Shown here: positions 1 through 64,000 of the stretch, piece by piece
Layout: each line of letters starts with the position of its first letter
How positions within the stretch are numbered: position 1 is the first letter of the stretch
From: Eledone cirrhosa
Taxonomy: Eukaryota
Reading direction: 5' to 3'
Length of the DNA stretch: 64,000 nt
NCBI GenBank assembly: GCA_964016885.1
Contig: OZ024741.1
Span: forward strand, 319,734,001-319,798,000
The notes under the pieces: model-generated
The model's database searches: none
What the model was told of the DNA's origin: nothing
The model's input: only the letters and a program-made list of their open reading frames with translations
Translations under genes and position numbers: made by a program

Positions 1-287
1 AGATAGGTGGATGAAGTATGTTAAAAAAACAAATGACAATGATGAGGTAGATTATGTACCCCTGTTTTCCAAACAGAGGGGAGGTTTTCCATATACCATT
101 TAAAAACGAGGTTGATGCTACCATTGATTACTCAGGTAGCATTTAAGATTTTTCTATTCACAACAAATGCCAAGAAAATGTGAACCCACACTGTTACCAA
201 TACTGTAGATAAACAGCACTACCAACAACAGCATTAGTAGGAACACCAGTGGCAACAGCAACAGCAAGAACACCAGCAACAACAGCA

Positions 288-695
288 GCAGGTGATATCG
301 AGATCAACCCCGGACCCATCTGCCCAGGGTGTGCCAAGACGATTCACCGTGACTTCGCACCATTCATCTGCACGGCCTGCCGACGTGATTTCCACAGGAA
401 ATGTAGCGGCTTGACTCGAGTTCAACAGAAGAGTCATCAAAGCTTTGTCTGCAGTCTCTGCCGGGGAACAGCTGTTGTGCCAACACTTACATCGCCAGCA
501 AGTGATCAAAATCTCCGATGCCACTTATGCCAGGGAAAGATCTGCACAAACATCTAACCGATCAAATGAGCTGTCCGGCCTTGATGGTGGATTGTTATCA
601 CCATCAACTCGGCTCCAGCATGGATGAACTCGTGCGTCTCCCACACGTCAGTCTAGCACTACTGAGGGTAATCCTCAGGCGCCTGCGGTAAGAAC
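288..695 (+). mobile_element. Non-LTR retrotransposon relic: 2A-like peptide followed by a PHD-type zinc finger, internally deleted
   Basis: ORF 249-557 reads AGDIEINPGP (291-317), then CPGC...CTAC...FHRKC...CSLC (PHD pattern). It sits between CAA/CAG-rich tracts and is followed by a poly-C/poly-A run. Confidence 0.7.
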
Positions 696-1639
696 CCCCC
701 CCCCCCCAAAAAAAAAAAAAAAAAAAAAAAAAAAAACAACAGCAGCTGGCATCCAAACCAGGGAGAAGCACTGACAGTCTAGAAGATCCCTCTCAGATAA
801 AACAGCACCAATACAAATGAGGCATACACCAAACTCCTTTTTTCTCATCCGACTCCTTTGTTTCTTCTGAAGTTTCGTCAAATGATGGAGATATTTGGAG
901 AAACCACATTCCACCACAATGATATTAACAATATAACCAACAAAACGACAATAGCAGAACATGGGAAATCACTGTTCCAGCCACAAACTCAACAAAAGCA
1001 AAAACCAAAAGTTAAAAGGTAACAAAAATCGACAACAACAAATACAATAGTATGTAAATATTCTGTGCATTAGTTTAGTGTTTGTGCATTGCTGACATAT
1101 ATACTTTTGTTGAATCTCCACCTGTTGATAATGGATTGCTAGCTTGTAAGTCAGTTGTTTGAGGGTTTGTGGTATTCTTGTTTGGCTTTGTGGATTTCTT
1201 CCTCTAGTGATATAAAATTTTGTATACTGTGTTTACTTACTTCCATTTTTAATTTTTCCTTTCCTCACTCGTTAGATTTCACTATAAACTCTATACTTCT
1301 TGATATCTGTATACTATACTTCTTGACTTCAATATAATCTCTGTACTTCTTAATTTAAATATAAACCCTACACTTCTTGTAAGTTGTCAGATGCATGGTT
1401 TTAAATTTTGTAGAGAGTTTAGTCAATTATATCAACCCAATAATTGACTAGTACTTTATTTCTATCCACCCATGGAAGGATGAAATAGAAAATTGACCTT
1501 GACGGAATTTGAACTCTAAATGTTAAGGGGCTGAAATAAATACTACAAGGGATTTTGTTGATCATTGATTTAATGGCTGAGGCCAATTTTGACTTTCATT
1601 TGTCCAGGGTCAATAAAAAGCATCAATCAAATACTGGTG

Positions 1640-2228
1640 CAACATACTTCATTAATGCCTTCTAACATTGTACTGGCATATCCCAAAGTATGGTTGCTTT
1701 GAAATTCTCTGACACCTTTTCTGGTGTGTGTCTGTGCCATCTTTCTTTGTTGGTATTTTGTGGTGTATGTAATTACCAACTCTATAATGTCTGTGGATAT
1801 GATCCTTTTTTGCTAAGACTGGGCTGTCAGAGATAATATGGGTAACAGTTTCTTCCTCACTTCCACATATTCTGCAGTTATGTACTGTTTTATTAAATAC
1901 TTCTAATAGGGAGGCTTTGATCTTGTTCTGCAATTAGAAATCCTTTAGCCTCGGTTTTAATCCAGTGCTTTGCTACCAGATTTCAGTTTTGCTTGTCTAC
2001 TTCCTCTCTATTCAACATTTTCAGGTATTGACCATGTAGTGGTTTTTTCTTGCCATCGTTTTAACAAGGTATTCTGGAGGTCTGTTTTCAATTTAGATCT
2101 TATGTTTTTTACAATTTCTGTTGTTTATGTTTTGTTTTCATTTCATTTCCCTCATAATTATCTGTCAATCCAGTTCCTGTTTTGAACTTGGTGGCTTCTT
2201 TGAAGAAAGAAAACATTTGTTTTGTCTT
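1640..2228 (-). pseudogene. Decayed R4/Dong-like retrotransposon fragment (CCHC region)
   Basis: CRICGSEEETVTHIIS..LA....HRH matches the CRICG..ET..HIVSEC..LA..RH region of the 38518 ORF; abuts (TTA)n at 2229-2245. Confidence 0.7.
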
Positions 2229-2844
2229 GATTATTATTATTATTACTAGCTGGCCCCGTGTCGTTAAATATGGCAGTTAATTGTAATATGTATACATAAT
2301 ATAAAAAATAGGTTTTTTTTTTTTTTGGTTCCTTCGCACTCACTCACACAAATGATACAAACATACAAACACACAGCTATGACGAATCTTAGAACGCTGG
2401 ACACCTATAGTTTCTCACCCCTCCTCCTTTCTCAGTCATCACATAGATGTGTGTGGATGTAATAATTATGTTTCTAAGTGTGTCTATATATATGTATATG
2501 TAGATGAGTGTGTGTTTGTAATTCTATTGTCTATGTATCTTTCTAAATAAACACACACAAACACATATACACCCACACAAATATTATATATAAATATAAT
2601 TTACACAAATGCACATATACACACACGTAATCACAACAGCCAATGTGTGTAGCCAATTCGCTATACACATAGACACACACAAGTGTAACGAATATCAGAT
2701 GCTGCCACCCCTTCCTTTGTCAGTCAACGTTATCACCCCTTGCTTCTTCAGTTTGTCACCCTACTTTCCTCAGTCATCTGTTGTGATGGATAAATACATA
2801 AGGGTATTATATATTAGTAGATTATAATTGTTATTATTAATGAT

Positions 2845-2985
2845 AATCCCATTGAGGTTAGCTTTGCCTTTCATCATTACATGGTCAATAAAATAAAGCA
2901 CCAGTAACACACTGGGGTCAATTTAATCAACTTTCTCCTCTCCCAAATTGCTGGTCTTGTGCCTATAGTAGAAATCATTAGTATT
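2845..2985 (+). mobile_element. SINE, 5'-truncated copy
   Basis: Core gaggttagctttgcctttcatc...accagt...ttgctggtcttgtgcct...agaaatcatt shared with the other copies. Confidence 0.75.
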
Positions 2986-3229
2986 ATTGTTCTTGTTTAC
3001 ACTGTACGTCTGTGCCTTCCTTGTAAGTTGTTTTCACTTGTTATAAAAATCCATTTTGCTTACATTTTTTAATAGTTCTGTGTCTAAGGCGACCAACTTC
3101 TGAGGGAGTTGATCATTTTTTCCTTATTTTTCAACGCTAAATTAAAAAAAAAAAGAAAAATATATGGCAGATACCAAAGTTTCTTCTCATAGGAAGAGCT
3201 TAAACATGCAGGAAAAAAACCCAGAACAG

Positions 3230-3620
3230 TGACGCTACTACCAGTACCACTAGAGACATCACCATCATCAACAACATCAATAAAACTAGCAGAAGCAACA
3301 ACAATGGTAATGAAAACAACAACTAAAGCAGGAGTAGCAACAGTAGCAGTAATAACAACAACAAACCAAACCAAAAATTCTGTGTAGCAGATGAATTTGA
3401 TTTGCAATACTGCCAAAATCTACCACCATGAACTTCCTCCACCACAAAAGTGAACAATAGCACCACCACTAACACCCATACCATCACGACCACCACCACC
3501 ATCACCACTACCACCATAATAACAACTACAAAAAATATAAAAAAACAACAAAAATAGGAGCCACACAGAAAACAACACAAATAGCATCAACAACAACATG
3601 AACAAAACTTCCACAAGAAA
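3230..3620. repeat. Low-complexity CAA/CCA/CAG tract
   Basis: Degenerate trinucleotide repeats; overlapping ORFs are compositional artefacts. Confidence 0.8.
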
Positions 3621-4024
3621 GGCTGCGAAAGCCACCCATGTTCAGTTTGGTCTATTTTGAATAAGGACACCTGTTTGGCACATGCAGTTAAACTTGTTAA
3701 ATTGAACATGATTTGGGCCGACATAACCGTTCCATGTCAGGTGTTGGCAGCAACTGCCAAAAAGACACTCACATACAAATGTATTTCAGTACAAAGCAGA
3801 TAGCCAACAGCACTACTTCCTCATGAAGTTGAAAGAGCACTGAAAATCACTGTACCAGGCATCCAGGACATTGCTTGAGCTAGGCAATTTCGTGCTATTT
3901 CAGTGCTCTTTAAGAGTGAAGCCCTGGTTGTGAAAAACTCTGTGGTCCCCTGCTGGACAGACAAAATAATATCCTATTTGGCATATCTGGAAAGAGGGAC
4001 CACAAAGGTAGGAATTGCAAGAAT

Positions 4025-4456
4025 TCAAAGAGAGCTGAAAAGATTGAAGACAAGCACTTTCCTCTTTGGCGAGGCCCTGATTAACTTTTTCAGATTTAAC
4101 TTGAAGAAGAAAAATTAGCATGGAGAAGGAAGTGATGCCTTCCAACTACTTTGTTGCATGGCTCGAGTAAATGGACCTACTTTGAGTATGCGCCTGCTGA
4201 TTGGAGGAGGAAAACAGAGCGAGTAAAACAGTACTTGCCCTAGCAGCCACGTTGGTCATTTATTTTTGTGGTCTTTCGCCATGTGTGACTCTCGGAAGTC
4301 CCTCCGATTGGGAAATTTATTTTGTTTGAATTTTTACATGTTTTTCTTGTTTTTTGTTAAAAACGTTCACACGCTAAAACCCACACTGTATCGTCTTTAA
4401 TGTTTTCTTAATGTGATCCTAGCGTGGCTAATAAAGAAATCATTATTATCATTATT
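4025..4456 (+). mobile_element. Probable Tx1/L1-type LINE 3' end
   Basis: LKRLKTSTFLFGEALINFFRFNLKKK resembles a Tx1/L1 ORF2 C-terminus (recalled, not searched); T-rich 3' UTR, AATAAA at ~4430, ATT-type tail. Confidence 0.5.
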
Positions 4457-4458
4457 TT

Positions 4459-4895
4459 GAGGGCGGTGAATTGACAGAATCAGTAGAGCGTCAGACAATA
4501 TGCTTTGAGGCATAGAGGTATGGCTCTTTACGTTCTGAGTTTAAATCCCACCGAGGTTAGCTTTACCTTTCATCCTTACGGGGTCGATAAATAAAGCATC
4601 AATAATGCACTAGGGTCGATTTAATCGACTTTCCCATCCCTTTCAAATTGCTGACCTTGTGCCTAAAATAGAAACAATTATTATTTTTATTTTTTGACAG
4701 TATTGGTAGAGAGTCGGACACCATGCTTTGCAGCATAGAGTTACGGCCCTTTACGGTCTGAGTTCAAATCCTGCCGAGGTTAACTTTGCCTTTCATCCTT
4801 ACGGGGTCGATAAAATAAAGTACCAGTCACGCACTGGGGTCTATTTAATCGACTTTCCCTTCCCCCAAAATTGCTGGCCTTGTGCCTATATTATT
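4459..4895 (+). mobile_element. Two tandem tRNA-derived SINEs
   Basis: A-box-like tgacagaatcagtag, B-box gagttcaaatcc, central gcctttcatccttacggggtcgataaa, ATT tail. Confidence 0.85.
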
Positions 4896-7299
4896 ATTTT
4901 GAAAAACGCTTAACAACTATAATTTGCAGGAATTAGTCATAACGGAACCATATTTACCAATGTTCGCAATGTTCGCTATTCTTTTCCCACGTTCATGAAG
5001 TTATCATTGGTGTTGGCTATATTAACGACAACGACCACAACAACAACAACGCTAGAATGAATGAGGACACCAAATAAAGATGAAAGAGTGACGACAGCAA
5101 AAATGATCAACGAGAGATATGCTAATTATTTTAGAGCTACATTAGGAACCAAATCAATAAATGAATATTATAATATGAATAAAGACTATGTACGGTATAA
5201 CATATATTTTGTATATTAAACATTTATTCAAAATTGAAATTGCTTTAAGATTTATGAAATTTTAAAATATTGTATAAATCAACTGTAAACATAAATATAT
5301 GTTGTGTTATGAATGTCGGTTGGTAGGTAGTCCTGCACGAATATTAAGGATTGTAAGTTATTATATTTTCTAGCTATTTGTTAGCAGAACATGTTTTATT
5401 TCAAAGGTGAACATTCTATGGAATACGAAAAGCACGTGTGGACGTACACGGACACTCACATACACAGACACTCATGCACACAGACACTCACACACGCACA
5501 CAGACACTCACATTCACTTACACAGACACCCACTCTCACAGACACTCACATACACAGACACACACACACAGTTATATTAATATAACCAAGGTAAGAGTTT
5601 TTCACAGTCCCTTGGCTTATCTGGGAGATACGGAGTTCGATTCCTCGTAGCGGCTGATGGTAACTTCTTTTTCTGTCTTCAAGGGTCTTCGCCATATTTT
5701 ATAAGTTATTTTATAGCATCTCCGCGCATCAGCACACCACTCTTTATATTACCTTCATCCCCTCAGCGCTTCGTAAAAGCCCACGAGACCGGCTACGTAT
5801 ATATATATACATAATCTATGTATGTGCGTTTATAGTTAACAAAGTAAAAGGAAGGCAAAGAGAGCAAGAGGGTTGATGGTTCAAGTTCAGAATATTGTTC
5901 TAATATTTCTTCAAAGGTATGAACTGAAACGTCTTATACAGATCCCCGTTCCCTATATTCCCTTGAGCGTCAAACTAATATTTTGATTTTTGACCATATT
6001 TCGACTTGCTTTTGTTTTTCCACTACATATTTCATTATAAACGTTGACATAGCTTTCTTAACTTCCGAGAAAAAGATTGACTTTGTGCAACGTTCTAATG
6101 CAATCCGATGCGTTTCAAAAATGTTACAGTACTTTGAAATTGACCTACCAATTTTGTCATAACATGTTGAGATTGCAATTAAAAGAACCTTGCTTCATCC
6201 TTGATTAACTCTCTTTTGGAAATCTAAATAATCTGTATATAAAAGCAATACGACAGGAAACAGTTGTTTCCATTTAAATCATAATAGATAATGTTTGGTA
6301 TGTTTTGCTACTAATAAATTTTCGTAACATTTATATTTTATTTTTATGAATAATATAAATGTTGAATAATTAAAATGAATTTTAAATAAAATTTATTTGT
6401 ATAGTATAAAATAAATTACTATTTTCCCGAATTGTTAACATAACTTGTTTGTGCCTAAACTATTGATTTATTTCTCTGAATTAACATAAATTGTTTGTGC
6501 CTAAACTGTTAAAACGTTTTCTTTTACCATAAGAGTGAAAACATTCATTAAGGTGTTCTTTTTTTTTAAAGAACCGAAGATCATTTGTAAAGTCTGGCAA
6601 TGAATAAAAAACACAGTGAATCGACGAAGAAAAATAATCGAACAATCAGATAAAAGGTACATGAACAAATAAGATGGAATCGTTTTCTAAAATCTAGGAT
6701 TAAGAATCAAATAGCCAGAAGGGAAATGTGGGAAGGTGAAAAAAGTGCAGTATTTGAAATATTGAAATATAGATTCCGCATTTCTGCATGTAATCCATTT
6801 GGCCATATTGGTGGAATATCTGGAACGTGCACACTGTGAAACAAAAATATAGAAAGGATAAGTATCATCATGTGTATTCTGTTGAAATGAAATAGTAAAA
6901 CAATCCCATACCAGTTCCTGGAGAGTCACTTAAACAGTTGTTGGATGATAAACATCAGAATCCAATGATTTCCTTATCACAAGTGGCTGCAGATATCTTT
7001 CAAGAGGTGTCGACGAAAACGGGCATAGCAAAGTTATAACAACATCCCTGCTGTTTCAGGAAAGCTTACAACACAATGACTACATAACGAGCTTTAACGT
7101 TGCCCGAATCCCATTGAAATCCCATCATATTCGGCTAATTTCAAACAAAGGACCTTTATCATTCGTTTTAGAAATCTATATGGGCTTCGATTTTGTAATA
7201 CAATTGGCCTAGTAGAGAGGTAAATGCTTCTACCCGCCATAAGAACAAGAGTGTTGACAGACTGAATCGAAGGTTCTTGATTATTTGACAGCTGCAATT

Positions 7300-7700
7300 A
7301 TGTGATGTTCTCCAGGCGGTGTAGCCAGCTCACGGTAATGAGATTAGTGTGTGGAAGGCCCATATTCTCGTTCAGTACATGTTCAGTAGTCTGCTCTGGT
7401 GAATCACGCTGGCAACCTGCTAATGGACGCAGCTCCCAGTGGTGCATGGATGCATTGAAATGGCTGACACCTGTGCAAAACTGATTCAAGGGCACCCATT
7501 TTCCCTGAGAGATGTTGGAGCCTAGGGGTAAGTTTGTATTGGGATTGACATTCAGTTGGGCGGATCGAAATATCTATCACCAAATAGCTTTCCACATCTG
7601 AGTCTTGCAAGGATGAAGATGCTTTCATTGAAGAATTATTTTGATTTCTACAGATGTAGCCATCATACTTAAACAACTTCAGTTTCCAATGCGCCCGGTA
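7300..7700 (-). pseudogene. LINE ORF2 C-terminal fragment with degenerate CCHC knuckle
   Basis: WVPLNQFCTGVSHFNASMHHWELRPLAGCQRDSPEQTTEHVL resembles the W..LNRLRTG.G.F...MHKWGL..S..C.CG..EQT..HI motif of APE-type LINEs; frameshifted. Confidence 0.6.
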
Positions 7701-8426
7701 TTTGCAATGGACATCAGCAAGGCTCAATGACAACGCCACAGAATTTCTGAAATCTATTTGAAATCACATTGTCTTCCCATGGGCAATTATCTTGTTTTTG
7801 TAAAGAGTTTGAAATAGCAGAAATGTGTTCTTTTTAGAATATGGTATACCTTCAAGCACTTCAATAGACATTGCAAAAAATTTCTCATTAGAAAAAATAA
7901 TTAATTTAGAGTAATTATATAAATTGGTAGAGTGTTTTAAAAAACAGAACATGTTTTCCCTGAAGGAGAAATTAAGAGTAGGACATTTTATATAGTTTCA
8001 ATGTTTGTTTACTTTTTTGCACATTTTATGAGCCATCTCCTGAATAGCTAGGATGAAATAATTCTGAGTGAATCGATATTCCCAGAGGAAATAATCATTG
8101 TCAAACTTTTTGTAAAGCAACGCGTCAAAAATATACTTAATTCATGTAGTTTTATTTAGTTTAGGTATTAATAAAAGCAGGAAAGGTCGAGTACAACAGC
8201 TGGTATGGATATATATAAACAAGTATAATAGTACAGTTAAGAAAATCGCTTCGTAACCACGTGGTACCTGGTTCGTTTTCGCTGCAGGGTACTTTGCACA
8301 AATGACTTTTACATTAACCTGTATTTTCGAGTACGCTGGTTGACCAATATGCTACAATCAAATTTGTTATATATACACACATACAATAATGTGTGTGCAT
8401 CTATCTATCTATATCTATATACAATA

Positions 8427-8485
<59 letters not shown>

Positions 8486-8559
8486 CATACATACATACAT
8501 ACATACATACAAAATAATATGTATGTATATTTATATATCCTGCTATATCAAGCGTTAAC

Positions 8560-8601
<42 letters not shown>

Positions 8602-8615
8602 CATACATACATACA

Positions 8616-8647
<32 letters not shown>

Positions 8648-8710
8648 CTGTACCGATTGTGTTATTTCTGTTTACCTTTTACACACACACGCACGCACAC
8701 ATACATACAA

Positions 8711-8805
8711 ACATGGTGTACCCATAAAAATGTATACACACTTTGATTACCTATACAGGCAATATTTATTAGAATCTTGAACTTTGTATACATTTTTGGG
8801 ACACC

Positions 8806-8808
<3 letters not shown>
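8711..8808. mobile_element. Short Tc1/mariner-type MITE relic
   Basis: Imperfect TIRs catggtgtacccataaaaatgtataca / tgtatacatttttgggacaccctg; right end abuts TA. Confidence 0.5.
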
Positions 8809-8854
<46 letters not shown>

Positions 8855-9160
8855 AATATTCATGTCCATTATAGTGTCTTTGTTTACTTTGAATCTATTT
8901 GCTGTATGAAAAATAGAAATTAATAAAATACGTCCCACATTGAAATGGACACTGTGGGGGTGATATATTCGATTAAACTCTTAAAGGTCTTGCCCCAGCA
9001 TGGACGTAATTGAATGACTGAAACAGATGAAAAAGAATATATGTACAAAGAACAACGCATACACATTGCGTAAAAATACAGACGAGCTTGTGCGCACACA
9101 TAGTTAGACACACATACACATACTTCAACCCAGTAGAATGCATGCATTATATATATATAA

Positions 9161-9491
9161 TGAGTTCAAATTCCGCCGAGGTTAACTTTGCCTTTCATCC
9201 TTACGGGGTCGATAAAATAAAAGTACCAGTAATATAGTGAGTAATTGCTGGCCTTGTGCCAAAAGTAGAAACAATTATATATATTTATATATATATGTAT
9301 ATATATAAATAATTGTTTCTACTTGTGGCACAAGGCCAGCAATTACCCCAGTGTGTTACTGGTACTTTATTTTATCGACCCCGTAAGGATGAAAGGCAAA
9401 GTTAACCTCGGCGGGATTTGAACTCAGAATGGCAAGGGCCGTAATTCTATGCTACAAAGCATGGCGTCCGACCCTCTACCGATATTGCCAA
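9161..9491. mobile_element. Two SINEs, tail-to-tail (+ 9161-9278; - 9309-9491)
   Basis: Same SINE consensus in opposite orientations around a short TA tract. Confidence 0.85.
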
Positions 9492-10411
9492 TACACACAC
9501 GCACACAAATCCTGCCACGATGAGGAAAAGAAAATATTGTGCTGAAGATTTGGTTGCTATTCCTAGCAAATCGAGTGGCATTACTCATTGGATTTTTTCT
9601 TAGATATACGTAAAGTTGAGATGCTTGTTGCTGAAATGTCTTTGGTTTATAAACTTGCTTAAATATTCTTGACTTGGGGTTACGCAAACAAACAATTTAC
9701 AGGAAATGTTAGTCTAGCCACCTTCTAATATGTGCTACTCGACCACACCATTCAACATATTATCAATAAGTGAGAAAGAGGTATAGACTTGTACTTTTTA
9801 TCGACCTCGGCGGGATTTGAACTCAGAGAGCAGAAATTCTGAATATATATCACAAAGCATTCTATCCAACGTTCTAATGACTGCTAATTCGCCGTCTTTT
9901 ATATTTACATACTCATACATATAAATGCATACATAAGATATTATCTATGTTAGTTGTGGATAATTTTTCACAAAAAAATGTAATAAAACTTGATTTTGTA
10001 CCCTTTTTATATACACAATACTACAATGAGCCGTCAGTTTTGACGACACGGGGTCAGCAAGTCCTTCAATAATATTTCCTCATGATGGCACATTGTTACA
10101 CATTTTCTGGAGTGAGTGTCGCTGATTGGTATATAATTCATCAATCCTGCTCAAAGTCTATGCTAATCGATTTTCGATTTAAAGCGATTCTGATGTAGAT
10201 ATATGAACTTAGTTCATCTAGAATGCTTTGGCTGATGATGCTTATTTTACCAAATCCTTAATGGTAGGGAACTGTAACATGGGAGAGACCAAATAGTTCG
10301 AGAGATTTGAATACAGACTATAAAGGAAACTTACTAAAACCAGAAAGTATTTTCTATGACGTGCTACTAATTATGTCACCACAGCCTTTATTATAGAGAT
10401 AATAATAATAA

Positions 10412-10590
10412 TAATTGTTTCTACTTTTGGCACAAGGCCAGCAATTACCCAGTACATTACTGGTACTTTATTTTATCGACCCGTATGGATGAAAGGCAAA
10501 GCTAACCTCGACGAGATTTGAACTCAGAATGTAAAGGGTCATAACTATGCTGCAAAGCATGGTGTCCGACTCTCTACGGATTCTGGCAAT
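10412..10590 (-). mobile_element. SINE, full length
   Basis: Reverse complement of the SINE consensus, tail in (AAT)n. Confidence 0.85.
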
Positions 10591-11139
10591 CGATTAATAG
10601 TAATTAGCTCTTTAATTGCCATAGAAAAGGCATTGAAACTGGAACATTAAATAGACGGCCTGCAAAGCAAATAATGGGTTCTACATGGAATGAAAAATAG
10701 GCATACATGTATAGAAAAGAAACAAAAGGAGAAATTTAAAGATATTTAATTTAAATATATCCAAAGGGAAGTAAAACAGATGTTGCCAGCGGTATAGAGA
10801 AATAGAATTATTTATGTATCTTGTCGGTCAGTAGATTTAAATTAACCTCGTAAGTTTACAGTTAAATATGGCTCCAAATACAACAGAAATAATGTAATTA
10901 CATCAGCTTGAGTTAATTATTTGTAATCAAACAGTAATTTCATACTTAATTGGTAATTATCAGTTTACAACAAATCTTTACACCTATTAATGTAATTATT
11001 TTAATTAGTCTAATAGTAGTCACTTAGGTTTATCTCTCTTAACCACTTACGAATGTATTATCACATACAGTTTCGGAGGATATCAACTATCTGATACTCA
11101 GAATCTATTCCGTTGACAATGACTTCACAATCACTTTGA

Positions 11140-11335
11140 CTGCCGGGGATTGTTCGGCCGCTTCCTCTTCGCACCGCTTGCCGTCGAGACCTTAGGCGTA
11201 CTTGGACCCCGCACTGCCGAGTTCCTACACACGATCGTAATGCCGTCGGTCCGTCTGAGGAAGGAGCCCGGCGAGGTCGGGTGGCTGTTGCAACGGGTGT
11301 CGCTGGCCCAGAGCCCAATAACCCTGCCCCTTCCC
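11140..11335 (+). pseudogene. CRE-like non-LTR retrotransposon C-terminal (RLE) fragment
   Basis: FAPLAVETLGVLGP..AEFL...EPGEVGWLLQRVSLA matches the F.P.AVETLG..GP...WL.QR.SLA pattern of CRE elements; GC-rich. Confidence 0.65.
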
Positions 11336-11384
11336 CCTCCTCATTCTTCCGTGACACTAGAGCCATTTCCTTTCCCTTCTTTTA

Positions 11385-11424
<40 letters not shown>

Positions 11425-11426
<2 letters not shown>

Positions 11427-11790
11427 GAAGTTATATTTAATTTGTTGGGATACAACAAGCACATATTTTTATAACTGATATAAAGCACTCAACAAATTAT
11501 TGGAGTAAAAATACAATATATTAACAAATGGAAACTATATTTAAAAAACCATATTTATTTCATTATACATATTTCAAGGACACCAAAGCAAATTATGGTG
11601 CGGTTTCATCAGATAAAATATAATATAGATCAGTTTAATAAACAAATATTGACATACCCTTCAAGAATGCGACCATGTCGGTTGCAAGCTCCCGGATAGT
11701 GGGGTTACTAATTTTGCTTTAGTGTCCTTGAAATATGTATAATGAAATAAATATGGTTTTATAAATATAGTTTCCATTTGTTAATATATT
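11425..11790. mobile_element. Rearranged PLE pseudo-LTR relic with inverted arms and a minus-strand hammerhead (11551-11627)
   Basis: 11517-11595 is the reverse complement of 11712-11790; both resemble 28810-28885; 11425-11500 resembles 24902-24975; flanked by (TA)n. Confidence 0.75.
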
Positions 11791-11792
11791 GG

Positions 11793-11823
<31 letters not shown>

Positions 11824-12539
11824 CAAAATGAGGACGAGGAAAAAAGAAATTATATAAGACGGAAACAATGCTCGATTCTTAAGTCACCGAATGTAGGTTA
11901 CATAAAAACGTAGTTTCGATGCATACTGTGGGACTGGATCTACAACGGCTTCAGTGGTTTATAAAGCTCTAGCTACTAGCGAATAGATAAAACAAGAGAC
12001 GAATATAAAGAATACGAGTGACTGAAGAAATGAGACAACACAATGTCGAGAAAAACAAGCTGCCTAACGAAATTATCTATAAGGGATTTTCTTCACTCAT
12101 CAACTCTTTCAACTCTTTCTTGCCAAGCATCATATGCATTATCACACCCATACATACATATACACTCATACTTGCATGCTTAGTCAACTGAATGTGATTT
12201 TACATTAAATTGGCTTGTTAACAACACTGTTATAAAACGTATTTTTAAAATAGTTAATTAGTTAATTAATCTAGAAACAATTCAATTAAACTTAATTACA
12301 ATCTAATGTAATTGAAGCCATTTCATAAAAAAAAGAAGAGTCTGTTTTACTATTTTTCCTGGCAATATTAGGACAACATGACCCCCGCTCCTCCAAAAAT
12401 ATAAGAAGAGAAAGAATTAACGTATTTAATAATCTTATATTTTGCGTTGCTTTAATTCTAGATCCAGTCATTATGAGAAAACAATAATTTCATTGATGTA
12501 AATTTGGCTGAGTTCTCCACACGTATACATAAACACACG

Positions 12540-12718
12540 CACACACTCACTCACACACACCTACATACCTACACCACCACACACACACATACTTACACCT
12601 ACATGTACATACACCACCACACACTCACACCTACATGTACCTACACCACCGCACACACATACTCATAACTACATGTACCTACATCATCATACACTCACAC
12701 CTACATGTACCTACACCG

Positions 12719-12720
<2 letters not shown>
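12540..12720. repeat. About 28-30-bp minisatellite
   Basis: Repeated cacctacatgtacctacaccaccacacact-like unit. Confidence 0.75.
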
Positions 12721-12780
<60 letters not shown>

Positions 12781-13032
12781 ATATATATATAAACAGTCAC
12801 ACATACTTTAATCGTTTAGAAGATCTCTATATTTTCTATCCCTGTCGTTTCTCTGAAATTATCTTGACTAGAAATACAGCCACTTATGTAAATTGTAATT
12901 GTTTCCGATAATATTGTTTCCGATAATATAATTCAACTTATATTCGAAACAAAAGTACTTCTGGAAATCACAAAAAAAAAAAAAAAAAAATTAACCGTTT
13001 ACATATTTAGTCTTGTGACATACATACATACA

Positions 13033-13633
13033 TGGTGGCTGCCAACTCGTTTTCGAGTACGGCCACTACTTTATATCCATGTAGGAGAACCCCTACCGAT
13101 GCGCTGAACGAGTGTGGCTTTTTAGTCCAGCCAGCGACTTGAAAACTCTGGTACAAACACTACACTTGTGACAATTATTGACACATAGTGCTGGGCCCAT
13201 GGTACCATGTGACGACAAGTGCAGAGAGATTTCAGATATAAAGCAATGCCTGTGCCGTGAAGCTTTTATAGTGAGCAAAGGCACTGCACAAAGCCAGTCC
13301 CACTCTCTTAACGAAGATGATATTTACCAAAAAGAAGAACAAGTCAACATCATTGGATACCATCAGAGTTGCAGGTGTTATATCAGAGTTTTCCTTCTAG
13401 AATTCTGCCTTGACAACGGCTAAGGGGTCATCTCTCCCGGTGATTTTGGATGGCCATTGACTCTTAAGAGCTCCTTTGCTCTTTGACAGGTTTTGTTTTT
13501 AGTCCTGCAGGATGTCCAAAGTCACCATCCTCACCAAGAAACCTTGGTGGTAGGGTTGCCCGTTTAGTCACCTGACCATGGGACAGGTTGTACTGGGATA
13601 CATGTTACCAGTAGCACCAACTGGTGACCTGAC
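13033..13633 (-). mobile_element. ~600-bp non-autonomous RTE-derived element, copy 1
   Basis: Near-identical reverse complement of 29031-29637; carries C2H2 motif [22 protein letters not shown]; flanked by (ACAT)n. Confidence 0.75.
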
Positions 13634-13647
13634 ATACATACATACAT

Positions 13648-14025
13648 TCTGTTGTGGAGATCAGCTGCCCACTTGATGTAAACGTTGTCAGAAAAAAACA
13701 GGAGAAGGAGAACATCTACGGACCATTGATGAGGAGTTTACAAATCCAGTATCCAAGATACACCTTTAGCTTCATACTCATCATTATTGGAGCTACAGGT
13801 TATATACCAACCCGCTTGGACCAAAGTATGACTGAACTTGGATTTGCGGACAAAAAGCGCAGCTCCCTAATTCATAGTCTACAAATGGCTGCGATAGCTG
13901 GCACCTTCAAAATGTTCAAAACATTCTTGCGATTCAAGGGATGACAATTTCTTTTCTTTTACAACCTTGCCACCAGGAGGGTGGCCGGTCAAAAAATTAT
14001 ACTTGAAATTAAAAGAAAGAGATAA
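13648..14025 (+). pseudogene. 5'-truncated RLE-type non-LTR retrotransposon (endonuclease C-terminus and 3' UTR)
   Basis: EISCPLDVNV..K..EK..IY..L...IIIGATGYIP...LQ.AAI.GT parallels the end of the R4 ORF; flanked by ACAT repeats. Confidence 0.75.
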
Positions 14026-14048
14026 CATACATAGACAGAAACACACAG

Positions 14049-14115
<67 letters not shown>

Positions 14116-14327
14116 CATGCATGCACCCATTCATCCCCCCATACACATACACATTATATTACTATTCATTTGTGTTTATACACAGAATAAAAAGCGCTAT
14201 CTAAATTTCAAGATCCTATTATGACCAACTCCACAGATTGTTCACGGTGGTGCAGAATAGAAGATTGATAAAATTTATGACTTAGTCATCAGGCATTTGG
14301 ACTATTGTGTGTGTGTGGGTGTATATA

Positions 14328-14396
<69 letters not shown>

Positions 14397-14473
14397 ATAA
14401 ATTAACGGAGCCATAGACTCTCGTTATTCCCTGTCAATAATGTGCTCAAAGGAAAGGAATCCCGAGCTCTTTA

Positions 14474-14826
14474 AAATACAATATGTTGAAAAGGTAACAC
14501 ACTAGACAGAGATAGTGCGCCATCAATAAAACAGGGAAAATCACAATATGTTGAGTTGTCTGGAATGTATAGTCTTGCACGCGCTGATGAACCATAGGCT
14601 ATTCCATTTCAGTCAACAACTTCCTGGCGAAACAGATCTCTTTGGATTTGTAGGCATGTTATATAGTTATAGAGGTGCGTATATACATTTTAATTTATAT
14701 TTTTAATTATTGTGTGTCTACCCTGCCTTCCATAGATTATAGACTCCATACACTGGTGGTTTTCCCTGTTTTATTAATGGCGCACTATCTCTCTCTAGTG
14801 TGTTACCTTTTCAACATATTGTATTA
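14474..14826 (+). mobile_element. Pseudo-LTR relic with ~70-bp inverted arms and a degenerate hammerhead
   Basis: 14474-14543 is the reverse complement of 14757-14826; CTGATGA at 14584, GAAA at 14629. Confidence 0.6.
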
Positions 14827-15200
14827 TATATATATATGAACTTTTTCTCTATTTGCTAAACCTTGATTATATATGTTCTGGCTCGTTAATTTATTAACCT
14901 GCCATAGAACCACATTGGCATACGGTTGGATAATATATGTGTCCCTATATGAATTTTTGCACGTAGGAAAACATACTTTATTAATATTAATCTCCCCTAA
15001 GGTCGAGATAACATTTTGGTCGTTTTAACTGCTGCTATTTCTAGTGGCAGGACATTGACTTTTCCGCCCTTGCCTTCTATCTTTACACACGGCACTAGAC
15101 AAGATTGTTTCTTTATCATACACTCTCACCCGGGAACAGTTCTGTATGGCGCCAGTTCGTGATTTGAACTCGGGAATTTTATATTCTCTGAGCGAGAAGA

Positions 15201-15284
15201 ACCCTCTGATGAGAGTCTCCTTCTCAATGGTGGTTCGCATGGATTATCCATTTATTTTGAGACTTGAAACCGCGCGGTAAGGGT
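15201..15284 (+). ncRNA. Type I hammerhead ribozyme, canonical core
   Basis: ACCCU-CUGAUGA-GAGUCUC...GAGACUU-GAAA-CCGCGCGG-UA-AGGGU; all stems pair, palindromic stem III, GUA triplet. Confidence 0.9.
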
Positions 15285-15352
15285 AAATATAGTAGGTACA
15301 GTAAACTTTTTAAAATTTATTTTAGAACTTTTTCTCTATTTGCTAAACCTTG

Positions 15353-15458
<106 letters not shown>

Positions 15459-15469
15459 GTTGCATGTTG

Positions 15470-15650
15470 TGTTGCGTGTTGTGTTGAGCAAAACACTTCA
15501 TTTCACGTTGCTGCAGTATACGCAGCTGAAAATAAGTACCAGCTATACCTGGGGTCCTATCCAGAGGCATGTCTTGTACTCTCAGTCGCTTCACGCCATG
15601 AAACCGGGATAAGCACCGGTCAAATGAGCCTTCTGGCTTAAGACAGACTT
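15470..15650 (+). mobile_element. Second SINE family, body fragment
   Basis: ttgagcaaaacacttcatttcacgttgct matches the reverse complement of 22038-22068; gaaaccgggataagcaccgg motif. Confidence 0.55.
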
Positions 15651-15653
15651 TAG

Positions 15654-15715
<62 letters not shown>

Positions 15716-15743
15716 TTTCTATTCGATAAGCTTCGTCTCTTAA

Positions 15744-15824
<81 letters not shown>

Positions 15825-15923
15825 AGATTCTCTTAGAGTTGTCTGGAATGTATAGTCTTGCACGCGCTGATTATCGCTAAATATTGATGTTTATTTGGTT
15901 ATCAATATTAATATTATTGGGCA

Positions 15924-16050
15924 CCCACTGAAGAATTATAAGAGCCCACTTGAATAAGTATCTGTTGATCTTATACAAGCTTCTACATAAATTGGTATAA
16001 TTTCACCCAACTTGTAGAAATCTTATAGTGAAACGAGACGTCCGTCTGGG
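15924..16050 (+). ncRNA. Type I hammerhead ribozyme
   Basis: CCCA-CUGAAGA-AUUAUAAGA...UCUUAUAGU-GAAA-CGAGACGUCCG-UC-UGGG; GUC triplet. Confidence 0.85.
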
Positions 16051-16623
16051 AAGAGATATATTCGATATGTCTCATATGAAATGATACAGCCAATTTTCCA
16101 CACAATACAATTAGTTAGCACCCCGAACGTTTAATTAGGAATATACTCAGGTATTTCCTAATGTTTGTTGAGTGAGTTGGAATTTGGCCGGAGTATCGCT
16201 ATTAGCTTTCTCCGATTATGTATTTATATATTTACTCTTGGAGCAACAGATATGAACTTTCCCGATATAATGTATGACTCTTTGTTTATTTTTTTTATAT
16301 GAATATTGATTGTTTGTTCTTGTATCTCATTCTGTTATTTTGCCCGAGAAAATATCTGTGTGTCATCAAGCGATGCGTACAACATATGGTTATTTTTTCA
16401 TATCTAATTGAGTTCTAGCACGTGGCTTGAATTCTTTTCAGAATTCATTGACCTGCGCATGTATTGTTTTTTGGCGGTAATCTCCTTCCTCCTATTTTCG
16501 AGACAGTGTGAGATTTTCTTTAGAACTGCTGGACTAACAACCTAGCAGCTCCCCCAAGCACTGATGGTGATTATTGCTAAATATTGATGTTGATATGGTT
16601 ATCAATATTAATATTATTGGGCA

Positions 16624-16750
16624 CCCACTGAAGAATTATAAGAGCCCACTTGTATAAATATCTGTTGATCTTATACAAGCTTCTACATAAACTGGTATAA
16701 TTTCACCCAACTTGTAGAAATCTTGTAGTGAAACGAGACGTCCGTCTGGG
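16624..16750 (+). ncRNA. Type I hammerhead ribozyme, tandem copy
   Basis: Same as 15924-16050; one stem II change gives a G-U pair. Confidence 0.85.
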
Positions 16751-16915
16751 AAGGGATATATTTGATATATCTCATATGAAATGATACAGCCAATTTTCCA
16801 CACAATACAATTAGTTAGCACCCCGAACGTTTAATTAGGAATATACTCAGGTATTTCCTAATGTTTGTCGAGTGAGTTGGAATTTGGCCGGAGTACCGCT
16901 ATTAGCTTTCTCCGA

Positions 16916-17008
<93 letters not shown>

Positions 17009-17314
17009 TAGATAGATATAGAACATCTTATACAAAATCACCGAGTGGTAGATTACTGTAGAAGCATCTCTCCCTGTGGATAAACGATTTCATCCTGACT
17101 GTAGTTTTAAAGTTTAAAATTATAACGTATAGCCCCTCAAGAGATTGACATGGCTGTCGTTAACTGGATGGATTTTTCATCAAATGATTATTTTTGTAAG
17201 GTATAAGATGTTCTACATTATATGTATTTGCTGCTCTGAATGAGATTTTTTTAGCGATCTCTTTTCAGTGAGATGTTATGTATACTCTGACAATTCTACC
17301 TATGTACACACTCA

Positions 17315-17393
<79 letters not shown>

Positions 17394-17438
17394 ACATACA
17401 CCCCACACCCCCACCCCCACACACACGCACGCGCACAA

Positions 17439-17469
<31 letters not shown>

Positions 17470-17477
17470 TGCACGCT

Positions 17478-17513
<36 letters not shown>

Positions 17514-18696
17514 TTTGTGTATGTCTAAGTAACTCTGCAATTATATCCACCCCATGTTTTCACATTGGTATTTAACTCCTATCTCAGCTTGACCTTCACT
17601 AAGTGTTCATTTAAACTTTAAATGAACACTTAAAGAGTTATCAATTGACAGGTGCTTATTTTCGATATCCGCAGCGGCGAAATAGTGTTTCGAAATAGGA
17701 CACCACTTTCTAGGAAGTAAATTTACTAGAATTCCTCGTGAGACTATTCATGATAAACAGGCAACGCAAAATATATTTTCCTATTTCCAAACAACACATT
17801 GATTACATAATCATCACTGAATTGGAGTTGAACTCACCAACTAATAACAATTTTAGGCTGGAAATCAAATGTCATATTCATTTGGCCCTTCACGTTTTCG
17901 TTTTGTAGCCATATGCATTAGTAGTTCTAAAAATGAGTCAACTGGGAAGGCGAATTTGGTCAGCGCAATGTTTTGAAAGCCAGAACATATAAGAACAATG
18001 CAAAACGCCATACGACAACTATCTAACATATTCTGGCGCTCTGTTGGTTCCGCCTACTATATCAGTCTCTGGTCACTGTTATTGATTTAAGATAATCGCA
18101 AATATGTATTCGGAGAACGTCGCGAATAACGAAAATGGATTTTGGGGGATTAAACGACGGAGTAGATGCAGTGAAGTGATTACATGGCGATATACCATCA
18201 TCTAGTGTTTTGGGGAAAATATACATGTAGGGGTTTTGTTGATCGAAGAATAAAGTAAAAAAAAAAGAAAAAAAAAAAGAACAAAATAAAAAGAACTGTT
18301 TAGTAATCTGAACCATATACCCAAGTTTTCTTTTCGTTTTCTCAATGACGACCAAATTCTTTCTCCAATGCTCGTATGCCTCAAACGAACACACAAGCAT
18401 ATAAACAGATATACACACACGTACACACACGTGTATAAAGATCGATAAGCACGTATATGTACATACACACATAAGTATACATTCAAAAGTATACACATAC
18501 GCACATACAGATATATACACACACACACACACCTGATTATGGTAATAATTCGATTTGCTGCTTCTACATATCTACTCACTAACATACGCAGACCCATACA
18601 TTCTAATTAATATGCATAGTTCTAAGCCAAAGAAGAGGCAATATATATATATATACATACACATATATATATACACACACGTATATATATAGAGTA

Positions 18697-18880
18697 ATAA
18701 TTGTTTCTACTTTTGGCACAAGGCCAGCAATTATCCCAGTGTATTACTGGTACTTTATTTTATCGACCTCGTAAGGATGAAAGGCAAAGTTAACCTCGGC
18801 GGAATTTGAACTCAGATCATAAAGGGCGGCAACTCTATGCGGCAAAGCATGGCGTCCGACCTTCTACCGATACTGCCAAT
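18697..18880 (-). mobile_element. SINE, full length
   Basis: Reverse complement of the SINE consensus. Confidence 0.85.
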
Positions 18881-19190
18881 CCCCTTGTATATAGAGTAAT
18901 AATAAATACAAAGACCAAAATCCGAAGAGGGCTCGATAAGGATTGTATTCATATAAGGCAAACACAGAGATAAACGGTTACCAGGGAGAAATATCTCGGT
19001 CCTTTCTCCGTAGCACCTTCTGCGGACCTCCATGATAATAGATGGTTAATCCGAAAGATTTTGTGAATATCAAATTGCTAAGGGATCTTTCAGTCATACT
19101 CTCTTCCACTTACATTGCTCGGCTTTCTAAACAAACAAACGGACTTTTCAGTTTTATATATACATGCACATATATGTACATGCATACATA

Positions 19191-19273
<83 letters not shown>

Positions 19274-19278
<5 letters not shown>

Positions 19279-19602
19279 GAATATAAATACAAATGCAAAA
19301 GATATTGTTGACAATTAGTCTTTTACCTTAAATTTATTTGAATATCCTTAATTATCGAGATAATATCTCTTCTTCGGAGGGAAGTAAAGGGGTTAATCCA
19401 GTCTTCTAATTAGCTTGCCAAATCATGCTGACAGGAAATGGTATAGAGATTCCATTCTATCCCTAATGTCAAAGATTGAGGGTTAGATGGATAAAGAGTT
19501 GTCTCCCTTTAAAAGGGGTTTTGTACATGTATGTTTAAGTGTGTGGGAGAATACGTGAATGCGTAAGTATGCGTGTTTGTGTCTTTGTGTGTTTGTGTGT
19601 GT

Positions 19603-19643
<41 letters not shown>

Positions 19644-19751
19644 TGTGAGAGGATATGTCTATATGTAAATGTGGGTGTTAGATGCTCTATCATGTTAAGA
19701 CTGGTCTTTGTGTGTATATGTGTGTGTGTGAGAGAGAATAAGTGGAGGTGT

Positions 19752-19826
<75 letters not shown>

Positions 19827-20279
19827 AGGGTTGTGTGTAAGTGTGGGGCTAGGTGCTCTATCATGTTAAAAATTGGGTGTTGAGTTCTAGTCTATTATTG
19901 ATTGGTGGTTGTGTTTTGTCTATAATCAGTGCTTCCTTAATTCTAAGATTGCCGAGGTTTCTTTCCTTAGCTTCTACCCTAACTGTTATGTTTTTGTCGG
20001 TGTTTTTGCATTTCACTAGGTGTTTCTTAAGAAACACCTAGAATTAAGGAAGCACTTATTATAGACAAAACACAACCACCAATCAATAATAGACTAGAAC
20101 TCAACACCCAATTTTTAACATGATAGAGCACCTAGCCCCACACTTACACCCCCTCTCACACACACACGCTTACACCTCCACTTATTCTCTCTCACACACA
20201 GGCATACACACACAAAGACCAGTCTTAACATGATAGAGCATCTAGCACCCACATTTACATATAGACATATCCTCTCACA

Positions 20280-20349
<70 letters not shown>

Positions 20350-20650
20350 AACACGCATACTTACGCCTTCACGTATTCTCCCACACACTTAAACATACAT
20401 GTACAAAACCCTTTTTAAAGGGAGACAACTCTTTATCCACCCAACCTTCAATCTTTGACATTAGGGATAGAATGGAATCTCTATACCATTTCCTGTCAGC
20501 ATGACTTCGCAAGCTAATTAGAAGACTGGATTAACCCCTTTACTTCCCTCCGAAGAAGAGATATCTTGAAAATTAAGGATATTCAAATAAATTTAAGGTA
20601 AAAGACTAATTGTCAACAATATCTTTTGCATTTGTATTTATATTCTATAT
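19274..20650. mobile_element. Fold-back (head-to-head) 5'-truncated PLE: GIY-YIG C-terminus plus pLTR in both arms
   Basis: Arms 19274-19945 and 20038-20650 are reverse complements. Minus strand 20025-19861 reads KHLVKCKNTDKNITVRVEAKERNLGNLRIKEALIIDKTQPPINNRLELNTQFLT*. Confidence 0.8.
20547..20578 (+). ncRNA. Minimal hammerhead, U4C core variant (mirror copy 19346-19380, minus strand)
   Basis: CCU-CCGAAGA-AGAGAUAUCUU-GAAA-AU-UA-AGG. Confidence 0.55.
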
Positions 20651-20731
20651 CTATACCTGCACTGTCTTGGCCTTCCAACTCCAAACGTTTATACCTCATT
20701 ACGCAATGCTTCAAGTGAACTACAACTTCCT

Positions 20732-20801
<70 letters not shown>

Positions 20802-21279
20802 CTTGAGTCTTTGGGGCATACAATAGGGATTTGCCCCGGACATCAAGCACGCCACTGCACTCGAATCACATTATTTTCATTATCGTGGTCAAGTCTCTCT
20901 TATCACAGGTATGTTATGGTACTGTATATTAGTGCTGCATTTATATTTATAATTAATTCAGTGCAATTTAAGGCTTTAAATACCAAAATTCATATAAAAG
21001 AAGTAGAAACCCAACACCACTCTCCACCGTTAACAGTGTTATTTCTACGTACAGGATGATACCTTGACCCACAAATGTTGACCTGTTATTCGGAAAATAC
21101 TAAGGTCTACTTTTATACGAGGTCTATGGTAAATTCCAGATTCTTTGGCCAGAAATAGGGGGTTGACTGTTACACGAGGTCGCCGATTACTCGATTATAT
21201 ACGATATATGATAAAGTTATATCTGTATAAATACAGTGTGTGACTGAGAGTGCAACAATGTGTCGATTGGATCACATAT

Positions 21280-21317
21280 ACACCTTCTGATGAGGATCCG
21301 AAAATCGATTAATGTGT
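21280..21317 (+). ncRNA. Minimal hammerhead motif
   Basis: CUGAUGA-GGAUCC-GAAA-AUCGAU-UA; palindromic stem III; stem I imperfect. Confidence 0.6.
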
Positions 21318-21339
21318 TTATCATTATTTCAATTTACAA

Positions 21340-21798
21340 AGGGCGGTGGATTGGCAGAATCGGTAGGGCGTCGGACAACTTGCTTAGAAGCAGAGAGTTA
21401 CGGCCCTTTACGTTCTGAGTTCAAATCCCGCCGGGATTAGCTTTGCCTTTCATCCTCACGGGCTTGATAAAATAAAGTACTAGTAATGCACTGGAAGCGA
21501 TTTAAGCGACTTTCTTCTTACCTTCAAATTGCTGGCCTTGTGCCTAAAGTAGAAATAATTATTTCAGTTTGCAGGAGGGTGGTGGATTGGCAGAATCGGT
21601 AGAGCGTTGGACAACATTCTTTGTGGCATAGAGTTACATCCCTTTAGTTCTGCGTTCAAATCCCGCCGAAGTTAACTTTTACTTTCATCCTTACGGGGTC
21701 GATAAAATAAAGTACCAGTAATCCACTGGTTCGATTTAATTGACTGTCCCCTTCCCCCAGAATTGTTGGCCTTGTGCTTAAAATTAGAAACCATTATT
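21340..21798 (+). mobile_element. Two tandem SINEs
   Basis: ggcggtggattggcagaatcggtag...gagttcaaatcccgcc...core; two units. Confidence 0.85.
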
Positions 21799-22029
21799 TC
21801 AATTTCCTGGGAAATTCCTATTTTCTAGTATGTTTGCATGTCTACATATTAAAATGTGTGTATTTCTATAGACATTGTTGCAGCCTCGGGTAAACACTCT
21901 GGATTTATACAGATATAACTTTAGCATATACTTCAGCTGCTAGCATATTACTTTATATATGAGACCAAGGGAACAATGTTTCCGTTGGTCTTTCCAATTA
22001 CTAATACTATCTATCGGTCGCAACTCCAG

Positions 22030-22151
22030 GTAGAAGGAGCAACGTGAAATAAAGTGTCTTGCTCAAGGACATAACGCATCGTCCGGTCCAGGAATCGAAC
22101 TCACAACTTCACGATTGCAAATCCAATTCGCTAACCACTCAGCCACACGCC

Positions 22152-22155
<4 letters not shown>
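22030..22155 (-). mobile_element. Second SINE family, tRNA-like head
   Basis: Reverse complement reads ggcgtgtggctgagtggttag...gagttcgattcc...tgtccttgagcaagacacttt. Confidence 0.7.
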
Positions 22156-22223
<68 letters not shown>

Positions 22224-22235
22224 CATATATATATA

Positions 22236-23545
22236 TCATTATCTATAAGGTGGATTGGCAGTATCGGTGGAGGGTCGGACGCCATGCTTTCCAGCATAGT
22301 TACGTCCCTTTACGATCTGAGTTCAAATCCCGCCGAGGTTGACTTTGCCTTTCATCCTTACGGGGTCGATAAAATAAAGTACCAGTAATGCACTGGGTAA
22401 TTGCTGGCCTTGTGCCTAAAGTAGAAACAATTATCTATAAAAGGCAGATTGTTGTTGTTGCGTGTGTGTGTGTGTGTGTGTGCATGTTCCATGTTTATAC
22501 ATTTACACAATTTCAAACCGATTCGACTCAAAGTCTGTAAGAATGTTGTAAATGCTTTAACTTAGCTCAACAACTATTTATTTCATTCAAACTCACCCAC
22601 AATTATGGAAATAATCGATAAAACTAAATACATGACGCTTTACCCCTGTAATAGAATCTGATAACCTCTCTCTACTCCCCTTAAAATTCGATAAAACTAC
22701 ATACATGCTTAGAAACTTCCTTTAGGAACGCCGAAGAGAGAGAGAAGAGAGTGAGAGGGAGAGAGAGAACGTTTGTTTTTGAGTGTGGAACGGTCAAACA
22801 TTTATTTACTTCAATGACAAAGAGAACTTATTACATTTCATACGAAACAACAATTATTCAAAAGCAACAGATAAATTTATTCAACAACAAAAAAAATAGC
22901 GATAAATCTTTTTTAAAACCTCTCAACGAACGGGGAAGAAAGAAGTATCAGTTTATTTACTATACACAATAATATCCTCTATGAGGTAACTAAACCTGCT
23001 AGAAACCGCAGCTAACTCTCCTCCATATCACACCCCTCCCTACTGTCTTAAATTTAGAAAACATATCCTCTATGACGTCACTAAACCTGCTAGAAACAGC
23101 AGCTAACTCTCCCCCATATCACACCACTCCCTACTGTCTTAAATTTAGAAAATATATCTTCTATGAGGTCACTAAACCTGCTAGAAACAGCAGCTAACTC
23201 TCCCCCCCATATCACACCCCTCCCTACTGTCTTAAATTTAGAAAAAACACATTAGACAACCATACAGAACAACTCCACCGCAGCTCTGTTGTTCGGCTGG
23301 CATCGTCTACGCGCGTGTTGCGCAAGTACTGTGAAACAATAAATTTCAACACTTCTTTGCACAGAGATAATATCCATAGGCGAAACTACAATTGCCACTG
23401 CTGGCGCAGCTCCTGCTTCGGCAGTCCAGGTCTGCAATTCATTTACCCAGTGCCTGGCAGACAAAAAAGCGCTGCCATAAAATGGGTGGTGCAACCTAAC
23501 TTTGGTAACTTACTGACCCTGAGCAACGCCGGGCTTTAATTCTAG
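22236..23545 (+). mobile_element. Non-autonomous Helitron, copy 1 (SINE inserted at 22249-22429)
   Basis: A|TC start; subterminal hairpin cctgagcaacgccggg then CTAG|T; homologous to 46003-46750; internal ~88-bp unit x3 at 22972-23245. Confidence 0.8.
22249..22429 (+). mobile_element. SINE with 11-bp TSD
   Basis: ATTATCTATAA at 22238-22248 and 22430-22440; empty site present at 46005. Confidence 0.9.
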
Positions 23546-23829
23546 TATATATATATATGAATGTATATATAGTGTATTTTGCAATACACTGTATGCTTAA
23601 TTAAAAGCATTTCGAAGACCTTACGCTATTGTTTTAGAGTAGGGACAGTCTCACTTACTTTAAATTTTCAGCAAACAGGGGAGATAAAGCTGACAAAGCT
23701 CTGTTTCGTACTGATTGGTACTTATCAAAGTACTCCACCTGTTTGCTGAACATTATGAATGTTTGATTCTTATAGAATTCTAGTAATAATCAGGAACTGA
23801 TTATACAGAGCGATTGCAGGTCAGGCAGA

Positions 23830-24327
<498 letters not shown>

Positions 24328-24836
24328 GAGAATTTAATTCGTTTTGTGATATTTTGCAATTTTGCAATAACACACATACTGAATTCATCCGCCAAAACTA
24401 AGGGCTGCCTCCCTTGTCGAGCCCCACGTGGGTTTTGATAACGGTCAGTCCTTGGCTTGGCACTGAACTAAAAGCCTCTTGAGAAAGTGACTTCCTTGTT
24501 CGATCATCTTACCAAAAGCTTAACATTATTTGTCTAAGTAGACAGTACTTGATTTAGGAGTTGCAGAAACCCAAATGCTGGATATTACCAACCTTCCAGG
24601 GGTCCGTGTATAATTTTCAGTCATATTTTATTTGTTTGACCCGAATTACTTGGTCATTTCTATGGCTGTGCAGATAATGGTTTAACCATCGTCTCAGTGT
24701 GTTTGGTCTTTTAACTTATGTTGTAGCTCTAGTTCACTAGCTTCTATGGAGCGCTTGCCACACATCTCGGAAGTTGTTTTTCGCTAATTTCCAATAGCCG
24801 AAATACGATTCTCGTTAATTTATATTTATATATATT

Positions 24837-24904
<68 letters not shown>

Positions 24905-24984
24905 AAAGTTCTATTTAAAATTGTTGGGATACAACAAGTAAATATTTTTATAACTGATATAAAGCAATCGACAATTACTTAAGA

Positions 24985-26920
24985 AGTATTAAGGATAATA
25001 TTGAAAACTTAGAGAAAACAGAGAAAATTCTAGTGAAGTCGGACAAAACTAATAATCTTTATGGAATACAAAAGGACATTTATAACAACCTTATATTGAA
25101 GGAACTAAGGAAAAAGTACAAGGTAGCAAATAAGGACGAACTTGAAAAACTGAATACAGATGCATCTTGTATAATGCATGAATTAGACATTGAGAATAAA
25201 ACACAACCCTTCATGCCTAGGAAACCTAAGATCAATATGAAGGATCACAAAAGAAACTTTGAAAATGATTTACCAGTCAGATTAATTGCACCATCTAAAT
25301 CTGACCTGGGCAAACTTAGCAAAAATATTCTAGACAGAGTAATACAACAAATTAAAAACTTACCTAATTTATCTTACTTAAAATTATGGAAAGAGACTAG
25401 TGAGGTTATCGATTGGTTTAAGGAAATTAAATATAACTATAATAATAAGTTTATTCAGCTGGATATTGCTAACTACTATTCATCTATCACTCCTAATCTA
25501 CTGAATAAGGCACTAAATTACGCATTTAAACATACAGACCTAACTAGCAATGAAATGCACATTATATTATCGGCAAGGAAAACATTGATAGAATTTAATA
25601 ACCAACTCTGGACTAGGGCAGATAGAAATAATAATTTCGACATAACTATGGGATCATCAGACTCAGCTTAGGTAACGGACCTTGTAGGCCTATTTATAAT
25701 TAATTCGCTACATAGAAAAATACCAGGTGTAACCGGAGGCTTATATCGTGATGACATGCTTTTACTTATAGAAAATAATAGCTGTGAACTAAATAGAAAA
25801 AGAAAACAAATTATACAATTTTTTAATTACCTTAATCTAAAAGTAGAAATAGAGAATAACCATAAAATAGTCAATTTTCTTGATGTAACACTATATCTCA
25901 ACACATGTCTTCATTATCCATTTCACAAACTAAATGAGAACTTGAATTATGTTAATTTTAACTCTAATCACCCCAGATCTGTTAAAAATACTATAGTGAA
26001 CTCTGTTCAAGAACGAATTTCAAGAATTTCATCTAATAAAAATATATTTGATGAAAAAGCGCAGTATTACAACGAAGCGTTAGGTAGAGCTGGATATAGA
26101 AATAAAATTAAATACATCGATAATAATAATAATAAGCAAACTAACCAAAGTAATAACAATTTTAATTATGGTAACAACTTTAACAACTATAATAGAAAAC
26201 ATTACAATAATTCCAAAAGCCGAAAAAGAAATAGAACTAGAAATATATTATGGTTTGCTCCCCCCTTTCTCCCTAAATATTAAAACCCCTATTGCTAAAC
26301 TATTCTTTAAAGCTCTTGACAAACGCTTCCCTAGAACACATAAATATTACTCAATTTTTAATAGACACACTATAAAATTAACTTACTCGTCCACCAAAAT
26401 TTTAGCACAAAATATTAATAGAATTAATAATAGAAACTTAAAACCTAACCAAAATACCAATAATAACCCAAGCAATATTCAATTGAATAACTGTAACTGT
26501 AGAAATAAATCTAACTGTCCGTTAAATAACAACTGCTGAGCTAAAAATGTAGTGTACAATTGTAATGTTAAAACTAATTTAAATTCATTTCACTATGTTG
26601 GTTCCACCTCTACAGAATTTAAATTTCGCTTCAATAATCATAAAAATTCTTTCACAGATCCAAACAAAAAATCTTCAACTTCGCTATCTAGCCTACTATG
26701 GGACCTAAAACGAGATAATGTTAAATATTCGATGACTTGGAATATTATTTCATAAGCTACTCCTTTTAATTCCTCTTCAGAAAATTGTGATCTTTGTATT
26801 GAAGAAATATTCTTTATATTAAAGTCGAAAAATTCCCTTAATTTAAGGAATAATTTATTCAGTTGCTGCAGACATAGATTGAACTCAACGTTTAAATATA
26901 AATATAAATTTAAAATGTAG
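24985..26920 (+). pseudogene. PLE reverse transcriptase plus GIY-YIG endonuclease, with stops and frameshifts
   Basis: KDHK..F....VRLIAPSKSDLGKLSK; FIQLDIANYYSSI; FDITMGSSDSA; YRDDML; VNFLDVTL; SNHP; ILWFAPPFS; CNCRNKSNCPL; VVY...YVGST..FKFRFNNHK; CDLC...CRH. Confidence 0.9.
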
Positions 26921-28047
26921 TATAATTAATTAAGTAATTTAGTTAATATATGAAACCTGTCGATAAATCATTAGATTCCTTCACCTTTTTCTTTTTAAAT
27001 TTTCTTCCTAAATATAAACATAGATATAATAAACTACTCTAAAATGTTTATACTTCCAATGTCTTAAATAAAATATACGTAAGATAAATTTCTATACTAA
27101 ATATAAGGATATCTGTAGAATCATTGGGTTTTTCTAAATTTTTTAAATTTTTTAAATTTTTAAATTTTTTTAACTTTTTAAATTTTTAAATTATATTGAT
27201 ATAATATTTATTTAACTTTTATTTTTTAATTTTATTTTTATTTTTATTTTTATTTTTATTTTTATTTTTATTTTTATTTTTATTTTTATTTTTATTTATT
27301 TTTATTAGGTTTGTTTTGATTCTGATAGCTTATAATTTTCATAAGTCTACCCTTTCAATATCTTGATTAAAATATACGTAAGATAAATTTCTATACTAAA
27401 TATATGAAACATATTATTTTAACTTAAGATACTCTATAGTGTTTTAAAGATATTTAATGTTTTGATATTTCTAGAATTCGTTTGTCCTTTAGACTATACT
27501 GATATAATTGTATTTCCAAAATATAATCCTTTGGTATTTTAAATTCATATTGTTATAATTATATTTCCAAAGTATAATCCTTTAGTAATATATTGATATT
27601 TGATTATCTCTATACAAATGTGTATGTGTGTGTATTAACATGCATATAAAAGTGTTATATGTTTTTTTATGATTGTATATCTGTCTGTATGTGTACATGA
27701 GCGATGCAGGTCTAACAATTGGTGAAGACACACGCAAATATTTATTTATACATATGTATGTGTATATATATATATGTATATGTATGTGTGTGGGTGAGAG
27801 TTATGTGTGTGCATGCCTACCCACGCAGTTTTGATTGCAGATATGCATAATTTTAACAGAATGTTAAATGCATGAATGGTAATCGTATATATGAAGGCAT
27901 GAATGTTAATCGTATATATTTATGTATATATACTGTGAAATTTTTATAACACAAGGAATGTATAGCAGTGATTAAGAGAAATCATTTGCGTTTTGTATGT
28001 CTATATTGTAGACCTGAGTAGATATAATTTCTATTTTCACGACGTGC

Positions 28048-28087
<40 letters not shown>

Positions 28088-28776
28088 CTATCTTTGCCGT
28101 AAGATAGTGGTTTCTCTAGCAATGTGTACATTTTGGATGCTTAAACTCAAATTTTAGTATATTGATCTCAAGTTTTAAACTAAACATATAATCATTATTA
28201 AACAATGTTTAATTTCTCATATTATATATTTATGTCCCATTCATGAATATTAATATTTATATTTTTATTATTCATTTCATATAAATTGTTAACTCAACTT
28301 AATATGACATGACGTAAAGTTTTCATTATCTCCCCCTCTCTCTATATATTATTTCTCTCTCTTGAGTCTTTCTATCTGTCTAATGACTTAATATCTCTCT
28401 GTTGCTTTCCTCTGTTTTTCTTATTTCTTCCTTTTTTCTTTTTTCTTTTTTCTTTCTTTCCTCCTGTCTTTATTTATCTCTCTCTTTTTTCTCCATGCAT
28501 TTCCCTCTCTCCGAAATTTCTCCAAGTTTTTTCTTTTTTTTTTCTTTTTCGTTCTTTCTTTTTCTTTTTTCTTTTTCTTTTTCTTTTTTCTTTTTTCTTT
28601 TTTCTTTTTTCTTTTTTCTCTCTCTCCGTCTTTTTTCTTTCCCTCCGTCTTTTTCTAATTGTCCTTAACACTAAGACTTATTAAAATAATATAAACAATT
28701 CACTATCCAGATGGCTTCCAAAAATAATGGTTGCATTTTAAAAGGGTACGTCAAAGCTTATTTGTAAAACTGTTAT

Positions 28777-28852
28777 ATATTGTATTTTGTCTGATGAAGG
28801 CATACCATAATTTAATTTGGTATCCCTGAAATATGTATAATGAAATAAATAT
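28777..28852 (+). ncRNA. Type I minimal hammerhead in the PLE pLTR
   Basis: UAUUUUGU-CUGAUGA-AGGCAUACC...GGUAUCCCU-GAAA-UAUGUA-UA-AUGAAAUA; same strand as the PLE ORF. Confidence 0.85.
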
Positions 28853-28886
28853 GGTTTTATAAATATAGTTTCCATTTATTAATATC

Positions 28887-29806
<920 letters not shown>

Positions 29807-29997
29807 AAAAAGGGATAAAAAGACGATTATTAGGAAGAAAAATATATTATTTTCCTTTTTATTTTTTTCTCTCTTTTTTCTGGGTTACAAAATGATTAAA
29901 ACGAAATATTTTACTTTGTTTGAAGTGTTAGGGTATTAGGTGATTTATTTATTAATTAACAATGGCATTTATTTATTTATTTATATATTTAATAATT

Positions 29998-30040
29998 GTC
30001 TATTACCGGTTTCAGCATTTTTATGCATTATCAAATGATA
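29998..30040 (-). ncRNA. Hammerhead-like motif, U3-A8 variant
   Basis: UUGAUAA-UGCAUAAAAAUGCU-GAAA-CCGG-UA; weak stem I. Confidence 0.5.
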
Positions 30041-30399
30041 ATAATATGTATTGGTGTAAAATGGTGGTCTTGAACATGTTAAGGAAATGGTGCAGAAAGA
30101 ATAATGTTATTTACAAACAAGCTTTATGAAGTGAAAAGAAAAAAGAAAAAAGGAGCGTAATGTGGAACATAATAAGGCAATGTGAAAGAAAACATAATAT
30201 TATTTACAGGCATAGTAAATGAAGATAAGCAGATCAAAATGTGTTAATATAGGAAGAGTGCTTAGTTGATCCGTGATGGTATATAAAGGGTGAAGGCGTG
30301 TGGCTGAGTGGTAAATTGTCTGTAATACAAAGAAATACCTATGATGGTTAGTAGACAACTGATGACGGATATTCCTAACTTTTTTTCTGTGCATAATAT

Positions 30400-30763
30400 G
30401 CCTTGAAATTTCGGAAAAATCGGCTAGACGTAATGCCTCAAAAAAGCCCTAAAAAGCTGGAAAAAATGAAGTTTTTCACCTAATGCGGGCCCTAGGCCAT
30501 AAGAAATTGGATTTTCTTTGCTCACCGTATGAAGAAGAGACTGACTAATATATAGTTACAATTTCAAGGAAATCGGTCTGACGTAACGCCTCAAAAAACC
30601 TATAAAAAGCTGAAAAAAAACGCAGTTTTCACCTAATAAAGGCCCTAGGGGATCAAAAGGTGAATTTTTTAATGTGATGTGCATAACACTTATGCATAAC
30701 ACTCCCTGAAACATAAGTAATACATATGTAAAGTTTGAAAAAATTCGGTTGGGTACTTCTCGG

Positions 30764-30802
<39 letters not shown>

Positions 30803-30835
30803 CCTTCCTCAGGTTTATATATATACATATATAGA
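30400..30835 (+). mobile_element. Possible Helentron/DINE-like non-autonomous element fragment
   Basis: aagtttgaaaaaattcggttg...(CA)n atcc...tttatatatata end architecture; similar end at 31200-31290; internal duplication. Confidence 0.4.
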
Positions 30836-30852
30836 TTAAAATAACAGATTAA

Positions 30853-30907
30853 AGTTTAAGCAAAGAATCGTTGCTTTCACCCTTAACGGGATCTTCTGAT
30901 CTAAACA
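30853..30907 (-). ncRNA. Hammerhead-like motif, U4A variant
   Basis: CAGAAGA-UCCCGUUAAGGGU-GAAA-GCAA...UUGC-UU-AAAC; inside a repeat shared with 31570-31770. Confidence 0.5.
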
Positions 30908-31278
30908 CATCAATCGGTGAACGCAGAAGTAAATATTTCGAAAACGTTGCAACCTAAGGAAAACATGAAGACGATACTTTGGTTCGTGAAGACGTTCCGT
31001 GGCAATAAACGGATAATAACGAACATAATACGTTATCAATGTTCGTCAGAATGTCGTAATACAGACAGCCAAGCATACAGACAGATATTATAAGAGCACG
31101 ACGGAGATCGATAACCGGCGCCTAACACACCTTTAACAACAGAAAATTGAAAAATAAAAGCTGCAGTTAATATCTTTAGACCGCAAGGAATATATAAATG
31201 CAAGTTTGAAGTCAAGCGGAGTAGAAATGTAGATTTGTATAGATTTTGCAAAAATGAGGACACACACAGACAACAACA

Positions 31279-31465
<187 letters not shown>

Positions 31466-31588
31466 ATATATATATATAGTAATAATAATAAATTTGAAGA
31501 CCAAAATCCAAAGAGCGCTCGATAATGATAAATATATATCAAATATATAAGAATTCTAGAGCAAATGTTTATTAAAATAACAGATTAA

Positions 31589-31639
31589 AGTTTAAACAAA
31601 GGATCGCTGCTTTCACCCTTAACAGGATCTTCTGAAACT
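31589..31639 (-). ncRNA. Hammerhead-like motif, U4A variant
   Basis: AGUUU-CAGAAGA-UCCUGUUAAGGGU-GAAA-GCAG...UUGU-UU-AAACU. Confidence 0.6.
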
Positions 31640-31892
31640 AACAAATCAATCTGTGAACGCAGAAGTAAATATTTCGAAAAACGTTGCAACCGAAGGTAAA
31701 CAGGACGATGATACGTTCGTGAAGACGTTCCCTGGCAATGAACGAAAAAAAGCGAAGATAATACGTCGTTATGTGGAGTGTGAAGAGCAATTACACGCAA
31801 AGACAAAACCACGTTTATGGTATAAATGAAGTCGTAGACTAATATTCTATTTAGGAAACCGAATGATTTTCGGCTTCGGAGTTAAGAATAAT

Positions 31893-31984
31893 TGTTTCTA
31901 CTTTAGGCACAAGATCAGCAATTACCCAGTGCATTACTGGTACTTTATTTTATCGACCCCGTAATGATGAAAGGCAAAGTCAAC
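31893..31984 (-). mobile_element. 5'-truncated SINE with 19-bp TSD
   Basis: CTTCGGAGTTAAGAATAAT at 31874-31892 and 31985-32003. Confidence 0.85.
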
Positions 31985-32540
31985 CTTCGGAGTTAAGAAT
32001 AATGTAAATAAATTAGTAGAACGAAAATGACAGAGGTTATTAAAATCAATAATAATTAAATATATACATACACGGATCCATATACGTACATACACGTGCA
32101 TACGCGAAAACACCCGCCATGCATGCATATACATGCACATACACATAAACGCGCACACATACATAAACCAGCGTGACACCTGTACCCGCACACATATGAA
32201 CGTATACACCAAATACACATAAAAAAATATATGTGTATGTGTGTATATATATATAATTATATAAACGTATATAAATATACTCACATAAATACGTATATAA
32301 CGCACGCAGTCAACCCGATTCCTACAATTACAGTTAGTACTAGCTGCAAGGTTGGTAATTCAGCTAAATTTGAAGCAGTGATGTTATGTGCAAGGTTAGG
32401 GGTTAGAGTAAGAAATTTTAATGGTATTTCTATTAACAATTTTATTAAATTTATGTGCTGAGGGGAAATGCTTCTTAATAAGGGAGAGAAAGATCTTAGC
32501 TAATGGTGTGGCCACCTCCATATTATATGGTGGGTTATAC

Positions 32541-32577
<37 letters not shown>

Positions 32578-32670
32578 ATATATATGTGTATGTGTATATA
32601 TACATGTGTGTGTGTATATGTGTGTGTGTATGTATATATATATGTGTGTGTGTGTATATATATATATATA

Positions 32671-32740
<70 letters not shown>

Positions 32741-32741
32741 A

Positions 32742-32807
<66 letters not shown>

Positions 32808-33799
32808 GTGTGTGTAGGTAGAAAACGTTTTGTTTATGTATATCAGGAATGAATGCTTAAACAAGAAAACTGCTTACCAGAGAGTTTGGTTCGACGGTAT
32901 CCTCCTTTGAATCGTATAGCATAAACATCCAAGGAGGGGAATATGGTATATAGGTCCAGAAGAGATCACGGAATATATTGATATAAGCAAGTATTGCTTC
33001 AAGAAAAATAAAACGCCGCCGTGATGGAGAATAGGAATTTAATTGCTTTAACATATCATTCTGTGTCTATTACAATTGTTTACATATGCTGACTGTCCAA
33101 TCATATGCAATACTAAATTATTTATTACACTTCACCAGAAAGCCCATACTAGTGGAAGTCAACTATTCACTACGCAGTAGAATTCAGCAATGGAAATTTC
33201 GTTATAGAAAATGTAAAAAAAAAAAAGTTTTTTTTTTTGTAATATTTAGAATTTAGATCGAAGGCCCATTATAGGGTCCCCTTTTCTGGGGGTTATGTAT
33301 GACGAACTCTTCATAGTTTATAACAAAAATTATAACAATGAACGTTATGCACACAATTGAAAATCAGCAAAACTTACGGAGCAAAAGTATGCGTGGCGAC
33401 AACTTGAGAAACCAATAATAATAATAATCAATCAATAAAAATCTAATAATGATAATAACATACAAGTATGGCACTTGTATTGAGAAGAACACTGTCGTTG
33501 TATGATAATCTTTTCCATAAATCATTTTTACATAATTTTATTTGATTATACTCCATAATTATATAAGTTGTAAATAATTGATCACTGTCATATAATTGGT
33601 GATCATTTTGCTGTAAATGTGTTTTTTAATAGATATACTTCTAATTGTGTAAAGTGCGTGATGTGAACAATCTGGTGTATTTATTTTTGTGTTTTATCAA
33701 AGTATGCAGTGAGTTTCTTTGCTCTGAGCGCCGGGAAGACACACGGTAAGAATTGAAAGAAAAAATTGAAGGAGGAAGGAAAAACCCAAGTAATAATAA

Positions 33800-34190
33800 T
33801 AATTGTTTCTACTTTTGGCACAAGGCCAGCAATTATCCAGTGCATTATTGGTACTTTATTTTATCGACCCCGTAAGGATGAAAGGCAAAGTTAACCTCGA
33901 CGTGATTTGAACTCAGACCGTAAAGGGACGTAACTATGCTGGAAAGCATGGTGTCTGACCCTCTACCGATACTGCAAAATGATTTCTAGTATAGGCTCAA
34001 GGCCAGTAATTTGGGGGGAGGGGAAAGTCGATAAATCGACCCCAGTATGTTACTGGTACTTTATTTTATCAACCCCGTAAGGATGAAAGGCAAAGTTAAC
34101 CTCGGCGGGATTTGAAATCAGACCGTAAAGGGCCGTAACTCCAAGCTGCAAAGCATTGTATCCGACGCTCTACCGACACTGCCAATCCAC
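33800..34190 (-). mobile_element. Two tandem SINEs
   Basis: Reverse-complement consensus, between (AAT)n tracts. Confidence 0.85.
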
Positions 34191-34219
34191 AATAATAATA
34201 ATAATAATAATAATAATAA

Positions 34220-37200
34220 GCAGGTGCTCCCTGGCCCAGCAGTAGGGACCTGGCTGTCATCCAAATACTGCTGGTGTTGGAGGAAGAAGAAGGAAAGGGA
34301 CCAAAACCAACTGGACGAAAGAATTGAATAGAACTGTTATGCAATGTTACCTGAAGAGGAACCCCAAGGAAAAAGGCTATAGGAAACGGATGCATAACAT
34401 CTGGAACGAGATTGGTCTATTTAAATTAGATGAACAAAAATTGGCCAGGCAGGCTCGGGTAATAAGAACTAATGGGTGGATAAGCGGGCTGGAACTGGAG
34501 GAACTGAGCAGATAGATTAGGTGGGAGATGGAGGGTGGAGTATGCCAGGCAAACAAGCCAGTGGGAAATGAAGGTGAAGAGGTTGAGAGAACGGAGGAGC
34601 CATCCGAAGCAGACAATGATCTGAATGCTGAAATAAATAATACCTGGAACAAAGATACGGCCATTGAGGAAATGAATGCTGACGGGCTAGGACAAAATTT
34701 GGTTGATATCCTAAACTTAGTGGTAGATGAAATGAACAATGATAGTGGGAAACCTATGAACCTAAAATTTGTAGACGGAAAAAAGTTAAAAGAAACAACA
34801 GGTAAGGTAAACAAAGTCATCCCATACCTTGAGGCGAGGAACCTTCACCAATGCAACACTATCCTCAAAACAACAGCAAATGTGGTGAGGAAATTACTTG
34901 GCATAAACACGAGAGGGAACAACAAGCAAGAAAGATCAGAACCTTGTTGGAAGAAACGACTGAATGGTCAAATCAGGGAAATGAGAAATGACATTGGAAA
35001 GCTTGATTCCCTACTGAATGGGACACTACAAAACATAGACACTAAAAATAGACTGGAAATAAAGTACACAACTAGGAGGAAAAGGCTAAATATTATCATA
35101 GAGGAACTGAAGCAACGCATTGTAGCAAAAGAGTGCAAACATTAGGTGATATGAGAGCAGAGTCAGTCAGTATAGACAGAACCGCATGTTTGACAACAAC
35201 CATAAGATGTTGTTTAGACAGCTTGAAGGGAAAGAAAGAGGCAACGACTTGATCCCTGAGGCGGAACAGACTAAGACATTCTGGAGAGGAATATGGGAAC
35301 AGGATGTTGAACATAATGATCAGGCAGTGTGGATTGAGACAGTACAAAAGGAGATTAGTGAACAGGCACACCAACAAACTGATTTGAGTATCACAGTTGA
35401 AACTCTTAAAGGGGAGGCCAAAAAACTGGAAATCACCAGGCCCAGATGTTGTGCAGGGGTATTGGATTAAAAATATAACATCCCTCCTCCCGAAACTGAC
35501 AACCATGTTCAATGACTGCTTGATGTCAGGTGAGGTAGCAGAGTGGTTGACAAAAGGTACCACAGTTCTGGTAATGAAAGACCGAATGAAGGGTAATGAT
35601 GTTACCAACTATAGACCTATCACATGTCTGTCCGTAATGTGGAAACTGTTAACAAGCATTGTGTCTGAGGAAATCTACCATCACCTCCACATAAACAACT
35701 TGTTACCGGACGAACAGAAAGGATGCCGAAAGAAGTCCCGTGGTACAAAGGACCAGTTACTTATTGATAAGATGGTAATGAGGAATTGCAAGAGGAGACA
35801 CACTGGTCTTGCCATGGGATGGATAGACTACAAAAAGGCATTCGACATGGTACCTCATTCTTGGATAACTAAAAGCTTAGAGATCTTCAAGGTGGCAGAT
35901 AACATCAGACAGTTGTTGAGCAAAAGTATGAAGTCCTGGAAAACAGAGTTAACATCGGGTGGAGAATCCTTGGGAGGCGTGAAGATGATCAAGAGAGGTA
36001 TCTTCCAGGGAGATAGTTTGTCCCCTCTGTTGTTTGTCCTTGCCCTGATACCCCTGACCATTATACTGCGAAAAGTGAGAGCAGGATACAAGTTGGGAAA
36101 AGGAGAGCTTACGATCAATCACCTCCTCTTCATGGACGATCTTAAGCTCTTCTGGAAGAGTGGGAAGGAGTTGGATGTGCTTGTTGACACTGTCCGTATT
36201 TTCAGCAATGATATGTGTATGCAATTTGGTATTAGTAAGTGTGGAGTCCTAGTGATGAAGAGGGATAAATTGAGCAGAAGCAACAGAATCCAGGTACCAA
36301 CAGGTGAGATGATAAAGGAAATTGACACTAAAGAAGGATACAAATATTTAGGTGTTCTGGAGCAGATGACATCAAGAACATAAAAAAAATGAAGGAATTG
36401 ATAAGATCTGAGTACATTCGGAGAGTAAGGAGCGTATTAAAATCACATTTGAACAGTAGGACTGCCACAAGTGCAGTAAATTCCCGAGCTGTGTCTATTA
36501 TTAGGTACAGTACGGGAATTCTGAAATGGAATGTTGCTGAACAAAAATAAATGGATAGGAAGAGTAGGAAGCTATTGACTATCTACAACATGTTCCACAA
36601 GAGGAGTGATGTCGATAGACTCTACTTAAGGAGATCTGAAGGTGGAAGAGGTCTTATCAGCATAGAGGACTGTATTCAGATGGAGAAAAACAACCTACAC
36701 AAATACGTGACTGACAGTAGGGAGCCAATGCTCAGAATTGTACTGAATGAGAGGACAATAGACCAGGTGATTCCAAGGAGGAAATAACAAGGAAGAAGAG
36801 CAACCTTCATGAAAAATCCCTTCATAGTACCTTCTTTGAGAAAACTGAATTTAGAGATCCACAGACATGGAACCTTAAAAAGGCTACAGAAGGAATGCTA
36901 ATGGCTACGCAAGAGTAGGCCCTCAAAACGAAGTGGGTGAAATACCATATTTACAAGGAGGAAGCTGGTCCACTGTGTAGGATCTGTGGAGAGAGAGAGG
37001 TGACTGTGGCTCACATTGTATCCGAGTGTAAACACCTAGCCCAGACTCACTATAAAGGTTGGAGACATGATGTGATGGGCAGGGTGATCCACTGGCACCT
37101 ATGCAAAGTAAACAATTTACCACCTTCTGAGAAGTGGTATGAGTATAAGCCAGAGTCGGTGATAGAAAACGATCAGGTGAAGGTGCTGTGGGATTTTAGG

Positions 37201-37625
37201 ATACAGACGGAGAAGAAGCTGGAACACAATAGACCTGACCTGGTGGTTTTGGACAAGGAAAAAAGATCGTGCCTGATTGTAGGTGTAGCCTGCTCATTCG
37301 ACACGAGAGTGCAAGAGAAGGAGAGGGAGAAAATTAACCGATACCAGGACTTAAAGTGGGAGGTAAAAAGGATTTGGAACTGCCATGAAGCCAAAGTGGT
37401 CCCGATTGTCATAGGCGTACTAGGTACTATCTCAAAGAGTTTCCAAGGATGGATTAAAGAAAATTAGTCCCGCCCCGCTTTTTGGAACACTTCAAAAGGC
37501 ATGCTTGCTGGGAACAGCAAGAACCCTCCGATACGTCCCGAATATCTGAGCCTGCAGGTAGTGGCTTGATATTCATTTCAACAAACTTTCCAGTTAAATA
37601 ACATCAATGACTGAGACTCAAAGAA
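34220..37625 (+). pseudogene. Decayed, 5'-truncated R4/Dong-like retrotransposon
   Basis: Colinear with 38590-42017; split into ORFs 34324, 34528, 35186, 35397, 36551, 36937 by indels and stops; (AAT)n on both sides. Confidence 0.95.
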
Positions 37626-37659
37626 CAATAATAATAATAACAATAATAATAATAATATT

Positions 37660-37865
37660 TTTAAAACATTTGGCACAAGGCCACCAATTTTGGGGGATGG
37701 AGAGTGTCGATTAAATCGAGCCCAGTTCGTTACTGTTATTTTATATATTATTGACCCCGTAAGGATAAACTTGGTGGGATTTGAAATCAGAACGTAACGA
37801 ACCATAACTCTGTGCTGCTAAGCATGTTGTCCGACGCTCCACCGACACTGTCAATCCACCACCCT
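37660..37865 (-). mobile_element. SINE between the two R4-like copies
   Basis: Reverse-complement consensus bounded by (AAT)n. Confidence 0.8.
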
Positions 37866-37872
37866 CAACAAC

Positions 37873-37930
<58 letters not shown>

Positions 37931-38517
37931 CCACCACTACCACGATGAAAACTCTGGTCAAATCGACTCAAATTTATACCCCAACTACAACACCATCACT
38001 ACAGTAATACAATCACATCACGACCACCACTGCCTCAGTATCGCTACCGCCGCTAGTCTCTCCCATTACCTCCTGCTGCTAGCACAGCAACGCCACCACA
38101 TTGTAGAATTCCTACTAAAAAAGAGGAAGGCATCAAAATATATAGATAGACTCAAAAGGAAAAACAAAAATCAAAATCAAAGCAGCACAGCAACAACAAC
38201 AAAAAAAAAAAGGAGACAAAAAAAAAACAAAAACAAAAAAACGTAAAGAAAATAAGAATGAAGAGAGAAACAAACGGACGGACAGAGAAGGGAAGGGAAA
38301 AACTAAGTCAGACATTCGAACACTACATTACAATGAAACTTATGCTTATTCATTTTTGGGTTTTTTTCTGCCTGTTTGTTTGTTTGTTTATTTGTGTTCG
38401 TCTACAGCGTGATAATGCCACACAAGAGCCACGTGGAGCGACGCAACCACCGGAGACGGTGAATCCAAAGGTGGTTATGTAACCATACATTCGCCAATCC
38501 TCGATAAGAGTGTTTAA

Positions 38518-41500
38518 ATGTCGAACCTAAACAGTTCGAATAACGGTGAAATGGAGACTAGAACGTCATGTGACAGACTCTCACCAAACAGGTGCTCCCT
38601 GGCTCAGCAGCAGGGGCCTGGCTGTCAACCAAATACTGCTGGTGTCGGAGGAATAAGAAGAAGGAAAGGGACCAGAACCAACTGGACGAAAGAATTGAAT
38701 AGAACTGTTATGCAATGTTACCTGAAAAGTAACCCCAAGGAGAGGGGCTATAGGAGACGGATGCATAACATCTGGAACGAGATTGCTCTATTTAAATTAG
38801 ATGAACAAAAATTGGCCGGGCAGGCTCGGGTAATAAGAACTAATGGGTGGATAAGCGAGCTGGAACTGGAGGAACTGAGCAGAGAGATTAGCTTGGAGAT
38901 GGAGGGTGGAGTATGCCAGGCAAACGAGCCAGTGGGAAATGAAGGTGTAGAGGTCGAGAGAACGGAGGAACCACCCGAAGCAGACAATGATCTGAATACT
39001 GAGATAAATAATACCTGGAACAGAGATACGGCCACTGAGGAGATGAATGCTGACGGGCTAGGACAAGATTTGGTTGACATCCTAAATTTAGTGGGAGATG
39101 AATTGAACAATGATAGTGGGAGACCTATGAACCTAAGATTTGTAGACAGGAAAAAGTTAAAAGAAACAACAGCTAAGGTAAACAAAGTCATCCCATACCT
39201 TGAGGCGAGGAGCCTTCACCAGTGCAACAATACCCTCAAAGCAACAGCAAATACGGTGAGGAAACTACTTGGTATAAAAGCTAGAGGAAACAGCAGACAA
39301 GAAAGAGCAGAGCCTTGGCGGAAGAAACGACTGAGTGGTCAAATCAGGGAAATGAGAAATGACATTGGAAAGCTTGAGTCACTACTGAATGGGACACTAA
39401 AAAACATAGACACTAAAAATAGACTGGAAATAAAGTACAAAACTAGGAGGAAAAAGCTAAATATTATCATAGAGGAACTGAAGCAACGCATTGTAGCAAA
39501 GAGTGCAACAATCAGGCGATACGAGAACAGAGTCAATCAGTATAAACAGAACCGCATGTTCGACAACAACCAGAAGATGCTGTTTGGACAGCTTGAGGGG
39601 AAAGAAAGAGGCAACGACTTGATCCCTGGGGCGGAACAAACTAAAACATTCTGGAGGGGAATATGGGAGCAGGATGTTAGACATAATGACCAGGCAGTGT
39701 GGATTGAGACAGTACAGAAGGAGATCGGTGAACAGGCACACCAACAAACTGATTTGAGTATCACAGTTGAAACTCTTAAGGGGCAGGCCAAAAAACTAAC
39801 CAACTGGAAATCACCAGGCCCAGATGGTGTGCAGGGGTATTGGATTAAAAATATAACATCCCTCCACCCGAAACTGACAACCATGTTCAATGACTGCTTG
39901 ATATCAGGTGAGGTACCAAAGTGGTTGACAAAAGGTACCACAGTTCTGATAATGAAAGACCGAATCAAGGGTAATGATGTTACCAACTATAGACCTATCA
40001 CATGTCTGTCCGTAATGTGGAAACTGTTGACGAGCATTGTGTCTGAGGAAATCTACCATCACCTTCACACAAACAACTTGTTACCGGACGAACAGAAAGG
40101 ATGCCGAAAGAAGTTATGTGGTACAAAGGACCAGTTACTTATTGATAAGATGGTAATGGGGAATTGCAGGAGGAGACACACTGATCTTGCCATGGGATGG
40201 ATAGACTACAGAAAGGCATTTGACATGGTGCCTCATTCTTGGATCACCAAAAGCCTGGAGATCTTCAAGGTGGCAGATAACATCAGACAGTTGTTGGGCA
40301 AAAGTATGAGGTCCTGGGAAACAGAGTTGACATCAACTGGAGAATCCTTGGGAAACGTGAAGATCAAGAGAGGTATCTTCCAGGGAGATAGTTTGTCCCC
40401 TCTGTTGTTTGTCCTTGCCCTGATACCCCTGACCATTATACTGCGAAAAGTGAGAGTAGGATACAAGTTGGGAAAGGGAGGGCTTACCATCAATCACCTC
40501 CTCTTCATGGACGATCTTAAGCTCTTCGGGAAGAGTGAGAAGGAGTTGGGTGCGCTTGTTGACACTGTCCGTATTTTCAGGAGTGATATATGTATGGAGT
40601 TTGGTATTAGTAAGTGTGGAGTCATTGTAATGAGGAGGAGTAGGTTGAGCAGAAGTAACGGAATCCAGATACCAACAGGTGAGATGATAAAGGAAATTGA
40701 CTCTGAGGAAGGATACAAATATTTGGGCGTTCTGGAGGCTGATGGCATAAAGAACAAAAAAATGAAGGAATTGTTAAGAACTGAATACATTCGGAGAGTA
40801 AGGAGCGTATTGAAGTCACATCTGAACAGCAGAAATGCCATAAGCGCAGTAAATTCCCGAGCTGTGTCTATTATTAGGTACAGTGCGGGAATCCTGAGAT
40901 GGAATGTTGCTGAACAAAAAGAAATGGATAGGAAGAGTAGGAAGCTATTGACTATCTACAACATGTTCCACAAGAGGAGTGATGTCGATAGACTCTACTT
41001 AAGGAGATCTGAGGGTGGAAGAGGTCTTATCAGCATAGAGGACTGTGTTCAGATGGAGAAAAACAACCTACACAAATACGTGACTGATAGTAAGGAGCCA
41101 ATGCTCAGAACTGTACTGAAGGAGGGGACAATAGGCCAGGGGATGTCCAAGGAGGAAATAACATCAAGGAGAAAGAGCAGCCTTCAGGAAAAATCCCTTC
41201 ATAGTACCTTCTTTGAGAAAACTGAATTTAGAGATCCACAGACATGGAACTGGTTGAGAAGAGGAGACCTTAAAAAGGCTACAGAAGGAATGTTAATGGC
41301 TGCGCAGGAGCAGGCCCTCAAAACGAAGTGGTTGAAACACCATATTTACAAGGAGGAGGCTAGCCCACTGTGCAGGATCTGTGGAGAGAGAGAGGAGACT
41401 GTGGCTCACATTGTATCCGAGTGTAAACACCTAGCCCAGACCCACTATAAGGGCTGGAGACATGATGTGATGGGCAGGGTGATCCACTGGCACCTGTGCA

Positions 41501-41943
41501 AAGTAAACAATTTACCACATTCTGAGAAATGGTATGAGCATAAGCCAGAGGCGGTGATAGAGAACGATCAGGTGAAGGTGCTGTGGGATTTTAGGATACA
41601 GACGGAGAAGAAGCTGGAACACAATAGACCTGACCTGGTGGTTGTGGACAAAGAAAAAAAATCGTGTCTGATTGTGGATGTGGACTGCCCATTCGACACG
41701 AGGGTGCAAGAGAAGGAGAGGGAGAAAATTAACCGATACCAGGACTTAAAGTGGGAGGTAAAAAGGATCTGGAACTGCCATGAAGTCAAAGTGATCCCGA
41801 TTGTCATAGGCGCACTGGGGACTATCTCCAAAAGTTTCCAGGGATGGTTAAAGAAAATCGGCCCCTTCACGCTTTTTGGAACGCTTCAAAAGGCATGCTT
41901 GCTGGGAACAGCAAGAACCCTCCGATACGTCCTGAATATCTGA
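38518..41943 (+). CDS. Intact R4/Dong-clade non-LTR retrotransposon protein (N-terminal Myb-like region, RT, CCHC knuckle, restriction-like endonuclease), 1141 aa
   Basis: NWKSPGPDG, NYRPITCL, EQKGCRK, WIDYRKAFDMVPH, RGIFQGDSLSPLLF, HLLFMDDLKL, YKYLG, GGRGL, AAQEQAL, CRICGEREETVAHIVSEC, RHD, RPDLVVVD..VDV.CP..EKINRY; 74-nt 3' UTR then (AAT)n. Confidence 0.96.
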   Translation: MSNLNSSNNGEMETRTSCDRLSPNRCSLAQQQGPGCQPNTAGVGGIRRRKGTRTNWTKELNRTVMQCYLKSNPKERGYRRRMHNIWNEIALFKLDEQKLAGQARVIRTNGWISELELEELSREISLEMEGGVCQANEPVGNEGVEVERTEEPPEADNDLNTEINNTWNRDTATEEMNADGLGQDLVDILNLVGDELNNDSGRPMNLRFVDRKKLKETTAKVNKVIPYLEARSLHQCNNTLKATANTVRKLLGIKARGNSRQERAEPWRKKRLSGQIREMRNDIGKLESLLNGTLKNIDTKNRLEIKYKTRRKKLNIIIEELKQRIVAKSATIRRYENRVNQYKQNRMFDNNQKMLFGQLEGKERGNDLIPGAEQTKTFWRGIWEQDVRHNDQAVWIETVQKEIGEQAHQQTDLSITVETLKGQAKKLTNWKSPGPDGVQGYWIKNITSLHPKLTTMFNDCLISGEVPKWLTKGTTVLIMKDRIKGNDVTNYRPITCLSVMWKLLTSIVSEEIYHHLHTNNLLPDEQKGCRKKLCGTKDQLLIDKMVMGNCRRRHTDLAMGWIDYRKAFDMVPHSWITKSLEIFKVADNIRQLLGKSMRSWETELTSTGESLGNVKIKRGIFQGDSLSPLLFVLALIPLTIILRKVRVGYKLGKGGLTINHLLFMDDLKLFGKSEKELGALVDTVRIFRSDICMEFGISKCGVIVMRRSRLSRSNGIQIPTGEMIKEIDSEEGYKYLGVLEADGIKNKKMKELLRTEYIRRVRSVLKSHLNSRNAISAVNSRAVSIIRYSAGILRWNVAEQKEMDRKSRKLLTIYNMFHKRSDVDRLYLRRSEGGRGLISIEDCVQMEKNNLHKYVTDSKEPMLRTVLKEGTIGQGMSKEEITSRRKSSLQEKSLHSTFFEKTEFRDPQTWNWLRRGDLKKATEGMLMAAQEQALKTKWLKHHIYKEEASPLCRICGEREETVAHIVSECKHLAQTHYKGWRHDVMGRVIHWHLCKVNNLPHSEKWYEHKPEAVIENDQVKVLWDFRIQTEKKLEHNRPDLVVVDKEKKSCLIVDVDCPFDTRVQEKEREKINRYQDLKWEVKRIWNCHEVKVIPIVIGALGTISKSFQGWLKKIGPFTLFGTLQKACLLGTARTLRYVLNI

Positions 41944-42039
41944 GGCTGCAGGTAGTGGCTTGATATTCATTCCAACGGACTTTCCAGTTAAATAACATCA
42001 ATGACTGAGACTCAAGGAATAATAATAATAATAATAATA

Positions 42040-42640
42040 ATAATTGTTTCTACTTTTGTCACAAGGCCACCAATTAATCAGTACATTACTGGTACTTTAT
42101 TTTATCGACCCTGTAAGGATGAAAGGCAAAGTTAACCTCGGTGGGATTTGAACTCAGATCATAAAGGGAGGTAACTATGCTTCAAAGCATGGGGTCCGAC
42201 CCTCTACCGATACTGCCAATCCACCAATAATGGTTTCTTATATAGGCACAAGGCCAGCAATTTTAGGGGAGCGGAAAGTCGATTAAATCGACCCCAGTGC
42301 ATTATTGGTGCTCTATTTTATCGACCCCATAAGGATGAAAGGCAAAGCTAACCTAGGCGCGATTTGAAATCAGTTCATAAAGAGCCATAACTCTGTACTT
42401 CTAACACTGCCAAGTCACCACCCTGAGTAATAATAATGGTTTCTTATAAAGGCACAAGATCAGCAATTTGGGGTGAGAGGGAAGTCGATTAAATTGACCC
42501 CACTGCGTGACTGGTACTTTATTTTATCGATCCCGTAAGGATGAAAGGCAAAGTTAACCTCGGCTGGATTTGAACTCAGAACATAAAGGGCTGTAACTCT
42601 ATGCTGCAAAGCATGGCATCTGACCCTCTACGGATTCTGC
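42040..42640 (-). mobile_element. Three tandem SINEs
   Basis: Three reverse-complement units joined by AAT tails. Confidence 0.85.
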
Positions 42641-43001
42641 ATAATAATGATAATAACCAGAAACAAAGAGTCATCTTGTCTATACACAGAAGCAATTAAA
42701 TATGTATGGAAAAACTCTAGAATTTTTAGCATCACTTGGCAGTAGATAATGGACTATATGAAATGGCCCTTTTAATATTGCTGATGACAGCAGATTATAT
42801 ATATTTTGTGACTCTTGTTAAACAACCAGGCTAGGCAAGCAGGAAAATGTCATTTAGCTCTATATTGTCGACACAATATGGCCAATCTTTCATTGTTTTG
42901 TTAGAATTGATCTTTATTATATGTGAGCTCTCACATGATTACCGTCGATCGACTTAGTGACACCATTTAATCGTGACTAGACAGGTTGGGTGAATATTTT
43001 G

Positions 43002-43051
<50 letters not shown>

Positions 43052-43302
43052 AGCGAATTATTAGAGTCACTAGAACATCGGATAGAATGTATTATACTAT
43101 TCGTTCCGGCTCTCTGCTCTCGGAGTTCAAATCCCGCCGACGTCAACTTTACCTTTCATCCTTTCGAGGGCGATAAAAAAAAGTACCAATCTAGTACTGG
43201 GGTGGATTCTTCATCGATATCCGTTTGTCATTTCCTCTTTCTCACTTTCTAGCTTTCTCTGGAAGAAATCTGTTGTACTCAGGCTTGGGGAGAGATGGGC
43301 TC

Positions 43303-43341
<39 letters not shown>

Positions 43342-43496
43342 GATAAATCTACCAAGAGTTTACGGTAGTGTCCAATCCGTATGAAGAACTCAATGTATTC
43401 CGGATATCGTGGAAAGAAGAGATGTAATGAAAAATCACTTTCGGTGAAAGATAAACGGTATACAGAGTCAAGATAAAATATTAAACAAATAATGAA

Positions 43497-43642
43497 TATT
43501 TCTGAAGACGGCGTATATATGTGTTGGTATGTATATTTAATCTTGATAGTTTGTATAATTTTGTATAATTTTGTACATAGATCTGTTGAATATGCATGCC
43601 AACTCTAACACACATATATATCCTAGAAACGATCGTTAAATA
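43497..43642 (+). ncRNA. Type I hammerhead with long stem II
   Basis: UAUUU-CUGAAGA-..UAUAUAUGUGU...ACACAUAUAUA..-GAAA-CGAUCG-UU-AAAUA. Confidence 0.75.
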
Positions 43643-43751
43643 ATGAACTTTTTTTGTTTAATATAAGGAATTGTTTATTCATTATTTGTTTAATATTTTA
43701 TATATATATATATATATATATGCAGAGGTTATATTTAATTTGTAGGGATTC

Positions 43752-43843
<92 letters not shown>

Positions 43844-43884
43844 GTATATGTATATATATATATGTATATATATGTATATGTATG

Positions 43885-43928
<44 letters not shown>

Positions 43929-43968
43929 ACATGAGAAGAAAGAAGAATACTGCGTGATTATTACAGTG

Positions 43969-44257
<289 letters not shown>

Positions 44258-44489
44258 AAAACACACAGATACATGCGGACACACACATATATACATGAAT
44301 GCATCCGGACCCAACTGTGAGTTAAGGGTGCCAACTTCACCGATGTTGCTCAATGAATGACTGGGACAGACCAATTCAGTTTGAACTAGACTGAACCAGT
44401 ATCAGAGTTAAAAATACATTATGAAGAGAGAAGAAACATTTAGATATAATTAGTAATAAAATGTATCATACCTAAACTGTTCCTAAATT

Positions 44490-44575
44490 CCTCGACTACG
44501 TAGTTTCGTGGCATAAACAAAAACAATATATCAAAGATATAGAGTCCTTGCGAGGTCTGCCAACTTATCAAGAGG
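44490..44575 (-). ncRNA. Type I hammerhead, U3-A8 covariant core
   Basis: CCUC-UUGAUAA-GUUGGCA...UGCCAC-GAAA-CUACGUAG-UC-GAGG. Confidence 0.8.
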
Positions 44576-44840
44576 ATACCTCATTTTACTAGTCTCAAGA
44601 ACGCGTCTACACGACGTGAGAAAGAATCCCAAAAGGCGGAGGGGGAGATAGTCACGCGATATAACGGTCGAGAAACAGAGCTAAGCCTCTTATAACCACG
44701 AAGAAAATACCACGGAGGCGGAGGGGGTATTCATATCGAGGCCGTAGAAGAGGTAGTGAAGAAGGCGAGAAGTATGAGTAATGGAAGCTTTCCAGTTGTC
44801 CCCACACTTCAAAGATTGCTCGACCAAGGTGATATATACA

Positions 44841-44896
<56 letters not shown>

Positions 44897-44911
44897 CATA
44901 TATATACATAT

Positions 44912-44979
<68 letters not shown>

Positions 44980-45092
44980 CACCTTGATCACCTTGACCGA
45001 CCAGTCTGTCGGGCGCCCCTCGGCGCCGCTGGTCACAGCACATGGTGTTTTAGCCATACGATGACGCCATCCCACTGGCTGGGCGGGCAGGC

Positions 45093-45139
<47 letters not shown>

Positions 45140-45143
45140 TTAT

Positions 45144-45895
45144 ATACAAATATAATTTCAGCGAGATCGTACTTCGGCGGGGGCCAAAAAGAAAACGAAA
45201 CGCAATCTTCGAGATATGCGGCAAGCGCTCAATGGACTAAAAGTACACCAGAGCAATTAACATACGTTATAAAGACCAGATAAAATGAAAACAGTGGTCG
45301 TGAAGCCATCAGCAACTGGAGCCCCCCCCCCCCTCCCCCCCCCAAAAAAACGAAGCAAGCTAAAGAGGTTAACAAAAGAATTTACCTGGACCTCCTGGAA
45401 AGTGTTGGTAAAATCCAGTGGGAGGTTCCTGTGACTCCTGAATCAATTATACTCCCTGCTTTCGTTGTAAGCTTTTGGTATATCGATCGAACAAGGTAGC
45501 CATTTCGTCAACAGGTATTTTAATCTCAGCTGGCTATCGGCTTTCAATGCAGCAGGAGTGAAGTGACTACCCCACGTGTTTACCCTGCAAGGGTGCTTTC
45601 AAAATGTGTAAAAGTATTACAAAAATTGCAAAAAAACAACAACACAAACCGAAATAAGCTCTCGACCGGGTTCTTCTTAAGTAAACTTGAGCAATTAATC
45701 AGTCAATAGAATTGTTTAATTGAATTAACTAATTAATTGCTAGGCCCGGGAGATTAATACAAATATAATTTCAGCGAGATCGTATTTCGGCGGGGCCAAA
45801 AACAAAACGAAACGCAATCTTCGAGATATGCGGCACGCGCTCAATGGACTAAAAGAAGACCAGAGCAATTAACATACTTTATAAAGGCCAGATAA
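45144..45895. repeat. ~140-bp direct repeats (45144-45283, 45757-45895)
   Basis: atacaaatataatttcagcgagatcgt...ccagataa present twice. Confidence 0.8.
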
Positions 45896-45943
45896 TATAT
45901 ATATATTATATATATATTTTTCATTTTGTAAAAAAAAACTCAC

Positions 45944-46002
<59 letters not shown>

Positions 46003-46005
<3 letters not shown>

Positions 46006-46750
46006 TTATCTATAAAAGGCAGATTTTTGTGTCTGTATGTATGTTTCAATTTTATACATTTGCACAATTTCAAACCGATTCGACTGAATGTCTGTACGAA
46101 TGTTGTAAATGGTCTAACTTAGGTCAACGACTATTTATTTATTTCAAACTCACCCACAATTACGGAAATAATCGATAAAACTAAATACATGACGCTTTAC
46201 CCCTCTAATAGAATCTGCTTATCTCTCTCTACTCCCCTTAAAATTCGATAAAACTACATACATGCTGCAACTTCCTCTTATATACGCTTAAACTTACAAA
46301 CTTCCTTTAGGAACGCCGAAGAGAGGAGAGAGAGAGTATCAATTTATTTACTATACACAATAATATACTCTATGGGTTCACTAAACCTGCTAGAAACAGC
46401 AGCTAACTCTCCCCCATATCTCACTCCTCCCTACTGTTTTAAATTTAGAAAACACACATTAGACAACCATGCAGAACAACTCCATCGCAGCTCTGTTGTT
46501 CGACTGGCATCGTCTACGCGCGTATTGCGCAAGTACTGTGAAAATAAATTTCAACACTTCTTTGCACAGAGATAATATCCATAGGCGAAACTACAATTGT
46601 AACTGCTGGTGCAGCTCCTGCTTCGGCAGTCCAGGTCTGCAATTCATTCACCCAGTGCCTGGCAGACAAAAAAGTGCTGCCATAAAATGGGTGGTGCAAC
46701 CTAACTTTGGTAACTTACTGACCCCGAGCAACGCCGGGCTTTAATGCTAG
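46003..46750 (+). mobile_element. Non-autonomous Helitron, copy 2
   Basis: A|TC...cccgagcaacgccggg-ctttaatg-CTAG|T within (TA)n. Confidence 0.8.
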
Positions 46751-46804
46751 TATATATATATATAAATATATATATATATACATATACATATACATATATA
46801 TATA

Positions 46805-47076
46805 TAACGAAAGAAATGTGGTAAGGAACCAGATGGACCATAACGCACCAGAGTACTCAATACTTAGGGTAGTAGAGTGGGTACTAGGAAAAAGGTATGA
46901 CCCCGACGGCAGAGCTCAAGCCGTTTCGACGGTTATTTCTGGACGAAATAGCCGTCGAAACGGCTTGAGCTCTGCCGTCGGGGTCATACTTTTTTCCTAT
47001 TACCCACTCTACTACCCTATATATTGAGTACTCTTGTGCGTTATGGTCCATCTGGTTCCTCACCACATTTCCGTCG

Positions 47077-47079
<3 letters not shown>
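46805..47079. repeat. Near-perfect 275-bp palindrome (135-bp arms, 5-nt spacer), pLTR-derived
   Basis: Centre tatttc-tggac-gaaata; each arm has hammerhead 3' half GAAA-CGGC..GCCG-UC-GGGGUC; unfolded relative at 53818-53875. Confidence 0.9.
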
Positions 47080-47121
<42 letters not shown>

Positions 47122-47130
<9 letters not shown>

Positions 47131-48985
47131 GTGAGGTTTTTTTTACAAAATGAAAAATAACCGAGGTGTCCTACACGAGTGAAAGTATAAAGAAAAAAAG
47201 ATGAAATCGAAAATGTAACTGCAGTCTTATTTCAAAAAATATATATATATTTATTTGGTTCCTTTACCGGTTTCGCAGTTCTGCTGCTTTTCAAAAGTAG
47301 AGTTGAGATGGAGGGTCTGTGGTTTTTCTCACATCTGGTTGATCTCTGAATGTTACTTGTTTTATATGGAAAAAGTGGCTCGAAATGCCAGGTTTTTAGA
47401 GAAGTAATTTGATTGGTTGGTCAATAATTATAATAAATTTCGCGCCAGTTCGCGTTATAAAGTTCTTCAAACAAGGGGGGGGGGGGATCACAGGTTGTTT
47501 TTTCATATATGAGTGTTTGAATTTCTTTTCACTTCAAAAAAAAGGGACTCACGAAGACTTTTTTTTAATAAACGTAATTTGATTGGTTATAAATGAAATT
47601 ATGGCTGTCACGTGAACAAGTTTTCATTAAATTTTCGCGCCCTTATTTGGAAATCTATTCTGTAGCCTATTTAGAGAATTTTATGACAAGTAAAAGATAA
47701 TTGTTTCTACTTTAGGCACAAGGCCAGCAATTATCCAGTGCATTACTGGTACTTTATTTTATCGACCCCGTAAAGATGAAAAGCAAAGTCAACCTCGGCG
47801 GGATTTGAACTCAGATCGTAAAGGGACGTAACTATGCTGGAAAGCATGGCGTCCGACCCTCTACCGATACTGCCAATGGTCAAGAGAAATTGGATGGGAG
47901 AATTGTTCTGGTTCAGTGAATATGGTTAGTTCGCTGGGTTGTCAGAATTCAGATTTTCTATTGAATAAAGAAAGTAAAGATATGTATGTTTATTTGTGTG
48001 CTTGTGTGTGCGTGTGTGTTGTATGTGTGTGTGTGTTTGAATTTCTTTTTACTTTTAAAAAAGAGGCTCACGAAGGCTTTTTTTAATAAACGTAATTTGA
48101 TTGGTTATAAATAAATTATGGCGGTCATGTGAACAAGTTTTCATTAAATTTTCGCGCCCTTATTTGGAAATCTATTCTGTAGACTATTAAGAGAATTTTA
48201 TGACAAGCAAAAGATAATGGTCAAGAGAAATGGGATGGAAAAATTGTTCTGGTTCAGTGAATATGGTTAGTTCGCTGGGGTGTCAGAATTCAGATTTTCT
48301 ATTGAAGTAAAGAAAGTAAAGATGTGTATGTTTATTTGTGTGCTTGTGTGTGTGTGTGTGTGTGTATTGGAAGATGATTCTATTAGTAGAAATGGGGGAT
48401 GGAGTTGTGTGTGTGTGTATATGGGTGTTATGTGTGTGTGTGGGAGTATGTTAAGATGGAGAGAATATATATATTTTGTGTGTGTGTATATATGTGTGTA
48501 GGAAAGTGATTCTATTAGTAGCAATGGGGAGGGAGTTGTGTGTGTGGGGGTGGGGGTTGTTATGTGTGTGTATAGGTGTTATGTGTGTGGGAGTATGGTT
48601 AGCATGTTAAGATGAAGAGAATATATATATATATATTGTGTGTGTGTGTGTGTGTAGGAAAATGATTCCTTTAGTAGGAGTATTTTTGAATGAACATATT
48701 TTCCTTATTTATTCGTATTTGTTCTGTTGTATTGTTAGCGCAAAGGTAAAATGGGAAGACTTGGAATTTGGGTGTCTTATTACTTGCGCATATGTCTAGA
48801 TATGCGCTTAGTGGTATCTGTCTCGTGGTTGGATCTCGTAATTGTTGGCGATGAACTGTCATTCTGTTTCTGAGTGTGAGTTTAGTTTGTCCTATATAAT
48901 CTTCATTGCATCCTTTACATTTAATGGCATAAATTAGATTTTTTGATGAGCAAGTGAAGTGATTTTTTACAGTAAAATTATTTCC
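47122..48985 (-). mobile_element. 5'-truncated PLE (non-Naiad type): GIY-YIG domain plus 3' region/pLTR
   Basis: 48985-48671 reads FTCSSKNLIYAIKCKGCNEDYIGQTKLTLRNRMTVHRQQ...KENMFIQKY; hammerhead variant at 47262-47297; internal duplication; SINE at 47698-47877. Confidence 0.85.
47262..47297 (-). ncRNA. Minimal hammerhead, U3-A8 variant
   Basis: CUU-UUGAAAA-GCAGCAGAACUGC-GAAA-CCGG-UA-AAG. Confidence 0.7.
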
Positions 48986-49237
48986 TGATATATATAATAT
49001 ATATATAATATATATATATATTATATATATATTATATATATATATGTTATATATATATGTGTCTCAGAATGGCAAGGGCCGTAACTCTATGCGTCAAAGC
49101 ATAGCGTCCGACCCTATATTTTCGCGTATGCACATGTATGTACGTATATGGATGCGTGTATGTATATATTTAATCATTATTAATTTTAATAACCTCTGTC
49201 ATTTTCGTTCTACTAATTTATTTACATTATTCTTACA

Positions 49238-49418
49238 TGGATTGGCAGTATCGGTAGAGAGTCGGTGCCATGCTTTGCAACATAGAGTTATGGCCCTTTA
49301 TGGTCTGAGTTCAAATCCCGCCGAGGTTAACTTTGCCTTTCATCCTTACCGGGTCGATAAAATAAAGTACCAGTAATACACTGGGATAATTGCTGGCCTT
49401 GTGCCTAAAGTAGAAACA
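49238..49418 (+). mobile_element. SINE with 10-bp TSD
   Basis: ATTATTCTTA at 49226-49235 and 49419-49428. Confidence 0.85.
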
Positions 49419-50724
49419 ATTATTCTTAACTCTGAAGCCGAGAATAGAATCATTCGGTTTCCTAAATAGAATATTAGTCTACGACTTCATTTATACCATA
49501 AACGTGGTTTTGTCTTTGCGTGTAATTGTTCTCATCGATCCACATAACGACGTATTATCTTCGCTTTTTTCCGTTCATTGCCAAGGAACGTCTTCACGAA
49601 CCAAAGTATCGCCTTCCTGTTTTCCTTCGGTTGTAACGTTTTTCGAAATATTTACTTCTGCGTTCACAGATTGATATTTTTAGTTTCAGAAGGTCCCGTT
49701 AAGGTTTAACGGTTCAAGTTATCCTTGGATAGTGGAAGGAAAGAAGAAGAAAGGCCAGATATTTCAAATTATTAAGATGAGTATGCAAATGAGGTTTATG
49801 TTAAAGGGCTGAAAAAAACGTTATTTTAGACGCTATGGAAAATTTAAATAATTATGATAAGTTATTGTATGCGTAGGAAAGAAGAGAAAGGAATTACGTT
49901 AATTTGGGGGAAAATATTTATTTTCCTATATTATGAGTTATAATATTGTATATATAATCAATTAGATTATATGAAGAATTATGGTTGTAAGTATTTTTAT
50001 CTTATTACATTACGATAGGTTGTATGTATATACATATCTATATATATATTAATAAATTGCGTATGTATTAGTTGTTTATATATCAAATAGGTGGTTCATA
50101 TAAAAAATAGGTGGTTCAAATTGTGAGAGTAGAACAATTTGTGGATTCAAAAATTTTGTTCAACATTGAAAATGTTTACAGAATATTGTTAATTTAGCGA
50201 AGCTATACAGATTATCAAAGGTAAAATGTTTATGTTTGCACGATTGAGAGAAGAAAGATAACTCCAATTTTGTTTGTTAACCATTAAATTAGAGAAAATT
50301 ATATATTATTTTGTGTGAGATCCATTATTTTAGTCGAAAGATGTGTGAATGTTTGAATAACAAAAATAGAGAGGAAAAATGTAATGTGTTTTTCGAAGAA
50401 CTATTGTAAAGAGGATACATTTTCAGAATGTCATTTAAAGATTATCAACCTACATCTAAAAATATATTTATTGGAGTATCCTTACAAAAATAATGTCGGA
50501 ATTGAAAATAATGCCAGAATTAAAATAATGTAGGAAATTAAAATATTAAATATATATCTTAAAAATATTATAAATATTAGAGATTTAAAAAATTTTTTTG
50601 AAATATTAAAAATATTAAAAAATATTAAAAAAATATTAAAATTATTAAAAATATTAAAACATTTTACATTTAAATAAAAAAAAAAGTAGGATTATTTTGA
50701 AGGTGTATAGGAATATTATAAATT

Positions 50725-52013
50725 AAAAATAGTTCCGAACGTGGAATTTTGGCGATGTTTGCAAGAAGAAAATAATTCTGTTCTGAGATTAATAGAGTTT
50801 TGACAGTTAATTATATAAACAATTTCTACAATACACAATTTACAGAATCTTGATAAAGCCGTATTTCAGTATGCAGGTGCTTTCGAAATCGTTCTCCAAG
50901 ATATTGAATAGTCTATATTGTTGTCTTTTAAATCCCAGATTAGATGTGAAAGTGAAGTAGAAGATTTTTTATCAGATCTCCTAAATGTATGATTATGGTT
51001 ATTCCAGCGTTCTTTAAATTTTGGTGAAGTGGCACCAACATAGTTAAATATTTTGTCGCTAGTTTTAACTGTGCATTTATAAACTATGTTTTTGTCTAAA
51101 CAATTATTTTGTAACGGGCAGTTTGATTTGATTCTACAGTTACATTTACTAGAGTTATTGTTGTTCAGAATGGTACCATTATTCTGAATATTGTTGTTAG
51201 AAATATTATTGCTATTTTGGTTAGTTTCGTTAGGGTTTAAATTTAAGTTTCTATTATTAATTCTATTTATATTTTGCGCTATGTTCATAGTATAGTAGCA
51301 GAGTAGGATAGTTTTATAGTGTGTCTGTTAAAAATAGAGTGGTATCTGTGCGCTTTAGGAAAACATTTATCTAGTGCTTTAAAGAATAGCTTTGCTAAAG
51401 GTGTTTTAACGCTTAATGAGAATGGGGGAGAGTACCAAATAATATTTCTAGTTCTAGTTTTTTTGTTTGGTTTAGTGTCTAAGTTAATACTAGGATGATA
51501 TGTCGTGTTATTGTTATCTATGTATTTAATTCTATTTGAGTATCCTGCTCTTTGTAAAGCTTCATTATAATATTCAGCCTTATCATCAAAAATATTTTTA
51601 TTAGTGGAGATGCGTGAAATCCGTTGTTGGACGCTATTGACAATAGCTTCTAGGATGATTAGAATTGAAACTTACATAATTCAGATTTTCGTTAATTTTA
51701 TGGAAAGGATAGTAAAGACCTGTGCTAAGGTTTAACGTTACATCTAAGAAGTTAACGATTTTGTAGTTATTCTCTATTTCTAACTTAAGATTGTAGTTGT
51801 TGAAAAATTGTATTATGGATTTTCTTTTCCTATTAATTTCACTATTGCTATGGTTTTCAGTTAAAAGTAACATATCGTCACGATATAAACCTCCAGTGAT
51901 CTCGGGTATTTTCCTATGCAGTACATTATTAATAAATAATCCAACGAGGGCTGTAAGTTGCGCTGAATTAGATGATCCCATAGTGATATAAAAATTGTTT
52001 TTTCTGTCGGCTC

Positions 52014-52015
<2 letters not shown>
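50725..52015 (-). pseudogene. Naiad-type PLE RT/GIY-YIG remnant, 5'-truncated at (TA)n
   Basis: MGSSNSAQ..LVGL, GLYRDDML, VNFLDVTL, SNHP, CNCRIKSNCPL, IVY..YVGAT..FKERWNNH; related to the 24985 copy. Confidence 0.9.
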
Positions 52016-52071
<56 letters not shown>

Positions 52072-52239
52072 CGTTTCTGAATTTGTTTAGCAAGATTCCT
52101 TATCTGAATACGTGTGTTGAAACCGATATTGTTATACTTTGGGAGGGTCTTGTTGTCAATAAGAAACACACGCACCAGTTGTTTTCACTTCAATTTATTA
52201 TAGATTTCGGGTTCGTTGGTTGGTTCTATAACCGGATGG

Positions 52240-52337
<98 letters not shown>

Positions 52338-52467
52338 ATATTATATATTATATATATTATTATTATATATTATATATATATGGATTTTAGTCTTCAAATT
52401 TATTATTATTACTATATATATATATATGTCTATTGAAAATTGCAAACTTGACTGTCACCACACATTA

Positions 52468-52506
52468 TGAACCTGAAGATTGCGAAAGCATGAAAGTACT
52501 TGTTCA
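52468..52506 (+). ncRNA. Minimal type I hammerhead
   Basis: UGAAC-CUGAAGA-UUGC(GAAA)GCAU-GAAA-GUAC-UU-GUUCA. Confidence 0.85.
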
Positions 52507-52674
52507 ATTAACACTTAACATTTAATATTCTATCATACTATTTCATTATAATACCATTATAAATTTTAAAGGATTGTAAATAAAACGAGTAAATCAGACA
52601 AAGTTGGAATTCCTCTTAGTAATATAATCTTCTATACACAATCAAACACACCCGTGTATCTCTCTCTCTCCCCC

Positions 52675-52767
<93 letters not shown>

Positions 52768-52879
52768 AATATACATATATATATATATATTATATATATA
52801 TAATATACATATATATATATATATTATATACATATATATATATATATTATATATATTATATATAATATACATATATATA

Positions 52880-52999
<120 letters not shown>

Positions 53000-53050
53000 A
53001 TATATAATATACATATATATATATGTATATATTATATATATATATATATA

Positions 53051-53121
<71 letters not shown>

Positions 53122-53129
53122 TTGAAATA

Positions 53130-53233
53130 AAATGAAAACGAAATTTCATTTCTCACTCTTAGTATGGCACTTACTTAAATGTAAGTATGTATGTATACGT
53201 ACATACATATATGTATACAGACGTACAGTAGCA

Positions 53234-53285
<52 letters not shown>

Positions 53286-54560
53286 CAGGTACACATACAT
53301 ATATGCACGCATCAGTTTAGCGGACGCTTATTATAACGCCCGCTTTGTTCGTTTGTAAACAAACTGAACAGCCTGAATTTATACCATACGGTGTTAAGGC
53401 AACCACGTCACCTTTTTGTTCAACACTGACACAGGAACGATGTACTAGTTTCAAGCTTGTTAGCTATCATCAGCACCGTATACCCATCTGCCAGATAGTT
53501 GAACGTTCGAAAGCATATACTTTCCTTATGAAAATTAACGGCTGAGCAGCCTAATTTGTTTAGTACATAACAGATGTTACGAAAGGTATATAACAGATGT
53601 TATATAATATATAATACATTGAATAATGGAAATATAGGACCACCTCTTCGTATTTAATAAGATAACAATATTCTATCGAATATCCCCATGTTATACCAAA
53701 ACTTACTTATAAGGAAGCAGTAGACATGCCGTGTTTAGTTCCTAGAGTGCAGGGAATAAGATGAACACATACAATCAACTAACACACTTATTTGAACAAT
53801 ATATGCATATATATATAGGAAAAAGTAAGACCCCGACGGCAGAGCTCAAGCCGTTTCGACGGCTATTTCTGGACTCATATATCTATATATATGTAAGTAT
53901 GTATGTATACGTACATACATATATGTATACAGACGTACAGTAGTATGTATATATATACATACATGCACACATATATATATGTACGTATGGGTTTACCGAA
54001 CATTTATTATAATGTTCGGTTTGTTCGCTTGTAAATAAACAAACAGCCGTACTAAATATCAGCCCTACTAAGAGTGAGAAATGAAATTTCGTTTCATTCT
54101 TTTCCATTTATCACTTTCGGTGCGCCCGGCCGACTAACTCACTCGATATGCAAATTAGGCTGCTCAGCCGTTAATATGCACAAGGAAAGTATATACTTTC
54201 AGACGTTCAATCATCTGGCAGGAAGGTATACGATGCTGACGGTAGCTAATAAGCTTGAAACAAGTACAGCGTTCCTTTGTCAGTGTTGAACAAAAGAGTG
54301 ACGATGATTGCCTGAACACCGTACAGCATAATTCTCGCTGTTTCTTTGTTTACAAGCGAACAAACCGAACATTATAATAAATGTTCGGTAAACCCATACG
54401 TACATATATATATATATATATGTGTGCATGTATGGATATATATATATATACATACTACCGTACGTCTGTATACATATATGTATGTACGTATACATACATA
54501 CTTACATTTAAGTATCAGCTGTACTAAGAGTGAGAAATGAAATTTTGTTTCATTCTTTTC
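53130..54560. mobile_element. Inverted pair of diverged pLTR-like repeats
   Basis: 53130-53560 is approximately the reverse complement of 54150-54560; partial third copy 53890-54105. Confidence 0.75.
53438..53478 (-). ncRNA. Minimal type I hammerhead, canonical
   Basis: CGGUG-CUGAUGA-UAGCU(AACA)AGCUU-GAAA-CUAG-UA-CAUCG; decayed mirror copy at 54231-54271 (+). Confidence 0.9.
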
Positions 54561-54725
54561 CATATATATATATATATATATATTAACTAGTTAAACAAGA
54601 TTCAATGAGTACATCGAAGAATGAGTTTTACAGTAGATTGGAAGCACTCTACATTAAAATATTTTCCAGAGTTATTAATATTAAAATACAAATATTAATA
54701 AGATAGATGTCAGGTATCATTTTAT

Positions 54726-54776
54726 TTTTATCTGACGAGGACGTACTGTTGTACTTCTGAAATATGTATAATAAAA
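54726..54776 (+). ncRNA. Minimal type I hammerhead
   Basis: UUUUAU-CUGACGA-GGACGUAC(UGUU)GUACUUCU-GAAA-UAUGUA-UA-AUAAAA. Confidence 0.85.
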
Positions 54777-54817
54777 TTTAATTGATCACATGAACATCTA
54801 TTTTATTAATATTTGTA

Positions 54818-54890
<73 letters not shown>

Positions 54891-55026
54891 GTGTATATAT
54901 GTGTGTGTCTGTGTATATATATATGTATATATGTGTATATGTATATATTTATATATATATGTATATATTTATATGTACATATATATATGTGTATATATAT
55001 ATATATATATATGTATATATTTATAA

Positions 55027-55087
<61 letters not shown>

Positions 55088-55089
55088 TC

Positions 55090-55120
<31 letters not shown>

Positions 55121-55183
55121 ATGTGTGTGTGTGTGTACATATAAGTAAAACTAGAAGCTTTTACAAATTTAACACATATTTTG

Positions 55184-55281
55184 TTTTAACCTACAAGCGT
55201 TTCAGTAATGAGAAGCAATATATATTTGATAATTTTGTTTAATTAATTACTTCCATTCATCACCTCATCAGAAATAATAAA
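55184..55281 (-). ncRNA. Hammerhead-like motif, decayed
   Basis: CUGAUGA-GGUGAUGA...UCAUUACU-GAAA-CGCUUG-UA; weak stem I. Confidence 0.55.
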
Positions 55282-55544
55282 GTTAATGTTAAACGAGTCG
55301 CTTAGAATGGAGAATAAATTTATAGGTATAAAATATAATTAAAAAGCACAGCGTAATCAATAATTGTTTCTACTTTTGGCACAAGGCCAGCAATTAACGC
55401 AGTGTATTACTGGTACTTCATTTTATCGACCCCGTAAGGATGAATGACAATGGCGTCCATTCATATATATAACGCTCATATATATATATATACATACATA
55501 TATATACAAACATATATATATATATATACATACATATATATACA

Positions 55545-56029
55545 GCTTCAGATCGGTGTGGAAGTCGGACCTTCGTAAAGACCTGAAAATCCGCCTCTTC
55601 ATTGCTGTAGTGGAGTCTGTGCTGCTGTATGGGTCTGAGACTTGGACACTGACCAAGAAACTTACTCAGATGGTGGATGGGTGCTACACGAGAATGCTGA
55701 CGTTGGCTCTGAACATTAATCAGTATACATTGAAGATGAAAAACTCAGAGCTGTATGGGAGCGTCCCAAAAGTCAGCTCAAAAGTGACACAGAGGAAACT
55801 GAGGTTAGCTGGACAAGCTCACCGACATACAGAGTTGACATTGTACTCAGTGCTCCTGTGGGAGCCCCTACATGGACACACTGGAAGAGGAAGACCAAGG
55901 TTAACGTATGTTGATGCCCTGAGGACAGACACTGGTCTGTTGGAGACGCAGGACATGGCAGCGATAATGAGGGACAGAGACCGCTGGAGAGAACTCATCC
56001 ATGGAACTCGGGAATTTTACCCGCCCTAG
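55545..56029 (+). pseudogene. RTE-like LINE C-terminal fragment
   Basis: [56 protein letters not shown]. Confidence 0.85.
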
Positions 56030-56036
56030 AAAATAT

Positions 56037-56152
<116 letters not shown>

Positions 56153-56228
56153 TATATATATATAAATATATATAAATATATATATATATATGTATGTATA
56201 TATATAAATGTATGTATACATATGTATG

Positions 56229-56260
<32 letters not shown>

Positions 56261-56318
56261 AATATATATAAATATATATATATATGTATGTATATATATA
56301 AATGTATGTATACATATG

Positions 56319-56423
<105 letters not shown>

Positions 56424-56589
56424 GTATATACATACATATATGTATACCATACCAGTGACGAAGGGTAACCTGGAAAGCAGGGCATGCAGTCCAATCGCCA
56501 TGGCGGAAAGTGGGTTTGTGCAGCATTACACCCCCCCCCCCCAATTTTCCTTCTAAATGACCCTCCCGGTCAAATCCGCATGTAGTGTT

Positions 56590-56970
56590 ATTTAGTGTGT
56601 GTGTGTGTTATCTTTTTATGCATCTACAATTTAGTAAGCAGCCAAAATTCTGCTTGCTTCAACCGACGCTGTCTTGTGTTTGTATGTATGTGTGTGTGTC
56701 TTATCTTTTTATGTGTCTAAGGTTTAGCAAGCAGCCAAAATTATGCTTGCTTCAACCGACCCTGTCGTGTGTTTGTGTGTATGTGTGTTTGTATGTATGT
56801 GTGTGTGTCTTATCTTTTTATGTGTCTAAGGTTTAGCAAGCAGCCAAAATTCTGCTTGCTTCAACCGACCCTGTCGTGTGTTTGTGTGTATGTGTTTGTG
56901 TGTGTGTTATCATTTTATGTGTCTACAATTTAGTAAGCAGTCAAAATTGTGCTTTCTTCAACCGACGCAA
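56590..56970. repeat. ~90-105-bp tandem repeat x4
   Basis: tttagcaagcagccaaaattctgcttgcttcaaccgac repeated with TG spacers. Confidence 0.85.
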
Positions 56971-57059
56971 TTGATCAACTCAAGATTCTATAACGTATGC
57001 ACTGCATGCACACACCCTTCGTCACTGATGTATACATATATGTATATATATATATACAT

Positions 57060-57148
<89 letters not shown>

Positions 57149-57149
57149 G

Positions 57150-57210
<61 letters not shown>

Positions 57211-57724
57211 GTATAGGATTATCCAAGATGTAGTGATGGTTAATTACTACACTGGATATGGTTGACGTACGGTAAGAGGTTACTCTACGAGTTATGTAAG
57301 AATTGTTCAAGAAACTTAGTTCCTGATCCTTCAGTATTCCGGAGTGTATATAAAGAATGAATAATAACAGGTAGATATCTTAATCAAAATGTTATGGTAG
57401 GGGTTTTATTAGTTACTTTTGGAGAGATGCGTAGATAGTTGAGGTCGGAATTATTTATTGCCCCAGAGGGCAGGTTCATAAATGTTGAGAGGGAGGTAGG
57501 TCAAAGGTGAGAGAGAGAGAGAGTGTAATGGATGTAGAGAGAGATATATAGGTAGAGAGGGGACAGATAAATATGTGTGGTGAGTGAACTTTTGGTTTTG
57601 TAGTAGTATTCTAGGAGTTGTACGGAGTTACCATGTATAGTGATAAGCAGTGTATTGTCTTGTAGTGTGGGGGGAAGAGAAGGTTGTTAGCTAGAAAGTG
57701 GTGTTGTAGTTACGGGTTCGAATG

Positions 57725-59445
57725 TTAAGTTATTTTATAGTGAGAGAATTTAGCTTTTAGTTTGTGGTTGCAGTATAATGATCGTTCAATTCTATCGTTA
57801 AGTAGTTTGTTTTTGGATTTTAGTATGTAAAATAGCTCAAGGTTACATAACCTGCAGTACTTCAAACCACTCCGATATGCATTTGCGCTGGAAAGTATAT
57901 CCCATTTTAAGGTGAACTGTTGGTTGTGTTCACGGAGTTGCCAGGTCTTGTTGGCGAGCGTGGTCACAAAACGGTGATTCTGATGTTTGATTGAGAATCG
58001 ATGACGGTACCAGCGAGATTTAAACGATGTGGTGGTAGATCCGATATAATACCATTTCTGGTCGTCCGATTCAACCGTGCATTGGTAAACAATGTTGGAC
58101 TTTAGGCATTCATTCTGCAATGGACATCTTTCAGGTAGATGGCAGTTACATGCTTTGTTGTGGGTAGCGGGTATACCATGGATAGGTTGTGATAGCGGTA
58201 CAGGTGGGTTGTGCAATACCCGTCTCCCATTTAGTGGTTGGGAGGCAGATATTGCGTTCTGCCCATCTGTTACTAAAATGTTTTGTTTTGTAGAGTTGTT
58301 TAATTGCCTTAAGTTAAGTTTTTTTATGTATGCTTCAAGGTTTGGTGCCGTGGAGTATGATAGTCTAATAGTTTTGGAGTTCAGAATTTTGCTGTACTTA
58401 TGGGAACTAGGGAAGTGTTTATTGATTAATTTAAAGAATGAAAGAGATAGTTTTGTACTAATCGAGGCATTAAAAATAGGATTATACCAGATATACTTTC
58501 TACAACGTGATTTATTTGGTGGTGATCTTCTATTATTAGTATGTCTGGTAGTACAGTGTGTGTGTGCTTGTGTTTTAGTCCCCCGGTTACGTATACCTTG
58601 ATTACGTGTAGAGCTATGCGTGTTGTGGAAATTACTATCGATGTATTCTATTGTATCCCGGTGGTCAGCATTCCTTAATGCATTATTGTAGTATTCAGCA
58701 TGTTCGCTAAAAATATCAGAGTTAGACGATAGGCGAGAGATTCTAAGAGAAATACTCCGGGGAACTGATTTGATCATGGAGAGTGGGTGGTTAGAGTTAA
58801 AGTCAATATACGTAAGGTTCTCATTTACCTTGTGGAAGGGTCGTATCTGTCCGGTATTTAAATTAAGAGTTACGTCCAGAAAGTTTACTACCTTAAGATT
58901 GTATTCGTATGTTATTTTTAGACCCAGTTCACTAAAAGATTTTCTAATATTTTTCCGTAGCCTTTCAAGATTTTGGTTATTCAAGTTATTAACTAATAAG
59001 AGCCCGTCATCTCTGTATATCCCCCCCCCCCCTGTAGATTACTAAATCCACTATGTAATATGTGGGCTATGTAAATTCCTACGAGATCCGTGACCTCCGC
59101 CGAGTCGTTGGAACCCATGGTAATATCGAAATATGTGGGTCTGTCCTTACGTTCCCAGTAGCAGTTATCGAACTTAATAATGGCTTTTCTAGCCTCGAGA
59201 ATAATGTTAATTTCGTCCTCCGTTAGGTCGGAATTGGCCTTAGCAAACGATAGGGCCTTACGTAAAGTGCTTGGTGAGATGGAAGAGTAGTATTCGTCTA
59301 TGTCAAATTGTATAAACTTAGATTTATTCTTATTCTTAACATTATTAAACCAGCGAATTGCTTCGCTAGTGTTGCCCCATAATTTAATTTCAATTTTCTT
59401 TTTCACTTGAGTTATTACTCTGTCAAGTATATGTTTACTAATTTA
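57725..59445 (-). pseudogene. Naiad-type PLE RT plus GIY-YIG, single frameshift at a homopolymer
   Basis: FIQFDIDEYYSSI, FDITMGSNDSAE..LVG, YRDDGL just after the C12 run, VNFLDVTL, SNHP, CNCHLPERCPL, IVY..YIGST..FKSRWYRH, CRLC..CNH. Confidence 0.92.
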
Positions 59446-59597
59446 AGGAAACAGTGGTCACAGCATTGGATATTCGAGTTCTGCAAACACTTGTGAATTT
59501 GCACGTAGCGGAACTAGGCTGCAGCACCACCGTGGAAACACTTGTAAGCACACGGAATAAACTACCTTTTTATGATGTCTACCTGTTATTATTCATT

Positions 59598-59676
<79 letters not shown>

Positions 59677-59680
59677 TATA

Positions 59681-59711
<31 letters not shown>

Positions 59712-59828
59712 GCATATATATATGTATATATATATATATATATGCATATATATATGTATATATGTATATATATATACATATATATATACATATATATATA
59801 TACATATATATATTTATATATATATACA

Positions 59829-59872
<44 letters not shown>

Positions 59873-59906
59873 CATATATGTATATATATATATATATATA
59901 TATACA

Positions 59907-59950
<44 letters not shown>

Positions 59951-59952
59951 CA

Positions 59953-59990
<38 letters not shown>

Positions 59991-59998
59991 CATATATG

Positions 59999-60034
<36 letters not shown>

Positions 60035-60036
60035 CA

Positions 60037-60086
<50 letters not shown>

Positions 60087-60088
60087 CA

Positions 60089-60160
<72 letters not shown>

Positions 60161-60228
60161 TATATATATACATATATACATATATAGAATTTAAAAAAAA
60201 ATGATTTAAATATTTACACGTTCATAAT

Positions 60229-60308
60229 GCTATTACCGGCGGTTTCGCTTTATAAAAGGCTAGAGATTCGGAGAATTTCTAACGGAAAAGTAAAGTTCAT
60301 CATATAGC
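60229..60308 (-). ncRNA. Type I hammerhead with C3A change
   Basis: GCUAU-AUGAUGA-ACUUUA...UAAAGC-GAAA-CCGCCGG-UA-AUAGC. Confidence 0.7.
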
Positions 60309-60462
60309 TATTTCCAAATGTTTAATGTTTGTTTGTTCTGCTCTTCTTAATTCTTATAGTTATGGTATCTCGAATTAGTACCATTGAACACCAATTATAT
60401 TATGGACACACTATATATATCTCTATGGGTACTTAGTACTCAGAGAGATATTTACCTCATTT

Positions 60463-61492
<1,030 letters not shown>

Positions 61493-61494
<2 letters not shown>

Positions 61495-62170
61495 AGCCAC
61501 GGCATCCCCAGCCCTCCTTTGGAAGGGTGTTGACAGCAGATGGATCTCCTCACCATAGGAGCCCGCTTCTTCCAAAGGAATTGGAAGAGTGCGCGCTCCA
61601 TTTTAGCGAGCGCTTCCCTTGGGCAAGGCACAACAGTCAAGCGGTAGTAGATAACGGACGCTATATAAGTGTTCGCCACCTCCGCCAGACCTTTCAGGGA
61701 CAGTTTGAACTCGGCCCACTTCTGGGTCAGTGCAAACACCCTGTTCGTTACCTCACCCCAGTTCTTCTCCACCTGGTGGTCTGGTCCGAACCAGACCCCG
61801 AGCAACTTCATCGGGCCTTCCGTCCAGCGCCCGACGACGCCATCGTGCCGAGTTGCAGACCGATCGACTTGTCCCGATTCAGCTTAGCCCCTGTAAACCT
61901 TTCGTACTCTTCCAGTAAAGTGCCGATCGCCCCGATTTCCGAGGCCGTCGACACCATTACTGTTACGTCATCGGCGTAGGCCGACACCGCGTTCCGCAAT
62001 CCCGGTTCCAACGGGATGCCCTGCAACAACTCCAACTTCCACAGCAGTGGCTCTAGAGTCATTACATACAGAAGGGAGGAGAGAGGGCACCCTTGTCGGA
62101 TGGACTGCGCGATTTCGAACGGCTCCGAGAGGTAGCCGTTCACCTTGACCCTAGAGCAGATGCGGCTGCT
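61493..62170 (-). pseudogene. Tx1/L1-clade RT internal fragment
   Basis: SIRQGCPLSSLLYVMTLEPL, AYADDVT, GAKLNRDKS, KLLGVWFG, LSLKG, FLWK, GGLGMP. Confidence 0.9.
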
Positions 62171-62688
62171 GTGCATGGCATATAGATAGATAGATACATG
62201 GATAGATGGAAGAAAGACAACGTAATTTAGTGGAGATATGGAGATATGTTTGATAGTGATTAAAGAAAATGTGAAAACTAATTGAAAGTCAACGTAAAAT
62301 GATATACGTCAAAGGCCAGAATCATATGCGAGAGATCAAGGGAAATTGGGGATTCAAGTAACTTTACGTATAGTGTTATAATGAAAGAATTTATAAATTA
62401 TATATATATACCGAAGCAGATACATCTTAATTATATGTCTTATTATTCTGGAGGTTCATCTGTGTACTAACAGAAACAGCAGACAAGAATCACACACATA
62501 TATATGTATATATATTAGTAATAGCACTAACAGTGTGATTCATAACAGAGTTTCCCATGAAGGCACACGCGATACGTTTATGTATAATAACCACGAAAGA
62601 GTCTCGATATAAATATCATTTTAACTGTGGTCTTATCACAGCTATATAAGTAGCGAGTGAAAAAGTTCTCTCTCTCTCTCTCTCCCCC

Positions 62689-62742
<54 letters not shown>

Positions 62743-62852
62743 ACACACACAGACACACACACACACATATATATATGTATATATATATATATTAAAACAT
62801 CTAATCTTTTGAAAATTAACTAATTCTGTACAAATCATGTTATATAAGGAAA

Positions 62853-63030
62853 TAATTGTTTCTACTTTTGGCACAAGGCCAGCAATTACCAAGTTCATTA
62901 CTGGTACTTTATTTATCGACCCGGTAAGGATGAAAGGAAAAGTTAACCTCAACGGGATTTGAACTCAGACCGTAAAGGGACGTAACTATGCTGGAAAATA
63001 TGGCGTCCGACCCTCTACAGATACTGCCAA
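62853..63030 (-). mobile_element. SINE
   Basis: Reverse-complement consensus. Confidence 0.85.
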
Positions 63031-63462
63031 ATCAAAGGAAATAATATTAGACATTTGAAGATGCACCTACCTAATACTTTTTATATATCGATACAAATTT
63101 ACACTACACAAAGAAAATAAATTAGTTCAAACAAAATAAATTATCTACATATATATATATTTTAATGAAGGTGGGTTTTCAGAAATGGTCATGATTATCT
63201 AATTAGTTTTTGTACTATCTGTTTTCGCTAAGAATAGCTTCTTACAGTTTCATTTAGATTTGTGCTGGTGTTGAATTTATTTTACACATTGCTGCATGTC
63301 GTGATGAATATATTTTCGACGTGTTGTTATTTCTCGCTTACATCTTTGCTGAGACAAGGTGAGCATCCTATTGTGTCTTCGTAGTCATTTATGACAAGAA
63401 TATAACACACGACAGGGGATGCATCTCTTGTTTGATTATGAATGTAATTAAATGTGTTAGAT

Positions 63463-63771
63463 CAGGCATGGGGAACCTTTTGTGAGAAGCGGGTCGCATG
63501 AGGTATGGCTCATCATCAGGTGGGCCGCAAGCGCTAATTCACATTCATGCCCACATTAAAAAAAGGGCGGTAACTCAGGTTGTTTTGATTTGTTTCTTCA
63601 GAATTCGTACACGTTGTTTTCCTCGATCATAAAAATCATAGAAAGATAAATTACGACTGAAAAGTTGGGATATGACTGAAAAGTTGGGATAAAAAAATCA
63701 GAAAGATTTCATTTGGGTGACTTAGGTGAGTCATTCAGAAAGCTTCGTGGGCCGCAGGTTGACACTGACTG
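63463..63771. mobile_element. hAT (Charlie-like) MITE, 309 bp
   Basis: Exact 8-bp TSD TGTTAGAT (63455-63462, 63772-63779); imperfect TIRs CAGGCATGGGGAACC / GGTTGACACTGACTG; subterminal GGGCCGCA. Confidence 0.85.
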
Positions 63772-64000
63772 TGTTAGATTGTGTACGGTGATTGTTCGGT
63801 TTGTATTTGGTTATAAAGTACATATCCTTTTTAATTCGTTGTTTTTCTAATGTTGAATAGCTACATTGATAGAATGGGAAAACATCGAAATTTGGCAAGT
63901 TCGTCCTCAGCTCCTCTCTTTATGTTGACTCAGAGGAATTGTTCTGCTTCACGTTTCCCCGATTTGTTGACTGTTTATTGTCATACTAAGACAACAATAA

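Follow-up and report, generated by a model that had tools for sequence, protein, structure and literature searches.

Two hammerhead motifs lie in tandem at 15868 to 16922 of the window, the whole 64,000-nt stretch of Eledone cirrhosa DNA analyzed here. Do they mark a retrozyme, a non-coding unit that PLE machinery mobilizes and that gives rise to a circular RNA, as the original prediction proposed, and what do the copies of such a unit record of how it moves?

Layout and predicted folding of the insertion

A descriptor scan returned the same two hammerheads, exactly 700 nt apart and with predicted cuts after 16046 and 16746, that the original prediction had named (Table 1). Each motif has a 4-bp stem I (CCCA/UGGG), a CUGAAGA core (starting at 15928 and 16628, respectively), a 9-bp stem II that closes a 77-nt two-hairpin insert and is followed by GAAA, and a 3-bp stem III with the palindrome GACGUC; the cut triplet is GUC. 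Hammerhead 2 carries one private A>G change, which leaves a U-G pair in stem II. The first GUC (16040 to 16042) was rejected as a cut site, as no stem I follows it. A search of Rfam gave no hammerhead family at gathering score or at an E value of up to 10, the matches being (TA)n noise.

TABLE 1 Features of the insertion, its flanks, and the candidate partner element
Feature	Position	Strand	Remarks
Whole insertion	15868..16922	+	Subfamily A; 700-nt non-coding unit, repeated 1.5 times head-to-tail
Upstream partial unit, 5'-truncated	15868..16222	+	First "direct repeat" of the original prediction; 13/355 mismatches versus 16568-16922
Complete terminal unit	16223..16922	+	Register taken from the fixed 3' end of the family
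Predicted 700-nt monomer	16047..16746	+	Putative double-cleavage product and candidate circle, from the two predicted sites
Internal AT-rich tract	16216..16235	+	Equivalent in the terminal unit is the likely RT start and (TA)n joint
Hammerhead 1, type I	15924..16050	+	Stem I 15924-27/16047-50; CUGAAGA 15928-34; stem II 15935-43/16021-29; GAAA 16030-33; stem III 16033-35/16043-45; cut predicted after 16046
Hammerhead 2, type I	16624..16750	+	Layout of hammerhead 1, +700; cut predicted after 16746; 5' ends of the family cluster at the position of 16747
UGGGC (15918-22) and GCCCA (15944-48)	15918..15948	+	Paired in the MFE structure
5' flanking (TA)n	15751..15821	.	46 nt between tract and element
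36-nt piece at the 5' junction	15836..15871	+	Identical to 14553-14588; overlaps the element by TGAT
3' flanking (TA)n target	16921..16976	.	Abuts the 3' end of the element directly
Young Hydra-like PLE	L220:1501-3639; relatives L214-L243	-	Hammerhead-like motif near the 3' end, core often CAGAAGA

The statement that no sense-strand ORF of 60 aa or more lies between the hammerheads held for the entire element, in which no plus-strand stop-free frame of at least 60 aa was found; with the unit read as a circle, the longest ATG ORFs are 39 aa (+) and 30 aa (-). No PLE protein similarity was detected within 14801 to 16930 (best E value, 0.097). An autonomous PLE was rejected as an identity for the element, as no RT and GIY-YIG ORF lies between the repeats.

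The direct repeats, which had been put at about 354 bp, are present (15868 to 16222 and 16568 to 16922; 355 bp, ungapped, offset by exactly 700, 13 mismatches), but they are not LTR-like. Because longer copies elsewhere in the genome continue upstream into the unit itself, the repeats are, judging from those copies, the terminal redundancy of a 1.5-unit insertion and not LTRs, and their length here is an accident of the truncation point. The predicted (TA)n flanks were likewise recovered in part: the 3' tract abuts the element, but the 5' tract is set apart from it. TSDs are unreadable inside (TA)n. The 36-nt piece at the 5' junction is likely a locally templated filler, to judge from its identity with the upstream segment. 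That segment belongs to the interior of a MITE-like element (14472 to 14828) with 73-bp terminal inverted repeats that are 95% alike.

The predicted fold of the circular monomer has -178 kcal/mol (z of -4.6 against 40 shuffles; -4.1 for the antisense strand). The hammerhead fold is not the MFE structure. It lies 2.2 to 4.3 kcal/mol above the predicted minimum, because UGGGC pairs with GCCCA, and for hammerhead 2, within 166 nt of context, stem II has a probability of about 0.01. In the constrained hammerhead fold neither of the two segments is paired. They could pair as a pseudoknot between loops I and II in the active fold, or else as a hairpin that competes with it; they are invariant in all three subfamilies of the family (A, B, and C, see below) and thus give no covariation either way. 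Stem III does not fold alone and forms a duplex of -14.7 kcal/mol with a second copy, in agreement with the dimer cleavage model set out in PMC4209133.

Several other elements were observed in the window. A second, unrelated retrozyme-like family occupies 14828 to 15345 (+), with a 487-nt unit, a type I hammerhead (core at 15206), and a predicted cut after 15279; it has 5121 first-look candidates, a fixed 3' end, partial tandems that reach 1.8 units, and, in many cases, an inversion at the 5' end. Older Hydra-like PLE fragments (24970 to 26890, 50737 to 51993, 57716 to 59442, and 32306 to 32536) are 35 to 60% identical to the protein of the young PLE family described below. Three small, mutually similar hammerhead-like motifs with a stem I of 6 to 8 bp, at 28791 (+), 54732 (+), and 11612 (-), probably derive from the pLTRs of a further PLE family. 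An inverted duplication of 1.4 kb, nearly perfect, spans 19269 to 20655; its center (19864 to 20120) matches a PLE ORF C terminus on both strands, as is typical of a PLE tandem/inverted insertion. Short frames at 11061 to 11440 have an apparent likeness to non-LTR retrotransposons at the end that encodes the restriction-like endonuclease.

Copies, 5' ends, and the template

A unique local duplication, which would have counted against the original prediction, is not what the genome shows. Instead, the exact hammerhead-core pattern has 726 matches in the genome, against 0 for the reversed control, and the motif is thus far from chance. Similarity searches of the 3.0-Gb genome gave 3852 first-look candidates for the element (40 scored) and, when the 3' portion of the subfamily B unit was searched, 1260. 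Judged by these matches, the family comprises many hundreds to thousands of dispersed copies; 100 of the 726 matches were listed, and our locus samples were picked by similarity or pattern and are not a census. As to whether the unit occurs alone, in multimers, or attached to a PLE ORF, it was found both alone and in multimers, with no fusion to a PLE ORF in any fetched locus. It is also present in contigs from three runs of one sample, whose run type is unrecorded and which have no bearing on RNA, circles, or copy number.

The 3' end of the family is fixed: in 111 of 113 distinct loci it falls at or beyond unit column 690. This fixed end is situated in the AT-rich tract, some 176 nt 3' of the predicted cut. 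At least (TA)4 occurs within 35 nt of this end in 110/113 loci and near the 5' end in 83/113, and the 3' junctions track the AT-rich tract for differing lengths before passing into pure (TA)n. The 5' ends vary. The majority of copies do not form arrays but are scattered and truncated, ranging from sub-monomers to 1.5-mers; long copies reach 2.4 and 3.5 head-to-tail units, the latter being the largest array among the matches listed, in an assembly that may collapse long arrays. Two or more intact cores occur in 13/113 loci, and four in one. A few copies are inverted in part, and the position of the 3' end does not depend on how long the array is.

Subfamily B, with a 707-nt unit, shares about 84% identity with subfamily A, to which the copy in the window belongs. 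A smaller, intermediate subfamily C (loci L143, L178, and L180 to L183) is 85 to 90% identical to A, with mixed A/B letters. A lineage with a 4-nt deletion in loop III (L002 to L005, L007, and others) accounts for 22/191 read-through sites and keeps the three stem III pairs, and the deletion is common to both units wherever a locus has two. Two older, unrelated downstream fragments at locus L177 were left out of the 113-locus counts and of the minority-variant and A/B structure counts given below.

We placed 5' ends relative to the predicted cut in 105 distinct loci picked solely by sequence downstream of it (100 listed of 131 matches, plus the best 40 of a similarity search). In the first lap, 5/73 copies that reach the site end exactly on the first base after the cut (the background rate of truncation predicts 0.33; P, 2.6e-5); in the second lap, 1/5 do. 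Ends within -2 to +10 number 28/96 in the first lap (2.9 expected) and 7/11 in the second (0.33 expected). Most of the clustered ends fall at ATATAT, a TA-like microhomology 8 to 9 nt downstream of the cut. Microhomology alone is insufficient to explain the cluster, because the heptamer GATATAT near the cut draws 23/96 ends and the identical heptamer 9 nt further 3' only 4 of about 100. The six copies that end on the exact base share just a single T with the target there. Run-off at the cut followed by trimming would account for the cluster; trimming must be assumed because most of the ends lie 8 to 9 nt downstream.

A second set of 93 loci, picked by the whole hammerhead and mostly of subfamily B (a small overlap was kept), has 5/20 second-lap ends within -2 to +12 (0.73 expected), with 0/20 on the exact site and the nearest at -1, -3, and +7. 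A first-lap replication in subfamily B gave just 3 matches, as the pattern matched a rare variant. In the neighboring 487-nt family, 3/29 ends lie within 2 nt of the predicted cut, a count that we set aside because the GUA triplet of that family resembles (TA)n. As far as genomic copies can tell, the pile-up of 5' ends is likely a record of self-cleavage in vivo. Since 68/105 copies run through the first site, continuous templates are also common.

What those templates were is indicated by variants shared within loci. Units of one locus are closer to each other than to units of other loci at 34/42 loci (P, 2e-5), a test in which the two L177 fragments were kept and count against the result. 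Of the minority variants found in terminal units, 81/221 are seen again in the upstream unit of the same locus in subfamily A (27 loci, 15.8 expected) and 56/114 in subfamily B (11 loci, 13.9 expected). The effect of array position is nearly nil, with 2/453 columns at p<0.01 in A and 0/685 in B. GTC followed directly by T is kept at 182/191 read-through sites (partly deduplicated), none of them with added bases. A monomer bottleneck would most simply account for the sharing of variants within loci; end-to-end template jumping or gene conversion of a source array would also give it. The copy in the window adds nothing to this argument, because 0/10 of its minority variants are common to both repeats; it derives from the commonest template type and has drifted since insertion.

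We regard a covalent circle as a fairly probable template. The chief alternative, mobilization by a PLE without such a circle, is rather unlikely in our view and would draw on linear templates, either multimeric transcripts of tandem source loci that have been cleaved in part or cleaved monomers that keep their two ends close while the RT jumps from the 5' to the 3' end. The stops at the cut do need linear cleaved templates at least sometimes, an 876-nt copy would be a 1.5-mer transcript cut at the first hammerhead only, and a lizard PLE mainly used unprocessed multi-copy RNA in vitro (PMC11167929). However, purely linear copying could only shorten arrays, and it would transmit position-specific variants, of which the columns above give no clear sign, full variant sets being common to both units. 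The read-through junctions without added bases also argue against it, as does the limit of 3.5 units on array length, with the reservations about listed matches and collapsed arrays made above.

RNA structure, a candidate PLE partner, and a proposed mechanism

About 85/700 columns differ between subfamilies A and B, including 0/31 columns of the core, stem I, and stem III (3.8 expected; P, 0.018), whereas the free position N7 varies. Stem II shows one compensatory change (A-U>G-C) and one wobble-to-Watson-Crick change, and an inner helix shows a compensatory U-A>C-G change; the row for inner helix P2a, which is out of register, was left out of this comparison. Among 165 confident pairs of the circular fold, 4 are compensatory (null, 0.87; P, 0.01) and 13 are broken (null, 27; P, 0.0005), in a fold taken from an A copy, which somewhat favors the result. 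These patterns indicate that RNA structure has been under selection between A and B.

They also weigh against the idea that the hammerhead is a non-cleaving relic, its copy ends arising from RT stalling and TA microhomology and its tandems from DNA duplication. This idea is in keeping with an active fold that is not the MFE structure, with the position of most clustered ends at ATATAT, and with the poor in vitro cleavage reported for many PLE-type hammerheads in PMC4209133. We nevertheless consider it very improbable: the core is invariant and the stems are compensated between subfamilies, the 4-nt deletion variant preserves all three stem III pairs, six ends fall on the exact base with a single shared T, the control heptamer draws far fewer ends, and the 3' end is fixed regardless of array length.

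Mobilization of a non-coding unit by PLE machinery, a part of the original prediction, is supported by insertion marks of the PLE type, namely, an internal fixed 3' end, a microsatellite target, 5' truncation, and inversions. Autonomous PLEs co-occur with the family, the genome having 10,595 GIY-YIG candidates; some of the PLE ORFs are Neptune-like, a clade name given on the basis of motifs. One young PLE family has 85,976 first-look candidates, 96 to 100% protein identity among the 130 scored, and 713-aa open frames with RWR, DKT, CxCx5C, CxxC, and CxH motifs. The 713-aa ORF had no match in Pfam and was assigned by its motifs and by 21% identity to an RVT_1-bearing PLE ORF. The motifs agree with those of the Hydra clade, which is noted for (TA)n insertion (PMC8557442).

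The 3' UTRs of the young family are long and rich in AT. Beyond a hammerhead-like motif, the element terminates in an AT tract that adjoins (TA)n; it too occurs head-to-tail, and its end geometry is that of the retrozyme. At 33/240 loci (34 rows, distance of up to 200 nt; the count includes a second "Hydra" PLE end labeled by eye), the same (TA)n tract holds both a Hydra-like PLE and the retrozyme. Hydra-like 3' ends near the retrozyme lie on its 5' side in the same orientation in 14 cases and on its 3' side in the opposite orientation in 20, an arrangement that shows no bias in orientation and fits a shared (TA)n target; a fused Hydra-retrozyme chimera was rejected.

No sequence similarity to the unit was detected in 30 Hydra-like loci, nor in 30 GIY-YIG loci and 20 long-ORF PLE loci save L106, together a tiny sample (80 loci) of more than 10,000 GIY-YIG candidates. 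L106 was rejected as a PLE pLTR homolog, as it is a copy of subfamily B. Patterns with a short stem II and the same stem III gave 0 and 6 matches; none of the six was accepted as a PLE version, five being read as deleted family copies and one as a chance junction. A PLE match was present in the flank of 44/301 fetched loci, in none of them at a fixed joined position. The young, (TA)n-targeting Hydra-like PLE is the best candidate partner. That the copies are instead pLTR or 3' UTR remnants of an autonomous PLE, and not an independent non-autonomous element, is also very improbable. In favor of this reading, PLE pLTR hammerheads likewise combine a long stem II with a short stem I and a palindromic stem III (PMC4209133), and Hydra-like PLEs show long AT-rich 3' UTRs and the same end geometry. 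Against it, the sequence upstream of the hammerhead leads back into the 3' end of the unit itself, as many as 3.5 times, 14801 to 16930 is without detected PLE protein similarity, and neither the flank matches nor the short-stem-II patterns revealed a joined PLE or a PLE version.

We consider it quite probable that the element is a dispersed non-coding retrozyme of 700 nt. Its RNA likely undergoes self-cleavage, and a PLE enzyme likely copies it into (TA)n, probably from a circular monomer. In the mechanism that we propose, (i) copies with at least two hammerheads would be transcribed; (ii) the RNA would be cut after GUC, likely as a double hammerhead via the palindromic stem III; (iii) some monomers would, with reasonable likelihood, close into circles; (iv) the PLE endonuclease/RT would nick (TA)n and, as the junctions suggest, prime at the AT-rich tract inside the unit, some 176 nt 3' of the cut; and (v) copying would either stop at the cut-site position, which matches the observed copies of 167 to 176 nt and 867 to 876 nt, or pass it, for up to 3.5 units. 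Such read-through copying would thus produce the head-to-tail "direct repeats."

A more far-reaching reading, which we offer tentatively, is that the copies are a fossil record of three things together: a germ line cut at the predicted base, reverse transcription of both linear and circular RNA from one internal priming site, and a Hydra-clade PLE that acts in trans without shared sequence, recognizing structure or the AT tract only. If true, this would be sequence-level evidence for hammerhead action in vivo in PLE-type retrotransposition, where the function of the hammerhead has been termed unclear (Craig et al., PMC8557442). The class of element is known, and the copy in the window is thus ordinary in itself. 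The family offers access to the question of what the hammerhead does, as its insertion ends mark the predicted cut and its array-shared variants point to a monomer template. For the 5'-end and variant-sharing tests an assembly is enough, and they can be applied to all families of PLEs or retrozymes. A young candidate helper with long open frames in the same genome makes trans-mobilization testable.

Comparison with known systems

The element has the following features of animal non-LTR retrozymes: an intact type I core in each unit, at least two hammerheads head-to-tail (in the window copy, strictly 1.5 units), no coding content, many copies, mobility, no true LTRs, and co-occurring autonomous PLEs. 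We assign it to this known class as a new member, one with insertion evidence of unusual clarity; neither the family nor 5'-end pile-ups at hammerhead sites were found described in the literature consulted, and paper supplements and Repbase/Dfam may list the family.

Metazoan non-LTR retrozymes (PMC7229834) are alike in being non-coding, with a GC content below 50%, head-to-tail type I hammerheads, and no LTR-type structure, and in having a strongly self-paired predicted circle and PLEs in the same genome. They differ in four respects. (i) Their units measure about 170 to 400 nt in the species tested there, whereas the unit here, at 700 nt, is roughly double the length of those animal retrozyme circles that experiments have demonstrated. 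(ii) Their RNA circles were demonstrated, whereas the circle here is a candidate. (iii) Stem II here has a 77-nt insert. (iv) They form arrays, whereas the copies here are mostly dispersed.

Vertebrate and insect retrozymes (bioRxiv 10.64898/2026.07.22.740005) span units of 51 to 972 bp, a range into which 700 fits, with few repeats and co-occurring PLEs. Homology to pLTRs was reported for 24/57 Xenopus families, whereas none was found here among 80 PLE loci, and 1/9 Xenopus retrozyme dimers cleaved in vitro (bioRxiv 2026.07.22.740005). The preprint prefers an origin in which a PLE terminus is amplified locally in tandem, whereas the junctions here suggest that the element inserted anew many times; in the text consulted, the positions of 5' ends are not related to the cut site.

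The pLTR hammerheads of PLEs (PMC4209133) share the long helix II, the 4-bp helix I, and a palindromic helix III suited to dimer cleavage. In contrast to them, the element here has no ORF, positions 10.1-11.1 pair as A-U and not G-C, and helix II combines 9 bp with a large insert. The same paper, from 2014, put forward a circular template to explain insertions longer than one unit. Hydra-clade PLEs (PMC8557442) show the same (TA)n targeting, partial tandems, 5' truncation, and inversions. MRC1, from the same study, is non-autonomous and head-to-tail, as here; elements of its type resemble their partner at the 3' end, whereas no such similarity to the Hydra-like family was detected in our comparison. 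For a lizard PLE, internal initiation and AT-rich targeting were reported, cleavage was dispensable for insertion in vitro, and RNA reads ending at the cut were absent (Frangieh et al., PMC11167929).

Plant LTR retrozymes, as described in PMC7229834 and the 2026 preprint, are alike on the surface, with direct repeats of about 350 bp, two hammerheads, and a circle of 600 to 1000 nt. An assignment to the plant type was rejected on the type I topology, an interior that belongs to the repeating unit, and the variable repeat length. Plant LTR retrozymes have type III hammerheads, true LTRs, PBS/PPT, and 4-bp TSDs, whereas the hammerheads here are of type I and the repeat ranges from none to several units.
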